Source: Alkalispirochaeta sp. (GTDB taxonomy: Bacteria; Spirochaetota; Spirochaetia; DSM-27196; Alkalispirochaetaceae). From it: DNA of 64,000 bases. The notes under the pieces are model-generated. The model had not been told where the DNA came from. It saw only the letters and a list, made by a program, of their open reading frames with translations, and did no database searches. Of this stretch, positions 1 to 64,000 are shown in pieces; the first letter of the stretch is position 1, and the number at the start of each line of letters is the position of its first letter. The stretch covers positions 4,224,001 to 4,288,000 of the forward strand of contig OZ271854.1 in NCBI GenBank assembly GCA_965601925.1. Direction: 5' to 3'. The position numbers and the translations under genes were made by a program.

Positions 1-248
1 AAATTATGCACTACCAACGGCCTTCGGACCTACGCACTCTCCAGATCGCCTCGTTCTCCCGGAGATCAAACGCCGCGGCTCTCGCCGATCGGCTGAGCGC
101 GTCGGGTTTTGAGCCGGCGATCGAGACCGTTGCCGACGCCGGGGTCCACCGAGTGATCATCCAAGGAGTCCGGGAGAGCGACATACCGGCGTATCGCGAG
201 CAGCTGGCCGCGGTCGGCCACTCCCAGATTCTCGTGCGGGAGAAGTGA
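1..248 (+). CDS. SPOR-domain protein, C-terminal part (possibly RlpA-like); probably truncated by the window edge
   Basis: LQIASFSRRSNAAALADRLSASGF...HRVII pattern typical of SPOR domains; frame is open to the left edge. Confidence 0.6.
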   Translation, partial: IMHYQRPSDLRTLQIASFSRRSNAAALADRLSASGFEPAIETVADAGVHRVIIQGVRESDIPAYREQLAAVGHSQILVREK

Positions 249-323
249 GACGCGGCGATGGGACCGGTGGATCGACACGATGTGGAGCGCCGACCGGACA
301 CCTATACGACGCGGCGTGTCGTC

Positions 324-1544
324 TTATCGCACGGATACCTCCTCTTTTTGCCGTGCCGGGGCGAGAAACACGAACGCAACCGCGATACCGACGGCCGAGA
401 GAATCAACGTCGGTAGAAAGGCCATACGATACGATCCGAAGGCCGTCCGCACACGTCCTGAGACGACGGTCCCGAGGATCGCGCCGACACCGTAGGCCGT
501 GTACATGATGCCGTAATTGAGCGTGTAGTATTTAGAGCCGAAGAAGGCGCTGGTCGCCGCGGGCGCGATCGCCAGCCACCCACCGAGGAGCAGCCAAAAC
601 ATTGCAAAGGCCAGAAGAAAGAGCGGCACGTTTCCAACGGGGACGAGAAGCATCACAAACGATGCCGCTGCGATAAGTACAAAAGCGCCGATGACCGTCG
701 GTCGCGCCCCCGCCCGGTCGATAAGTGCCCCGAAAAGGGGACGACCGATCCCGTTGAAGACCGCCATCCCGGACACCACGAGCGCCGCGGCCGGGGATGA
801 CACACCGGCTATCTCTTGGGCGGCGGGGCTCGTAATACCGATGACCATCAACCCGGTAAGCGTACCGATCGCAAACAGTATCCACAGCGTATAGAAGCGT
901 TGCGTCCTGACCATAGCGGCGGGGTTCAACGCTACCTCGTCGACCCTCGACCACTCCGCGTCGGCCGCAACGTCGGTAGGCTCGTCCGGATAACGGAGGG
1001 CAAATGAGAATGTGCCGACGATCGCGGCGAAGACGACTCCCATAACCCGGAAGGCGTGGAGCACTCCGAGGTCGGTTATGAGTCGCTCCGCGAGAGGGGC
1101 GGTCACAAAGGGAGAGAGCCCGAATCCCACTAAGACGATTCCCATAGCGAGTCCCTTTTTTTCGCGAAACCACTTACTCGCTACCGCCAGCGGCACGCCG
1201 TACGCGATACCAACGCCGAGACCACCCATGACTCCGTAGGCGAGCGTAATCTGCCATATCCGCCCGGCGTAACTCGATGCGATCCACCCCACGGAGAGGA
1301 GCGCCCCACCGAGGCGTATCGCCGTCTTCGGCCCCAACTTCTCGATGAGCATCCCGCCCAACGGCATAGAAAAGGCAAATACCGCGAGAAAGACCATATA
1401 CGGGAAACCGCTCTCCGTCGGAGCGAGAGAAAAGAGATCTTCGATAGGATTGCGAAACACACTCCACGAGTAGATCGTTCCGAGGAAGATATTCACGCAT
1501 AACCCGGCGCCTACTCTGAGCCATCCAGATGTCCGTTGATTCAT
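324..1544 (-). CDS. MFS transporter, OFA (oxalate:formate antiporter) family
   Basis: About 12 hydrophobic segments; LGTIYSWSVF, GGLGVGIAY, KWFREKKGLAMG, FNGIGRPLFG and NYGIMYTAYG motifs. Start is ATG 1544 or TTG 1556. Confidence 0.85.
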   Translation of the reverse strand: MNQRTSGWLRVGAGLCVNIFLGTIYSWSVFRNPIEDLFSLAPTESGFPYMVFLAVFAFSMPLGGMLIEKLGPKTAIRLGGALLSVGWIASSYAGRIWQITLAYGVMGGLGVGIAYGVPLAVASKWFREKKGLAMGIVLVGFGLSPFVTAPLAERLITDLGVLHAFRVMGVVFAAIVGTFSFALRYPDEPTDVAADAEWSRVDEVALNPAAMVRTQRFYTLWILFAIGTLTGLMVIGITSPAAQEIAGVSSPAAALVVSGMAVFNGIGRPLFGALIDRAGARPTVIGAFVLIAAASFVMLLVPVGNVPLFLLAFAMFWLLLGGWLAIAPAATSAFFGSKYYTLNYGIMYTAYGVGAILGTVVSGRVRTAFGSYRMAFLPTLILSAVGIAVAFVFLAPARQKEEVSVR

Positions 1545-1604
1545 ACGAGTACCCAAAGAATCTCACTCCTGGGCGTTTGTCAAGCCGTCTGCGGCGGGCG
1601 TCTC

Positions 1605-1633
1605 TTGACAATGCCGCCCAAGTCGGGCATTAT
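1605..1633 (+). promoter_or_regulatory. sigma70-type promoter for the tRNA
   Basis: TTGACA (1605-1610), 17-bp spacer, CATTAT (1628-1633), upstream of the tRNA. Confidence 0.65.
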
Positions 1634-1712
1634 CACGCTTCATTTGCAGGCTCAGGCGTAGCTCAGTTAGTCATTTATAGCTTTTCATCGTTGCGTCTGA
1701 GCCCTGCTTATC

Positions 1713-1786
<74 letters not shown>

Positions 1787-1866
1787 TCTCTAAATCATTA
1801 CGATGAAATGATTTAGGATAACCAAAAGCAAAAACAGACAGCCGTTTCACCTCAAATACTGAGGGG

Positions 1867-1886
1867 TGGCAGCAAAATGGCAGCAA
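1867..1886 (+). repeat. Tandem TGGCAGCAA repeat, putative integrase arm-type sites; a degenerate pair lies at 9558-9577
   Basis: GGGTGGCAGCAAAATGGCAGCAA near the left att versus GGGTGGCAGCAGAATAGCAACAG near the right att. Confidence 0.55.
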
Positions 1887-1911
1887 GTCAGTTTGCAAAG
1901 GACGCGGCAGC

Positions 1912-2077
1912 TTGAAAGGCGCGCGGACTCCCTATCCCGACCCTTTCCTCCGCTCCGATCGTGGTGATGTCTATTACTTTACATACGTAGATCCTCGTAC
2001 CGGTACTCGGAAAATGAAGTCTACCGGATGCTCTCGGAAGGCAGACGCCGCGAGAGAGATAAAGAAGTTCGTCGATG
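1912..2077 (+). pseudogene. 5' remnant of a probable tyrosine integrase, truncated by the IS
   Basis: Hand translation from TTG 1912: MKGARTPYPDPFLRSDRGDVYYFTYVDPRTGTRKMKSTGCSRKADAAREIKKFVD, an arm-binding-type YYF..D..G.R...STG....A pattern; it runs into the IS end at 2078. Confidence 0.6.
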
Positions 2078-2093
2078 TGACCTGCCCCTGAAA

Positions 2094-2939
2094 CTAGACC
2101 ACCGCTTGAGTGAGTCCGTCCTCAAACCTTCGCCAGATTTCTTCCGGCGTGTGATTGCCGAGCGAGCTGTGTGGCCGGTACCGATTGTACTCATCACGCC
2201 ACTCGGCCAGTTTTTCTTGCGCATCGGTCACGCCCAAGAACAGATTCTCATTGAGGAACTCGTCGCGTAGCTTTCCGTTGAAGCTCTCGACAAACGAGTT
2301 CTCGACCGGCTTGCCCGGCGTGATCAAACACTGCTGAATGCCGCGCTGGATCGTCCACGCGATCACAGCCCGGGATGTAAACTCCGGCCCGTTGTCGCTC
2401 TTCACGCATTTTGGCTCACCATGCATGATCATCGATTGCTCCAACGCTCGGATGACATCAACGCTGGTACATGTCCGAGCGATTCGTGCTGCGACCAGAT
2501 ACCATGTGTATTCATCCAGCACGACCAAACACTTCAACGACCGTCCGGATTCAGTCGTGTCGAAAACGAAATCCAATCCCCAGATCTGGTTCGGCCGGAT
2601 CGCGACACCAGCCCGATTGCGCTGCACGATGAGCTTCTTTCGGCGTCGTGAGCGGAGCATCAACCGCTCTTCGTAGTAGATCCGATACACCTGCTTGTGA
2701 TTCGCTTCACTATGGTCTCGCCGCAGTAACACGTGGATCCGCCGATACCCGAACCGCCTGTGCCTCTCTGCCAGCTCCTTGATGCGCGCCCGAATCCGAA
2801 GATCGTTCGGGTTCTTTGCCTCATACCGACAGGTCGATCGATGCAACGACGCCAGTTCGCACGCTCGTCGCTCACTGACCCCATGGTGTTTCAACGCCCC
2901 GACAGCCGATCGTCGCTGATGAGGCGTTATCAGTTTTTT
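2094..2939 (-). CDS. IS3-family transposase OrfB (DDE), probably reached by -1 frameshift
   Basis: WGLDF, SDNGPEF and VESFNGKLRDE motifs; slippery A-AAA-AAC at 2939-2933 just before the orfA stop, and the -1 frame continues KLITPHQRRSAVGALKHHGVSERRAC. Confidence 0.9.
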   Translation of the reverse strand, partial: KKLITPHQRRSAVGALKHHGVSERRACELASLHRSTCRYEAKNPNDLRIRARIKELAERHRRFGYRRIHVLLRRDHSEANHKQVYRIYYEERLMLRSRRRKKLIVQRNRAGVAIRPNQIWGLDFVFDTTESGRSLKCLVVLDEYTWYLVAARIARTCTSVDVIRALEQSMIMHGEPKCVKSDNGPEFTSRAVIAWTIQRGIQQCLITPGKPVENSFVESFNGKLRDEFLNENLFLGVTDAQEKLAEWRDEYNRYRPHSSLGNHTPEEIWRRFEDGLTQAVV

Positions 2940-3193
2940 GACAGCACCTCCTTCATCGCGTCAATCTCAAGCGCCTGGTTGGCGACCAACTTCTTTAGTC
3001 TGGTGTTCTCGTCTTCCAGTTCTTTCAGCCGTCGCGCCTCGCTGGTTGTCATTCCGCCATAGCGAGATTTCCATCGGTACAACGTATTTTCCGCAAACCC
3101 GTACTTCCGACAGATCTCCTTCACCGGAATACCGGATTCGACTTCCCCTAAGATCGCAATGATCTTCTCAACCGAATACTGACCCTTCTTCAT
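2930..3193 (-). CDS. IS3-family transposase OrfA (HTH)
   Basis: MKKGQYSVEKIIAIL...EICRKYG..ENTLYRWKSRYGGM...RLKELEDENTRLKKLVA. Confidence 0.92.
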   Translation of the reverse strand: MKKGQYSVEKIIAILGEVESGIPVKEICRKYGFAENTLYRWKSRYGGMTTSEARRLKELEDENTRLKKLVANQALEIDAMKEVLSKN

Positions 3194-3449
3194 GTTGTCT
3201 CTCCCTCCTATTATACCGGGAAAAACTCACCTTCTTGCTGGACCAGTTTTGTGGGAGCAGGTCAAGACAACGATGATTTTACGTTGTTGAGAACTGGATC
3301 AGTGACCTTCATACCGGATCCTGGCGTGCTCGGATTTGCTTGCCGGAACTTGCAAATCTGATTGAAGGAGTTATGCAATGTCACTCTCCTAATGAGACAT
3401 CGTATAGTAGGATGACGTCATCATCGGGATTTAGTGAAGTCTACCGCTG

Positions 3450-4652
3450 CTACTCTCGAAGAAGCGCAGCACGTTCTTCTTCAGGGCTCTTCCCCTGGTG
3501 TTTACTCTGCCACTCGTCGTCACCTATGAGCCTGCCGGAGAGCCTATACTCGTGGAAAAGTCTCTCCAGAACTCCGTCTCGACCTTTTATAGCGTATGGT
3601 TCAACAGCAGCCTGAGTTAGGTTTACTCGAAACTCAACGAGCAATGAATACTCTACATCCCACTGCTCCCTGACATCTCCCCGGCTATTCTGCCATTTGA
3701 TACATAGATCGATTTCTTTGAGCATAGATGCGAACTTTGCGTATTCAGTCTCGTCGATTCTTCGAAAAAAGAAACAGAAAAAACTCACGGCAGTGGCACG
3801 ATTTCCTATGCGGAGCCCTTTTTCTCGTGAGGCTATTGCTAACTCTTTTAAAAGTTTTTCTGCTTCACTGACATGGCTTGAGAGCTCTTTATCCTCTTTC
3901 TGATACGCAAGAATGAAACCCTGCAAATCCTGGAAACGTGCACGACTGAAGTCCTTTTTCTTTCGAAGACTGATCGCTTGTAGCAGGATCTGCGCCGCGA
4001 CTTGTTCTTTGGCGTATCTTCGATACGGAACACCCAATTGTGAGAAATACGTCATGGGTGATATGCGATTGAATACCTGTTCTTTCATCCATCCGACCAT
4101 AGCATGAAGCTTCTCGCCAGCATTAAGAGGCTGCGCTAACTGCAGCCGAGCGAACATGAGATTCAACTCTTGCTTGTGATCAACAGAATCCACTATGACG
4201 ATACTGACAGACACATCCTTTATTTTGTCTCGATACTGCTCCAAACAAGTCGAAGGGCCTTCATCAAGCAGCAACTGGGACTGTTGCATATCTTGGGGAT
4301 CTACTAAAAACTCTTTGCAGCCGTTTGGTAGCGACTCATTGTATACTTCATTTTGCCGTTCATATTTGAACTTCAAATCTTTTTGGAGACCTTCCGTCGA
4401 TGAGTGCACTATGCCAAAGAATGTGAAAATAGTTGTCAGTCTTTGGCGACCATCTATGCAATCATAGCGGCCGTCCTCTCGTTCAAAAAAAATGATAGAA
4501 GAAATATCGAGGCCACGATAAAGAGAGTCTATTAAAAGGGATCGTTTCAGTGGCTGCCAAACATTTGGCTCCCTCTGGTACTCAGGAAACTCAATAAGAG
4601 GTGCCTGATGAAGCAATTCTTGGATAGTCCATGATTTGTTCACTCTCTTCAT
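3450..4652 (-). CDS. DUF262 (ParB/Srx-like, GmrS-type) domain protein with no recognisable HNH/DUF1524 C-terminus
   Basis: PEYQREPNVW, LIDSLYRGLDI, CIDGRQRLTTI and MFARLQLAQPLNAGE match DUF262 motifs; AGGGGA SD upstream. Confidence 0.8.
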   Translation of the reverse strand: MKRVNKSWTIQELLHQAPLIEFPEYQREPNVWQPLKRSLLIDSLYRGLDISSIIFFEREDGRYDCIDGRQRLTTIFTFFGIVHSSTEGLQKDLKFKYERQNEVYNESLPNGCKEFLVDPQDMQQSQLLLDEGPSTCLEQYRDKIKDVSVSIVIVDSVDHKQELNLMFARLQLAQPLNAGEKLHAMVGWMKEQVFNRISPMTYFSQLGVPYRRYAKEQVAAQILLQAISLRKKKDFSRARFQDLQGFILAYQKEDKELSSHVSEAEKLLKELAIASREKGLRIGNRATAVSFFCFFFRRIDETEYAKFASMLKEIDLCIKWQNSRGDVREQWDVEYSLLVEFRVNLTQAAVEPYAIKGRDGVLERLFHEYRLSGRLIGDDEWQSKHQGKSPEEERAALLRE

Positions 4653-4664
4653 ATGTTCCCCTGA

Positions 4665-5726
4665 CTAATCGGAAGTATACGCATACAGTTTTTCCATGAC
4701 TTGCTCTATGTGATGTTGCTCCGGTGAGCTCTTGCGCAAACTCCAATATCTGTACGAAAGCCATCCCTTGGCATGAAACGCTTTCGTATTGTCGAGACCA
4801 CAATACTCCATACAGAAATCAGTGAAGTCATCATTTTGATCGAGTGTTCTAGCATCGAAATAGGGATAGTCTTTTTTTATTTCTTCTGATCTTTCTTTTC
4901 CAGAAATAACTTCAACGATAGGCTTCCTTCCGTTTTCAAAAGCCACAGCGTCGAAAAGTAATGCAGATAGATGTCGGTCTGCCGGGTTGAGACCACAACC
5001 GACAACACGGATAACATCCGCGGATAGTAACTCTCGAGATCGTCCCATCAACAGGTTGAAGGGATAACGATCGAAAGCCTTGGACGCTCCCGGTGCGATC
5101 CATGTGGTTAACGGATCTTCAACCACGCCGTCCTGCCAAGTGGGAGGCGTGCCTGCCTTCCAGTTATACGATCCGTGCAATTTGATTATTGCCCAACTAG
5201 TAACATCATCTTTGCTTAGAGCATCGTACACTTCTCCGTATGCGCGCTCTGCGAGAGTGTCATAATTAAGCGAAATCGCACCAGCAAACTCCTCGTCATG
5301 AAATCGTTCGCCATTCTTGTGCCAATCAAACAACGCGGTGTAAAAATCTACAGGACGAGGATCTGTGTCATCTTCGTAATACCCCGTCGCAGATTCAATC
5401 CTCTTTGAAAGAACCTCTAAGAAGCACTTACGTAGCGATTGCGACTCCTCGATCGAGTAACGGTTACCTGATTGCTCAAGCAAATAAATAAGTTCTTCTA
5501 AAGGTTTGTAGGGCTGTTCTCCGTCATCGTTCGCGTTGCTTTCAGCTGTGCCCCAAGTTGTAATCGCAATCGGACACTTCTCCCTGAGTTCGTCATCGTC
5601 ACCAATCTGCAGGTGTATAGCTTCGGCGATATCCTTCGTTAATACTTTCGTCGAGCCGGCGCCCAAGTCATATACCGCTTGCTGTGAGGCTCCGGCGCCG
5701 AAAATGTAAACAACTTTGGTTCCCAT
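4665..5726 (-). CDS. SIR2-like (SIR2_2) domain protein, putative NADase effector
   Basis: VYIFGAGAS, ISLNYDTLAE, IKLHGSYNW and VVGCGLNPAD motifs; ATG 5726 overlaps the upstream stop (TAATG), so the start is placed there rather than at 5831. Confidence 0.75.
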   Translation of the reverse strand: MGTKVVYIFGAGASQQAVYDLGAGSTKVLTKDIAEAIHLQIGDDDELREKCPIAITTWGTAESNANDDGEQPYKPLEELIYLLEQSGNRYSIEESQSLRKCFLEVLSKRIESATGYYEDDTDPRPVDFYTALFDWHKNGERFHDEEFAGAISLNYDTLAERAYGEVYDALSKDDVTSWAIIKLHGSYNWKAGTPPTWQDGVVEDPLTTWIAPGASKAFDRYPFNLLMGRSRELLSADVIRVVGCGLNPADRHLSALLFDAVAFENGRKPIVEVISGKERSEEIKKDYPYFDARTLDQNDDFTDFCMEYCGLDNTKAFHAKGWLSYRYWSLRKSSPEQHHIEQVMEKLYAYTSD

Positions 5727-6964
5727 TACTTGCTGAACTCCAAAACGAGCTCCGTCTCTGACCGAGAAGTCGCCTGTTTCCAACTGGACTTGTTTAGCAT
5801 AATCATAGAATGCTTTTTCGGAAACTTCCATATTTTTATTGGCCGCAACCCTGAAGCTTCGATCATCTCTGAGATGATTAAATCTAATTTGATTTCATGT
5901 TGTTTATAGTGGGAACGCTCGAGCACCATGTACCCGTGCCCCCCGTCTCGGAGCACCCTTGATATCTCACGAACTGATTTTTGAATCTCGACGAAGTAGT
6001 TTCCGAAAAACTTTGCGTAATACGTGCCAGAAGCCTTAGATTGATGACCGCAAATAGTAGCCATCGTGGCACGAGCGGTTTCGGACTGAATTGTTGTCCA
6101 ATCGGCTTTAGGTCGGCCGCTGATCAACACAGAGCCAAGCATTTTCCGTCGAAGCTCTCGCTCTTCATCAATCAGTAATGGGTAAAAAATCGCGATCTCG
6201 GGTGATGTCATCCTGACGTAATCGATCCTGGTGCAATAGGGAGGTGAAGTGATAACAAGGTCTATTGAGAAATCATCCAGGGGGACGTTGTTCGAGTTTG
6301 CCGTCAGTATGACCGGTTCGACAAAGCGTTCACTTCTTCGAGAGTCATCGAGAATGATGTCCATGAATGGCATCTCAGTAAGTCCAGTGAAAAAAGTGTC
6401 ACTGCTAAGCTGCATCCGAGGAGATATCTCTTTTAGTGGTATCCATGTGGGATTCTTAGATACTTTACGTCTCAAAGAGGCTCTAATGAACTGTGCCACT
6501 AAGAGACCGATTGCTAAAGCGTACTCCGTCAACCTTGATTCAGCGAGGCCTAAAAAGATCCTTATTGCGGCAACTGACTCTGGTTCAAACCAGAAAAGAA
6601 GGGGATCTCCCTCTTTGATATCCGACTTAAAAAAGTCTACTTCATCGATCAACTTCTTTAGATGCTTTTCAGTGATACCCGAGCACGTCTCCGCCTGTAA
6701 TCGCGCTTGAGCGACTACACACATAACTGGGTTTAGGTCAATTCCTATAGACTTTATGCCTCTTCGCGCTGATATCAGCGTGGTGGTACCACTTCCGTTC
6801 CATGGGTCCAAGACCGTTCGAGCTTCATCACAATGAGATTCTAAGACTGACTCTACGAACTCCTCGGAGAAACCCGCGTAGTATCGATAGCTCTGTCCCT
6901 TGTTACTGACCAGGATGATGGGTGATGCCGGTTCTCGATTAAATCCGCGGACGATATCAAACAC
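5726..6964 (-). CDS. Amino (probably N4-cytosine) DNA methyltransferase, alpha-type motif order
   Basis: YRYYAGFS, motif I VLDPWNGSGTT, then motif IV VITSPPY; start uncertain (GTG 6964 or TTG 7048). Confidence 0.85.
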   Translation of the reverse strand: MFDIVRGFNREPASPIILVSNKGQSYRYYAGFSEEFVESVLESHCDEARTVLDPWNGSGTTTLISARRGIKSIGIDLNPVMCVVAQARLQAETCSGITEKHLKKLIDEVDFFKSDIKEGDPLLFWFEPESVAAIRIFLGLAESRLTEYALAIGLLVAQFIRASLRRKVSKNPTWIPLKEISPRMQLSSDTFFTGLTEMPFMDIILDDSRRSERFVEPVILTANSNNVPLDDFSIDLVITSPPYCTRIDYVRMTSPEIAIFYPLLIDEERELRRKMLGSVLISGRPKADWTTIQSETARATMATICGHQSKASGTYYAKFFGNYFVEIQKSVREISRVLRDGGHGYMVLERSHYKQHEIKLDLIISEMIEASGLRPIKIWKFPKKHSMIMLNKSSWKQATSRSETELVLEFSK

Positions 6965-7271
6965 TATGAGACGATACTCGACGAGTACACTTTTGTCATG
7001 TCTCCGGTTTAGCAGAAGCGGTTTGGAGTAATCATGATCCTGCCGCAAAAACAGCCGGCGTCATCGGCCTGAACATACTCGCTATTCGAAATCCCGACGA
7101 CATGATTCATAGGCCGCAACCTTGGCCGGGCATATCTGGTTAGGCCGGTGGAAGAGTGAGGGGCCCCCTTTTGCCTGACCACCGCGTCGTGTACCTACTG
7201 GGCGCCGGCGCGAGGCCGTGGTGTCGTCTGCGTGGTTTGCGGGCGAAAAACCCGTAGTGTGGTGTCAAACG

Positions 7272-7478
7272 CTATTGACGCTCGTTATCAACGGAAAACG
7301 GATCCTCAACCTTTTGCAGCTCATCGAGATGGAAGAGTTCGTCTTTGACTTCGTTATCTACGAACCAGTGACATTCCGCACCAGGATCGAATTTCATATA
7401 TTTCCCTATGCCCATTATGGTCATCTTCGGACCGCCGCTCTTGAGAACGACAACATCGCCTACTTTTAGATCTGCCAT
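7272..7478 (-). CDS. YodC / DUF2158-family small protein
   Basis: MADLKVGDVVVLKSGGPKMTI...ECHWF...ELFHLDEL signature. Confidence 0.8.
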   Translation of the reverse strand: MADLKVGDVVVLKSGGPKMTIMGIGKYMKFDPGAECHWFVDNEVKDELFHLDELQKVEDPFSVDNERQ

Positions 7479-7480
7479 AG

Positions 7481-8104
7481 TCAAAACTCCTTAAAAAAAC
7501 CTTTTACTTCGCGATTCATGACGAGGCCGGCAACGACAAGGGCGGATACAAGCGACCGATATCGCACAGAGTAAAACGAGAACACTCGTGACTGTGGATC
7601 AATACCATACAGCTCCAACTGAAACTTACTCATCTGTTTGATCAGAGATACTACCTCAACGAATCCAGGGTACGCCTCTATTGCTGCGCTCGACACGCTC
7701 TTGATATGCCGGTCAATGTACTCGCGTTTGGACTCTACTTGGTGTCCTAACGCTTCCAGTACGTACACAAGGTCTCTAATGCGTTCCGCTCGCTGTGTTT
7801 CTTGTTTTCTGACCTGTTCCGTTTTTTGGTAGTGCCGTATCTCTTGTCTCTGTAACCACAACGCGGCTATGAGCGCCACAAGTGTAAGAAAGGCAAACAG
7901 AGTCCCAACGGTGCCGCCGACGTAGGCCCCGAAGTTCCCCCAATCATTCTGATCTACAGAAAGACCGCTGCGGAAAATCGAAAAATAGATCCATAACGGC
8001 ATCAATATGATGCCGAGAATACCAACGGCAATGAGAGGAACGACAATGGTTTTGCGTATCGTCGTCTTTGCATTGACATTAGACTCGATCAGATGTCCTT
8101 TCAC
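7481..8104 (-). CDS. Two-TM membrane protein with a WGxFGxYxGG motif, of the kind found among phage/island accessory (Abi-like) proteins
   Basis: TM1, LSVDQNDWGNFGAYVGGTVGTLFAFLTLVAL, TM2, then a charged helical tail. Confidence 0.6.
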   Translation of the reverse strand: MKGHLIESNVNAKTTIRKTIVVPLIAVGILGIILMPLWIYFSIFRSGLSVDQNDWGNFGAYVGGTVGTLFAFLTLVALIAALWLQRQEIRHYQKTEQVRKQETQRAERIRDLVYVLEALGHQVESKREYIDRHIKSVSSAAIEAYPGFVEVVSLIKQMSKFQLELYGIDPQSRVFSFYSVRYRSLVSALVVAGLVMNREVKGFFKEF

Positions 8105-8259
8105 TTCGATGCCTCACAGAGATTATCCACACGCGGCAACTGTTGAATCAACCACCTTCACGCCAACACGCTCCTCATCCCGCCGGAGATGTACGGGCGG
8201 GGTGAGGAAGCGCGGGTTATCCACGATCTGAATCGACGCGATTTGAGATTCTGAGACTG

Positions 8260-9276
8260 TTATTGATTCGGGACGGTGGTGGACGTGCCTGTCGGCCTAC
8301 CCATCCTTACACCTCGGTAGGCTGGCGCAGTGTCTAATCCTTGGCTATGGCGCTCGTTTCTCTCAGCCTCTTCCTGGGCTTTTCCGGCTGCTTCATATAG
8401 TTTTTCCTTAATGTAAAGATCCATATTTCGATTTAACGCGTTGTCTACTCCTCCGGAACCGAACTGGCTTCCTGTCATCTGTACCACAGCCTGCGCGGTA
8501 GCAAACTGCCCGACAAGACTCCTTGCCCGGGCGCCAGCTAATAGCATCACCTGTTCCTCCTCTGGAACACTAAACAACGGCACAACCGCCCCGGAGCTTG
8601 TCCGAACGAGGTCTCTGCTCCCGAGCGCGGCGGCTTCGAATCGTTCTTGTTGCGCCGCTGATACACGGTTAAACTCTGCGATTTCTTCGCGGCCAACGTA
8701 CTGCTGTCCCTGAATCATCGTACAGCTGCTGGCTTCCAAGATATGTGGATCCGTATGACGAGGATCACAGTCTGCTCGGTATGATTCGTTTTCAACACAC
8801 CCTTCTCCACCGTTTTGGCAGTCAACCCCTGAAATCAGAAGACGTAAATACGGCTCGTCTATCTGATCGACGGTGTGATCATTGGCTAAGGGCCGCCAGT
8901 CGAAACCTTCGGGGTTTTCTCGAGCACGATCAATCTGATCAAACATTGCTCGCATTGATGTATCGATGTCTTGCGCACCTATGTCGCCAATATCTCTGCG
9001 TACCAAGATGACACTATAGATCTCGTAGTCTCCTAAGTCGACGGAATGCTCGGCATCTAAGAGCGTCTTCATGAACTCGCTGTACTCATCGCGTGTGAAC
9101 AAATCGGCCACCGCCTCGTAATGTTCGGAAGAAGCGAAGTCGAAAGCTGTCTCGTCGTTATCAGTGGATCTGAATGGCTCGGAACCTCGTGCTGACGCAC
9201 AAGAGAACAGGATTCCGAGGCATCCGATACAAACAAGGGCCGTGATGGATCGAGTGATATGAACTACAGTCTTCAT
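8260..9276 (-). CDS. Hypothetical lipoprotein
   Basis: AGGAGGA SD before ATG 9276; signal-like N-terminus with LFS-C lipobox; no recognised domain. Confidence 0.6.
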   Translation of the reverse strand: MKTVVHITRSITALVCIGCLGILFSCASARGSEPFRSTDNDETAFDFASSEHYEAVADLFTRDEYSEFMKTLLDAEHSVDLGDYEIYSVILVRRDIGDIGAQDIDTSMRAMFDQIDRARENPEGFDWRPLANDHTVDQIDEPYLRLLISGVDCQNGGEGCVENESYRADCDPRHTDPHILEASSCTMIQGQQYVGREEIAEFNRVSAAQQERFEAAALGSRDLVRTSSGAVVPLFSVPEEEQVMLLAGARARSLVGQFATAQAVVQMTGSQFGSGGVDNALNRNMDLYIKEKLYEAAGKAQEEAERNERHSQGLDTAPAYRGVRMGRPTGTSTTVPNQ

Positions 9277-9698
9277 GAGCATTCCTCCTGATTCAGATTG
9301 TACTACCGGTACCGTGAGAAACGAAAGCAAAGTGAGGCGCGTGATATGGTTTATCCATGCCTAATCAAGCGCCTTACCTACCCCGCCCGTTACACGTGCA
9401 GGAGGCCACAACGGAATGGACATGGAACGACGGAGAGCTTGAGCAGAAGCCCGACGTACTGCTCGTAGCCGCAGAGTTCACGGAGCTGTGCGCGCACTAC
9501 GAGGCGTTGGACCGAATAAGCGATGCGGTGCGGTTAGCAATGGAGTGGTGGGATGGGTGGCAGCAGAATAGCAACAGCTTTTCCCACTTATCCCCGTGAA
9601 GCAAAGTTGCTCACTATGATTGATCATCATCGTAACTCCTTATATATTCTAGAAATTAGTGAAACGGCATAAGCCATAGTGATGCCCCGAATGGGCCC

Positions 9699-9738
9699 AA
9701 AAAAGAGGATCGGCACATTCGTACCGATCCTCTTTTTT
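9699..9738. terminator. Bidirectional intrinsic terminator, probably the displaced tRNA terminator
   Basis: AAAAAAGAGGATCGG-cacattcgta-CCGATCCTCTTTTTT directly after the right att copy. Confidence 0.85.
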
Positions 9739-10095
9739 GTGGCTGGAACCGTTCGGACTTGAAACGGAATGTGCGCCGAGCGATAGCGAGGAAAAGCGGA
9801 CACGACGTCCGCGGCAGCACACGGAGGCGGACCGGAGCGAGCCCTCGTGCGGAGGGTGACCGAGTCCTACGACGTATCACATCGACACTCCGCCGTTGCC
9901 GCTTAAAGGACCGTTCGGATCTCGTCTCTCAAAACGTGCGGCCGACATGCAACTATTTATATAAAGTATGTCTCATCACCTATTACTCCTTTACTGTCTT
10001 TCAAAGTTCTTTCAGCCGCATGTAATTACAAACAACGCCTGTTTTTCTCGTAATTCCTCCTGGACGGTCGGACGCACACTCGTTATTGTTTCGGC

Positions 10096-12222
10096 ATGAC
10101 CATACAGCGCGCGAGTCTCACGATTGCAGTAGGTCTATCGACGCTGTTCGTAGCGATCGTCGGTATTGAACTTATTCGTGTTGTCCGAGATCTCGGGAAC
10201 ACCCGCCAGATGGTGTCGACCGTGGCGGCGTCGAGCACGGTAAGCACGGCAACGATAGAGTTGTCGCTCGAGCGCTCGGTGATGCAAGTCGCACTGAATC
10301 TCGATCAACCGATCGCCCCGCAGTTCCGCTCACTCATCGACGAACAGCGCCGCCTCTCGGACGAGGCGTTTGTCGAGTCGGCCTCGATCGTTGCGGACGA
10401 TCGTCGCTTGAGTCGCGGTGAGGAGTTTATCTCGCGCCTCGCGGGATTGCGTTCGGAAATCGAGACGTTGCGCGCAATCGCGGACGAGGAGCTCACTCTC
10501 CCCCTCTCGGAACGCGACGCCGAACTCGTCGAGTCTCTGCCGCTCACCATGAAGGCCACGATCGAAGAGTTTGCGAATCTCACCGTGAAGCTTCGCGAAC
10601 GCGATGTCGAACTCCCCGGTATCGTTACGATACTGGAAGAGATCCAGCGGCGCGCCTGGGAAATTCGTGAGTACGGCGGGCGAGAGCGAACATACCTTGC
10701 CATTGCCGCAGCCGACGGTCGCCCCATATCGGATCATCGCCGCGGAGCCATGGTGGAGCTGCACGCGCGCGCGCGGTTTGCGATGGACATGGCGCTTATA
10801 CTGTCCGACAACGTGCCCGCCGACGACGAAATCCGCACGCAAATTACCGATGTATACGATACCTACTTCGAGCAATACGGCCAGATCCGCGCCGGAATGT
10901 TCCGGGCCTCCGACGCCGGCGAGCCGTACCCACTCGACTTCGACGACTTCTTTCGCGTGTCCACCGACGCGCTCCAGACCGCCGTTACACTCTCGGTGGC
11001 GTCGGGCGAGCGCACGTTGACGATTCTCAACCGGCGACAGGTACGCGCTTCGGTCTTATTGGCGATCTATGCGATCTTGCTGCTCGTGTCGGTATCGCTC
11101 TGCGCCGGCCAGATCCGCTACACCACTCGCAAAATATCAAATCGCCTGACCGGTCTCGCCGGCCAAATGGAGGTGCTTGCCTCGGGCGACACCTCGATCG
11201 ACCCCTCCCAGTATCGAGCACACGACGAGATCGGGCGGATGGCGGAGGCACTGGTCACCTTTCGGCACAATGCGGTGGAGAAGCGCAACTTGGAAGCGCA
11301 ACAGCGCGAGGACGCCGAAGAGGCGATCCGTCAACGAGAGGAGACGGTCAAACGACTCGCCGAGCGTATCGAACGGCAGACGCGTTCGTCGATCGAAGCG
11401 GTCGCCGCGAAGTCCGACCAATTGAACGACGCCGCGCGGGCGATGCGCGATCGCCTTGCTTCGATGGTCGAAAGCTCCTCCACGGTAGCGCACGTCGCCG
11501 CAACGACTCGAGAATCTTCCGACAAGGCGCGCGCATCGGTCGACGATTTCAACCGCGCGCTCGAACGTATCAACGGCGAACTCGGACACTCGAAGGAGGC
11601 GATCGACGGAGCGAGCGAGACGGTCACGCAGGCCGGACGCGCCGTCTCCGAGTTGAGCACACGTGCGGAGTCGGTGGCGGAAGTGGTACGTTCCATCGAA
11701 ACGGTCGCCGAGAAGACGCATCTCCTATCGTTGAACGCCGCAATAGAGGCGGCCCGCGCGGGTCATTCAGGTCGAGGGTTTGCGGTCGTCGCCGGCGAAG
11801 TAAAAAACCTGGCCGCCTCGACGGGTCAGTTTACACAGCGAATCTTCGGACAAATCGACGATATGCGCGAGGCAAACGAGCACGTCGTGCGCATGATGCA
11901 GGAGATAGCCGAAGGTATGCAGCGCGTCGACAGCCGCTCTCAGGAGATATTCAGTACCATCGAGGCGCAAAGCGCCGGTACGGCGGCGATCAATCAAGTT
12001 CTCGTGGAGAACCTTAAGCAAGCCGGCCTGTCGGCGGAGCGCGTTCATGAGCTCGCCGACGCCGCCGAAGAGCTGCGATCCCTCGCCGGCGGCTTGGAGG
12101 AACTCGCCTCCGACTTGGACGTCCAGGTCTCCCAGATCCGGGGCACGATCAACGGACTGACCGACGGCTCGGGCGATGAGGCGGCGAAGGCCGAGTTCGC
12201 GGAGTTAGTGGGTACCGGCTGA
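10096..12222 (+). CDS. Methyl-accepting chemotaxis protein
   Basis: Two TMs, HAMP ([10 protein letters not shown]) and signalling tip [37 protein letters not shown]. Confidence 0.92.
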
Positions 12223-12344
12223 GGACAACAAACCGTTTCACTCCGCGGTGAAAGCCGACGCTCCCCGCCCCGCGGAAGACGCCGGCCGATATCGCCACCG
12301 GCGCACCGTTTTTTCGCCGTCGACCGACCGGGACGTGAGGTCGG

Positions 12345-14849
12345 CTACGTTTCACCGGGCACGGCGCTCTCGGTAGCATTCGTCTTAAAGACTCCGATCT
12401 GTGAGCCGATCGCTTCCAGATACTCTCTGTTCTGCCGGCCTAAGCTCGATAGACTCCGGCTGGATGCGCTGATCTCTTTCACTCCCGTCTCAATCTCGGC
12501 AATACGCCCCGTCACTCCCGAGGAGACGTCGCGAACGACGGTAATGGTTTCGGTGATATCTCCCATTTTTTCATCCATATGCGCACTCCCCGAGGTTACC
12601 GCGGCCGACACGTCGGTCAACGCCGAGACGGCCTCCAAGATCTGGTCGCTTCCCACCGACAGCTCTCCCAACGTCGCGTCGATTTCGGAGAACGCTTGAG
12701 CGAACCCCTCAATATCGCGGAGAATACCGCGAAGGGATTCCCCCGTTTCGTTCGCCGAGGCCATGGCCTGATCGATCGTCTTTACGACCGAGGAGATGTT
12801 GTTGCTTATGATCTCCGAGTTGTCGCTCGACCGTTCCGACAGTTTTCGGATCTCCTCCGCCACGACGCCGAAGCCGCGTCCCGCGTCACCGGCGTGGGCC
12901 GCCTCTATCGCCGCATTCATGGAAAGCAGGCTCGTTTGACTCGCAATATCGTTGATAACCGTGATCGCCTCGATAATGGTATCCGCCGCCTGTTGCACAT
13001 TTGTAATCAACTCGACCGTCACCTCCAGCTTCTCACTACCGCTGCGGGTGCGCTGGGTCAACTCGTCGCTTTCCCGTGTTTTGTTGCGGACGACGCCGCC
13101 CACGGATTGAATGGAAGCAACCATCTCTTCGACCGCCGACGAGGAGGCCGAAACGGCGTGTTGCTGTCGATCGATATCCGACACGACGTTTCGTATGAGA
13201 CCCTTGATCGCTTCCACGGAGTCGAACGTTCCTCGGATGCTCCGATCCAAATCGCCGATCTGCGTCGATATCGCGGTAAGTCCGGCCGAGATCTCCGTCA
13301 CGGCTGCCGAGCTCTCTTCGGAGTGAGTGGAGAGGCTCTGGGATATTCCGTCCGCCTCATGGATCGACGTCTTGATCGTTCGCACAATCCCGTGAAGCGA
13401 CCCGACGAAACGGTTGAAGTGGCTCGACAGCACTCCGATTTCATCCCCGTTCCGCGTAGCAATGGATACGGTAAGGTCGCCCTCGCCTTCGGCGATGTCC
13501 TGGAGCACTTCCGTCGTTCGATTGAGCGGTACGGTAATGCTCACACCGATAACCCCGATTAACAGAATGAGCGCGACCACTACCGCCGCGGATATGATAA
13601 CGGTCAGTCTACGAATCGCCGCGGCGGAGCCGAAAGCTTCCTCGGCGTCTATTTCGGCCAAGAGCGTCCAGTGAACACCCGGGATATCCAGCGGCCGATA
13701 GGCCGATAACACATCGATGCCGCGATAGTCGACGATGAGCGCTTCGCCGGTCCGGCCCGCGAGGGCGTGTTCCACCGACTCGGTGCGAATCGGCATGTGG
13801 AGAATGGTCGTCCCGTATGTTCTGATTTCGTCTCCCAGGCCGTCGGTAGCCTCGATACCGTCGAGCAGGGCCGTAAACGCGTCTCGATCCTCGACAAAGA
13901 AGCGCGAATCGGTACGCATGAGATAGTCGTCTCCGACGATATAACTCTCACCGGTCTCACCGAACCCCTCGCTCCGCCAATTACCGCCGGAGGTCATTAC
14001 GTCATTGATCCGTTCTACCGGCATTTGAAAGATCAGGACACCGAGGAGGCGCTCGCCCTCGTAGATCGGAGTCGCAATGAACGACGCCGGAGCCGCGTAC
14101 GACGGTAGGTAGGCGGAAAAATCGGCGAGGTAACTCTCTCCCGTCCGGCCGTCGAGCGCCGCGCGAAACGCTCGAGCGATGCCCGAATCGCGATAGGGAC
14201 CGGAGAGGAGACTCGTTGCGTAATCCGCCTCTTTGAAGACCGAATAGACGATGATCCCCTCGTTCGGCTCGACCAGAAAGATGTCGTAGTATCCGAACCG
14301 TTGCAAATAAGAGCGGAGAATCGGATGATAGCGGCGGTGCATCTCATCGTACGCGTCTACACCGGCGGAGACGAGCTCGTCTTTCGAACCGATCGGGTGA
14401 GGGTTGTCCGCGATGTAGCGCTGTTGAAGCACCAATGACGCGTCGTTGCGCGCGAGGTACTCCTCCGCATCATCCGTCGCCGGACGCTCGGCCTCGGAGA
14501 CGCGGGGAAAGAACTGCTGCGTTACATAGGTCGTCATCGCATCGCGAGCATTCGCGCTCGCCGCTTCACTACGCGGGGCTAAGGTAAGCCGCTCGTACTC
14601 ATCGGAGAACGCACCCATCGCCTCTATCACCATCAGGCTCTCCGAAAGTGTGACGACCTGCTGCGAAATCGTTCGGAAGTATTGCTCAATCTGCCTCGTT
14701 TTGACGTCTCGAATGGCGGTAAGCTTCTCGAAGCTCGACCGGCGAAGAGCCGTCTCGGCGATCCTGGCGGTGGTGAGGGCCACTGCCGAAAGCCCAATCG
14801 ATACGAAGACAATGATAAGCATCAAACGGCCGCGAATTGAAATTGTCAT
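12345..14849 (-). CDS. Methyl-accepting chemotaxis protein with a large Cache-type periplasmic domain
   Basis: FGYYDIFLV...IVYSVFKEADYAT; HAMP (GEGDLT...DEIG); IASQTSLLSMNAAIEAAHAGDAGRGFGVVAEEIRKL; GAGGG SD before ATG 14849. Confidence 0.92.
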   Translation of the reverse strand: MTISIRGRLMLIIVFVSIGLSAVALTTARIAETALRRSSFEKLTAIRDVKTRQIEQYFRTISQQVVTLSESLMVIEAMGAFSDEYERLTLAPRSEAASANARDAMTTYVTQQFFPRVSEAERPATDDAEEYLARNDASLVLQQRYIADNPHPIGSKDELVSAGVDAYDEMHRRYHPILRSYLQRFGYYDIFLVEPNEGIIVYSVFKEADYATSLLSGPYRDSGIARAFRAALDGRTGESYLADFSAYLPSYAAPASFIATPIYEGERLLGVLIFQMPVERINDVMTSGGNWRSEGFGETGESYIVGDDYLMRTDSRFFVEDRDAFTALLDGIEATDGLGDEIRTYGTTILHMPIRTESVEHALAGRTGEALIVDYRGIDVLSAYRPLDIPGVHWTLLAEIDAEEAFGSAAAIRRLTVIISAAVVVALILLIGVIGVSITVPLNRTTEVLQDIAEGEGDLTVSIATRNGDEIGVLSSHFNRFVGSLHGIVRTIKTSIHEADGISQSLSTHSEESSAAVTEISAGLTAISTQIGDLDRSIRGTFDSVEAIKGLIRNVVSDIDRQQHAVSASSSAVEEMVASIQSVGGVVRNKTRESDELTQRTRSGSEKLEVTVELITNVQQAADTIIEAITVINDIASQTSLLSMNAAIEAAHAGDAGRGFGVVAEEIRKLSERSSDNSEIISNNISSVVKTIDQAMASANETGESLRGILRDIEGFAQAFSEIDATLGELSVGSDQILEAVSALTDVSAAVTSGSAHMDEKMGDITETITVVRDVSSGVTGRIAEIETGVKEISASSRSLSSLGRQNREYLEAIGSQIGVFKTNATESAVPGET

Positions 14850-14995
14850 ACACGTTTCCCTCATCCCATTGTAATAGCATTTCGGCGACATTATCGCGCC
14901 GTCTCGCGGCATTCGCCGAACCGCTGCCGTCTGACCGGCCGACAATCGCGTCTCGGTCTTGGCCGACCCGCGTTGCGTGCGCTACTATCCGCATC

Positions 14996-16426
14996 ATGAC
15001 CACAACACCGTATTACCGGCCCGTCACCCAAGCCGTCGCCGACGAGCTCCGCTCGATCGTCGGCGCGCGGCACGTCGTATTCGCCGATCGCGATGCGTTG
15101 GAACCGTACTCACATGACGAGATTCCCGATCGACGCTACGCACACGAGCCGGAGGTGGTCGTCAGCCCGAAAGACGCGACCGAGATCTCCCGTATCATGA
15201 AGCTGGCCAACCGCGAGCGTATTCCCGTGACACCCCGCGGCGCCGGCAGCGGATTGTCGGGGGGCGCCGTTCCACTCCACGGCGGCATCGTGCTTCTCAC
15301 GGATCGCCTCAATCAAATTCTCGAAGTCGATTTGGACAACATGATGGTAGTGGTGGAGCCGGGCGTCATCACCGCGCATATCAACGAGCGACTCGAGGGA
15401 ACGGGACTCTTCTACGCCGGATATCCGATGAGTTTGGAAACGTGCTACGTCGGGGGAAACGTAGCGGAGAACGCCGGCGGAGGTAAGGCGGTGAAGTACG
15501 GCGTCACCGGACGCTACGTCTTGGGTTTAGAGGTCGTGACGCCCACCGGCGACATCGTCGAGCTGGGAGGTAAGCTGGTTAAGGATGTGACGGGATACAA
15601 CATGCTCCAGCTGATGGTCGGTAGCGAGGGAACGCTCGGAATCTTCACGAAAGTGTGGCTTCGTCTTACACCGAATCCGACCACGTCCGTCGACCTCCTG
15701 GCGCTCTTTCCCGACACGGCGACCGCAATCGACTTGGTACCGAGTATCATGACGAAGACCGGCATCACCCCGACGGCCATCGAGTATATCGACCGCCGGA
15801 GTTTTGCGCACGCGTGTCGATACCTCAACGAGACGATGTCGTACGAACAAGCGGGAGCGGTGCTGATCATTACCGTGGACGGTGACGACGAACAGCACGT
15901 TATCGGCGCATACGAGCGGATCGGCGCGCTCTGCGAAGAACATCACGCGTCGGAGGTGTACGTCGCCGACAATCGCACTACCAGTGAACGCATATGGGCC
16001 GTGCGTCGCAACATAGCCGAAAGCTATGCCCAGATCAGCCCGGATCAGGCGAACGAGGACCTGGTCGTACCACCCTCCGCGATTCCCGATCTCATCGCCG
16101 GCATGGAAGAGATCGCCGAGCGCCACGGAGTATTCGTACCGGCCTACGGGCACGCGGGGGACGGCAATATTCACACTCGAATCGTCCGCAACCCCGAATG
16201 GTCGCGCCGGGAGTGGGACGACCGTTTGCCGAACATTCTCGACGAGCTGTACGCGCTCACGGCGCGTCTGGGAGGTCGCATCAGCGGAGAACACGGCATC
16301 GGACACAAGCGCAAACCTTTTTTGGATCGCTTTGTCTCGCCGGAATATATCGCCATGATGCGCTCTATCAAGCGCGCACTGGATCCCGCCAACGTACTCA
16401 ACCCCGGAAAGATTTTCGACGTGTAG
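14996..16426 (+). CDS. FAD-binding oxidoreductase, GlcD / D-2-hydroxyacid dehydrogenase family
   Basis: PRGAGSGLSGG, GGNVAENAGG, GSEGTLGI, GHAGDGNIH, SGEHGIG and LDPANVLNPGK motifs. Confidence 0.9.
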   Translation: MTTTPYYRPVTQAVADELRSIVGARHVVFADRDALEPYSHDEIPDRRYAHEPEVVVSPKDATEISRIMKLANRERIPVTPRGAGSGLSGGAVPLHGGIVLLTDRLNQILEVDLDNMMVVVEPGVITAHINERLEGTGLFYAGYPMSLETCYVGGNVAENAGGGKAVKYGVTGRYVLGLEVVTPTGDIVELGGKLVKDVTGYNMLQLMVGSEGTLGIFTKVWLRLTPNPTTSVDLLALFPDTATAIDLVPSIMTKTGITPTAIEYIDRRSFAHACRYLNETMSYEQAGAVLIITVDGDDEQHVIGAYERIGALCEEHHASEVYVADNRTTSERIWAVRRNIAESYAQISPDQANEDLVVPPSAIPDLIAGMEEIAERHGVFVPAYGHAGDGNIHTRIVRNPEWSRREWDDRLPNILDELYALTARLGGRISGEHGIGHKRKPFLDRFVSPEYIAMMRSIKRALDPANVLNPGKIFDV

Positions 16427-16440
16427 CGCACCCCCGTCCT

Positions 16441-17316
16441 CTACGACGCATTCAGCGCCGAAAGTACTTCGTACAGCGCCTGTGTTCCGAGGTTGTCCAT
16501 ACCCTTTGCCATTGCGGCGCGATAGAACTGCTCGACCATGGCGAGCCCCGGGAGCGCAAGGTTGATACGCCGCGCCTCGGCGAGGGCGATCCCGATATCT
16601 TTGACAAAGTGCCGAACCATGAATCCCGGATCCATGTCGCCCCGGGCGATCCGCGGACCGAGATTATTGATCGACCACGAACCGGCCGCACCGCTACCGA
16701 TGACGGCGATCACCTCCTCTTGAGAGAGCCCCACGTTCTTCGCATACAGGAGCGATTCGACGACGCCGACCATCGTAGAAGCGATGAGAATCTGGTTAGC
16801 CATTTTGGTGTGCTGCCCCGATCCGGGCCCGCCCATCAGACGGATCGTCGTTCCCATGAGCGCAAATAGCGGTTTGACGCGTTCAAACGCCGGGGCCGCA
16901 CCGCCGACCATGATCGCTAACGATCCGGCGCGTGCGCCGGTGTCTCCTCCCGAAACCGGCGCGTCGAGGGCCGCTATACCGCGCCCTTCCGCCGCTTCGG
17001 CGATGCGTATCGCAAGACTCGGATCCGAAGTCGTCATGTCTACGAGAATAGCGCCGGTGTCGGCGACCTCTATGATCCCTTGCTCGCCCAGATAGGTATC
17101 CCGTACGTCGTGGGGATATCCGACGATGGTGAATATGATCTCCGCGCCGCGCGCCGCCTCCGCGGCATCGCTGCATATTCGAGCGCCGCGTTCCCGAAGC
17201 GGTTCGGCCTTCGACCGAGTGCGATTGTAGACCTGCAGTTCGTGTCCCGCGTCGATCACGTGCCCCGCCATGCTGTACCCCATGATTCCCGTTCCGATCC
17301 ATCCTATCGTGCTCAT
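16441..17316 (-). CDS. NAD(P)-dependent beta-hydroxyacid dehydrogenase (3-hydroxyisobutyrate / tartronate semialdehyde reductase family)
   Basis: IGWIGTGIMG, LDAPVSGG and GSGQHTKMANQ motifs; start placed at ATG 17316. Confidence 0.9.
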   Translation of the reverse strand: MSTIGWIGTGIMGYSMAGHVIDAGHELQVYNRTRSKAEPLRERGARICSDAAEAARGAEIIFTIVGYPHDVRDTYLGEQGIIEVADTGAILVDMTTSDPSLAIRIAEAAEGRGIAALDAPVSGGDTGARAGSLAIMVGGAAPAFERVKPLFALMGTTIRLMGGPGSGQHTKMANQILIASTMVGVVESLLYAKNVGLSQEEVIAVIGSGAAGSWSINNLGPRIARGDMDPGFMVRHFVKDIGIALAEARRINLALPGLAMVEQFYRAAMAKGMDNLGTQALYEVLSALNAS

Positions 17317-17447
17317 GGGTGTAGCATACCGCGTTTCAGCTCTCGGGTCATCGCTCGCCGGGGTGACCCTCCCCGCGCGTACTCCGACGAAGGGCGATAT
17401 CAACCGGCGCATCGCGGCGTACCGCACCATCGCAAAACGACATGACG

Positions 17448-19643
17448 CTACGATGAAACCAGATCGCGGAGAAGATCGCGCACCTCGCCGACACCATCGA
17501 TCGAGTACGCCGCTGCGGTGGATCCCACGCCGACCTTTATCGACACGCCGTCCTCCGGTACAGCCTGGAACATATACTCGTCGGTGGCGTCGTCCCCGAT
17601 CGCCATAACGAAGTCCCACGGCCCCGACTCCAGAAAATGTCGTACGACGCGCCCTTTGTGTACCTGCGCCGGCTTCACCTCCAGTACGCGGTTCCCGTCC
17701 AAGACGGACAGTTCCAGGTTGGCAGTAAAGCTGATAAGCGTCTCTCGAAGCTCCGCAAGGCGCACGTTGGCCAGCTCGGGCTCGCTGTTGCGATAGTGCC
17801 ACGCGAGGGAAAAGAGCTTCTCTTCCATCGCCGAGCCCGGGGTTCTGTCGACGGTACGCCGAATAATCGGCGCGATCGTCTCCTTCCACACCGGCTCCCC
17901 GACTCCCGCGTCCTGCCACGCCCCGCCGAGCTCGCGCAACCACGCTCCATGTCCGGCTCCCAAGGCTAAGGGAAGATCGCCTACCCAGCGCTCCAGGTTG
18001 TCGCGATCGCGACCGCTGGAGAGCACCAACTGTACGCCGTCGGCCTCCGCCAGCCGATGGAGGAGCGCTCGGAGCTCTTCGTCCGGTTTGGCGTGCTCGG
18101 GATGCCGAAAAAAGGGCATCAACGTGCCGTCGTAGTCCAGGACGAGCAGTCGCGAACGGGCCGATCGCCACCGGTCCAAGATCGCCGTACGTATGGAGCG
18201 ATCGATCGGCTGCGCCCGTAACGAGGATTGCAAGGCGCGCATATCGTCGAGTTTGTGCAGAAAGTCGCGCGCCCAGTGTTGCACCGTGAGGCGCTTCACC
18301 CGCTCACGCATCTTGGAGATATTGCGCTCCTGTTCACGCTTCGGACGTTGGAGCGCCTCGTAAATCGCCTGAGCTACGCCGTCTATGTCACTGGGGTTTA
18401 CGTGGGTCGCCTCGGAGAGCTCGCGCGCCGCGCCGGCGGTTTCGCTTAGGATCAGTGCGCCGTGTTTGTCTTCACGCGCCGCAAGATACTCCTTGACGAT
18501 GAGATTCATACCGTCCCGAAGGGGAGTGACGAGCAGTGCGTCGGCGCGCCGATAGAGCGCGTTTAACTCCTCGAACGAGGCGGTTTGGTACTGGTAGTGA
18601 ATGGGAACCCAATCGAGAGTGCTGAAGCGGCCGTTGATTTGACTCACTAACTCGTCGACTTCGCGCTTGAGCTCCATGTACCGCGGCACCGATTCGCGCG
18701 ACGGAGAGACGATGATCAGGAACGTCACCGAGCCGCTAAGGTCCGCATGCTTCTCCAAGAGGCGCCCGAAGGCGCGGATACGCGTCGGTATTCCCTTACT
18801 ATAGTCCAGACGGTCGACCGACAGGAGGAGCTTCTGTCCGCGATAGCGCTTCGTCATGGTCGAAAGGACATCGCGCACTTCGGACAACGTGCCGGCGTCG
18901 GAGTAACGGTGCCAATCAATACCCATGGGAAAGACATCCACCTTGACCGCTCGACGCGCCGTCTGGATGACGCCCATCGAGTGATCGTATCCGATAAGAC
19001 GTCGCACGCTGGATAGAAAGTGGCGGGCGTAATCATACGTATGAAATCCGATCAGATCCGCACCCAACATCCCTTCGATAATCGCCTCGCGCCACGGTAG
19101 GAGGCGAAAAATCTCGTACGACGGGAAGGGAATGTGCAAGAAGAAGCCCACTTGGACCTCGGGAAAGGACTCCTTGATCAGTTGGGGCAGCAACATAAGC
19201 TGATAGTCGTGAACCCACACAGTCGCGTCGTCGCGTATATGCGGTCGCAGGGCGTCAAAAAAACGACGGTTGATCGCGCGGTACGACTCCCACCATTCGT
19301 GGTTGTACTCCGCGTAGGTCGGGAAGTAATGAAAGAGCGGCCAGATCGTATCGTTACAAAAGCCGCTGTAAAACGATTCGAGCTCCTCGGAGGAGATCGG
19401 TACCGGTACCGATCCGTGCTCTGATCGGAGCGTATCGGCGATCTCGTCCCGTTCGTCCTCGGAAAGACGATCGGATGGTATTCCGCTCCATCCGATCCAG
19501 AGGGCGTTGTCGTAGTTCTCAGCCACGGAGCTGAGCCCCGTAGCGAGTCCCCCGACACTGGGAACGAACGCCGGGCCGTGATCCTTCCGTTCAACGCGTA
19601 CCGCCAAACGGTTCGATACAAATACGATTTGTCGACCGGTCAT
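17448..19643 (-). CDS. otsAB: Bifunctional trehalose-6-phosphate synthase/phosphatase
   Basis: GGLATGL, WVHDYQL, FFLHIPFP, VDRLDYSKG and DGMNL (GT20), fused to a HAD domain with LDYDGTL and GDDATDE. Confidence 0.93.
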   Translation of the reverse strand: MTGRQIVFVSNRLAVRVERKDHGPAFVPSVGGLATGLSSVAENYDNALWIGWSGIPSDRLSEDERDEIADTLRSEHGSVPVPISSEELESFYSGFCNDTIWPLFHYFPTYAEYNHEWWESYRAINRRFFDALRPHIRDDATVWVHDYQLMLLPQLIKESFPEVQVGFFLHIPFPSYEIFRLLPWREAIIEGMLGADLIGFHTYDYARHFLSSVRRLIGYDHSMGVIQTARRAVKVDVFPMGIDWHRYSDAGTLSEVRDVLSTMTKRYRGQKLLLSVDRLDYSKGIPTRIRAFGRLLEKHADLSGSVTFLIIVSPSRESVPRYMELKREVDELVSQINGRFSTLDWVPIHYQYQTASFEELNALYRRADALLVTPLRDGMNLIVKEYLAAREDKHGALILSETAGAARELSEATHVNPSDIDGVAQAIYEALQRPKREQERNISKMRERVKRLTVQHWARDFLHKLDDMRALQSSLRAQPIDRSIRTAILDRWRSARSRLLVLDYDGTLMPFFRHPEHAKPDEELRALLHRLAEADGVQLVLSSGRDRDNLERWVGDLPLALGAGHGAWLRELGGAWQDAGVGEPVWKETIAPIIRRTVDRTPGSAMEEKLFSLAWHYRNSEPELANVRLAELRETLISFTANLELSVLDGNRVLEVKPAQVHKGRVVRHFLESGPWDFVMAIGDDATDEYMFQAVPEDGVSIKVGVGSTAAAYSIDGVGEVRDLLRDLVSS

Positions 19644-19647
19644 AGCG

Positions 19648-20634
19648 CTACCACCGTTGGTGCACCAACGAACGAACGTTTCGATCGTAGATGTCGGTCA
19701 CCGCCTCGTGAACCGTCGCGGACAACGGCGCCACCTCGCTCGCCTCCACGTTTGAAACGACCTGTTCGACTCGCGAGGCGCCGGGAATCACCGTACTCAC
19801 CGCGGGGTGGTCAAGAATCCACCGCAGGGCGCACTGCGCCATCGGGATCTCCTTCGGGAGAACCGCTTGTAGTTCGGCAACGGCAGCGAGCGCCTCCCGG
19901 TACGGCACTCCGCTGAAGGTCTCACCCTTGTCGAAGGCCGCTCCCTCGCGGTTGAAGGTACGGTGGTCGTCGGCGGCGAATACCGTATCGCCGGTGAACC
20001 GGCCGCTCAGCAGCCCGCTCGCGAGGGGGACGCGAACGATGATTCCCACACCGCGCGCCGCCGCTCTCTGGAAGAATCGTTCTCGCGGACGCAGGCGAAA
20101 CATGTTAAAGATGATTTGCACCGTAGCGACGTTCGGGAACTCGATCGCCTTTTCCGCCTCTTCTACTTTTTCGACGGAGACGCCGAGGTGTGCGATCTTG
20201 CCCTCTTCGCGAAGTCGTTCAAACGTCTCAAAAATCTCGGGTCGGTAGTACACCTGCGTCGGTGGACAGTGCAGTTGCACGAGGTCCAAACGTTCGAGCC
20301 CCGTGTTTTTTAGACTCGCTTCCACGAATGAACGCATCGCCTCGGGTGTGTAGGCCTCTTGGACGTGGGGAGAGAGCCCACGACCGCATTTCGTCGCGAC
20401 GAACACCTCTTCCCGCCGGCTGCGTACTACATCTCCGACCGCCGCCTCGCTCAGGCCCTCGCTGTACACGTCGGCGGTATCGATGAAGTTAACGCCGCGA
20501 TCGATCGCCTCCCCTACGATCGCATGTGCCGCGTCACGGTCGAACGGCCGCCCCCATCCGCCGCCGACCTGCCACGTGCCGATGGAGACCTCCGATACCT
20601 TCATACCGCTTCGTCCAAGATTCCGGTAATTCAT
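19648..20634 (-). CDS. Aldo/keto reductase
   Basis: YRNLGRSGMKVSEVSIG, FIDTADVY, VATKCG, LDLVQLH and VIPGAS motifs. Confidence 0.9.
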   Translation of the reverse strand: MNYRNLGRSGMKVSEVSIGTWQVGGGWGRPFDRDAAHAIVGEAIDRGVNFIDTADVYSEGLSEAAVGDVVRSRREEVFVATKCGRGLSPHVQEAYTPEAMRSFVEASLKNTGLERLDLVQLHCPPTQVYYRPEIFETFERLREEGKIAHLGVSVEKVEEAEKAIEFPNVATVQIIFNMFRLRPRERFFQRAAARGVGIIVRVPLASGLLSGRFTGDTVFAADDHRTFNREGAAFDKGETFSGVPYREALAAVAELQAVLPKEIPMAQCALRWILDHPAVSTVIPGASRVEQVVSNVEASEVAPLSATVHEAVTDIYDRNVRSLVHQRW

Positions 20635-20727
20635 ACCCGCAGGGTAGTACGATCGGCACCGAGAGACAAGCGCGTACACGGTCGGACGGGCCGCACGACG
20701 CCTATTGCGTCGATTCCTCGCGATGTG

Positions 20728-21399
20728 TCAGTGCACCTGCCACGTATCGCCGGGTTGCATCTCGCGCACCGTTATGCCGTCCGGGCGAAAATCGTCCGCG
20801 CTCTGCACCAACAACGGAAATGTCGCGTAGTGGATTGGAACGGCGACCTTCGCTCCGATCATTTCGGCGGCTTTTGAAGCCAACCGCGGCCCCATCGTGA
20901 AGCGATCCCCGATCGGTATTGCTGCGATGTCGGGCTTATACAGCTCGCCGATTAACGCCATATCGGAGAAAAGACCCGTATCACCGGCGTGATACACGAC
21001 GCGCCCTCCCATCGAGACGACCAGGCCGCACGGCATTCCCATATAGCGTCCCTCATACGACGATGAGTGAAAGGCGTGGGTAAACGCGATAGAACCGAAG
21101 GGAAGCGTTATCGTTCCCCCAGGGTTACCGGGTTCGATCTTCTCAACTCCTCGTTCCTGAAACCACGTCGCCAGTTCAAATGCGGCGATCACCGTCGCAC
21201 CGTTCTTTTTCGCAATGTTGACCGCATCACCCACGTGATCAGAATGGCCGTGCGTCAGGGCGATGTGGGTACACGACAAGTCCTCCGGCTTATGTACCGA
21301 TCGAGGATTGCCGGTGAGGAACGGATCGATCACCAGACGATACGTCCCGTCGTCGAGTACGAACCCGGAGTGGCTCAAGTACGTTATTGATAGTCCCAT
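20728..21399 (-). CDS. Metal-dependent hydrolase (UPF0173, metallo-beta-lactamase fold)
   Basis: IDPFL, THGHSDH, YHAGDT, PIGDRFTMG and VPIHY motifs. Confidence 0.88.
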   Translation of the reverse strand: MGLSITYLSHSGFVLDDGTYRLVIDPFLTGNPRSVHKPEDLSCTHIALTHGHSDHVGDAVNIAKKNGATVIAAFELATWFQERGVEKIEPGNPGGTITLPFGSIAFTHAFHSSSYEGRYMGMPCGLVVSMGGRVVYHAGDTGLFSDMALIGELYKPDIAAIPIGDRFTMGPRLASKAAEMIGAKVAVPIHYATFPLLVQSADDFRPDGITVREMQPGDTWQVH

Positions 21400-21511
21400 A
21401 GACGATCCTCCTTCGTCCCTAAAGGTTACGGAGAAGGAAAAAGTACCAACGGAACGTCACGTAGTCCACGTACGCGTCACGGTACGGCGGCGCGAAAGGC
21501 GACGGTGATCG

Positions 21512-22462
21512 CTAAGACGCGTCGCTCCCGCCCGCGGAGCGGAGCTGCCGATCGCCGCTTCGAGGAATCGCGAATGCCAAAGAGACGAGCACCAGAAAAG
21601 CTCCCGCGACGCTGACGATACCGGGTATCTCACCCAGAAACAGCGCAACGATGACCGTCGCAAAGACCGGCTCCAGCAAGATATAGGTAGATACCTCGGC
21701 GGCGTCGAGGTGCCGGAGAGTCCAGTTTATGAGGCTGTGGCCCAGGATCGTGCAAAAAAGCGCCAAAGCGATGAAGAGCGCGAACTCCCGTACCGGGTAG
21801 GGACCCAACGGCGTTCCCCACGCGCGGGCGACGAAAGAGAGCGCTGCCGCAGCGACGCCGTACACTGCAAAGCTATAGATAGATACCGGTACGAAACGCC
21901 GCGCCCAACGCCCGATGACCAGATACCCGGCGACTCCCGCGGCACCGGCCAAGGCGAGCATATCGCCGGCCACGGTCGGAGAGCGACCCGCCACACTTCC
22001 TCCTGCGGAGAGGACGATCGCGCCGATTATCGCAGTCGGCAACGCCGCAAGGCGTCGTGCTGCAACGGGTTCCCGCAAGAACAGCACCCCCGCGATCGTC
22101 ACGAGGATCGGGTGCATGGAGACGAGTACGGTCGAGTGAACGACGCTGGTAAACGAGAGCGACGAGATCCACGTGGCAAAGTGCATTGCCAAAAGGAGCC
22201 CGCTCGCGACCAGCATGAGCGCGACCTTCGGCACGCTCCCGCACGACAAGACTTCCACCGCCTCGTCGGTGCCGCGAGTATCGCGTTCGCGCTTCCGCCG
22301 CACACGCTCTACGCCCAAAAGAGGAGCGGTCAGCGCCGTCGCAAAGATCATTCGCCACGCCGCCACGGCCAACGGCGGCGAACCGCTCAGCCGTATGAGC
22401 GGAGCGGAGAGCGAAGAGAAGGCGATCGCCACCAGAACGACAAGGCGTGGATGCGCTCTCAT
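21512..22462 (-). CDS. DMT/EamA family transporter
   Basis: About 10 TMs; LAMHFATWISSL, GHSLINW and LLEPV motifs. Confidence 0.85.
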   Translation of the reverse strand: MRAHPRLVVLVAIAFSSLSAPLIRLSGSPPLAVAAWRMIFATALTAPLLGVERVRRKRERDTRGTDEAVEVLSCGSVPKVALMLVASGLLLAMHFATWISSLSFTSVVHSTVLVSMHPILVTIAGVLFLREPVAARRLAALPTAIIGAIVLSAGGSVAGRSPTVAGDMLALAGAAGVAGYLVIGRWARRFVPVSIYSFAVYGVAAAALSFVARAWGTPLGPYPVREFALFIALALFCTILGHSLINWTLRHLDAAEVSTYILLEPVFATVIVALFLGEIPGIVSVAGAFLVLVSLAFAIPRSGDRQLRSAGGSDAS

Positions 22463-22479
22463 ACGACACTACGGCGCAA

Positions 22480-23985
22480 TCAGTTCAGGGGAATGAAGCT
22501 CACCAGACTGCGGAGATTATCGTCGGTAAATCGTACGCCGGCGCTCACGAAAAAGTCGCGTTGGTAGATATCCATCGCGTCATCGACACCGCCGGCAAGA
22601 TAGATCCACCGCAGCGGGTTGTTGCTCTCCGGATCGTAGAAGGGATACAGCGTGCCGTACCCGCGCAGATAGACGCCGTCGTCGGCCCCGAAATCGAACG
22701 CCTCGGCCGAGAGGGCAAACCGATCGACGGGTTGAAGATCGAGCCCCACACCGGCAGTGCTTTCGAATACGCCGGCGCGCGCGGTGAGAGGGCCCCATAT
22801 TCGTGCGAGCTGAAGATTGAACTTCAGATCGTCGGAAGAGACTTGCTCGTTCCTCGTCTCAACCGTCGTCGTGCCTCCGGAGCTGGTCGTGGTCACCGTC
22901 GTCTCTTCGGTTCTCGTCGGTACCGGCGTGCTAACCACTCCGGCGGTATAGAACCGATCGCTCTGGCGCGGCACCAGGCGCAGATTGAAACGGTCTTTGG
23001 TTTCCAGTTGGTCCACCAAGAACTCGCTCCGGAAATCGAGCTGCACTCCGAGCCCGCCGATGGAATCGAGAAACCCTTCGGCCTCCTCGGTGATACGCAC
23101 GACCCTCGTGTACAGCTCATCGTCGTTTATCAAGCGACCGACATTCCCTTCGCCGTCCCGTACGACCCGTGTGATCTCCTGTACGTTGTCGGCGCTCGCC
23201 TGTAGCGAATTGATCACGACCTGTAGACCGGCAAGGTTCTCTTCGATCGATCGAATGCTCTGCGCCATACTTTGATCGTTTTCACCGACCAGCGAGTCGA
23301 GTCGCGCGGTCAGGCTTGCCGTCGAGTTAAGGATTTCCTGGACGGACTCCAGCTGCTGTATCGAGCTATCGTCCAGGCGCGCACTGAAGGATTGGATATT
23401 CTGCATCGTGCTCCGCGCAATGAGAAGGTTCTGCTCGAGAAGCGCACTCGTGGAGATCGCCGCCTCGCGAATGACCATCACGATCTCGTTGAGCGCCTGC
23501 ACGGTGCCTTCATCGGTAAGATAGGTGTTGATCTCCTCGACGAGTGCCGCGGCGTTGGCGGCCAGCACATTGGCGTTTCCCACCGCGTCGGAGATCGTAG
23601 CGGACTGCTGAACGTTACGAACCGTATCGCCGTCACCGAGGAGTCCGCCGACTCCCGTCCCGGGATTGATCGACACCGTCGCGGTGCCCAGAAGGCTTTC
23701 CGTCGCCTTAGCCACGACCGCATCCTCATACAACTCCACGCTCTCCCTGATTTCGAGCGTCAGACGGGCGCGGGAGCCGTCGAGTTCGATAGCGGTAAGC
23801 CGTCCGACGTCTACACCGGCCAACCGCACGTTCGAGTCGATCAACAATCCGCTGGCGTCATCGACGTAGGCGTGGACGGTATAGGTCCTGCCGGTTCCGA
23901 CAAACTCAGCGGTCTGCATGACGTAAAGAATCGTGCCGATGCCGGTCAAGGTCACAAACAGACCGATTTTCACATATCGTGACAC
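22480..23985 (-). CDS. mlaD: MCE/MlaD-family protein with coiled-coil and beta-rich C-terminus
   Basis: N-terminal TM; DASGL...VRLAGVDVG MCE motif; GEGNVGRLIND; operon with MlaE/MlaF-like genes. Confidence 0.85.
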   Translation of the reverse strand: MSRYVKIGLFVTLTGIGTILYVMQTAEFVGTGRTYTVHAYVDDASGLLIDSNVRLAGVDVGRLTAIELDGSRARLTLEIRESVELYEDAVVAKATESLLGTATVSINPGTGVGGLLGDGDTVRNVQQSATISDAVGNANVLAANAAALVEEINTYLTDEGTVQALNEIVMVIREAAISTSALLEQNLLIARSTMQNIQSFSARLDDSSIQQLESVQEILNSTASLTARLDSLVGENDQSMAQSIRSIEENLAGLQVVINSLQASADNVQEITRVVRDGEGNVGRLINDDELYTRVVRITEEAEGFLDSIGGLGVQLDFRSEFLVDQLETKDRFNLRLVPRQSDRFYTAGVVSTPVPTRTEETTVTTTSSGGTTTVETRNEQVSSDDLKFNLQLARIWGPLTARAGVFESTAGVGLDLQPVDRFALSAEAFDFGADDGVYLRGYGTLYPFYDPESNNPLRWIYLAGGVDDAMDIYQRDFFVSAGVRFTDDNLRSLVSFIPLN

Positions 23986-23986
23986 A

Positions 23987-24739
23987 CTAAACCTCTAACT
24001 CGGAAAACGAGTTGGCAATAAACTGCCGGAGCACGGGATGCTCCGTATCGCTCAGATCCCGCGGACGACCCTGCGCCTGGATTTGGCCATCATATAGGAA
24101 ACCTATGTAGTCGGAAATACGAAACGTCGCTTGAATATCATGAGTGATCAGGATACACGTAATGCCGAACTCGCGATTAACTTTCACGATGAGATCGTTG
24201 ATCGTCTCGGCGAGCACCGGATCGAGCCCGGTCGTCGGCTCGTCGAAGAGGAGTACGTCGGGTCGCGTCGCGAGGGTTCGGGCGAGGCCGACGCGCTTAC
24301 GCATACCGCCGGAGAGCTCCGAGGGAAACTTCTCCTCGATGCCGGGCAGACCGATCCACTCGAGTTTTTCCGCGACGATGGCGTCGATGTGAGGTTTGTC
24401 GGTCATACCCAACCCCTCTACCAACGGAAAGGCGATATTCTCGGCGACGGTGAGGGAATCGAAGAGCGCGGAGTCCTGGAAGAGATATCCGAAGTGACGC
24501 CGCATCTCGATGCGACGATTCGCGTCCGCAGCGATCATGCTCTCGTCGCGAAAAAAGATGTCACCCCGATCCGGTTCGAGGATGCCGATGATGTTCTTGA
24601 TGAGAACGCTCTTGCCGGTACCGCTCTGCCCGATGATTGCGGTGACCTTCTGCTCCTCGAAGGCTATGTCGATCCCCTGGAGAACGTGATTTTCTCCAAA
24701 AGATTTAAACAGTCCTTCGACCCGAACGATCTTGCCCAT
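23987..24739 (-). CDS. mlaF: MlaF-like ABC ATPase
   Basis: GQSGTGKS, LFQDSALFDSLTV, ELSGGMRKRVGLAR and DEPTTGLDP motifs. Confidence 0.9.
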   Translation of the reverse strand: MGKIVRVEGLFKSFGENHVLQGIDIAFEEQKVTAIIGQSGTGKSVLIKNIIGILEPDRGDIFFRDESMIAADANRRIEMRRHFGYLFQDSALFDSLTVAENIAFPLVEGLGMTDKPHIDAIVAEKLEWIGLPGIEEKFPSELSGGMRKRVGLARTLATRPDVLLFDEPTTGLDPVLAETINDLIVKVNREFGITCILITHDIQATFRISDYIGFLYDGQIQAQGRPRDLSDTEHPVLRQFIANSFSELEV

Positions 24740-24745
24740 ACGCCT

Positions 24746-25588
24746 TCAATACAACAATTCGAGCATCAAGTCGGCCATAACGTAATCGGCTACCAAAATG
24801 CCGACCGACGAGGTGACGACAGCGCGTGTCGCCGCCTCTCCTACCCCCTTTGCCCCTCGATCGGAGTTGAATCCGAAGTAGGCGCAAATCACACTCATCA
24901 TAAACCCCATCACCGCCGCCTTGATCATGCCCGACGCGACGTCGGCCGGTTCCACGAACCAGTATAGCTGATCGAGAAAACCGCCGGGATCGACGTCCAG
25001 AGTACCGACCGCGATAATGTACGCCCCGACCAGCCCCACGACGTTGGCCATGGCGGTGAGGATCGGGAACACCACGACGCTGGCGACGACACGGGGAACC
25101 ACCAAGTAGTGGATCGGATCGACCGACATGGTTTGCATGGCGTCGATCTGTTCGGTGACGCGCATCGTTCCCAACTCCGCGGTCATGGCCGATCCGTTTT
25201 TTGCTATGAGCATCAGCGTCGTGATCACGGGGGCGAGTTCTCGAGCCAGAGTAAGTCCTACCGCCGCTCCGACCATCGTCTCGGCCTGAAACAGCGCCAA
25301 GAGGAGCGTAATCTGAAGCGAGAAGATCATCCCGATCGCGAAACTCGACAGACCGATAATCGGTACGGAACGGACGCCGATACGCTCCATCTGCTCGGCA
25401 AAGAGCCGCCAGCGAACCGGACGTTTCGGAAGACAGCGCAACACCCGTCCGAAAAAGATAAAGAATACCCCCAGCCCCTCGAATGTGACGTAGATTCGAC
25501 GTCCCATCGCCTCCAAAGGGCTGAGAATACGCGATTTCGGCGGCGGAGCACCGGCGTCTTGTTGTTCACGATCCATGACACCGCTCAT
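24746..25588 (-). CDS. mlaE: MlaE-like ABC permease
   Basis: RELAPV, GSAMTAELGTMRVTEQIDAM and GVGEAATRAVV motifs. Confidence 0.92.
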   Translation of the reverse strand: MSGVMDREQQDAGAPPPKSRILSPLEAMGRRIYVTFEGLGVFFIFFGRVLRCLPKRPVRWRLFAEQMERIGVRSVPIIGLSSFAIGMIFSLQITLLLALFQAETMVGAAVGLTLARELAPVITTLMLIAKNGSAMTAELGTMRVTEQIDAMQTMSVDPIHYLVVPRVVASVVVFPILTAMANVVGLVGAYIIAVGTLDVDPGGFLDQLYWFVEPADVASGMIKAAVMGFMMSVICAYFGFNSDRGAKGVGEAATRAVVTSSVGILVADYVMADLMLELLY

Positions 25589-25703
25589 CGAGTGCGTAAT
25601 GTATCATATGTACGCAAAAATGTGAGGGGTTACCGCGCGAGAACCATAAACTGGGTATAAACGATGAGACGGCAAGGCGTCCGGCATCGCCTCGCCTCCC
25701 CGG

Positions 25704-26276
25704 TCACGTCAACACGTCGCCGACCGGAAGATCGCCCATAAAACTTAACGCCTCCACGCAGTGCTCGAAGAGCCGCATGCACTGCCGAGCATCGTCGCGG
25801 GCGCGGTGCGCCGTGTTGGCGGGAATACCGAGCATTTCCACCAAACTTTGGAGGGCGTAACTCTTCTTGCCGGGAAAGGCCTTCTGCGCCAATACCTGGG
25901 TGTCGAGGATGCGGTTCCCGATCGTCGGAAGCCCGGCGCGCTGGAGTTCCGCGCGCAGAAAACCGGTATCGAACTCCGCGTTGTGGGCCATCAGAATCGA
26001 ATCGCCCAAAAACTCGACGAATCGCGGGAGGACATGTGCCACCGCCGGCTTGCCGACCACCATCTCGTCGGTAATACCGCTCACCTTTGCCGCATCGGGG
26101 TGAATGGCCACCCCGGGGTCGGCGAGCTCACCGAACGCTCCGGTCTCCTCTCCGATCGTGAAGCGGACCGCCCCGAACTCCACGATGCGATCGACCGCCG
26201 GATGTAGTCCCGTCGTCTCGAAGTCGAACGCCACGAATGTGAAATCGGTGACCGGGCGGGTAGTATCGATTGTCAA
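25704..26276 (-). CDS. DEDDh 3'-5' exonuclease (DnaQ/PolC-like)
   Basis: FDFETTGL, AHNAEFD and HRARDDA motifs; start overlaps the upstream stop. Confidence 0.88.
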   Translation of the reverse strand: MTIDTTRPVTDFTFVAFDFETTGLHPAVDRIVEFGAVRFTIGEETGAFGELADPGVAIHPDAAKVSGITDEMVVGKPAVAHVLPRFVEFLGDSILMAHNAEFDTGFLRAELQRAGLPTIGNRILDTQVLAQKAFPGKKSYALQSLVEMLGIPANTAHRARDDARQCMRLFEHCVEALSFMGDLPVGDVLT

Positions 26277-28048
26277 CGTTGCGCCTCCTCGATGATAGAA
26301 CGAATGTCGGCCGCGATTGAGGCGATCTGGCCGGCGACGATCGGCTTGGCGACCGTCGGATCGGTACCGGCCTCCCCGTGGCAGCTGGCGTAGAACTTTA
26401 TCTTAGGTTCGGTTCCCGAGGGACGCATGCTCACCTTCGCCCCGTTCGTCAGATAAAACTGCAAGACATTGGATTTCGGAAGCCCCGGCCCCGCCTCTCG
26501 TATGCCCGACGCGGGATACGAAATCGTATCGGCCTGTATGTCGACGATGCGCTCGATCGTCGAGCCGCCGAACCGTGCCGGTGGATTATCGCGTAGGCGC
26601 GCCATTACGCCGGCCATGATCTCTTTCCCCGCCTGCCCTTCGAAGTAGGTCGAGATCGTCTCCTCCTGCCAGTACCCGAACTCCTTCCACAACTGCTCCA
26701 GGCGCTCCAGCACGCTGACACCGTGTCGGCGCCAATGGAGCGCCATTTCGATGGTAAGCATCGTCGCGGTAATGCTGTCCTTGTCGCGGACCTCCGTGCC
26801 GATGAGATAGCCGTAACTCTCCTCGTCTCCCATGACGTACTCGAGGTCGCTCGATTCGGTCTCCAGTCGCCGCATAATCGATGCGATGTGTTTGAAACCG
26901 GTCAACGTTTCGAATACCGTAGCACCGTGGTGTTCGGCAACGGCGCGTTGCATCTCGGTGGTAACGACCGTCGTGACGAATGCGGGCTTCGGCGGGAGCG
27001 TTCCCAGCGCCTTACGCTGCCCCAGGATATAATCGGCGAGGAGAACGCCGAGCTGATTGCCGGTGACCAACACCATCTCGTCACCGCTCGGCACCGCGAT
27101 CCCGAGACGATCCGCGTCGGGATCGGTACCGAGCACGATGTCGGCGCGTTCCTTTTTTCCGAGCTCGACCGCCATTGTCATGGCGCTCGCCTCCTCCGGG
27201 TTGGGAAAGTCGACGGTGGGAAACTCGCCGTCCGGTTCCCGTTGCTCCGGTACGGTGATGACGTTGACACCGAGCTCTCCCAGGACGCGCTCGACCATAA
27301 GCGCGCCGGTTCCGTGAAGCGGTGTATAGACCGCACGCACCTCACTCCCCTTTTCCCTCAATAAGTCGGGTTGCACCGATTGGCGCTTTACCATGGCGAC
27401 GAACGCGTCGTCGATGTCGGCGTCGATGTGCTCGAGCAGCCCCCGTTCGATCGCCTGCTCGCGCTCCATCCGCACGATCTCATCGGGCTTGACGGCCATC
27501 ACCTCGTCGATGATGCGCTCGTCATGGGGCGCTACGATCTGCGCGCCGTCGCTCCAGTAGACCTTGTACCCGTTGTATTGCGGCGGGTTATGACTGGCGG
27601 TGACCATGACACCGACCGATGCACCGAGGGTTCGTACCGCAAAGGAGAGCTCCGGCGTCGGCCGCAACGCGGAGAAGAGATACGCCTTGACGCCGTGGGC
27701 GGCGAAGACCAACGCGGCCGATAGGGCGAACTCGCGCGAATAGCGGCGACTATCGTAGGACAATACCGCGGCACGGCTGCCGTCCGGACGAGTATCTCCC
27801 TCTCTGGACACATACCGCGCAAGGCCGGTCGTCGCCCGATCTACGACAAAGGGGTTAATGCGGTTAAATCCGCCGCCGATCACACCGCGCAGTCCGCCGG
27901 TACCGAACTCGAGGTCGGTGTAAAAACGATCGTGAAGTTCCGTCCAGTCTTCCGCCGCGATAAGCTCGCTGACTCCGTCGGCGAACTGCGCATCCTGTTC
28001 CGCCGCGACATAGATGTGCGCCTTTTGCAACAGTTCCTGTTGATCCAT
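26273..28048 (-). CDS. Phosphoglucomutase/phosphomannomutase
   Basis: FGTGGLRG, TASHNP, DPDADR, EESYG and RPSGTEPKIK motifs; GAGGAGG SD before ATG 28048. Confidence 0.92.
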   Translation of the reverse strand: MDQQELLQKAHIYVAAEQDAQFADGVSELIAAEDWTELHDRFYTDLEFGTGGLRGVIGGGFNRINPFVVDRATTGLARYVSREGDTRPDGSRAAVLSYDSRRYSREFALSAALVFAAHGVKAYLFSALRPTPELSFAVRTLGASVGVMVTASHNPPQYNGYKVYWSDGAQIVAPHDERIIDEVMAVKPDEIVRMEREQAIERGLLEHIDADIDDAFVAMVKRQSVQPDLLREKGSEVRAVYTPLHGTGALMVERVLGELGVNVITVPEQREPDGEFPTVDFPNPEEASAMTMAVELGKKERADIVLGTDPDADRLGIAVPSGDEMVLVTGNQLGVLLADYILGQRKALGTLPPKPAFVTTVVTTEMQRAVAEHHGATVFETLTGFKHIASIMRRLETESSDLEYVMGDEESYGYLIGTEVRDKDSITATMLTIEMALHWRRHGVSVLERLEQLWKEFGYWQEETISTYFEGQAGKEIMAGVMARLRDNPPARFGGSTIERIVDIQADTISYPASGIREAGPGLPKSNVLQFYLTNGAKVSMRPSGTEPKIKFYASCHGEAGTDPTVAKPIVAGQIASIAADIRSIIEEAQR

Positions 28049-28076
28049 CTCTTCCTCCTCTACCACGCCGCAGCGT

Positions 28077-28790
28077 TCAGTACACTCCCAGTGCTCGACC
28101 GAGCTCCACGGCACTGTAGCACATATGGGTCGCCCCGGCGGCCGCAACCGCCTCGGGGGTACGAAATCCCCACGCGACGCCTACGGGAATGCACCCTGCG
28201 GTTCGCGCCGTCTCCATATCGACCTCCGAGTCACCGACAAGGGCCACATCGCCCGGATCCACCGCAACGGTCTGTAGGATAGCATACAGCGACGCGGGAT
28301 CGGGCTTGGGCGGCACCCCGTCGATCTGTCCGCGAATCACCTCAAACAGCGCCCGATTTCCGGACAGCCCCAAGGCGTTCCGCGACAACGTGGCCGCGCA
28401 CACTAACTGCGTCAGCCCGTCCGGTTTATTCGAGAGAATCGCCATCGGTATCGACGCGGCGTCCAACGCACGCACGATATCGGGAACTCCGGGATACGGT
28501 CTGGTATGATCCGCCGGATGTCGGGCATAGTACTCGCGCGCCCGCCGTGAGAGCTCGTCTACCAACGAGTCGTCGGTCGGGTCACCGGTCGGAAGCGACA
28601 GCTCGATGAGGTGCCGCATTCCCCAACCGACGCGCTGCGTGTACGTTTCGACGGGCGACTCGGGATATCCCATGGATGCAAGGGCGTAGTTCACCGCCGT
28701 TGCGATATCGGCAAGGGTATCCAGAAGCGTACCGTCCAGATCGAACACGACGGCTCGGGGTGTGGTGAAATCGTCGGTACGGCGTGACAC
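28077..28790 (-). CDS. HAD-family hydrolase (phosphoglycolate phosphatase-like)
   Basis: FDLDGTLLDT, LSNK, KPDP, VGDSEVD and GVAWGFR motifs. Confidence 0.88.
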   Translation of the reverse strand: MSRRTDDFTTPRAVVFDLDGTLLDTLADIATAVNYALASMGYPESPVETYTQRVGWGMRHLIELSLPTGDPTDDSLVDELSRRAREYYARHPADHTRPYPGVPDIVRALDAASIPMAILSNKPDGLTQLVCAATLSRNALGLSGNRALFEVIRGQIDGVPPKPDPASLYAILQTVAVDPGDVALVGDSEVDMETARTAGCIPVGVAWGFRTPEAVAAAGATHMCYSAVELGRALGVY

Positions 28791-28861
28791 GCTGGGAACG
28801 GTATCGTCGAAGGGCCGCAGTGGTCAATCGGATGTGTGACAATCGATCGAAGGAGTGGTCG

Positions 28862-29683
28862 GTGCAGAAGGGGCACGAAGGTTTCGACGCGTACTACGGT
28901 GAGCTATTCGGTGATCGGTGGAATGCGCTCTCGACGGCACTCACCTCACCACGCCGCCACGCCGCCTACACTCGTGGGCTCACGAAGGCGTACTACCTGG
29001 ATCCGGCATCGATCGTTGCGGCGCATCTACTTCCGCTCGATGGAGCGCAACGAGTGCTGGACATGTGCGCCGCCCCGGGCGGCAAGGCACTCATCATCGC
29101 CGGGCGCCTTCCCGACGGGGCAACACTGGTAGCCAACGAGCGCTCTCGCCGACGCCGCGCACGCCTCGCCGCGGTATTGGACGAGCACCTGGATTCACCG
29201 ATACGGTCGAACATACGGATTACGGCCCACGACGCCGGCCGTTGGGGACTCCACGAACCCGATACCTACGACGCTATTCTGGCGGACGTACCTTGTTCTT
29301 CGGAGCGACACGTGCTGGTCTCTCCGGAAGATCTGGAGCGATGGAGCGTGCACCGGATCAAGCGGCTCGCACTGACACAGTTCGCGATTCTCGCCGCGGC
29401 GATCGACAGCGTACGCCCCGGCGGATACGTTCTCTACGCAACGTGCGCCCTTACTCCCCGTGAGAACGACGATGTCGTCGGGAAGGCGCTACGTCGACGC
29501 CAAAACGTCGAAATCGTCCCGTTACCGCCGGATGCAGCGATATACGAGCACGACGAACCATTTGTCGCGACACTTCTGAGCGCGGCAGAGGATACGGAGT
29601 ACGGCATCCACATGCTGCCCGATGTCGGGCACGGCGCCGGGCCGATATATTGCGCGCTCCTGCGCAAAGCGATTCAACCGTAG
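28862..29683 (+). CDS. RsmB/NOP-family RNA m5C methyltransferase
   Basis: VLDMCAAPGGK, ILADVPCS and LYATCAL motifs; AGGAG SD before GTG 28862. Confidence 0.88.
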   Translation: MQKGHEGFDAYYGELFGDRWNALSTALTSPRRHAAYTRGLTKAYYLDPASIVAAHLLPLDGAQRVLDMCAAPGGKALIIAGRLPDGATLVANERSRRRRARLAAVLDEHLDSPIRSNIRITAHDAGRWGLHEPDTYDAILADVPCSSERHVLVSPEDLERWSVHRIKRLALTQFAILAAAIDSVRPGGYVLYATCALTPRENDDVVGKALRRRQNVEIVPLPPDAAIYEHDEPFVATLLSAAEDTEYGIHMLPDVGHGAGPIYCALLRKAIQP

Positions 29684-29722
29684 TGACACGCACCGGCACC
29701 TCAGCTACACTCCCACGACCCA

Positions 29723-31882
29723 ATGGATGAGCTTTTAGAACGCCTTAACCCCGAACAGCGCGAGGCGGCGACGACGATCGACGGCCCGCTTCTTATTATC
29801 GCCGGCGCGGGCAGCGGCAAAACCGGTGTGATAACCACACGCATAGCATACATGATCCTGCAGGGCGTCGACCCGGCTTCCATACTCGCTATGACCTTTA
29901 CCAACAAGGCCGCCGGAGAGATGCAGGAGCGCGTTCGAGAGATCCTCCAAGGTATCGAACAGAGCGGAGCGCTCCCAATCTGCGGTTCCCCGCGGACACA
30001 GGTTGTGTCGGCCGACGACAAACAGTCACGCCCCCTCACCGCCAAGGCGGCCGCCAAAGCGTTAACGATCAGCACCTTCCACGCCTTCGGGTTGTCGGTC
30101 CTGCGGCGCTACGGAAGAACGCTCGGCTATCGCCCGGCCTTCACCGTCTATGACGTCGGCGACCAGATCGCACTTCTCAAGGAAGCGGCCAGAGAACTAC
30201 GCATCAATCCGGAGGACCTCGAGATTTATACGGTGCTCCAGCTCTTCTCAGGCGTAAAAACCGGACGCGTGACCTGGAACGATGAACGATGGTACGAGAT
30301 GGCGGGCGCAATCGGGCCGAACGGCGGTGTACGCGGAGTCTCGACGTTCCAGGAGCTCTACCGCAGCTACCAGGAGCATCTGGTCACCTTCAACGCGGTG
30401 GACTTCGACGATCTCATCGTCAAACCGTTGGAACTCCTCCGCGAGCACCCGAAAATACGCGGTTACTACGCCGATCACTACCGCTACGTCATGGTCGACG
30501 AGTTTCAAGACACCAGCACGATCCAGTATCGCGTGCTCTATCAACTCACCCACGAGTGGAAAAACGTCTGCGTCGTGGGCGACGACGATCAGTCTATCTA
30601 CAGCTGGCGCGGGGCGGACTACACCAACCTCGAGAACTTCGAGCGTGACTTTCCACATTTCAAAGAGATCAAACTGGAGCGGAACTACCGCTCCACGGGG
30701 CAGATACTGCAGGCGGCCAACGCGGTGATCGCCAACAATACCAATCGCAAGGTCAAGGAACTGTGGACGCACATCGACGCGGGCAATTTAATCGAACTTT
30801 CGTTCCCCGACGACGACGGCGAGGAGGCGCAGTTCATCGCCGAGAAAATCAAGCTCCTCGCCTATCGGGAGAGCCTCACCTACGACTCATTCGGGATTCT
30901 CATCCGCACAAACAGCCAAGCCAGGGTGATCGAGGAGGCGCTGTTGGAGGCCGATCTCCCGTATCGCATGTCCGGCGGTCAGAGCTTCTTTCAACGCAAG
31001 GAGATCAAGGACGTCGCCGGCTATCTGCGGGTGATTCTCAACCCCGACGACGACGTGAATCTCCTACGAACGATCAATACGCCGCGCCGAGGCATCGGGC
31101 GGCGCACCGTCGAGCAGCTCCACACCGTCGCCGACGGGCGCAAGATATCCCTCTACTCAGCGATCAGCCTGGTGATCCACGGCGAGATTCCGCAGCAGGA
31201 ACATGGAATCGGTAAGGCCGCTCTCGGTAGCCTCGAGGAGTATGTGGAGCTTATCGAGCGGTATCAACAGCGGTTCGAGGAGAGCAAACACATCGCCGCC
31301 ACGACCCAGCGCTTGTCGGACGAACTCGACTACTGGGGCTACCTTGTCCAGGAACATCAGAAGAGCGAACGTACCGCCAAGGCGAAATGGAAAAACATCG
31401 GCTTCTTCATCCGCTCCATCGACCGCTACGAAACGAATCCCGACGTGCTGGCGCCGTCGCTTCAAGGCTATCTCAACCGTATCAGTCTGCAAACGCGCGA
31501 CGAGTTGTCGGACGAGGAGACGAAGGGGAAGGTGCACCTCATGACGATTCACGCGGCCAAGGGGCTCGAATACGACATCGTATTTCTTGCGGGGGTCGAA
31601 GAGGGCATTCTCCCCCACGCCCGCAGCGTGGAGGAGAACGACGGCAACGTCGAGGAAGAACGTCGCCTCTTCTACGTCGCGATCACCCGGGCGCGCCAGC
31701 GACTCTACATGACGACGTGTCGCCGACGGCAGGTTCAGAACGAAATTGTCGAGTCCTCTCCCTCCCCTTTTATTGAGGAGATCCCCGCCGAGCTCCTCGA
31801 AAAGACCGCCACCGACCCGACCGCCGGCCTCGACACGCCCGCCGACCCCTTTGCGGCGCTTAAGGCGCGGTTCGGGGAATGA
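29723..31882 (+). CDS. UvrD/Rep-family ATP-dependent DNA helicase
   Basis: AGAGSGKT, TFTNKAA, VDEFQDT, VGDDDQSIYSWRGA, NYRST, TIHAAKGLE and EERRLFYVAITRA motifs. Confidence 0.95.
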   Translation: MDELLERLNPEQREAATTIDGPLLIIAGAGSGKTGVITTRIAYMILQGVDPASILAMTFTNKAAGEMQERVREILQGIEQSGALPICGSPRTQVVSADDKQSRPLTAKAAAKALTISTFHAFGLSVLRRYGRTLGYRPAFTVYDVGDQIALLKEAARELRINPEDLEIYTVLQLFSGVKTGRVTWNDERWYEMAGAIGPNGGVRGVSTFQELYRSYQEHLVTFNAVDFDDLIVKPLELLREHPKIRGYYADHYRYVMVDEFQDTSTIQYRVLYQLTHEWKNVCVVGDDDQSIYSWRGADYTNLENFERDFPHFKEIKLERNYRSTGQILQAANAVIANNTNRKVKELWTHIDAGNLIELSFPDDDGEEAQFIAEKIKLLAYRESLTYDSFGILIRTNSQARVIEEALLEADLPYRMSGGQSFFQRKEIKDVAGYLRVILNPDDDVNLLRTINTPRRGIGRRTVEQLHTVADGRKISLYSAISLVIHGEIPQQEHGIGKAALGSLEEYVELIERYQQRFEESKHIAATTQRLSDELDYWGYLVQEHQKSERTAKAKWKNIGFFIRSIDRYETNPDVLAPSLQGYLNRISLQTRDELSDEETKGKVHLMTIHAAKGLEYDIVFLAGVEEGILPHARSVEENDGNVEEERRLFYVAITRARQRLYMTTCRRRQVQNEIVESSPSPFIEEIPAELLEKTATDPTAGLDTPADPFAALKARFGE

Positions 31883-32069
31883 TACGGCGCGTCTCGAACC
31901 CGTCTTGGATGAGGGCTCCCCAAGGCGCTGTTCTCGAGTGAAACAGACCGACGTGAGTGATCGTCGTACATCCGTCGAGTCGGCGGTGCCGGCGGTCCAT
32001 TACCGTACAGGGGACTCGCACCGACGGCTCGGCCATTTCGCTTGACGCAATGGTAACGCTGCGTTAGCC

Positions 32070-32083
32070 TGAGGTAGTTCTCA
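32070..32083. promoter_or_regulatory. Putative TetR operator TGAG-N6-CTCA at the promoter
   Basis: TGAG-gtagtt-CTCA beside TTGACG(32042)-17-TAGCCT; the same motif occurs at 35809-35826 and 35843-35856. Confidence 0.55.
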
Positions 32084-32097
32084 TATTATAAAATCTT

Positions 32098-32814
32098 ATG
32101 GACCAGCATCCGGATAAGCGACAGAATACCGATACGAGCGTGCAATACGCTCATAACCCCACCGAACGAAAAACGGGAAACAGGCGTAAACCGACCGGCG
32201 AACGGGGAAAACGGAAGCGAGACTTAATCCTCGACACCGCTCTCGATCTTCTCCTATCGGCCGGTCTGGAGGCGATCAACACCAACGCATTGGCGGCACG
32301 CGCCGGCATCGCGGTAGGCTCCATCTATCAATACTTTGCCAACAAAGAGGAAGTGTTAGCCGCATTGGCGGAACGATACTTCAGAGAAATGGGGAGCAAC
32401 ATCATGGCGGCCCTGCAACGCGACATATCGGGTCTCACGATCGAAGAGGTCGTCGATCAAGTCGTCGATCCGATGGTCGCGTTTGAACGCAAACATCCCG
32501 CCTTCGGACAGCTGTTCGCCGGTTCGGAGTTGAGCAGCATGCTCACCGAAGGCGTTATCTCTATCGATCGAGACATTCTCGCCGCCATGCGCAACGCGCT
32601 GCTCACGTTCAATCCGCAGATGGATGCTACGATCGTCCGGAGGGCGGCGCAAATGATGAAGGCGTTGTACAAGGGAATAAGCTATCTGATTCAAAACGAG
32701 CACAACGCCGCCCAGCCGGAAGCGCGCGAAGACTCAGATGCGATCATCGCGGACATGAAACGCTTTATGGTATCTTATATGAACGAATGCCTCGAGGACT
32801 CTCCTTCGTCATAG
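32098..32814 (+). CDS. TetR/AcrR transcriptional regulator
   Basis: ILDTALDLL...INTNALAARAGIAVGSIYQYFANKE HTH. Confidence 0.92.
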   Translation: MDQHPDKRQNTDTSVQYAHNPTERKTGNRRKPTGERGKRKRDLILDTALDLLLSAGLEAINTNALAARAGIAVGSIYQYFANKEEVLAALAERYFREMGSNIMAALQRDISGLTIEEVVDQVVDPMVAFERKHPAFGQLFAGSELSSMLTEGVISIDRDILAAMRNALLTFNPQMDATIVRRAAQMMKALYKGISYLIQNEHNAAQPEAREDSDAIIADMKRFMVSYMNECLEDSPSS

Positions 32815-32984
32815 TCTTTGCTCCAGCCGTCTTCAAGCGGAACACCGACGCTCCCATGGGGAGCTGGGAGCTGCTCACTCGGCCGGTCTCTGTAGCGCCG
32901 GCGCCTATCCACATGAACCGGTCGTATGTATCGGTACGCTCGCGCACCTTTACCGCCTACGGACGTTGTTTCGCGGTAGGACGC

Positions 32985-34532
32985 TCAAAAGAACAACTGA
33001 ATGTAATCCGATTCTAACGCGTTCTCCGAACCACCCGGATCGGTAAATGATATGTCGACGAATATGTAGGTAACCGGTCCGCCGACGTCTATCGTCACGC
33101 TATTGCCGCCCTCTCCATTCAGCTCCCCAAAAACGAGACCACCGACTTCGCTCTCAACCATGAAGAGACCGCTCACCTCGACGTAATTCGGCGGCGCGTC
33201 CCAACTCACCAGGAAGGTCCCGTCCGGCTGCTCCGCAACCTGCAGGTTCGGCTCGGGAATCTGCCGTAGTTCCAGGGACCTGGTCCATGTGTTGTGCTTT
33301 CCATTTTGGAAGTAATGAACCTCAAATTGGTAGATACCGTTTTCGGTAACCTCGTATGAGTCGCCGGGATAGACGCCTCCCTCGCTGTCGTACTCGGTAA
33401 CGGCGCCCGATGGATCGCTCGCGTCCTCCCAATAGGTAACTCTGACCAGACGCCGACTTCCGGGCACAAAGTTGTCCCAACTCACGTCGATATTCTTGTA
33501 GAACTGTCGTGCATGACCGCGAGAGGTAAACGCGTCTCCCTGCGAAGAGAAGTCGATGGTCGGAGTTGGCGGCTTGATGCCGAACGCGACCGAACTTGCG
33601 TTGGTTTGATCGCCCCGGGTATAGGTCACCGTCAACGCGTAGTCGCCGGCGATCTCCAGTTTGGTACCCGGAGAGAATCCCACTACCGGCTCTCCTTCGC
33701 GCGTTAGTGCCGCCGTGGTGACAATGTCCGTCGACGGCGGCGGTACGATCCACGACGGGAAACGCGGCGGCGAGTAATCGTATGGGACGCTCTGAACTCC
33801 GGTAATCACCGGCGCCGGAACGCCGTCCGATATTGAGATCGTAAAGGGGTAAAACGCCGTCGTCGTGCCGCCGTTCCGACGGTAGGTAATGAGCGCCAAA
33901 TAGCTTCCGTTCCGTGAGACGATCGTGCCGGGTGCGTAGAACGTTCCGTTGTCATACGCCCACTCCTCGTCCGACAGCGCACGCTTGAGGACCGCAGTCG
34001 CGACGGCGTCCGGCTCGTCCGGGACGGTTAGGCTCCATGTAAACGAGATCGGTTCGCCGTACACGCCGTTGCGCTCGATCCCCGTCACGACAAGGGGGCT
34101 CGCGGACTGGCCCGCGGGAGAGAGGATCTTGAACTGGTACATCTTCTCTTCGATCGTTCCGTCACGGTCCAGTTCGAGCGTGACCTGGTACTCGGCGCTC
34201 TGTTCGTCCGGTTTCAGATCGATCTGATACCCGTACGATACTTCGAAAAACGCTTCGCCCGCCGCAACGTCGCGCACGAACGCGCGAACCGACGTCGATT
34301 CGTCCTCGGTCCATACGAGCGTCACGCCGGAGTAGTACTCCCCGCCGCTCTCGATACCGTCCAGCTCACCGGCCGCTCCCGGTTCGGGCTCGCCGTCGAC
34401 GGGCGGCTCGTCTTCCGGGATAGTTGTCCCCGATGAGCCGTCATCCAGGAGATTCATACACCCGTGCAAAAAAAAGAGAACGCAGACGATGTATGCGACG
34501 AAACGAACCGTTTTCACTATGAGCCCCCGCAC
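32985..34532 (-). CDS. Acidic lipoprotein with tandem Ig-like beta modules
   Basis: Signal with LHG-C lipobox; Pro/Glu-rich linker; repeated (I/V)TG(I/V)..G..Y....W...PG......G.Y.L units. Confidence 0.65.
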   Translation of the reverse strand: MRGLIVKTVRFVAYIVCVLFFLHGCMNLLDDGSSGTTIPEDEPPVDGEPEPGAAGELDGIESGGEYYSGVTLVWTEDESTSVRAFVRDVAAGEAFFEVSYGYQIDLKPDEQSAEYQVTLELDRDGTIEEKMYQFKILSPAGQSASPLVVTGIERNGVYGEPISFTWSLTVPDEPDAVATAVLKRALSDEEWAYDNGTFYAPGTIVSRNGSYLALITYRRNGGTTTAFYPFTISISDGVPAPVITGVQSVPYDYSPPRFPSWIVPPPSTDIVTTAALTREGEPVVGFSPGTKLEIAGDYALTVTYTRGDQTNASSVAFGIKPPTPTIDFSSQGDAFTSRGHARQFYKNIDVSWDNFVPGSRRLVRVTYWEDASDPSGAVTEYDSEGGVYPGDSYEVTENGIYQFEVHYFQNGKHNTWTRSLELRQIPEPNLQVAEQPDGTFLVSWDAPPNYVEVSGLFMVESEVGGLVFGELNGEGGNSVTIDVGGPVTYIFVDISFTDPGGSENALESDYIQLFF

Positions 34533-34756
34533 CGTTTATTCCTGAGTGAAACATACATCAATATGAGGATTTCTCAAGCAAATACGAGTTTTTTTCACAA
34601 AAGGCTGTGCGGGTTAACGGACGACCCGGCCCCGCACGGTCGCGTTGAGACCGCGCCCGCCGCATACAAAGCCGCGTGGGCCGGCACCTGCGTAGTCGCC
34701 GCTGCCGTGCTCCGATACCGTTGCGTCACACCCCGCCGGTACGGACGCTCCGCCGC

Positions 34757-35764
34757 TTAGGCGATGTATCCGCGATCGCGGTACCAGGCCACCGTGTCAC
34801 TGAGCGTTTCACTCAGTGGACGAAAAGTCGCATCGAGTTCCCGCTCGGCCTTTTTGGAGCTGAGCACCGCCTTCTCCATGAGTGTTTTTATTCCGTCGAC
34901 GGGCATCCGGCTTGTGCCGCCGGTCATGCCGGCCCATGCATCGGAAAGATGCGCGACCGCCATCGCCAACCATCCGGGAAGGCGCATCCCCGGTACCGCT
35001 GCGCCCGTTATCTCCGCAACACCCTTCGCGATATCTTCCATCGTCGCCGGCGGTCCCGTGACGATATAGCGCTCCCCCCGCTTTCCCCGCTCGGCGGCGG
35101 TTGCGGTCGCCGAGGCGACGTCACGAGCGTCGGCGAGAGATGCACCACCGTCGATAAGACCGGGTAATCTCCCCGCGATGAGATCGAGGATCAGCTGCCC
35201 GGCCGACGTAGGTGCCGCGTCGCCGGGACCCATCATCCAGCCCGGGAGAATCATCACCACGTCCATACGACTCGACGCCAGGAAGTCGTAGATCTCCCGT
35301 TCGGCCATCACTTTAGTCTTGAAGTAGAGGTTCTTCTCCGCAAATGAGCTGTAGGGGGACGACTCATCGACGGCTTCACCGGGCACGGTCTGTATTACCC
35401 CACTGGACGAGGTAAAGACCGTCCGCGCGACCCCGCGTGCATCGGCCTCGCGCAATAATTGCATGGTCGCGTCGACATTGATCCGTTTCATCCTCTCCCA
35501 GTGGTCGCCCGGTTGATAATACTCTCTGAAAAAAGCCGCCGTATGAAAGACCGCGTCGACGCCGTCGAGTGTGGAGGCAAAGGACTCGACGCGCTCCATA
35601 TCGCCTTCGACAAACTCGATACCGTCGACGTCCAGGAAACGACGCGCCTTCTCGAGGGAGCGTACCAACCCTTTGACGCGCCACCCGCGCCCCGCCAACT
35701 CACGACAGATATTCCCCCCTAGAAGTCCCGTCGCACCGGTTACCAACGCCGTCTTCTCGCTCAT
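34757..35764 (-). CDS. NAD-dependent epimerase/dehydratase (extended SDR, DFR-like)
   Basis: LVTGATGLLG, VFHTAA, FTSS and YFKTK (YxxxK) motifs; GAGGAG SD. Confidence 0.88.
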   Translation of the reverse strand: MSEKTALVTGATGLLGGNICRELAGRGWRVKGLVRSLEKARRFLDVDGIEFVEGDMERVESFASTLDGVDAVFHTAAFFREYYQPGDHWERMKRINVDATMQLLREADARGVARTVFTSSSGVIQTVPGEAVDESSPYSSFAEKNLYFKTKVMAEREIYDFLASSRMDVVMILPGWMMGPGDAAPTSAGQLILDLIAGRLPGLIDGGASLADARDVASATATAAERGKRGERYIVTGPPATMEDIAKGVAEITGAAVPGMRLPGWLAMAVAHLSDAWAGMTGGTSRMPVDGIKTLMEKAVLSSKKAERELDATFRPLSETLSDTVAWYRDRGYIA

Positions 35765-35808
35765 ATACACACTCCTCGGCGCTTGATGGGCGCCGTTCGT
35801 TATAGTAT

Positions 35809-35856
35809 TGTGAGTAACAACTCACATCCAAGCGAGAATATATGAGTAAAAGCTCA
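35809..35856. promoter_or_regulatory. Two putative TetR operators between the divergent SDR and tetR genes
   Basis: TGTGAG-taacaa-CTCACA (35809-35826) and TGAG-taaaag-CTCA (35843-35856, over the start codon). Confidence 0.6.
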
Positions 35857-36513
35857 CATAGTCAAGACGATTCGGGTCGACCGGAGACGCGGCGAGAACC
35901 GGTCGGCTCACGCGGGAGACGGCGTTGGACGCTCATCCTCGACACTGCGGCCGACTTACTGAACGAAGGCGGCCCGGAGGCGATCAATACGAATGCGCTG
36001 GCGGAGCGCGCCGGCATCGCGGTGGGGTCGGTGTATCAGTATTTCTCCAACAAAGAGGCCATTTTGGCCGCTCTCGGAGAACGATATCTCGCAGAGCTTG
36101 GAAGTAACACCGTTACGGCTCTACAGCAAGACCTGTCGGGTCTTCCGGTCTCCGAGATCGTAGATCGCGTTATCGATCCCATGGTGGCGTTCGAGCGTCG
36201 TCATCCGGCCTTCGGACAGCTCATTGCCGGATCGGACCGCGGGGGGACGCTCGCGGGTGGGGCGAGTCGTATCGATCGCGAAATTCTCTCTACGATTCAC
36301 GCCTTACTCACGACCATGAACCCCGTATTGGATGAGCCTTCGGCGCGCCGTGCCGCGAGAGTAACGAAAGCGCTGTACAAGGGGATCAGTTATCTGATTC
36401 AGAGCGGGGATGGAATGGAGGACGGGAGCGATGCTGACACGCTCATTGCGGACATGAAGGAGGTAATGGCCATCTACATCGCCGGACGCCTCGGACTCGA
36501 CAAGGGCGTATAG
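35842..36513 (+). CDS. TetR/AcrR regulator, close paralogue of 32098..32814
   Basis: INTNALAERAGIAVGSVYQYFSNKE; DPMVAFERxHPAFGQL and KALYKGISYLIQ shared with the first copy. Confidence 0.92.
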   Translation: MSKSSHSQDDSGRPETRREPVGSRGRRRWTLILDTAADLLNEGGPEAINTNALAERAGIAVGSVYQYFSNKEAILAALGERYLAELGSNTVTALQQDLSGLPVSEIVDRVIDPMVAFERRHPAFGQLIAGSDRGGTLAGGASRIDREILSTIHALLTTMNPVLDEPSARRAARVTKALYKGISYLIQSGDGMEDGSDADTLIADMKEVMAIYIAGRLGLDKGV

Positions 36514-36603
36514 TTTCCGCTCCGCGCATCGACTCCATGTCCGGCAATCGTTACCCGCCGAGTCGTACGTTTCTCTTTCGCCGTCGCGGGAGACGCGCCG
36601 CAA

Positions 36604-37530
36604 CTACCTCGACGTAGCCGAGCCGGTGCGTACCGTGATTCTTCCCGAGATGAGGTCCTCCGTTACTTGCGCGATCTCCTCTTCGAGCCCCTCGGGTAGG
36701 TCGTTATGTGAGAACGGCGCGAGTCGTATCGCATCGGTGGCCAGACCGAGGTTGACTTCCGTTCCGATCGACTTCCTGCGTTCCAGGATATCGCAGCTGA
36801 TCTCTATGACCGCGCGGTCGATCCGCTTTAACATCGACGTGATGACGTTGCGCGGCGCTAGAAAACTTTGATCGCGGTCGACACCGATCACCTTTTTTCC
36901 GAGATCTTTCGCCGTACGAATAACACCACGCCCGGCGGCTCCCGCGGCGTGGAACAGCACGTCGCATCCTCCGGTGTACATCGCCTCCGCCGTGTTTCGT
37001 CCCGCTTGAAAGCTGATGAAACTCCCGCAGTACTCCACGCGCGCCTCTACTCCCCCCACATACTCAACACCTTGAACAAAGCCGTTGGAGAAACGGTCCA
37101 TGAGATCCCCGCGCACTCCGCCGACAAAGCCGACCGTTCGCGTCCTGCTCGATCTGGCCGCAACTACTCCCGCCAGAAATGAGCCGTGATGCTCGTCAAA
37201 ACGCACCGATACGACGTTGGGAGGAAGGGGATCGAACGACATGTCCACCGTACAAATCAGTATCCTGGGAAAGCGTGGAGCGATGAACTCCACCGCTTCC
37301 TGTGTACCGTAGCCAACCGCCCAAATGAGGTCGAAGCCCGAATGTGCGAGGTATCGAGCGTTCATGAGCGTGTCCTGCTCTTCGTCGGACTCCAGGATCG
37401 TCGTGTGATACCCGAACTCCTCGTTGAGCGCCTTGAGACCACTCCAGGCCGAAAAGAGAAAAGCAGAATCGTCCAGGCGACTTACGCCGGAGATCATGCC
37501 TATCGACGAGCGCGTTTCTATACCGGTCAT
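36604..37530 (-). CDS. BMP/PnrA-family substrate-binding protein lacking a signal peptide
   Basis: DDSAF...AWSGL, GSFLAGVVAA, VGFVGG, DVLFHAAG, VIGVDRDQ and TSMLKRID motifs. Confidence 0.82.
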   Translation of the reverse strand: MTGIETRSSIGMISGVSRLDDSAFLFSAWSGLKALNEEFGYHTTILESDEEQDTLMNARYLAHSGFDLIWAVGYGTQEAVEFIAPRFPRILICTVDMSFDPLPPNVVSVRFDEHHGSFLAGVVAARSSRTRTVGFVGGVRGDLMDRFSNGFVQGVEYVGGVEARVEYCGSFISFQAGRNTAEAMYTGGCDVLFHAAGAAGRGVIRTAKDLGKKVIGVDRDQSFLAPRNVITSMLKRIDRAVIEISCDILERRKSIGTEVNLGLATDAIRLAPFSHNDLPEGLEEEIAQVTEDLISGRITVRTGSATSR

Positions 37531-37636
37531 GCCTTTTTGTCCGACACCTTCGTTAAGTTGGTGTTACGGATCGGTCATTCCTTTGTTAGCGTGTAGTAGG
37601 CCGTTCCGGCCAAACGCGTAGGCGACGGTATGAGGT

Positions 37637-38092
37637 TTACCGCACGATGCGTCCCAGACCGAATCCGCCTAATGCACCGAGGGTCGTACCGATGCCGGTC
37701 GTGATACGACTCCATCGCAGCCGGGACTCAAGGCTCGCCACCTCCGCTTCGTGTTGCATGCTCAAGTCCCTCAACGATCCCGATAGCTGCTCGGATAAGA
37801 TCTCCGATTGTGCGAGCTCCTCCGATAGCCTCTTCGAGGTCTCTTCCTGCTCGCTCAACAGCTGCCTCAATAGCCTGATTTCGTTCTCGTAACTCAGAAG
37901 CGTCTGCAGTTGCTCGTTCGAGAGCATCTCGGCTTCGAGCAAGATCCTCTTCAGCTCGGCGAGCGATGATCTCGTACTGTCCGGCCGCTCTTGCGCGTGG
38001 GCCCCAGACGGCCCACCCAATACCAACACCGAGACCGCAAGCCAGTACCAACGCCGCGACCATCCACCTCGTCTGCATCCTCGCCTCCTCAT
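37637..38092 (-). CDS. Signal peptide, coiled coil and C-terminal Gly-rich hydrophobic tail (ORF B of the nested pair)
   Basis: ATG overlaps the amidase stop (ATGA, 38092-38089); MRRRG..WYWLAVSVLVLGGPSGAHA|QE signal; heptad-like L/E-rich core; ends ITTGIGTTLGALGGFGLGRIVR. Confidence 0.6.
   Translation of the reverse strand: MRRRGCRRGGWSRRWYWLAVSVLVLGGPSGAHAQERPDSTRSSLAELKRILLEAEMLSNEQLQTLLSYENEIRLLRQLLSEQEETSKRLSEELAQSEILSEQLSGSLRDLSMQHEAEVASLESRLRWSRITTGIGTTLGALGGFGLGRIVR
37728..38078 (-). CDS. N-terminal TM plus coiled coil, i-spanin(Rz)-like (ORF A, nested inside ORF B)
   Basis: Strong SD GAGGAGG before ATG 38078; WMVAALVLACGLGVGIGWAVW TM followed by an Ala/Glu/Arg-rich helix. Confidence 0.6.
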   Translation of the reverse strand: MQTRWMVAALVLACGLGVGIGWAVWGPRARAAGQYEIIARRAEEDLARSRDALERATADASELRERNQAIEAAVERAGRDLEEAIGGARTIGDLIRAAIGIVEGLEHATRSGGGEP

Positions 38093-38625
38093 CTGTACGC
38101 TCCTATCTCGCGGACGAACTCGGTCCAGTCCGCACCGTTGTCGACCATCCATAGGGGACACCGTTTGCCGGTGCAATCGTAGTGGCGCAGAATGTGCGAC
38201 TCCGTCGTGATGCCGTGTCGGTGTATGATATCGGCGGTGAGCTCCACCGCCGCGTTCCACGTGGCACGCAAAAAAGCGCCCGACGCGTCGGGGTGACACA
38301 ACTCGATGCCGATCGTGCGCCAATTGGGCTTACCGCCGAGGCGCGTCTCGACCTCGCGTCGCGTTCTGCTCGACGGTCCGGCGTGCCACGCGACCTCATC
38401 CTCGGGAATCATTTGGATGATCTCTCCCTCCAAACCGATTACGTAGTGCGCCGACGCGTAGCGCCCCGGTTCGGTTCTCGGGAGTGCGTCGAAGTAGTCC
38501 CGGATCCGCTGCGCCGTGGCTCCCGGCCATTGCACGTAGTGAATCACCACGCCGGTGACGCGTGGAAGAGGCTGTCCCGGGCGGGTATGCGTATCGACGG
38601 CAATGTGCTTCCTTGCAAGGGTCAA
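38089..38625 (-). CDS. N-acetylmuramoyl-L-alanine amidase (Amidase_2/PGRP-like), endolysin-like, no signal peptide
   Basis: GVVIHY, ASAHYVIG, EVAWHAG, NWRTIGIELC and ILRHYDCTGKRCP (His/His/Cys zinc ligands); start uncertain (TTG 38625 likely; frame open to 38763). Confidence 0.85.
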   Translation of the reverse strand: MTLARKHIAVDTHTRPGQPLPRVTGVVIHYVQWPGATAQRIRDYFDALPRTEPGRYASAHYVIGLEGEIIQMIPEDEVAWHAGPSSRTRREVETRLGGKPNWRTIGIELCHPDASGAFLRATWNAAVELTADIIHRHGITTESHILRHYDCTGKRCPLWMVDNGADWTEFVREIGAYR

Positions 38626-38824
38626 ATGTGTGCTCGCTTTCGTTCGTTTAACAATCTTACATATTATAACCCGAACGTCACTTTGGGAAAAACCAACCTC
38701 ACCGATAGAATTTAACATTTCTTCTTCAAGATTATCCTTACCGACTTGACCCGGGCGGCGCATCCCGTCGATACCGGAGCGCTGTCAATCGAGTCGCCCC
38801 TGTGATATGATCCCGCGGCATAGT

Positions 38825-40852
38825 ATGAACGAAACGCGCAATATCGGAATAATGGCCCACATCGATGCGGGCAAGACAACGACGACGGAACGCATCCTCT
38901 ACTACACCGGCAAGTCCCACCGTATCGGCGAGGTCGACGACGGCTCCGCGACCATGGATTGGATGGTTCAGGAGCAAAATCGAGGAATCACCATAACCTC
39001 GGCCGCGACGACGACATTCTGGCACGATCACAAAATCAACATCATCGATACGCCGGGCCACGTCGATTTTACCGCTGAGGTCGAGCGGAGTTTGCGAGTT
39101 CTCGACGGTGCAATTGCGATCTTCTGCGCCGTCGGGGGTGTCGAGCCGCAGTCGGAGACGGTGTGGCGACAGGCCGATGCGTATAACGTACCCCGAATCG
39201 CCTTCGTCAATAAGATGGATCGCATAGGTGCCGACTTTTTCGGCGTGTTGGAAGAGATACGGAGCAAGCTCCACGCCGAGCCGGTCGCGCTTTCGATTCC
39301 GATCGGTCGCGAAAATGAGTTCGAGGGGATCGTCGATCTGCTTGCCGTGCAGGAGATTCACTGGAGCGAGTCGGACAACGGAACGACCTATGAAACGCGG
39401 CCCGTCCGCGCCGAGTTATCGGAGCAAACGTTTCAATGGCGAGAGAAGCTCCTAGACGCGGTCTCCTCCTACTCCGATGAGATCACCGAGCTGGTTTTGG
39501 ACGACAAAGACGTGCCGCCCGAGGCGATCAAACGTGTACTCCGAGAACAAACGCTTGCCGGGACCGTTCTTCCGGTGACCGTCGGTGCGAGTTTGCGTAA
39601 TATCGGCGTTCAACCGTTGCTCGATATGGTGGTGGACTACCTACCGGCGCCCGAGGAGCTACCGGCCGTTCGGGGCATGCATCCCAAAAAAGGCGACCCG
39701 GTGGACGTCGCACGGACGGTAGAGGGCCAGGCGGTCGGTATGGTTTTTAAGATTCAGGCCGACCGCGACGCCGGATCGTACTCGTTTGTGCGGATGTATC
39801 AGGGGACGCTCAAATCGAGCGGCGCCATATTCAACCACAACATGGGTAAGCGCGAGCGCGTCAACCGTATATTGCGGATGCACGCCAACCGTACCGAACA
39901 GATCGACAGAATAGAGGCGGGAGATATCGCCGTCGTCGTCGGGCTCAAATTGGCACAGACCGGCGATACGATCGGGAGCGAAGGCTTACCGGTGATCCTC
40001 GAGCGAATGCACTTTCCCGAGCCGGTGATCTCGGTGGCGATCGAGCCGCAAACCTTGAGCGAGCGCGACCGGCTCCAGGAGGTATTGGCGATCCTCACCC
40101 GGGAGGATCCGACGTTTCTCTGGAAAGAGGATGAAGACACGGGCGAACTGATTATTTCCGGCATGGGAGAGCTTCACCTCGACGTACTCGTCACCCGCAT
40201 CATCGACGACTACAACGTGCGCGCGAAAGTAGGTAACCCGCAGGTCACCTACCGCGAGACGATCACTCAAACGGTGGAGCATCGCGAGGTGTTCAACAAA
40301 ATCATCGGTGGCAAGGAAAACCACGCGGAGATTACCGTGCGTGTATATCCGCGGCAGCGCGGAGAAGGAAACACGTTCACGAGTATCGTTCCGGCAGATC
40401 GTCTGCCGGCGCCCTTTGCCGAAGCGTGCAAACGCGGCATCGAGGCTTCGTTCAACTCCGGAATCCGGCTGGGATACCCGAGCATCGATATCGGCGTGGA
40501 ACTTATCGACGCCTTGTTCGACGAGGTGACGGCGTCGGAGTTCGCCTTCGAGGCCGCCGCATCGTTGGGGTTCGACGCCGCGTGTTCAGCGGCCGGCGCG
40601 ATACTTCTGGAGCCGGTCATGAACGTGACCATCTTCACGCCGAAAGAGTTCATGGGAGAGGTGATAAGCGGTATCACGACGCGCGGCGGTTTGGTACACG
40701 CGGTCGAGAGTCGTCCGAGCGTCGAGCAAATCTCGGCCGAGGCGCCGCTGCGTAAGATGTTCGGGTACAGCACGGCTCTGCGGAGCACCACGCAGGGTCG
40801 CGGAAACTACGCGATGGAGTTTTCGCACTTCGCGCCGAGCGACAAACAGTAG
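38825..40852 (+). CDS. fusA: Elongation factor G paralogue, spirochaete EF-G2 (recycling)-like
   Basis: [26 protein letters not shown] and GMGELHL motifs; divergent domain IV loops; no rpsL/rpsG/tuf neighbours. Confidence 0.9.
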
Positions 40853-41438
40853 CGTTTCGGGCGCGTCTCCCCGGTGTCTTTATCAGGGGAGCGTTCGTCG
40901 GTGTCGGTCGCTCAGCAGGCCCTACGGGCCAGAAGTCGCGCCCGCCACCGCCGCCCACACCCCGGCGTACTACTCGCCGGGGTGTCGCTTCCCTCCGGTG
41001 GATGGTCGGGGGAGACCGGACTCTGCTTCCAATTCCTCGGTCCGGCACGATATTGTGGAACGTATTGTTCCTTACGTCGGGAAGCCGCGCTCACTTCGCG
41101 ACGATCGCTTCTCGGCTCACTTCGGTTGCGTACCGCAGCCCGGTACCGGCGAGGAACGCAACCACCCGATCGCCGGCGATCGTCGCCCGGCCCTGTGGGA
41201 TTTCCGCCCTCCGTCCTCGCGCTCGTTCCGCAGTGCCACGGTCTCACCGGCAATAGCTGCCCCCCTCCCCCCACAATCCACCAAGCGCCGTCGAGCGCGA
41301 GAGATACTGCTGCCGGGCGGCGGCCGCGGGACGACGCGATTTCAGACGTCCCCGTCTGCTGAGCGCCGGCACGTGGTCGCCGCCCCGCACTCCGGGTACA
41401 CGCACGCGCCGTCGAGAATGCGCGCCCCGAGCTTTTGC

Positions 41439-41467
41439 TTGACAACCGCTTTGAGCCAAACGAGAAT
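41439..41467 (+). promoter_or_regulatory. Putative sigma70 promoter of the second EF-G
   Basis: TTGACA-17-GAGAAT, followed by AAGGAG SD and ATG 41500. Confidence 0.5.
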
Positions 41468-41499
41468 GGGTGCTTATATATCACAGAGAAGGAGTGTTC

Positions 41500-43575
41500 A
41501 TGGCTTTCAGCACGGAACAAATTCGAAACATCGCGGTCGCGGGACACGGCGCAACCGGAAAGACCTCCTTCGTCGAACAGCTCTTGGTTGCCGGTAAGGC
41601 AATCTCGGCGCCGGCGACGATAGAATCGGGGAAAACGGTGAGCGACTACACCCCGGAGGAGATCGAGAATGGAATCTCGATCCACACGTCGCTCTCCAAC
41701 GCCGCGTGGGCCGACCATAAGATAAATATCCTTGACACACCGGGTTCGGCGGACTTCGTTGGTGAAGTCGTAACCGCCTTTCGAGCGGCGGAATCGGCGG
41801 TCATGATGGTCGGCGCGCGTGCAGGCGTACAGATCGAGACCATCAAGTTGTGGCGACGCCTCAACAACCGCAATATGCCGCGCATGGTATTCATTAACAA
41901 AATGGACGAGGAGCGCGCCGACTACGATCGGGTTTTGGAGGACCTCCGTGAAAAGTTCGACATCACACTCGTGCCGATCACCGTCCCCATCGGAACGGCG
42001 TCGGATTTCTCCGGCGTAGTCGATCTCATCGGTAATACCGCGTGGATCGCCTCCGGCGACGGCGCCGAGAAACGCGGCGATATTCCGGCGGAAATGGCCG
42101 ATGTGGTGGAGCAGTATCGCGCCCAGCTCGTGGAAGCCGCCGCCGAAGGCGACGACGAGCTCACGATGAAGTACCTCGAGGAGGAGGTGCTCACCGAGGA
42201 GGAGATCCACCGAGGCATAACGGAAGGGCTACGGGACAACAAGATCGTGCCGGTCTTCTGCGGCGCGGCGCTCGGCGGAGTCGGGCTGAACGTCTTCCTC
42301 GACTTTTTGACATGGGCGGCACCATCTCCGGCGGGCGTGCGGGAGATCGTCGTTGCGAAGGACGGAACGGAGTCGGAGCATATCATCAACGCCGACGGCC
42401 CGTTTGCGGCCTTGAGCTTCAAGACGACCCTGGACCAGTTCAGTGGTAAGCTTTCGTTCGTCAAGATCATGAACGGTATCCTGAAGCCCGACACGGAGTT
42501 CGCACTCGATAGGGACGGCAAGAAGATCAAAGGCGGCAAGATCTATACCGCCTTGGGGAAAAAGCTCACCGAAGTTAACGAACTGGACGCCGGAGATCTC
42601 GGTGTCGTCGCGAAAATCGCCGACGCGCACACCAACGATACGCTCCACGCGCCCGATACCTACATGCACTTTCGCCCCTTGGCGCTCCCGCAGCCGGTGT
42701 ACAGTCTTGCGGTCTCCGCGGGTAGCAAAAAGGACGAGGACAAGCTCAACGAGCAATTGACGCGTATCCCGGAGGAGGACAAGACGTTTACGGTCACGTT
42801 CAACCCCGAGACCCACGAGACGGTCATCGCCGGCATGGGTGAGCTACACATCAACACGATCCTCAACAAGATCAAGGCCAACCAGAAGATCGAAATCGCA
42901 ACGCGTCCTCCCAAGGTCGCCTACCGCGAGACGATCACCAAGTCGGCGGAAACGAGCTATCGCCACAAGAAGCAGACCGGCGGCCACGGTCAATTCGCGG
43001 AGGTACACATTCGCGTGCGCGCCCTGGAGCGCGGCGACAAATACGCCTTTGCAAATGAGATAAAGGGTGGCGCGGTCTCAAGGGGCTATATCCCGGGGAT
43101 CGAAAAGGGCCTCCACGAGGCGATGGAGCACGGCGTTTTGGCGGGTTATCCGGTGCGCGACGTCGGGGTCGTGCTTTTCGACGGCAAGGAGCATACCGTC
43201 GATTCATCGGAGATGGCGTTCAAGATCGCCGCCCGCGGCGCTCTCCAGCAGGCGATGGAACAGTGCGGGCCGGTGCTGTTGGAACCGGTCATGAAACTGT
43301 CCGTTTTCGTAGAAGAGCAGTATCTGGGTGACGTGCTCTCCGATCTCAGCTCGAAGCGCGGACGCGTTCTCGGGCAAGATCAGCTCGGCGGCGGCATCAT
43401 TGAGATCGATGCGCTCGTCCCGCAGGCCGAACTCTTACGCTACGCGATCGACCTCAAGTCGATGACCGCCGGCACCGGAAGCTTCGAGATGGTATTCGAC
43501 CATTACGACCCGGTACAGGGGAAGATCGCCGAAGACATTATTCACAACTCGGAGTACGTCAAGCAGGAAGCGTAG
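41500..43575 (+). CDS. fusA: EF-G-like protein (EFG II type, divergent G domain)
   Basis: AGHGATGKT, ENGISI, DTPGSADF, NKMD, GMGELH, KKQTGGHGQF and HTVDSSEMAF motifs. Confidence 0.9.
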   Translation: MAFSTEQIRNIAVAGHGATGKTSFVEQLLVAGKAISAPATIESGKTVSDYTPEEIENGISIHTSLSNAAWADHKINILDTPGSADFVGEVVTAFRAAESAVMMVGARAGVQIETIKLWRRLNNRNMPRMVFINKMDEERADYDRVLEDLREKFDITLVPITVPIGTASDFSGVVDLIGNTAWIASGDGAEKRGDIPAEMADVVEQYRAQLVEAAAEGDDELTMKYLEEEVLTEEEIHRGITEGLRDNKIVPVFCGAALGGVGLNVFLDFLTWAAPSPAGVREIVVAKDGTESEHIINADGPFAALSFKTTLDQFSGKLSFVKIMNGILKPDTEFALDRDGKKIKGGKIYTALGKKLTEVNELDAGDLGVVAKIADAHTNDTLHAPDTYMHFRPLALPQPVYSLAVSAGSKKDEDKLNEQLTRIPEEDKTFTVTFNPETHETVIAGMGELHINTILNKIKANQKIEIATRPPKVAYRETITKSAETSYRHKKQTGGHGQFAEVHIRVRALERGDKYAFANEIKGGAVSRGYIPGIEKGLHEAMEHGVLAGYPVRDVGVVLFDGKEHTVDSSEMAFKIAARGALQQAMEQCGPVLLEPVMKLSVFVEEQYLGDVLSDLSSKRGRVLGQDQLGGGIIEIDALVPQAELLRYAIDLKSMTAGTGSFEMVFDHYDPVQGKIAEDIIHNSEYVKQEA

Positions 43576-43601
43576 GCGCTCGGTGTAATGGACGCTTGCG
43601 G

Positions 43602-43630
43602 AAGGACGGCTCAATGAGCCGTCCTTTTTT
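43602..43630 (+). terminator. Intrinsic terminator
   Basis: AAGGACGGCTC-aat-GAGCCGTCCTT followed by a T run, between convergent genes. Confidence 0.8.
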
Positions 43631-43643
43631 ATGCCACGACGCA

Positions 43644-44990
43644 CTAACGTTGAAGCAACGGCGTGTAAGGTTTGCGTCCCAGAATATTCTTATACGCCGG
43701 GCGAATAATCCGCCCGCCGCTGATGAGCTCCTCTATCCGGTGTGCCGACCATCCGGCGATCCGGGCGACGGCAAAGATAGGGGTATACAACTCCTCGGGT
43801 ATCCCCAGCATGGAATAGACGAAACCGGAGAAGAAGTCGACGTTCGGCGCGATGATTTGATCGGTTCGCTTCTGCTCACGAAACACTTCGGGGGCCAAAC
43901 GCGCGACCCGCCGGTACAAGTCGAACTCCGCCTCCGAGGCACTTTCACGGGCCAGTTCAAACGCTTTCTGCTCCAAGAGTACGGCGCGGGGGTCGGAGAG
44001 TGTGTATACGGCGTGCCCGACCCCATAGATAAGGCCCGAGCCGTCGCCGGCCTCGCGGCGGAGGATCCGCTGTAGAAAGGCGGCCACCTCGCCGTCGTCC
44101 GTCCAGTCGCTCACTCCCTCCTGCACAGACTTCATCATAGAGCGCACCCTGGCGGCGGCTCCGCCGTGTTTCGCTCCCTTGAGCGAGCCGACACCCGCCG
44201 CGACGGCGCTGAAGGTATCGGTCGCCGCCGAGGAGACGACGTGTATGGTGAAGGCGCTATTGTTTCCTCCCCCGTGCTCGGCATGGAGGACCAACGCCAG
44301 ATCGAGGGTCTCGGCCTCAAGAGGCGTATACTCCTGCGTAGGACGAATCAGGGACAACAGATTCTCCGCTGTGGACCGTTCCGTACCGGGGCTGTGAATG
44401 TGTAGACTATCGCCGTGGTGGTAGTGGCGCTTTGCCTGGTAGCCGTAGGCGACCATCGTGGGGAAGCGCGCAATGAGCTCCACGGAGTGCCGGAGCACAT
44501 TGGCGATATCGAGTGACTCCGGATCGGAATCGTAGGAGTAGGCGGCCAGCACCGAGCGCGCGAGATTGTTCATGATATCGCTACTGGGTGCACTGAGAAT
44601 CATGTCTTCGGTGAATCCATCGGGAAGCCTCCTGAGCTCTCCCAAAACTCCTCGGAACTCGTCGAGCTCGGGCTCCGACGGCAGCGACCCGAACAAGAGT
44701 AGATACGCGACCTCCTCGTAACCGAAGCGTCCGTCGGCCTGAAAACCACGTACGATCTCGTCAATCCCGACTCCGCGATACGAGAGGCGTCCGGTATCGG
44801 GAACTCGCTCTTGGTCGTCGATGTAGTATCCGTGCACCTCGCCGATCTCGGTTAGGCCGATCAATACGCCGGTTCCGTCGTCGTTTCTAAGGCCCCGTTT
44901 CGTATTGAACCGTCGGTGCAGATCGGGATCGATACGATTACGATGTGCGGCAAGCTCGGCGTGACGTGAGAAGAAGTCGTTGTTATTCAT
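43644..44990 (-). CDS. gltA: Citrate (or methylcitrate) synthase
   Basis: LHAEHGGGNNS, GAKHGGA, YGVGHAVYTLSDPR, NVDFFSG and RIAGWSAH motifs. Confidence 0.92.
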   Translation of the reverse strand: MNNNDFFSRHAELAAHRNRIDPDLHRRFNTKRGLRNDDGTGVLIGLTEIGEVHGYYIDDQERVPDTGRLSYRGVGIDEIVRGFQADGRFGYEEVAYLLLFGSLPSEPELDEFRGVLGELRRLPDGFTEDMILSAPSSDIMNNLARSVLAAYSYDSDPESLDIANVLRHSVELIARFPTMVAYGYQAKRHYHHGDSLHIHSPGTERSTAENLLSLIRPTQEYTPLEAETLDLALVLHAEHGGGNNSAFTIHVVSSAATDTFSAVAAGVGSLKGAKHGGAAARVRSMMKSVQEGVSDWTDDGEVAAFLQRILRREAGDGSGLIYGVGHAVYTLSDPRAVLLEQKAFELARESASEAEFDLYRRVARLAPEVFREQKRTDQIIAPNVDFFSGFVYSMLGIPEELYTPIFAVARIAGWSAHRIEELISGGRIIRPAYKNILGRKPYTPLLQR

Positions 44991-45038
44991 AAATATGCAA
45001 TGATTATAGCAAGACTATACAGAAAAGGCCAGTCGGCA

Positions 45039-45788
45039 TTATGTGTGTATCGTCGCATGGCGCTCGAACAGCACTTCGAAGATCCGATGGCCCTGCTCCA
45101 GCCCCTTGCGCTCGAATGCGGTCCGCGGGCGCCAGGGTTGGGGCTCGGCGAACCCTTCGTAGCGGTTGACCAACAACCGAGAGCGCGTCAGTACGTCGAG
45201 CATCTGGTGCGCGTACTCCTCCCAGTCGGTCACGGCGTACAGATATCCTCCATCCTTGAGCAACGGCGCAACGAGCTCGGGAAATCCGTCTTTTACGAGT
45301 CGTCGCTTGTTATGCCGTTTCTTGGGCCACGGGTCGGGGAAAAAAAGGTGTATTCCGTCTAAACTCTGCTCCGGTATCAAGCGATCGCATACGAACACGG
45401 CGTCGTAACGGATGACGCGTACGTTCTGCAAACCCAGACGCTCGATATGGCTCAAGAGTTTGCCCACGCCGGGCTTGTGGACTTCGACACCCAGAAAGTC
45501 GGTATCGCGGCGTTCCGCGGCGAGCTCCGCCAGTTCACCCCCCATGCCGAATCCGATATCCATGACGAGGGGACGCGAACGTCCATCCGGCGAGCCGCGA
45601 TGGGGAAAGAGGACGCTCCAGCTCAGCCGATCGGTCGAAGCGTCGGAGACGGGGATACGAAAAACGGGAGAGAGACGCTCGTACGCCGCCTTCTGGTGGG
45701 GGCTCATCCGCGTCGTACGTACGACAAAACTCCTATTCCGCCGAAACCGCTCAATACGTTTCTCGCGCATATCTTCGTTCATCGTCAC
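45039..45788 (-). CDS. trmB: tRNA (guanine-N7)-methyltransferase
   Basis: DIGFGMG, GVEVH, FFPDPWPKKRHNKRR, TDWEEYA and RPRTAFE motifs. Confidence 0.93.
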   Translation of the reverse strand: MTMNEDMREKRIERFRRNRSFVVRTTRMSPHQKAAYERLSPVFRIPVSDASTDRLSWSVLFPHRGSPDGRSRPLVMDIGFGMGGELAELAAERRDTDFLGVEVHKPGVGKLLSHIERLGLQNVRVIRYDAVFVCDRLIPEQSLDGIHLFFPDPWPKKRHNKRRLVKDGFPELVAPLLKDGGYLYAVTDWEEYAHQMLDVLTRSRLLVNRYEGFAEPQPWRPRTAFERKGLEQGHRIFEVLFERHATIHT

Positions 45789-45809
45789 CCTTCCCTCTCT
45801 TTGCTCCGC

Positions 45810-48800
45810 CTACAGTAGTTGCGTCAACCGACCGCGAATGAACTCGGACTTCTCCTTAAGACCGACGCGTCCGGTCTCCATGACGAGTACATTGGGATGG
45901 TGCGGGTCGAGACGCACCGTATCGCCGGAGTTTCGAATCAGCGCCAAGACGCGATCGACGGAGATGGAGGCGACCCGGGCAAACTCGACGCGCAGCTCGC
46001 CGCGCCGCTCCCGCATCGAGGCGATATGGAGGCGCTTGGCGAGAACGCGAATCTCCGAGAGGGCCAGGAGGCTCATGACCTCGTCGGGCATCGCTCCGAA
46101 TCGATCCTCGATCTCGCCGATCAACGCCTCGAGTTGCGCTTCGGTCGAGACGGCGGCGATTTTCTTATACACCTCCATCTTCTCCATGGGCTCCTCGATG
46201 TAGTTGTCCGGGATGAATCCGGTGTACTCCAACTCGAGATAGACTTCCTCTTCCCGCTCCGCCGCATCGTCGGTGCGGTTTCGCAACGCGTCGTCCAGGA
46301 GCTTGAGATAGAGATCGAATCCGATTGCGCCGATATCGCCGCTCTGTTGGCTGCCCAACAGATTTCCCGCACCCCGAACTTCAAGATCCTTGAGGGCGAT
46401 CTTGAAACCGCTCCCCAATTCGGTGAAGTCGCTGATCGTCTGAAGGCGCTTCATCGCCAGCTCGGACAGTGCGCGCTGTTCGGGATAGAAGAGGTATGCG
46501 TATGCAAGCCTGTCGCTGCGTCCGACGCGTCCGCGTAGCTGATACAACTGCGATATACCGTACATATCGGCGCGGTCGATGACGATCGTGTTCACATTGG
46601 GTATATCGATACCGTTCTCGATGATCGTCGTCGCTACCAATACTTGAAATCCGCCGTGGATGAACCGATGCATGATGTCTTCGAGCTCAACGGCACCCAT
46701 CTGCCCGTGCGCGTATTCCACCATGACTTCCGGTACCAGACTCTGCACGAACCGCGTCACATTCTCCAGCGTCTCGACTCGATTGTGGAGAAAGAAAACC
46801 TGTCCGTCCCGTTCCACCTCGCGGCGAATCGCCCGGGCAACCTCTTCTTCGTTGAACTCGGTGATGATCGTTTGGATCGGGTGTCGATTGTGCGGGGGCG
46901 TGGTCAAGAGCGACATATCGCGGATCTTCAGGAGCGACATGTGTAAGGTCCGCGGAATCGGCGTCGCGGTCAGCGTGAGCGTGTCGACGTTGGTCTTGAG
47001 CTCTTTCAGCTGTTCTTTCGCCTTCACGCCGAATCGTTGTTCCTCATCGACCACCAACAGTCCGAGGTCGCGAAAGTGTATGTCCTTCTGCAACAGCCGA
47101 TGCGTCCCGATTACCGCGTCGATCTCGCCGGCCGCCAACGCCGCGACGACGGTTCGTTGCTCCTGCTTACTCACAAATCGCGAGAGCATTGCGACCCGCA
47201 CCGGGAAGCGGTCGAATCGCTCGATGATGTTCTCGTAGTGCTGCTCGACGAGGATCGTAGTAGGAGCAAGAAACGCGACTTGCTTACCGCTGGTCACCGC
47301 CTTGAAAATCGCCCGGAGGGCAAGTTCGGTCTTTCCGTACCCCACGTCGCCGCATACGAGGCGATCCATCGGACGGCGACGCTCCATATCCTGCTTGATC
47401 TCGGCAATGCACCGTAGTTGGTCCTCGGTCTCTTCATACGGGAAGGCCGACTCGAACTCCAATTGCCACTCAGTATCGGGAGGAAAGGCGAATCCTTGGA
47501 CCTGCTTGCGCCGGCTGTACAAGTGCACGAGGCGGTCTGCAAGATCCTCGACGTTGTTGCGCACCGAGCTCTTGCGCTTCTCCCAACTCTTGCCGCCGAT
47601 GCGGTCAAGCCTCGGAGCGGAGCCACCGGAACCGATATAGCGTTGAATAAGGTTGACCTGCTCGATGGGCGTAAAGACCATCTCACCTTCGGCATATTCG
47701 AGTTGAATGTAGTCGCGCTCGTTACCCGCGGCATTCATACGGCGTATACCGCGAAAGAGCCCGATGCCGTAGTTCACATGTACGACGTGATCGCCTTCGT
47801 CGAGCTCGACAAAGGTATCGATGGGAGCGCTCTCGACCGTCTTCAGACTCGCCGGGGCGCGCTTACGCCGACCGAAGATCTCGTTCTCCTGGATGACGAC
47901 CAATCGTTGATCGGGTAGCGCGAAACCGCCGGAGATGTGACCCGACGTCACGATCGCGTCGAAGTCCTGAAGGAGAAAGTCGATCCGCTTCTGTTGCGCC
48001 TCGGTATCGGCGAGTATAACGACCCGATTTCCCGAAGCGATGAGACTGGATAACTCCTCCTTGAGATACGTAACATTCCCGAAGAATGAACGCGGCGCGT
48101 CGCAGCTGAAGCGAATCGCACTGGCGTCTCCGGCATCAGCCAGCGACTCGAAGAAGACCGAGCGCTCTCGACTACGCTCCATGAGCGACTCTGCGTCGGC
48201 AAGAACGCGGTCGGGGCGCGGCAGAGGACGTCGAAAATGCTCTTGAGCAAACACCGATTCGTGCTCGCGGAGATAGCTTTCGGCGCCCGACGTGATGCGT
48301 TGGCGATCGATCCACACGAGCCGGACCGACTCGTGGAGATAGTCGAGCACCGTCTCTCCACCGGAGAGCGCCGCCGCGGACCAATGGGGACCGAGGGCGG
48401 CGGCGCGTCGTCCCTCTACTCCCTCGCCCGTGAGCTCTTGGACGAAAGCATCGAGTTTGTGTTTGAGCTCGGGCATATCGCGCGCCGTAGTAAGAAGTCG
48501 CTCTTCGGCGTCGTCATCCCAGACAACCTCGCGCATGGGATGAAGTTCGACCGTATTGCGTTTCCGCTTGGAGGATTGCGTCGCCGGATCGAACAAACGT
48601 ATCTCCGCAACCTCGTCAAAGTCGAACACGATGCGCACCGCCTCATCCCAGCCCGGGAGAAAGACGTCAAGCACCTCCCCACGGAGTGCAAACTCTCCGT
48701 GAACGCTCACGCGCGGGACCCTCCAATAACCCATGTCGGTGAGTCTTCGCGACAGATCGGTAGGGTCGAAGGAGCGTCCTTTCTCGACCCGCACGGTGTG

Positions 48801-49235
48801 ACGCATACTGTGGTTCGGCGGAGGCAGCTTGAGCGACACGGCGCGCAGCGGCGCGATTGTGATCGCCGCACGGCCGTAGAAGAGGTCGACGAGGGCTCGC
48901 ATTCGTTGGCCCCACACCGCCGCATTGGACGAGGGAGCACCATACGCCCCGGTGCCCCACGACGGCAGCGTCGACGAATCAACGCCGAAGAGCGCAAGAT
49001 CGCTCCGCAATGCGGCGGCTTCGCTCTCGTTGGGAACAACGACGAAGAGGGGTCGCTGCGAATCGGCGTGCATCTTGGCCAGCAGAAAGGCGACAAAACT
49101 CGACTTCGGACCGCGCACCGAACGGGGCAATCCCCCGAATCGCAGCGCATCGCACAGCTCTTTGAGTCCGGCGTGCTTGCCCAAACGCGAGATCAACTGA
49201 TGATATAGTAATGTCGTGTCGTTATTCGCCGACAT
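45810..49235 (-). CDS. mfd: Transcription-repair coupling factor
   Basis: GEFALRG, VVHVNYGIG, GDVGYGKTE, VDEEQRFGV, TATPIPRTL, QLRGRVGRS and DLEVRGAGNLLG motifs. Confidence 0.96.
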   Translation of the reverse strand: MSANNDTTLLYHQLISRLGKHAGLKELCDALRFGGLPRSVRGPKSSFVAFLLAKMHADSQRPLFVVVPNESEAAALRSDLALFGVDSSTLPSWGTGAYGAPSSNAAVWGQRMRALVDLFYGRAAITIAPLRAVSLKLPPPNHSMRHTVRVEKGRSFDPTDLSRRLTDMGYWRVPRVSVHGEFALRGEVLDVFLPGWDEAVRIVFDFDEVAEIRLFDPATQSSKRKRNTVELHPMREVVWDDDAEERLLTTARDMPELKHKLDAFVQELTGEGVEGRRAAALGPHWSAAALSGGETVLDYLHESVRLVWIDRQRITSGAESYLREHESVFAQEHFRRPLPRPDRVLADAESLMERSRERSVFFESLADAGDASAIRFSCDAPRSFFGNVTYLKEELSSLIASGNRVVILADTEAQQKRIDFLLQDFDAIVTSGHISGGFALPDQRLVVIQENEIFGRRKRAPASLKTVESAPIDTFVELDEGDHVVHVNYGIGLFRGIRRMNAAGNERDYIQLEYAEGEMVFTPIEQVNLIQRYIGSGGSAPRLDRIGGKSWEKRKSSVRNNVEDLADRLVHLYSRRKQVQGFAFPPDTEWQLEFESAFPYEETEDQLRCIAEIKQDMERRRPMDRLVCGDVGYGKTELALRAIFKAVTSGKQVAFLAPTTILVEQHYENIIERFDRFPVRVAMLSRFVSKQEQRTVVAALAAGEIDAVIGTHRLLQKDIHFRDLGLLVVDEEQRFGVKAKEQLKELKTNVDTLTLTATPIPRTLHMSLLKIRDMSLLTTPPHNRHPIQTIITEFNEEEVARAIRREVERDGQVFFLHNRVETLENVTRFVQSLVPEVMVEYAHGQMGAVELEDIMHRFIHGGFQVLVATTIIENGIDIPNVNTIVIDRADMYGISQLYQLRGRVGRSDRLAYAYLFYPEQRALSELAMKRLQTISDFTELGSGFKIALKDLEVRGAGNLLGSQQSGDIGAIGFDLYLKLLDDALRNRTDDAAEREEEVYLELEYTGFIPDNYIEEPMEKMEVYKKIAAVSTEAQLEALIGEIEDRFGAMPDEVMSLLALSEIRVLAKRLHIASMRERRGELRVEFARVASISVDRVLALIRNSGDTVRLDPHHPNVLVMETGRVGLKEKSEFIRGRLTQLL

Positions 49236-49253
49236 AGTAGTAGGAGCTCTATC

Positions 49254-50216
49254 GTGTTATCGATGAAATCAGCAACGCTGTTGACGATTGTAATGGTCGC
49301 GCTCGGCGCGCCGCTTGTCGCCAACGAAATGACCGTTTCGATCCGCCTTCACAATGAGCAGATATACTTCTCCAATAGCCCTATAGATATTCTCGTCACG
49401 ATCCGAAATGAGACCCCCGACCCGGTGCGATTTCGCATGGCCGACAATCGACTCTACAGCGTCGACTTTGCCGTTCGGACGGCCGACAACCAACCGGTCG
49501 AAAGCTCGCGGGACTTTATCATAGGAAGGGCGGCAAATCAAGTTTTCTACCGCACCGTCACGCTCCAGCCGGGAGAGCACCTGAGCTTCGTGGAGCCCTT
49601 AACCGACTACGTCGCAGCCATAGAACCGGGCCTCTACACCGTGCAGGCGCGATTTTACCCGGAACTCGCCTCCATGTCGGGAACGGACGCGGTATCGTCG
49701 AACGTAATCAACCTAACGATTCGACCCGGACAGACCGAGGAGATTCGTCGCGAGATGCGCTTTGAGGCGATCGTAGAGCGCGAACTGCAACGCGAGCGAT
49801 TCAGCCCGGACGAAGTCGTTGCATACGTGTTGGAAGCACAACGCCAAGGCAACTGGGAACGATTTTTCCTCTACCTGAACCTCGAGAAACTGTATCGTCA
49901 GGCGCCGGAACGCGACCGACGCTTCGTCCGGCTGAGCGAACAAGAGCAGTTGGAAGAACTGTTGCGATATCGCGCCGATCTTGAAGGGAGAGCCGTCGAG
50001 CAGGATGTCAATCTCGTGGTCATTCCCGACGAGTACGAGATCATCGAAACGCGTTATTCTCCGAACGAGGGCGAGGTCGTTGCCGAGCTACTTTTCAATT
50101 TCCGTACCTATCGTGAACGGCGACGCTACACCTATCGACTGGAGCGTCGTAACGGCTTTTGGGAGATCATCGGCTACGACGTTATCAACCTGCCCAACGA
50201 GGCGTTTGCGCAATGA
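49254..50216 (+). CDS. Exported hypothetical protein
   Basis: Signal peptide (..GAPLVA|NE); AGGAG SD; ATGA-coupled to the next gene; no recognised domain. Confidence 0.7.
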   Translation: MLSMKSATLLTIVMVALGAPLVANEMTVSIRLHNEQIYFSNSPIDILVTIRNETPDPVRFRMADNRLYSVDFAVRTADNQPVESSRDFIIGRAANQVFYRTVTLQPGEHLSFVEPLTDYVAAIEPGLYTVQARFYPELASMSGTDAVSSNVINLTIRPGQTEEIRREMRFEAIVERELQRERFSPDEVVAYVLEAQRQGNWERFFLYLNLEKLYRQAPERDRRFVRLSEQEQLEELLRYRADLEGRAVEQDVNLVVIPDEYEIIETRYSPNEGEVVAELLFNFRTYRERRRYTYRLERRNGFWEIIGYDVINLPNEAFAQ

Positions 50217-50965
50217 ACGTGATGCTCGTCGCGGCGTCGGATGAAATCAAACCGTTCGTCGAGCGCATCTTTACCTTTCATCACGTCGACGTGATCTACT
50301 ACAACAACCCCATCAAGGCGATGGATAATCTCGACGAGATCCAGCCGGACGTTATTATCTTCATGGCCGGCGATTTTCCGCGCCACTGGAAGCCGTTCAT
50401 TACCTATCTACGCAATACATTCAATCGCCACGAGACGATCTTCATCCTTCTGGTGAACGAGACATTCGATGCCGACGAGGCGAACAAAGCGGAATATCTG
50501 CAGGTCAACGCGATTCTCGACGACGACCTGGCGAATACCGAGACTGTCGAACGCATACGCGGTATCGTCACTCGGTATCATCAAAGTGTAGACATACGCA
50601 AAACGACTCGTCATCTCCCGGCAACGGCCGACCAGATACGGTGCATCTTCACCAGTCCCTACACCTTTACCATTTGTACCGGAACGGTGTTGGACATTTC
50701 CGCGGGCGGCATCAGGATCAAACCTGAGGATCCCTCGGTCAGTGAAACGCTCGATGCTCACGCGATCATTACTATGGCCTCTCTCCGCCTCGGCGAGTCG
50801 CTCCTTGCCGTACAACTGCGGGTCATCAGAATAGCCGAGGCGATAGCCTTTGAGTTCGTGAACCTTACCGTTGAAATAGAACGGACGATTGCAGACTATA
50901 TCGCCGCCCGTATGAACGAAACTCTTATGGCCGAGGCGGTATCGGACGACACGCGGAGTCCCTAA
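50213..50965 (+). CDS. PilZ-domain protein with a receiver-like N-terminus
   Basis: RxxxR (IRKTTRH) and DISAGG c-di-GMP-binding motifs; ATGA overlap with the upstream gene. Confidence 0.75.
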   Translation: MNVMLVAASDEIKPFVERIFTFHHVDVIYYNNPIKAMDNLDEIQPDVIIFMAGDFPRHWKPFITYLRNTFNRHETIFILLVNETFDADEANKAEYLQVNAILDDDLANTETVERIRGIVTRYHQSVDIRKTTRHLPATADQIRCIFTSPYTFTICTGTVLDISAGGIRIKPEDPSVSETLDAHAIITMASLRLGESLLAVQLRVIRIAEAIAFEFVNLTVEIERTIADYIAARMNETLMAEAVSDDTRSP

Positions 50966-51000
50966 CGGTCCGCTGCCCCACATCCGGGATTCGTGCCGGT

Positions 51001-51246
51001 CCTCCGTTTCGAGTCCAGCGCATAAAAAAAACCGATTCGCAATGCGAATCGGCAATACTCCCCCGGCTGGACTCGCCCTCCCGTCGCACGCATCCTGCGC
51101 GCTCCGTCCTGGCCGCCTCCGGGGCTAAAATGACATCCTGTCATTTTGCGCTCCAGGTATTCGCGCCGCCCCTCCGTTTCGAATCCAGCCGCATAAAAAA
51201 AACCGATTCGCAATGCGAATCGGCAATACTCCCCCGGCTGGACTCG
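51001..51246 (-). repeat. tRNA-linked tandem repeat (tRNA 3' end, terminator and anti-T-arm sequence), two copies about 170 bp apart
   Basis: 51001-51075 is nearly identical to 51171-51246; each holds the CCGATTCGCA-a-TGCGAATCGG hairpin with an A8 (U8) run. Confidence 0.85.
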
Positions 51247-51301
51247 AACCAACGACCTAGTGGTTAACAGCCACCCGCTCTACCAACTGAGCTACAGGGG
51301 A
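51229..51301 (-). tRNA. tRNA-Asn (GTT)
   Basis: Reverse complement TCCCCTGTAGCTCAGTTGGTAGAGCGGGTGGCT-GTT-AACCACTAGGTCGTTGGTTCGAGTCCAGCCGGGGGAG. Confidence 0.95.
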
Positions 51302-51363
51302 TCGTCTGAATTGGAGCGTAGTGTACGAATATGCGAGAGACATGTCAAGACGATGCTCGTAAG

Positions 51364-51717
51364 TCACTGCACCTCAAATGGGTGCATCTCAATGCCGACA
51401 CTGCCCTTCCGGACCGACACCTCGACGAGTTGAACCGTCTCTCCGTCCTCGGTCACAATGCGACTGAGATCGCCGACACGCACGACATCTTCCATCTTGA
51501 ACTCATAAAAGTGCGACGCGTCCTCCATGGGCTTGGTGATGAGCAAGAACTTCTTATGGTCGTACGGGTGCTTACGCACCGCTCCGCGAAAGCGAGTCGC
51601 CTCGGCGCCGAGATCGCTCTCGTAGTTGTATCGAACTATTTCGTTCAGAGCCGCCGTCGTTAAGTAGTTCTGAGACACCATATCGAAATTGTACGTGCTG
51701 TCTTCGGGCGATGTCAA
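51364..51717 (-). CDS. Small hypothetical protein
   Basis: Protein-like composition (FRGAVRKHPYD...YEF...DGETV); start overlaps the mscS stop; alternative start ATG 51681. Confidence 0.65.
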   Translation of the reverse strand: MTSPEDSTYNFDMVSQNYLTTAALNEIVRYNYESDLGAEATRFRGAVRKHPYDHKKFLLITKPMEDASHFYEFKMEDVVRVGDLSRIVTEDGETVQLVEVSVRKGSVGIEMHPFEVQ

Positions 51718-52577
51718 TTCACGATTCCACGACTCTGCGTCAACCGAGCACCGTCGTCCGACGCTTCACCGGTGGCAACTTCAATTGCCCGCGTTCTAAT
51801 CGGAATCGAACGTTCAGAGAAGACGCGTTGGACCGCGTCGACGATCTCGTTCCGTGCATTCACATAGTGTTGTCGTTCAAACCATACCCCAAGAAGAACC
51901 CGTGATCCGTTTTCCACAAACTCTTTGAAGAGCACAAACGGTTCCGGTTCCTCCAACACAAAATCACAGGAGTCCGCCGCATCGCGGAGGGCGGTGCATA
52001 CGGTCGAAACGCGCTGCTGGACCGGGGTCGTTACGATGATATCCATTCGCCGTATCGGAAAGCGTGTAATGTTAACGATCGTCTGTTCGATGAGTTGCTG
52101 GTTCGGCACGCGAATGAATACGTTGTCAAAGGTTTTTATCTTTATCGAAAGGAGATCGATCGAGAAAATCGTTCCGGTTTGGGTGCCGATGCGCACCACA
52201 TCGCCGATCTCGAAGAAGTTCTCCGAAACGAGAAATAGCCCACTGATAATATTGCTGAGACTCGCCTGGCTGGCGATACCGACGGCGATACCGACTACCC
52301 CCGCGGCACCCAACAGGGCGCCGACACTCACGCCCGCCGCGTTGAGTACGAGGATCAAAATAAGCACGACGCCGGAATAAAGGAGCGTCTTACGTAAAAG
52401 TTCGCGACTCTGATCTCGCAGCCCTTTTCCGAATGTTCGAAGAACGGCCTTGATGAATAGGCGCAAGACCAACACCCCTACGACGAGAATCAGCAGCGCG
52501 ACGACGAGTTCCTCCCAACTCGGGAGCCATTCAATCGAGACATCGCCTAACCTTTGGATGAGGTTTCGCACGGCCAT
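51714..52577 (-). CDS. mscS: Small-conductance mechanosensitive channel
   Basis: Three TMs; GAAGVVGIAVGIASQASLSNIISG, FEIGDVV and IRVPNQ motifs. Confidence 0.9.
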   Translation of the reverse strand: MAVRNLIQRLGDVSIEWLPSWEELVVALLILVVGVLVLRLFIKAVLRTFGKGLRDQSRELLRKTLLYSGVVLILILVLNAAGVSVGALLGAAGVVGIAVGIASQASLSNIISGLFLVSENFFEIGDVVRIGTQTGTIFSIDLLSIKIKTFDNVFIRVPNQQLIEQTIVNITRFPIRRMDIIVTTPVQQRVSTVCTALRDAADSCDFVLEEPEPFVLFKEFVENGSRVLLGVWFERQHYVNARNEIVDAVQRVFSERSIPIRTRAIEVATGEASDDGARLTQSRGIVN

Positions 52578-52579
52578 AG

Positions 52580-53326
52580 CTATCCGGCCAGACTCTTCAA
52601 CCAGAGAAAGCTCTTCCGAATAATATCCGACCCGGCGGGAACGCGGCTCGTCGAAACGAGCTCGCCCCCCCGGGAAAGAACCTCCCGGCCGGATTCGAAC
52701 GAGATCTGACTCAACTGTTCACGCCCTTTGAAGGTTACCGTGACGCCGTTGGACTCAATACAATCCTCGAAACGATACAGATCGTGGTGTACGACGCGCA
52801 GAAGGAAACGCTCAAACCACAGCACCGAATCCGAACTATTGCGAATCGTCACCGGCACGACGTATTGGTGGCGTTGATACGATTCTCGCGACTGAGGCTC
52901 GAATCGGCGTACGTAGGCGATCTCTCCTCCGTCGACCGCACCGAACCACGTACGTTTCAGGATCCGGCTCGGCACGTCAAAGAGCGTCTCCTGCGTCCCT
53001 TCACACCCGGGGTCGATCTTTGTAACTCGTATCCACAAGGGTAACAGTACGCGGTATTGGACGACTTCCCCGCATGAAAGAGCGACCGGGTTCGAGGGTC
53101 TCAAAACGATCGGTAGATCCGGTGTCGCCGGCTCCAGACGCAGAGTTCCTCGTGTACCGACGTGTGCGTCGTGCCACCCCACGCTCCGAGCCCACACGGC
53201 GCTTTCGCCGTCGAGGTGCATCCGATAGATATCACCCGAACGGATTACACGCAGTGATAGGCCGCCGATCGAGCGCGATACCTCGGCCCCTTCTTCGATA
53301 TCAAGCTCGCCCCACTTATAGTCCAT
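52580..53326 (-). CDS. Hypothetical protein, DUF432-like
   Basis: LKRTWFG..DGGEIAY pattern; sits in an operon with mscS; start placed at ATG 53326 because the longer ORF overlaps the tRNA. Confidence 0.6.
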   Translation of the reverse strand: MDYKWGELDIEEGAEVSRSIGGLSLRVIRSGDIYRMHLDGESAVWARSVGWHDAHVGTRGTLRLEPATPDLPIVLRPSNPVALSCGEVVQYRVLLPLWIRVTKIDPGCEGTQETLFDVPSRILKRTWFGAVDGGEIAYVRRFEPQSRESYQRHQYVVPVTIRNSSDSVLWFERFLLRVVHHDLYRFEDCIESNGVTVTFKGREQLSQISFESGREVLSRGGELVSTSRVPAGSDIIRKSFLWLKSLAG

Positions 53327-53331
53327 GGCAT

Positions 53332-53375
53332 AAAAAAAGCCCGTCCGGCGCACTTTTGCGAAAACGCCGTCGGGC
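53332..53375 (-). terminator. Intrinsic terminator after tRNA-Val
   Basis: Reverse complement GCCCGACGGCG...CGCCGGACGGGC followed by T7. Confidence 0.7.
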
Positions 53376-53383
53376 GCTGACAT

Positions 53384-53457
53384 TGGGCGGTGGCAGATTT
53401 GAACTGCCGACCCCATGCATGTCAAGCATGTACTCTAACCAACTGAGCTAACCGCCC
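53384..53457 (-). tRNA. tRNA-Val (GAC)
   Basis: Reverse complement GGGCGGTTAGCTCAGTTGGTTAGAGTACATGCTT-GAC-ATGCATGGGGTCGGCAGTTCAAATCTGCCACCGCCCA. Confidence 0.95.
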
Positions 53458-53459
53458 CA

Positions 53460-53894
53460 TTACGCTAAGGAAGAAACGACCCGTTCGAGCACCTTCTTCC
53501 GGTCGAGAGGCTTGACTATATAGTTTTTTGCGCCGAGGAGCAAGGACTTTTTCACAAGATCCTGTTTGCCGAGGGCGCTGATCATGACGACCCGAGCATC
53601 CTTATCAAACTCTATGATCTTCTCGAGAGCCGATACGCCGTCCAGCTTCGGCATAGTGATGTCCATCGTTACCAGATCGACGTTCGGATACAACTCTTTG
53701 TACTTTTCCAGCCCCTCTTGACCGTCCCCCGCGGTCCCGACTACCTCGAATCCCTCGGAGGTCAAAATTTGACCGATCTGTTTGGTCACGAACATCGAAT
53801 CGTCTACGACAAGGACGCGATAGGGCGTACCGTCGGGCTTGGTACCTTGAGCCGGCCGTTCGTTAATACTGGGAAAGTCCTGTTTCGTCTTCAT
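53460..53894 (-). CDS. cheY: Chemotaxis response regulator CheY
   Basis: VLVVDDS, TMDITMPKLDG, MISA and YIVKP motifs; last gene of the che cluster. Confidence 0.93.
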   Translation of the reverse strand: MKTKQDFPSINERPAQGTKPDGTPYRVLVVDDSMFVTKQIGQILTSEGFEVVGTAGDGQEGLEKYKELYPNVDLVTMDITMPKLDGVSALEKIIEFDKDARVVMISALGKQDLVKKSLLLGAKNYIVKPLDRKKVLERVVSSLA

Positions 53895-53899
53895 ACTGA

Positions 53900-54376
53900 T
53901 CAGGTCCTCTCGCGAATAGCGACGTTAATCTCAATCTTACCCATCGGTATCTCCATCGGAACGATGAGCGCCTCAAAGTTGGGGTCTGAAACCTCCATAT
54001 CGATGCCGGAAAAAATGGCCGGCGGCGTAAGATCGAACTTAAATCCCACGTTGTGGAGCTTGGTCACCGCCTGCCCGGTAATCATATTCGCGAGCTCGGT
54101 GAGAGTCGCCCGTGCCATCTCATTCAGATCGGTCACGGGTTCCATGTCCATACTCGTCAGCATACCCGATGCGACGGCGATACCGGTCTCACGCGTCATA
54201 TCAAATAGCACACGCCCTTCGACGTCGCCGGCGAGACCGACGAGCATCGCGACGCCCAGCATGGGCATCGCTGCGTTTTTCAGGTACAGCTCACCGCGAT
54301 TTACCTCGACTTGCAGAGACTCGGTAAGAATGTTGTAGGCAGATTCAACAAACGGATTGATGTATTCGACTCGCAT
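53900..54376 (-). CDS. cheX: CheY-P phosphatase CheX
   Basis: MRVEYINPFV, ELANMITG and FDLTPP motifs. Confidence 0.93.
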   Translation of the reverse strand: MRVEYINPFVESAYNILTESLQVEVNRGELYLKNAAMPMLGVAMLVGLAGDVEGRVLFDMTRETGIAVASGMLTSMDMEPVTDLNEMARATLTELANMITGQAVTKLHNVGFKFDLTPPAIFSGIDMEVSDPNFEALIVPMEIPMGKIEINVAIRERT

Positions 54377-54387
54377 TCCGACGACTC

Positions 54388-55758
54388 CTAACGGCGGCGA
54401 TACACGCTGAGCGCGTCACCGGTAATTTCTTCCCACGCTGAGATATCCGTTACCCGCTCGTTATCACCGAGCATCAGAATCCCACCGGGTTTCAACGTTT
54501 CCTCGAAGTTTTCAACGATCTTTCGTTGTACACCATCACTATGAAATGATAATAGATCACGCGCGACAATCAAATCCATCTTCGGCATTCCGGCGGAGTT
54601 CAAGACATCGCTAAACTCGAACAAAACAGCCTCTTTTATCGACGACACGAACGTGTGTCCGTTTCGTCCCTCGACGATCAAATCCCGCCACTCCTCGGGC
54701 ACGTCCCCGGGTGAAAAGACGAGATTCGGGGCGGTTGAAATCTTCATGAGGTCTTTATCACCCGCCCAGATCTTTACCTGTCGGTCCGGAAAATGCTTCT
54801 TGATCGCTGAGGCGAGCGAATAGCTCTCATGGCCGTCGCCGCAGCCGGGATTCCAGACGTGGATAATGCCCGAGGTCGGCTCAGGCACGACCGACAGGAA
54901 CTCGCGCACATACTCCTTTTGCCAAAACGCACCGGTATACGCGGAGAAGAACGATTTGAGGAACACGGCCGCGTCGTCGCCCTCGCTGAGTTGAACTTCC
55001 TCGCCGCGAGACGACCGCTCCTCGATCCACCGATCCATGCGCTTGTCGAACCACTCGGTGTTAATCGGCGTAACGTGAAAATCCGCAAAAGCCTTGAGAC
55101 CGTCGGCGACAAATGTCTTTTGGATCGATGACTCGTCACGGAGAACCCGCTCGGGCTCAACCTCTCTCAAGGGCGCCGTCGGAGACGCCGTCTCGATCGG
55201 CGCCTGTACCTCGCGAGCGACGTTTTTACGCGCCTCGTCTTCGTCGGCCTCCCGGCTGAAGATGCTGTCGGCGTCGAGAATGATATACAGCCGATTGTCG
55301 TGCTCGGCAACGCCGCTGATGTATTTCACGTTGATGTCGCCGAAGATCGGATGCGGAGGTTGTACCTGGGACGATGCAATTCCCACGACCTTGTCGATCG
55401 AGTCTACGATCACACCGATGAGATTGTTTTCAAGTCGTAGTATGAGCCCGTTTTCCGCATCACCTTCCCGCTTCTGCTCTGCAGCCAAATTGAACATGAG
55501 ACGCAAATCGATGACGGATATGATATCGCCGCGAAGGTTATACACCCCACGGACAAACGGAGCCGTGTTGGGGACGTAGGTAAACTGAGTGAATTTTGCG
55601 ATTTCCTTCACGCGCATGATGTCGATCCCGTAGTCCTTCCCGCCCAAGGAGAAAGTAACCATCTTGAAATCGACAATTTCCTGTTGTCGCGTTTGGTCTT
55701 CCTGAGCCGGATCCCGTACTGCCGCACCTTGCATCGTCTGTGTATCCACGCCTGACAT
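54388..55758 (-). CDS. cheW: CheW fused to a CheR-like domain (spirochaete CheW3 type)
   Basis: YGIDIMRVKEI and GVYNLRGDIISVIDL; C-terminal WNPGCGDGHESYSLA, DLIVARD and LKPGGILMLG. Confidence 0.9.
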   Translation of the reverse strand: MSGVDTQTMQGAAVRDPAQEDQTRQQEIVDFKMVTFSLGGKDYGIDIMRVKEIAKFTQFTYVPNTAPFVRGVYNLRGDIISVIDLRLMFNLAAEQKREGDAENGLILRLENNLIGVIVDSIDKVVGIASSQVQPPHPIFGDINVKYISGVAEHDNRLYIILDADSIFSREADEDEARKNVAREVQAPIETASPTAPLREVEPERVLRDESSIQKTFVADGLKAFADFHVTPINTEWFDKRMDRWIEERSSRGEEVQLSEGDDAAVFLKSFFSAYTGAFWQKEYVREFLSVVPEPTSGIIHVWNPGCGDGHESYSLASAIKKHFPDRQVKIWAGDKDLMKISTAPNLVFSPGDVPEEWRDLIVEGRNGHTFVSSIKEAVLFEFSDVLNSAGMPKMDLIVARDLLSFHSDGVQRKIVENFEETLKPGGILMLGDNERVTDISAWEEITGDALSVYRRR

Positions 55759-55772
55759 GCATTACTCCTCGA

Positions 55773-58205
55773 TTAGGAACCGATCGTCATTTCACGCTTT
55801 GCTCGCTCTTCCTTCTCGCGACGAAGGCCGAGTTCGAGCAGTTGACTGACATCGATGATGAGGGACACCTTACCGTCGCCGGTTATATTAGCCCCCGCAA
55901 TACCCGGAGAGTTGGTGAAATGGTCCCTCAAGGGTTTTATGACCACATCCTCCTCCCCGATGAGAGAGTCGACGATAAGCCCCATCTTTCGTTCGCTCGT
56001 CCCTACAATGACTACGTAGTGGTGATCCGGGGTTTCGTTAGTAGGTATGCGGAACAGGCGGCTCAGGCGGATGAGAGACACCACGTCGTCGCGAACGTTG
56101 AATACCTCGTAGTTATCGATCATCTTGATCTCTTCGGGCTTAATACGGTGGCTATCGATAACGGAGGTGATGGGTATGGCGTACATCTCTTTACCGACTT
56201 TTACCAGCAGTCCCTGGATGATCGCCAATGTGAGCGGGATCTTGATCGTGAAACGCGTCCCGACGCCCTTCTCGGACCATACGGTAACCGTACCGTTGAG
56301 CTTTTCGATTTGCCGCTTCACGACATCCAGTCCGACGCCGCGTCCCGATACATTGGTAACCTTGTGGGCGGTCGAGAAACCGGGATCAAAAATGAGGTTG
56401 AAAGCCTCTACATCGGAGAGCTGCTTACTGGGATGTATTATTCCTCGATCGATTCCCTTTGCACGTACCGCCTCCACGTCGATGCCTTTTCCGTCGTCGG
56501 CAATCTCGATCAGGATCATGTTGCCTTCGTTACTGGCCCGTAAGTGGACGGTTCCCGCTTCGGGCTTTCCGGCCTCGGCACGCGTCGCCGGGTCCTCTAT
56601 GCCGTGGTCGATGCTGTTGCGCACACAGTGAATCAACGGGTCGAGGAGATCCTCTATAACCGACTTGTCGAGTTCGGTCTCTTCACCCTCAATCTCGAGG
56701 GTTATCTTCTTCTTGAGGGATCGCGAAAGATCTCTCACGAGCCGCGGAAAGCGCGAGAATATCTGCGAAATCGGCACCATGCGAATCCGCATAACCCCTT
56801 CCTGAAGCTCGCTGGCGATCCTTCCCAAATTCTGTGCCGTATTACGGAACTTCGCGACCGTTCCCTTGAGATCGCCGTGGAAGCCGTCGAAGAGCGCCGG
56901 GAGATCGCCAAAGCGCTCGTTTATCTGCTTGCGGACGTTCTTGGCCGATTCGCCCCTCTGTATCTCCTGTAGATACTCCGGCAGACTATCGAAGAGCTCT
57001 TTCAGCGTCTCGCGATATTGGCCCTCAATCGTCTGGAAACTGGAGAGGTTGTCGCCGAAACCGTTGCTGATCTGGTTGAAGCTGGCTTTATTGATGACCG
57101 TCTCGCTGACGAGATTGAGAAGATTGTCGATACGTCTACTATCGACTCGCAGGACGGAACCGGCCTGCGCATTCGAACGCTTCTGCTCGGCTCGCCCTCG
57201 TTCGCCGCTTCGATCGTCTCCGTCGGCACCGTGTTCGTCGTCGTCGCCGTTCCCGGCGGCGGGCTCTCCGCCGGCGGCGAGGGCCTCCATGGCCGGTTTC
57301 TCCCGAACCTTCGAATCCTCGCGGTCCACCGGCGAAACCGGAGCGGATCGCGACTCGGGCTCGCTACGCGCCGCGGTGGGTTGTTCTTTCTTCATCAGTC
57401 CGTCGTCACCGACGGCGGACACGGCGACGGAGGAAGTCACGTCGGAGATTTGTAATCGCGCTTCATGGGCCGTGATGTCTTCTTTGGAGGCAACGTAGTA
57501 GGAGACCTCCGGGTGAAACACATCTTCGTACAACGCTTCGAAGTCGGGTACCGTCTTTAACACGGTGGCAAATTGCTTAATCGCCGCAAACAGCTGAATG
57601 CCGCCCACAGTGTTCATGGGGTTGTCTTCGCGAAACCGTACCGCAACCTCGAATATCTTTTCATCCGGTCCCGCAGCCTCGCGTAGCTCGAGCAGTTCGT
57701 ACTCGGTCAACATCCGCGTGCCGGAATCGGACGCGGCCGCCCGCGGTTTCTCTTTCTTCGGCGTCGGTGCGTCGTCCGACGTAACATCAGACGTTTTCTG
57801 CTTGGTACCGCCGCCGAGTATCGCTTTCAACGCGGCTGCAACCTCACTCGTATCTTCGGAGTAAATCGAGCCGTTCTGACGCTCCGTGAGCATACCTTTG
57901 ACGACGTCGATCGACGTCAATAGGGTATCGACCGTTCCCTCGCTGATCGAGGCGCGACCCGCCCGGATCTCGTCGAGCGCATCCTCTACCAAGTGAGTGA
58001 ACTCCGCGAGCTCGGTCATCTGCACCGTTGCCGCTCCACCCTTCAGGGTGTGGGCGGCACGAAAAATCTCGTCGATCGCGTCGGCGTTTTTCGGATCGTT
58101 CTCGAGCACCAGAATGTTGCTCTCGAGTGTCTCGACCTGCATTTCGGCTTCGACAAAAAAGTCCTTAAGAAGTTCCTCGTTGGCCGGATCAAGATAGTCG
58201 CTCAT
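55773..58205 (-). CDS. cheA: Chemotaxis histidine kinase CheA
   Basis: IFRAAHTLKG, HCVRNSIDHGIE, DDGKGID, GFST and SGRGVGLDVV motifs; C-terminal CheW-like domain. Confidence 0.96.
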   Translation of the reverse strand: MSDYLDPANEELLKDFFVEAEMQVETLESNILVLENDPKNADAIDEIFRAAHTLKGGAATVQMTELAEFTHLVEDALDEIRAGRASISEGTVDTLLTSIDVVKGMLTERQNGSIYSEDTSEVAAALKAILGGGTKQKTSDVTSDDAPTPKKEKPRAAASDSGTRMLTEYELLELREAAGPDEKIFEVAVRFREDNPMNTVGGIQLFAAIKQFATVLKTVPDFEALYEDVFHPEVSYYVASKEDITAHEARLQISDVTSSVAVSAVGDDGLMKKEQPTAARSEPESRSAPVSPVDREDSKVREKPAMEALAAGGEPAAGNGDDDEHGADGDDRSGERGRAEQKRSNAQAGSVLRVDSRRIDNLLNLVSETVINKASFNQISNGFGDNLSSFQTIEGQYRETLKELFDSLPEYLQEIQRGESAKNVRKQINERFGDLPALFDGFHGDLKGTVAKFRNTAQNLGRIASELQEGVMRIRMVPISQIFSRFPRLVRDLSRSLKKKITLEIEGEETELDKSVIEDLLDPLIHCVRNSIDHGIEDPATRAEAGKPEAGTVHLRASNEGNMILIEIADDGKGIDVEAVRAKGIDRGIIHPSKQLSDVEAFNLIFDPGFSTAHKVTNVSGRGVGLDVVKRQIEKLNGTVTVWSEKGVGTRFTIKIPLTLAIIQGLLVKVGKEMYAIPITSVIDSHRIKPEEIKMIDNYEVFNVRDDVVSLIRLSRLFRIPTNETPDHHYVVIVGTSERKMGLIVDSLIGEEDVVIKPLRDHFTNSPGIAGANITGDGKVSLIIDVSQLLELGLRREKEERAKREMTIGS

Positions 58206-58249
58206 TGCGATTCAATTCTCGTACTTTTACCGGATGGCGTCAAGATAAC

Positions 58250-58276
58250 AAAAAGGCCCTCCGCAATGGAGGGCCT
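58250..58276 (-). terminator. Intrinsic terminator after flaA
   Basis: Reverse complement AGGCCCTCC-attgc-GGAGGGCCT followed by a T run. Confidence 0.8.
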
Positions 58277-58297
58277 GACGTATTATACGGAAATCGC

Positions 58298-59317
58298 CTA
58301 CGGAGCGTCGGCGCCTTCACCGGGCGTCGCCGCCGGGTCGTGCAGTCTCCGCTGCTCCAAGTAGCGCAACACTTGGATATTACCCAAGTTGCGGAGCTCG
58401 GCCTCGCGGCGGCTGCGCTCCCGTTCTTGAAGAATGCCCCACACCGCCTCGTCGTTGATATCGCGCTCGAGTTGGAGCACGGCGCGGTCGAAGGTCAGCG
58501 AAATATCTTTGAGATACGTGATAAAATCCCCGCCCTGCATCGCCGCATCGCGGTAAATCCTGACGCCGATCAACCGACGCATGGGCGTCAAGTTCGGATA
58601 CAACGGGAAGGTACGGATCTCGCGGTTGCGCACCTCTTCGATGTAGTTGGGGTTGCGCCACTCGAGCGTTCTCCAACCGTCGAAGTTAAGATACCCCATA
58701 AAGATCTCTTGGATTCGGCTGTTTTCATCCTCGAGCACAACGCTCAATCCGTGCGGGAAGTTGAGTCCGTGGACGTTTACCAAAACGGAGCGTAGGACGC
58801 CGACGTTCTTGACGACGCCGATGTTATCAAACTTCTCGCCGCGACCGACATCCTCTTGTTGCACCAAAAGCGTTCCGTCGGCTTGAACGACTTCACGGTC
58901 GGCGTAGGCCGGAATCTCAAAGGGAGGCCGAATGAGCGCCCAGGAGTTGAACGGCTCGGTCGGGAAGTGAATCCGCGCGCCCATTACGGTCTCGTTCGCA
59001 TACTGACTCGCGCCTTCGCGAACCGGTGCGGATCGGACCAGGCTGTTCGAGACGGTGGCTACGTTCCTCGAGGACGACGCCAAATCAACTTCCCACGAAT
59101 CGATGGCCAACGAAATCCGCATCTCGGCTCTCTCTTCGTCCGTGAAACTTGAGCCGGCGGCGATGCTGTAGTCGACCAGCGTTCGCTCGTTGTGGGTCGG
59201 GTTATCAGCGGGAAAATCCGCTGTGAGTTCAGCGAAGTCAATCAGAATCGCCTCTTCGGCGAAGAGGGAACCGACCGACAGCAGTGCGATCATTACGAAA
59301 AGCACGGAACGTCTCAT
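58298..59317 (-). CDS. flaA: Flagellar filament outer-layer (sheath) protein FlaA
   Basis: Signal peptide ending SLFA|EE; LIDFAEL, GARIHFP, IRPPFEIPAY, GVVKNVG and MGYLNFDGW motifs; upstream of cheA; AAGGAG SD. Confidence 0.93.
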   Translation of the reverse strand: MRRSVLFVMIALLSVGSLFAEEAILIDFAELTADFPADNPTHNERTLVDYSIAAGSSFTDEERAEMRISLAIDSWEVDLASSSRNVATVSNSLVRSAPVREGASQYANETVMGARIHFPTEPFNSWALIRPPFEIPAYADREVVQADGTLLVQQEDVGRGEKFDNIGVVKNVGVLRSVLVNVHGLNFPHGLSVVLEDENSRIQEIFMGYLNFDGWRTLEWRNPNYIEEVRNREIRTFPLYPNLTPMRRLIGVRIYRDAAMQGGDFITYLKDISLTFDRAVLQLERDINDEAVWGILQERERSRREAELRNLGNIQVLRYLEQRRLHDPAATPGEGADAP

Positions 59318-59365
59318 CCATGTCTCCTTTTGCTTTATGCGCATAATTTTCCGGAAGCCTTATTT

Positions 59366-59407
59366 ATTATACTTGACAAAGTATAACGCCGTAGTTTCCT
59401 TTGTCAA
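59366..59407 (-). promoter_or_regulatory. sigma70 promoter of flaA with an overlapping palindrome
   Basis: Reverse complement TTGACA(59407-59402)-16-TATACT(59385-59380); TATACTT-gaca-AAGTATA inverted repeat at 59368-59385. Confidence 0.65.
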
Positions 59408-59868
59408 CGACCAAGATTCCCGAAACGCGGCGCGTTCGGTTCCTGTCCGTTGATTGTTATCGTGACATCTCGAAGCCAACGAAAGTTGTGCATCACATTG
59501 TATTTGAGAAGATCGAGCAGATCTTCGATGTTCTCCTCGGCAAACATGATCGACGGATCGAAATCAACGAAAAGCCGTCGGTCGTCGGTCACCACGACGC
59601 TACGGATCTCGGCGTTTTGCGGTATGAACGGCACCGCTCCGAGGCGTACCGGACCGAGAATCAACTCCTCGATAAAGAGATGGATCTGATCGCGCCGCGT
59701 ATCTCTGGCGGGAAGATGGTGCCACTCACTGTGCAACGCTCCACCGGCGGTATCGGGGAATCGCAACAGTCGTCGTTGCGATCTCTGGGGCACGAATAAA
59801 AACAAAAGCAAGCTTATGACCAAACTTGCGGCGAGTACTGAAGACACAATAACGGCCCGATTATTCAC
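59404..59868 (-). CDS. Membrane-anchored GerMN-like protein
   Basis: N-terminal TM; IEELILGP, LFVDF and VTITING pattern; overlaps the amidase stop. Confidence 0.6.
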   Translation of the reverse strand: MNNRAVIVSSVLAASLVISLLLFLFVPQRSQRRLLRFPDTAGGALHSEWHHLPARDTRRDQIHLFIEELILGPVRLGAVPFIPQNAEIRSVVVTDDRRLFVDFDPSIMFAEENIEDLLDLLKYNVMHNFRWLRDVTITINGQEPNAPRFGNLGR

Positions 59869-60886
59869 GACCCACCCCTTCGAAACTATGAACGAAATTC
59901 GTTACGCCAGTATATATACCCTCGGTAATCCGGTGCAAGTAATCGTCCTGCTCTAGTCGCAGAAACTCCTCGCGGCTGGTTACGAATCCAATTTCGACGA
60001 GAATCGACGGCATTTTCGCGTTCCGCACCACGTACCAACTCTCCTCGCGCAGACCCCGATTAGGAGAGACCGTTCCGATCGCACTATCGAGGCCCGAGAG
60101 CACGTTGCGCGCCAACAGGACGCTCTCCAGCGTGATCTCTTCTTCGCGCATCGTATTGAGAATCGACAGCAGGTCCGGATCGTTCACACCCACATCGTTG
60201 GCGTCGATAAGGTTGCGCCGCCGGAACTCGGGGGGTAGGAACCACACCTCGAATCCGCTTGCACGGCGATTCAGCGATGCGTTGGCGTGAAGGGAGACGA
60301 AAATGACCGACTCATTCGGCTCCACGTCGATTCGATTGGCACGTGCGGTACGCTCCTCCAGGGTGAGATATACGTCGGTGTTGCGCGACATCACGATCTC
60401 TTTGTCCGGATAGCGCTGCTCGAGCAAAGCTTGCAATCGCAGTCCGACGTCGAGGACGAGATCTTTTTCCTGTAGACGCCGTTCGTCGCCGTCAATGGAA
60501 TGGCTGCCGATCGCCCCGGGGTCGCGCCCCCCGTGCCCCGGATCGATGAAGACGGCGGCAATGCGACGCAGTTGCTCGCGCGGAGGGAATATGCGCACGG
60601 CGAGCGCCAGAAAACCGGCGTCAAAGACGAGAGTGCCGTCCGAACGTCGCGGCGCCGCGATGCGATGGATGCGCGCCAGATTCTCGACCGCGACGGTCTC
60701 ACCGACGCTGAAACTGAGCATACTCGAACCGCGCACCAAGGTACCCTGGGCGCGGTACGGGTCCCACTGCAATACGGAATCGGTGGAGGCGAGTATCTCT
60801 TCCAAATAGACGTCGCCGTCCTGGGCGTACACCGCAAGGCATATCACCACGGATAGGCAAAGCACAATGATTGTCGACCTGATCAC
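59861..60886 (-). CDS. N-acetylmuramoyl-L-alanine amidase (Amidase_3)
   Basis: Signal peptide; IDPGHGGRDPGA, EKD, FVSLHANA and MPSILVEIGFVT motifs. Confidence 0.92.
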   Translation of the reverse strand: MIRSTIIVLCLSVVICLAVYAQDGDVYLEEILASTDSVLQWDPYRAQGTLVRGSSMLSFSVGETVAVENLARIHRIAAPRRSDGTLVFDAGFLALAVRIFPPREQLRRIAAVFIDPGHGGRDPGAIGSHSIDGDERRLQEKDLVLDVGLRLQALLEQRYPDKEIVMSRNTDVYLTLEERTARANRIDVEPNESVIFVSLHANASLNRRASGFEVWFLPPEFRRRNLIDANDVGVNDPDLLSILNTMREEEITLESVLLARNVLSGLDSAIGTVSPNRGLREESWYVVRNAKMPSILVEIGFVTSREEFLRLEQDDYLHRITEGIYTGVTNFVHSFEGVGRE

Positions 60887-62520
60887 CTTCGTCGCCCCTT
60901 TTCCGCAATCGAATCGAACAGCCCTTCAACGAGCAGGTCGCGAAGATAGACGACACCTTGACGGCCGGCGGCGACAAAGGCTCGCCAGAAAACCGTGCCC
61001 AAGGCATCGTCTCCGCGACTCGGCTCGATCGTCCCCGACGCCGATAGACTCGCGAGAACCGCCGCCGCTTCTCCCACGGGTTGGAGTCGGATCAGATCTT
61101 CGCCCCACGGCCTCTCGGGCCCCGCGGAGACACGTACCGGAAGCGGTGCACCCCTCCGTACCCGGGCGGAAATCCGCGAAAGATCGCCGTAATAGGCGCT
61201 CGTCTCCATTCCGGCGGCATCGCGATCCTTCCACCGATAACGAGCGTACGGTCCTTGCGACGTTCCGAACAGAAACGCGTCGGTCGACGGATCGCCGGGA
61301 CGCAGTCGCACGTCTATTTTTTCCAAAAATTCGATCGCCGTACGCTCGGCCTCGTCCCTCGTATCCGCGCATGCGATAACGTTCGCCACCTTCTCGACAT
61401 TGTTGGTCGGCGGCGCCACGACGTCTCCGGCCGCGCGATGGACGAAGAGTTCCTCGACGCCGTCGGGGCGCGCATCGGGGATCGAGATACCCTCGATGCA
61501 TCCGGGCGCGGAAATCAACGCCCGTTCCACGGCAATACGGCTCCACCGTGGGCGGAACTCTTCGGTAGCGAGAGCTTCTCCCAAGGCCACGCGCAGGCCG
61601 AGGCGCGTCAGGCGCACCCCCGATGAGGCCGGATACGTCCACCCCGACATGAAACCGCCGGAAAGACGCGCCGCAATCTCGCCGACGACTCCCTCTGGCC
61701 GGCCCTTGTCGTCGGTGGTGAGAAATATGTCGCCTTTCGCCGCACCGTGATCGATACCGAGGGCGCGAATACCGGCGCGGAAGGTCTCTTCCAACGCCCC
61801 ACGATCGGCCTCATCGAGGGTCGCCGGAATCGTGTGGCCCAACTCGACGAACCACGGCTCGAAGTAGATGTGCCGCTCGGCGATACCGGTAATGATGATC
61901 TTACCGTGAAACACGATCGCATCGAGACTAAACTCGGATCCGCCGATGCGCTCCTCGATAATGACTCGTCCACTTCGCGAAATCGTGCGTGCCGCACTCA
62001 CGGCATCGACGAGAGACGCCCGATCGTCGGCACGCCGGACGCCGCGGGCGCCCATACTATCGACCGGTTTGCATACCAGCGGCAGACCGAACTCGGCGAC
62101 GATCTCCTCCAGAACCGAGGCCTCCTCTGAGACCGTAAGGGCGGACTCAATTACACGGAACCGCGGCACCCGCACTCCGGCGGCGGCGAGACGCGCGCGC
62201 ATGCGCCCCTTATCGGTCGCGTCCAGACTCGTCTCGAAGGGAATACCCGGAAGGCCCAACGCCTCGCTTATCCACGCCACGCTCGCCGAGAAGTCGGTTC
62301 CGGCGGTGAAGACGGCGTTCAGATTCCCGATGGTGCGCGCTTGTTCCAGAAGCGCGTCACGATCGCGCAGATCGATGTGGTAAAAGTGGTCGACGGAGGT
62401 TACGCCGCGACATCGGGCGTTTCCGTCGGCCATGTGCACCTCCAAATCGAGATCGCGGGCCTCGCGGATTGCGGGCATCTGCATCGTGCCGCCGCCGAGA
62501 ATAAGCACCGCTCGTTTCAT
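60883..62520 (-). CDS. ATP-grasp domain protein
   Basis: ILGGGTMQ, DKGRMR, KPVDSMGARGV, EERIGGSEFSLD and EIAARLSGG motifs. Confidence 0.85.
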   Translation of the reverse strand: MKRAVLILGGGTMQMPAIREARDLDLEVHMADGNARCRGVTSVDHFYHIDLRDRDALLEQARTIGNLNAVFTAGTDFSASVAWISEALGLPGIPFETSLDATDKGRMRARLAAAGVRVPRFRVIESALTVSEEASVLEEIVAEFGLPLVCKPVDSMGARGVRRADDRASLVDAVSAARTISRSGRVIIEERIGGSEFSLDAIVFHGKIIITGIAERHIYFEPWFVELGHTIPATLDEADRGALEETFRAGIRALGIDHGAAKGDIFLTTDDKGRPEGVVGEIAARLSGGFMSGWTYPASSGVRLTRLGLRVALGEALATEEFRPRWSRIAVERALISAPGCIEGISIPDARPDGVEELFVHRAAGDVVAPPTNNVEKVANVIACADTRDEAERTAIEFLEKIDVRLRPGDPSTDAFLFGTSQGPYARYRWKDRDAAGMETSAYYGDLSRISARVRRGAPLPVRVSAGPERPWGEDLIRLQPVGEAAAVLASLSASGTIEPSRGDDALGTVFWRAFVAAGRQGVVYLRDLLVEGLFDSIAEKGRRR

Positions 62521-64000
62521 CGGTCACGCTCCGCAACGACCTCGAAGGTGTCGCCCAAACCGAGGAGACGGGAGACGCCGCCCAACAGTGCTCGCCGCGC
62601 ACCGCGCCCCTGCTCACCTCTACCACCAAACGGAATACCGAAGCGCTCGGGGTGGTGACCGGTGACGTGAACGGCACGCACGGAAAATCCGGCGCGTTTG
62701 AGAACGGTGCGCGCCGACTGCGGGTCGAGAATCGTATAGTGGTCCTGAGGGCTGCGTCGAAAAAATTCACGGCGATTTCGTATGGCCGAGATACCGCGTC
62801 CGTTCGGAGTCGAGAACGAGAAAAGACCGCCGGGCCGCACGAGATCCGCAATGCGACGCAATAAACGATCGAGGTCGGGGAAGTGCTCGATGACGTACCA
62901 CATCGTTACGATGTCGAACGGAGCGCCGAAAACGGACGGATCGATCGTGAGGATGTCACCCTGAAACGCCGTGTGACCGAGCGTGTCGCGCACGTACGCA
63001 ACGGCCTCCTCGGAGATATCGATTCCCGTGACGAGGCAGCCGGTCTCCGTCGCAGCGCTAAGAAAAGGACCGTAGGCGCAGCCGATATCCAGCAGCCGCG
63101 GCGCGGTTTCCGTGCCCGACCGGTATCGCTTGAGCAACCGGGCCATACGATTCGTCCCCATATCCCGAATGTGATCGAAGTCCTCCAGGTACGTGCGCCC
63201 GTATTGATCACGATACTCCGAAAAAAAGTAGTCGTGATCGTACTCGGTCGCCTCTCCGCCGAACCGCTGCATGTAGACGAGGCCGTTGTGCGAGTCACGG
63301 AAAAATGTACGTTCGGCGAACCGTTCGAGCGCCGGCTGCCACCGCTCGCTACCGGTCGGCGTATCGAACCGTTCGGGACCGGCGAGGGCGTTAATCGCCG
63401 CGACGAGACTACTGCGACCCGTCGGTCTGATGCGTTCGCATCGCTCAACCACGCGCCCCGGCTGAGCCAAGAGTCTTACTACTCCCGCGGCGTTCCTCGC
63501 CTGAAGAAATCCGGCCGCAGCGGCGAGCCGACGATGGTACACCGTCGGGTTAAGCAGAACGACCGGCACTCGTGCCCAAAGCGCCTCGTACGCCGTCAAT
63601 CCGTAGTGCGTGATCACTACATCGTAGCGATGGAGCTTCTCGGCGAGATCACCGAGAGCGCGGAGACGCCGCACGCCCGGCGGCGTTTCCACGGCGTGGG
63701 GTGTCGCGATGGTGACCTCAAAACCTTCCGACGAGAGCCGCTTCACCACCTTATATGCGGAGTCCGAGACCGCTTCGCCGCCGGAGGCGACGAGAACGGT
63801 GTTGATACGCTCCGGCCAAGCGTCGCGAACCGCTTCGGGAAGGTGCAGGAGACCGATGTCGTGGAGATTCGGTCGCGCGAGTCCCGCCGGCGTCCGCAAC
63901 GTATCGATGAGGTACGAGCAATAGCGGCGCGCCTCGCCGGCGAGATCGATACCCACGACTAACCCGGCGGTATCGAGTTCCCGGAGCTCTTCCAACGTAG
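62517..64000 (-). CDS. Fusion of a glycosyltransferase-like region and a class I SAM methyltransferase; 5' end probably outside the window
   Basis: DVVITHYGLTAYEAL (GT-B/SpsG-like); LLDIGCAYGPFL, FDIVTMWYVIEHF and STPN; frame open at the right edge. Confidence 0.7.
   Translation of the reverse strand, partial: TLEELRELDTAGLVVGIDLAGEARRYCSYLIDTLRTPAGLARPNLHDIGLLHLPEAVRDAWPERINTVLVASGGEAVSDSAYKVVKRLSSEGFEVTIATPHAVETPPGVRRLRALGDLAEKLHRYDVVITHYGLTAYEALWARVPVVLLNPTVYHRRLAAAAGFLQARNAAGVVRLLAQPGRVVERCERIRPTGRSSLVAAINALAGPERFDTPTGSERWQPALERFAERTFFRDSHNGLVYMQRFGGEATEYDHDYFFSEYRDQYGRTYLEDFDHIRDMGTNRMARLLKRYRSGTETAPRLLDIGCAYGPFLSAATETGCLVTGIDISEEAVAYVRDTLGHTAFQGDILTIDPSVFGAPFDIVTMWYVIEHFPDLDRLLRRIADLVRPGGLFSFSTPNGRGISAIRNRREFFRRSPQDHYTILDPQSARTVLKRAGFSVRAVHVTGHHPERFGIPFGGRGEQGRGARRALLGGVSRLLGLGDTFEVVAERDR

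Follow-up and report, generated by a model that had tools for sequence, protein, structure and literature searches.

According to the main spanin survey (PMC6139136), o-spanins are defined as lipoproteins, and its section 15 names type I i-spanins, inner-membrane (IM) lipoprotein i-spanins and non-lipoprotein o-spanins as possibilities outside the survey's coverage. Canonical spanins that follow the lipobox and embedded rules have been predicted in transposable prophages of Leptospira (PMC8705779, main text); PMC10367356 is on Porphyromonas. The literature searched does not describe how spirochaete phages breach the outer membrane. Nor was any description of the gene pair presented here found there, subscription journals lying mostly outside that search.

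This work concerns a 64,000-nt stretch of an Alkalispirochaeta sp. genome (here called the window), in which two same-strand open reading frames (ORFs), A and B, follow an Amidase_2 endolysin gene, with A nested in B. As judged by sequence comparison, A/B is a genuine dual-coding pair that belongs to the lysis cassettes of spirochaete phages, and it most likely works as a two-component spanin. The pair would fill the outer-membrane-breach slot of spirochaete phages, and it would realise topologies that the survey (PMC6139136) names only as possibilities. If such topologies are realised, the rule by which spanins are found, namely to look for a lipoprotein, is widened.

The window locus and its lysis-cassette context

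Table 1. Features at the window locus, with positions counted from the first nucleotide of the window
Feature	Positions	Strand	Remarks
Amidase_2 endolysin gene	38089..38625	(-)	TTG start; PF01510 E 5e-27; PHROG endolysin E 3e-35
ORF B, 151 aa	37637..38092	(-)	ATG overlaps amidase TGA as ATGA
ORF A, 116 aa, nested in B	37728..38078	(-)	-1 frame of B
Shine-Dalgarno sequence GAGGAGG for A, within B's first codons	38084..38090	(-)	duplex energy -10.1
TATAAT, low-GC intergenic stretch	38663..38668	(-)	putative promoter element; no good -35 hexamer
BMP/PnrA-family gene, downstream neighbour	36604..37530	(-)	PF02608 E 5e-60
fusA, divergent neighbour	38807..40852	(+)	

The coordinates and translations that an initial annotation of this DNA gave for the amidase, A and B were reproduced (Table 1), and the frame relation, the Shine-Dalgarno (SD) sequence and the coupling of B to the amidase stop were confirmed from the sequence. 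A starts 14 nt into B, so that B lies in the +1 frame of A. The amidase lacks a signal peptide, and its residues H29, E108, H148, K154 and C156, which we take to be the zinc/catalytic residues by T7 lysozyme and AmpD, are invariant across 4 aligned homologues. The TATAAT motif that had been pointed out upstream is present, but a promoter scan called no minus-strand promoters at the locus. The BMP/PnrA gene, which also occurs in a coral-metagenome relative, has no evident signal peptide, and the lipoprotein signal usual for its family is absent. The claim that no phage genes lie nearby held for the ORFs of 30-46 kb, which were read individually, and for tblastn with five holin-like candidates, which found no holin near the cassette. 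Because there is no holin candidate, the window copy would be unable to complete canonical lysis alone.

A second copy of the cassette in the same genome (C1:3729558-3730651), with an amidase 82% identical to that of the window, closes a 37-kb prophage that is integrated at tRNA-Thr and flanked by a 16-bp att repeat. This prophage carries integrase, terminase, portal, protease and tape measure genes, and small membrane-protein genes stand on both sides of the second copy. Two further genomes of the genus (G014 and G007) show the same layout, with copies in prophages of other types; phage context at most other loci was judged by ORF reading. Between the window and prophage copies, A and B match for 31 codons and then diverge fully, and the prophage-copy A and B frames are still open 139 and 186 codons, respectively, past the divergence. 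The first 93 nt of B/A (window 37999-38092 against G000:C1:3730091-3730183) hold only 6 differences, and the B/A bodies belong to different subfamilies, that of the window being like L078 and that of the prophage copy like G007. Such similar starts with unlike bodies would reflect either an exchange of modules where the signal/membrane segment ends or strong constraint on both frames. For the amidase, dN/dS between the two copies is 0.13, a value to which part of a path through phages has contributed.

Of the 34 tabulated pairs, 26 have a hydrolase gene no more than 1.3 kb upstream, drawn from six unrelated Pfam families: Amidase_2 (6), M15_4 (7), CHAP (5), C39_2 (5, counted by us as an endolysin domain), M23 (2) and VanY (1). 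At 8/34 pairs no recognised hydrolase is found upstream. A pair that is retained while the endolysin family is exchanged behaves as a lysis accessory independent of the enzyme, as spanins do. An association with endolysins or phages, proposed earlier as a check, is thus seen both in these upstream genes and in the prophage copies, and A/B is very probably a lysis-cassette member. The variety of upstream enzymes also bears on the idea that B is an EnvC-like coiled-coil activator of the adjoining amidase, which is suggested by one database name of a B homologue and by the coupling of B to the amidase. With six unrelated hydrolase families in front of the pair, and no M23-like domain in B, we consider this highly improbable.

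Window A and B matched no holin model in Pfam or PHROGs, a single one of the 36 B proteins had a PHROG holin match within the 25 families listed, and the B proteins otherwise gave generic coiled-coil matches only against PHROGs. Matches to Rz-like PHROG spanins were weak (best E 9e-5, in at most 8 of 36 A proteins) and may be of a kind that any membrane helix plus coiled coil could produce. The holin-like neighbour genes had no match to any holin family.

Several neighbouring genes were recorded in passing. Directly behind the lysis cassette in the prophage of the same genome lies a gene for a 259-aa lipoprotein with a strict lipobox (G000:C1:3731022-3731801); no separate lipoprotein gene was seen behind the cassette at other loci of the window's type. 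Directly upstream of the amidase at L045 (L045:9720-11092, on G007:C29), in a podovirus-like prophage, is a reverse transcriptase gene (RVT_1 E 1e-20) preceded by a small gene, an arrangement that looks like a diversity-generating retroelement. A third amidase copy in the window's genome (G000:C1:157336-158295, minus strand; L006) is 60% identical and carries a fused Gly/Ala/Thr-rich tail of ~150 residues. It is flanked by baseplate genes, and the surrounding cluster, which includes tail sheath and wedge genes but no evident head genes and no A/B pair, is possibly a tailocin-like or remnant tail cluster. At L103 (1849-2301, minus strand), a DUF261 protein takes the place of the endolysin in front of a nested pair, a hint that members of this Borrelia-plasmid family are papain-like wall hydrolases; the 4 Borrelia-family DUF261 loci read had no pair beside them and were not lysis-like cassettes. 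A Lipase_3 gene (L069:293-913) and a similar-looking gene (L141:2876-3478) each precede the endolysin in their cassettes and possibly encode a further envelope-attacking enzyme.

Distribution and coding status of the nested frames

Homologues were gathered with a B profile built from 48 B-like proteins and run on 400 genomes of the phylum and on 301 genomes of the family of G200, a genome whose B is identical to Treponema pallidum TP_0222. The wide profile gave matches in 147 of 401 genomes, mostly generic coiled coils. Loci were read for 18 matches of the wide profile and for 25 new ones from the family search, with long-frame matches left out. All loci read, in these and the other searches, yielded 35 intact pairs, from six spirochaete families and two viral contigs, along with two pairs cut by contig ends (L051 and L095) and two frameshifted pairs (L099 and L110); the remaining loci read were unrelated coiled coils. 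The frameshifted pairs are in metagenome-assembled Treponema genomes and reflect decay or assembly error. All 34 tabulated pairs have the same frame relation, with starts -7 to +17 nt apart; the 35th pair is in L141. Among the loci read, no B-type gene lacked the A frame, and the expectation that both frames stay open in homologues was therefore borne out.

Other searches delimit this distribution. A narrow B profile had no match in the 400 phylum genomes beyond the window's own, and the three top Leptospira-like matches of the B profile that were opened (L053, L059 and L066) proved to be unrelated repeat proteins. No match was returned by tblastn of window B and one Treponema B against 50,697 GenBank phages, nor by a pattern scan for window B in JGI metagenomes. 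Pattern scans likewise found P0075 absent from genome contigs and P0045 and P0055 absent from viral contigs. The sole match of an A-profile viral scan (L013) was false, and a viral scan with the amidase gave 4 loci, with no pair in the three read. Among ENA protein records of A and B, no pair fits one DNA exactly, the best leaving 1 conflicting codon of 116.

The coding status of A was assessed by codon shuffling, in which one protein is fixed and its codons are redrawn (20000 shuffles). For the window, the A frame stays open in 1.4% of shuffles with the B protein fixed, and the B frame in 5.1% with the A protein fixed. In the same genome, a comparable -1-frame ORF is present in 48 of 2484 long genes, and one with an SD in 20 of 2484. 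Taken alone, the window copy is only moderately unusual, and for this reason it is conservation that decides whether A is real. Across the pairs, the shuffle probability of an open A frame is at most 0.0045 in 32 of 34, and an SD of -4 or stronger stands ahead of 30/34 A starts and 31/34 B starts. In the overlap, differences by B codon position (first/second/third) were 0.16/0.23/0.25 in the largest of four close-pair groups and 0.09/0.14/0.21, 0.17/0.23/0.20 and 0.17/0.20/0.25 in the others, pairs inside a group not being independent of each other. Position 1 is thus the least variable and position 2 is near position 3, the pattern expected because position 1 of B is position 2 of A. Outside the overlap the third position leads, both in the B tail (0.29/0.26/0.49) and in the amidase (28/14/72 differences). 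Suppressed synonymous variation had been proposed as a further sign of dual coding; at the four-fold sites of one group, changes were not fewer in the overlap (26/57 versus 8/24).

These comparisons show that both frames are under selection, and dual coding is nearly certain. It could be objected that only B is a gene and that A is a shadow frame that resembles a membrane helix plus coiled coil because T-rich and purine-rich codons have similar readings in either frame. This compositional objection is valid, and protein records of A are lacking for both the window and T. pallidum. However, the A frame is open at 35/35 intact loci that range from 33% to 64% GC, it starts with an SD, it encodes a lipobox in one clade, and it leaves the codon-position signature; the shadow-frame explanation is largely refuted, and we give it hardly any weight.

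Orphan copies and TP0222

The site of the window copy is shared with environmental relatives. One coral-metagenome contig spans BMP-B/A-amidase with 127 differences in 1151 nt (89% identity), its gaps being confined to intergenic stretches, and on a second one the start of the amidase is linked to fusA. In a contig from a different study, a 6-nt deletion leaves both frames intact. Of 20 amidase differences listed, 14 fall at third positions. By these comparisons the window copy is apparently a stranded, maintained cassette. In relatives, fusA is preceded by tRNA-Val instead of the cassette at 19 of 21 loci, the other two being cut by contig ends. In two genomes (L031 and L038) an integrase-like gene lies alongside this tRNA-Val. 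The tRNA-Val of the window's genome (G000:C1:4038231-4038303) is 224 kb off and in the other orientation, the genome being rearranged there.

Orphan pairs also occur elsewhere. In Gracilinema caldarium (G420), a pair with both frames open has a transporter gene on one side and a large gene on the other, and no endolysin accompanies it. In G200, vanY stands ahead of the pair and an aminotransferase gene behind it, and its B contains a primer given in PMC10013896. TP0222 was detected in vivo by mass spectrometry with 4 peptides and 27 spectra (PMC10600179) and is transcribed at about the level of vanY (PMC8525777). The A frame inside TP0222 is open for 123 codons (shuffle P 0.001). It is absent, with two starts tried, from a collection of 15 billion proteins, and a motif taken from it was not found in the accessible supplements of PMC10600179, which hold the search database; the second protein thus appears to be unannotated in T. 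pallidum. The TP0222 variant E46D, known from PMC4593590 and PMC10013896, corresponds to Ile to Leu in A. The main text of PMC13749626 has no mention of spanins or TP0222. Behind the vanY orthologues of 17 other genomes in G200's genus there is no pair, from which it follows that the pair was inserted beside vanY in one lineage. TP0222 gains a concrete candidate function from these observations, and a hidden gene is indicated in the small, heavily studied T. pallidum genome, one that can be sought in existing mass-spectrometry data.

We know of no phenotype for the orphan copies, and two explanations of their persistence were weighed. The window copy could be a neutral prophage relic whose decay is still to come, an account confined to this copy and compatible with the spanin reading of the family. 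The holin and all phage genes are gone from it, and the cassette occurs in 3 of 17 genomes of the genus (the window's own, G014 and G007), with the other two copies prophage-borne. Neutral decay fits less well with coral contigs that keep the site and have gaps only between genes, a deletion elsewhere that spares both frames, amidase differences mostly at third positions, and full-length relatives on record for A (91% and 84%) and B (87%, 83% and one of at least 90%). We therefore regard the relic explanation as possible, at appreciably less than an even chance. Alternatively, the orphans could have been domesticated as a host envelope module (a tether, or for vesicle release or local lysis) or be used in trans by a resident prophage. 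The conserved orphan site in the coral-metagenome relatives, the open frames of both the G420 and G200 pairs, and the in vivo detection and transcript level of TP0222 speak for such a role, while the three unrelated sites, the patchy spread and the other genomes of G200's genus that have a vanY orthologue but no pair behind it speak against it; domestication falls only somewhat short of an even chance. The orphan copies make the domestication of a phage membrane-fusion device testable.

Anchors, proposed mechanism and comparison with known systems

Signal peptides and membrane segments were assigned by eye plus Kyte-Doolittle (KD) windows, which agree with the membrane segment claimed earlier for A and the signal peptide and hydrophobic tail claimed for B. 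B is predicted to consist of a cleaved signal peptide (residues 1-33, cleavage between AHA and Q), a ~90-residue helix, a basic cluster and, at the C-terminus, a weakly hydrophobic Gly-rich helix, and A of an N-terminal membrane helix (5-25), a long helix and a conserved C-terminal amphipathic helix. Single-chain models show one long helix each, spanning 40-150 in B (mean pLDDT 84) and 2-111 in A (mean pLDDT 77). Across the pairs, A is always N-terminally anchored, by a membrane helix or, in one Treponema clade, by a lipobox, and every B begins with a signal peptide, continues as a long helix and ends in a hydrophobic helix. Among the most strongly conserved blocks are B 41-50 and A 101-110, which share no DNA. 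A profile-profile comparison found no homology between A and B, a fold search of the B model against BFVD returned nothing at E 0.001, and the ESM Atlas gave unnamed clusters only, with low recognition.

A lipobox followed by a polar domain is present in A in 17/17 pairs of that Treponema clade (10 strict, 7 relaxed) and in 0/17 of the others, to which the window pair belongs. The B tail of the lipobox clade has a mean KD of 2.71 with lysines after it (net +3.4), whereas that of the window's type is weaker, Gly/Ala-rich and nearly terminal (mean KD 1.87, net +0.7; window, 1.04); several window-type tails (KD up to 2.47) are hydrophobic enough to stop in the inner membrane. Because the lipobox group forms a single branch of the B tree (97/91), this anchor co-variation counts as one event and carries no statistic, and a reading of the anchor swap as repeated co-variation was dropped. 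The initial annotation had stated that there is no lipoprotein partner, which stands for the window's subtype but not for the 17 Treponema pairs. It had also reported no lipobox Cys for B, and had not mentioned Cys14 of window A (LVLA-C14). This residue is followed by a hydrophobic stretch and, although common to the window's nearest relatives, is absent in P0015, P0018, L078 and L141, and its lipidation is unlikely. No lipobox with a polar domain occurs in window A or B or within 700 nt on the same strand, and a Cys in a relaxed lipobox-like setting, present in B of L008 and L009, lacks conservation. A convincing lipoprotein is missing from pairs of the window's type.

Taken together, dual-open homologues, linkage to endolysins and prophage copies support the initial suggestion of a spirochaete-type spanin variant, and A/B is probably a spirochaete-phage two-component spanin with non-canonical anchors. 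A and B would be the two spanin halves, whose task would be to break the outer membrane when holin and endolysin have done their work. Their closely spaced starts would allow both proteins to be made from a single message. The C-terminal tip of A may bind the mature N-terminal tip of B, so that the pair would span the periplasm; with the wall degraded, the helices would fold back on each other, the N-anchor of A would meet the C-anchor of B, and the membranes would fuse. In the lipobox clade, B would be a type I inner-membrane protein and A an outer-membrane lipoprotein, giving an inverted spanin. For the window's type, the simplest assumption is that A, in the manner of Rz, is a type II inner-membrane protein. 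The least certain step is that B is secreted and its weak Gly/Ala-rich tail inserts in the outer membrane, which we propose tentatively; an alpha-helical outer-membrane anchor has little precedent, which counts against the model for this type.

If the B tail is not in the outer membrane, both partners are inner-membrane proteins. As a heterodimer they could then set the timing of lysis or assist the signal-less endolysin in crossing the membrane, in a holin- or antiholin-like way and with no outer-membrane role. Neither window-type partner has a proven outer-membrane signal, N-anchored and C-anchored helices in one membrane can pair antiparallel, and the window and two other orphans are without a holin candidate. 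However, the prophage pairs are flanked by separate small genes with multiple membrane helices, the lipoprotein A of 17 pairs has no membrane-spanning part for hole formation, and at most loci no other spanin candidate was seen within 700 nt; we consider such a heterodimer quite unlikely, and the two-component spanin remains the preferred reading. A bolder extension of it is that the anchors are able to swap membranes, including a lipoprotein-free form with a C-terminal alpha-helix in the outer membrane, and that bacteria have tamed this class at least three times. T. pallidum would then make a 123-residue membrane protein from within TP0222, and the two together would serve as a resident tether or fusion device linking both membranes; the window cassette would have been tamed for autolysis or vesicle release. 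We regard this extension, taken whole, as rather unlikely.

SNAREs and class I viral fusion proteins bring about fusion by helix zippering. B resembles them in its long helix, basic juxtamembrane cluster and C-terminal helix, an analogy only, with no homology claimed. The Leptospira prophage spanins likewise belong to a spirochaete phage lysis module, beside an M23 peptidase; unlike A/B, they were predicted by the canonical rule, and the comparison is made through the main text of PMC8705779, which does not detail them. With the unimolecular spanin T1 gp11, as described in PMC6139136, B shares a C-terminal membrane helix on an exported protein. In contrast, gp11 is one lipoprotein and mainly beta, and B is all helix, has no conserved lipobox and always has its partner A.

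A/B resembles lambda Rz/Rz1 in comprising two membrane-anchored periplasmic proteins, encoded by nested genes in +1/-1 frames within a lysis cassette. A has the build of Rz, and its N-terminal helix, long helix and weak Rz-like matches make it a candidate i-spanin; in the lipobox clade, this partner is a lipoprotein instead. The summed periplasmic length, ~185 residues by our count, is inside the range of 62-300 given in the survey (PMC6139136). There, in ~70% of embedded pairs, the o-spanin begins at ~0.4-0.5 of the i-spanin length, whereas A and B start together. The outer gene also differs, B being led by a signal peptide and ending in a C-terminal helix rather than being type II, and both partners are long helices, with no convincing lipoprotein in the window's type. 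The lipobox that defines the o-spanin is absent from the window pair and present only in A of the 17 Treponema pairs. The pair is thus not placed in the Rz/Rz1 family, because pairs of the window's type lack the lipoprotein and those of the lipobox type have an inverted topology. The lipobox clade fits directly the type I or lipoprotein i-spanin possibility named in PMC6139136.
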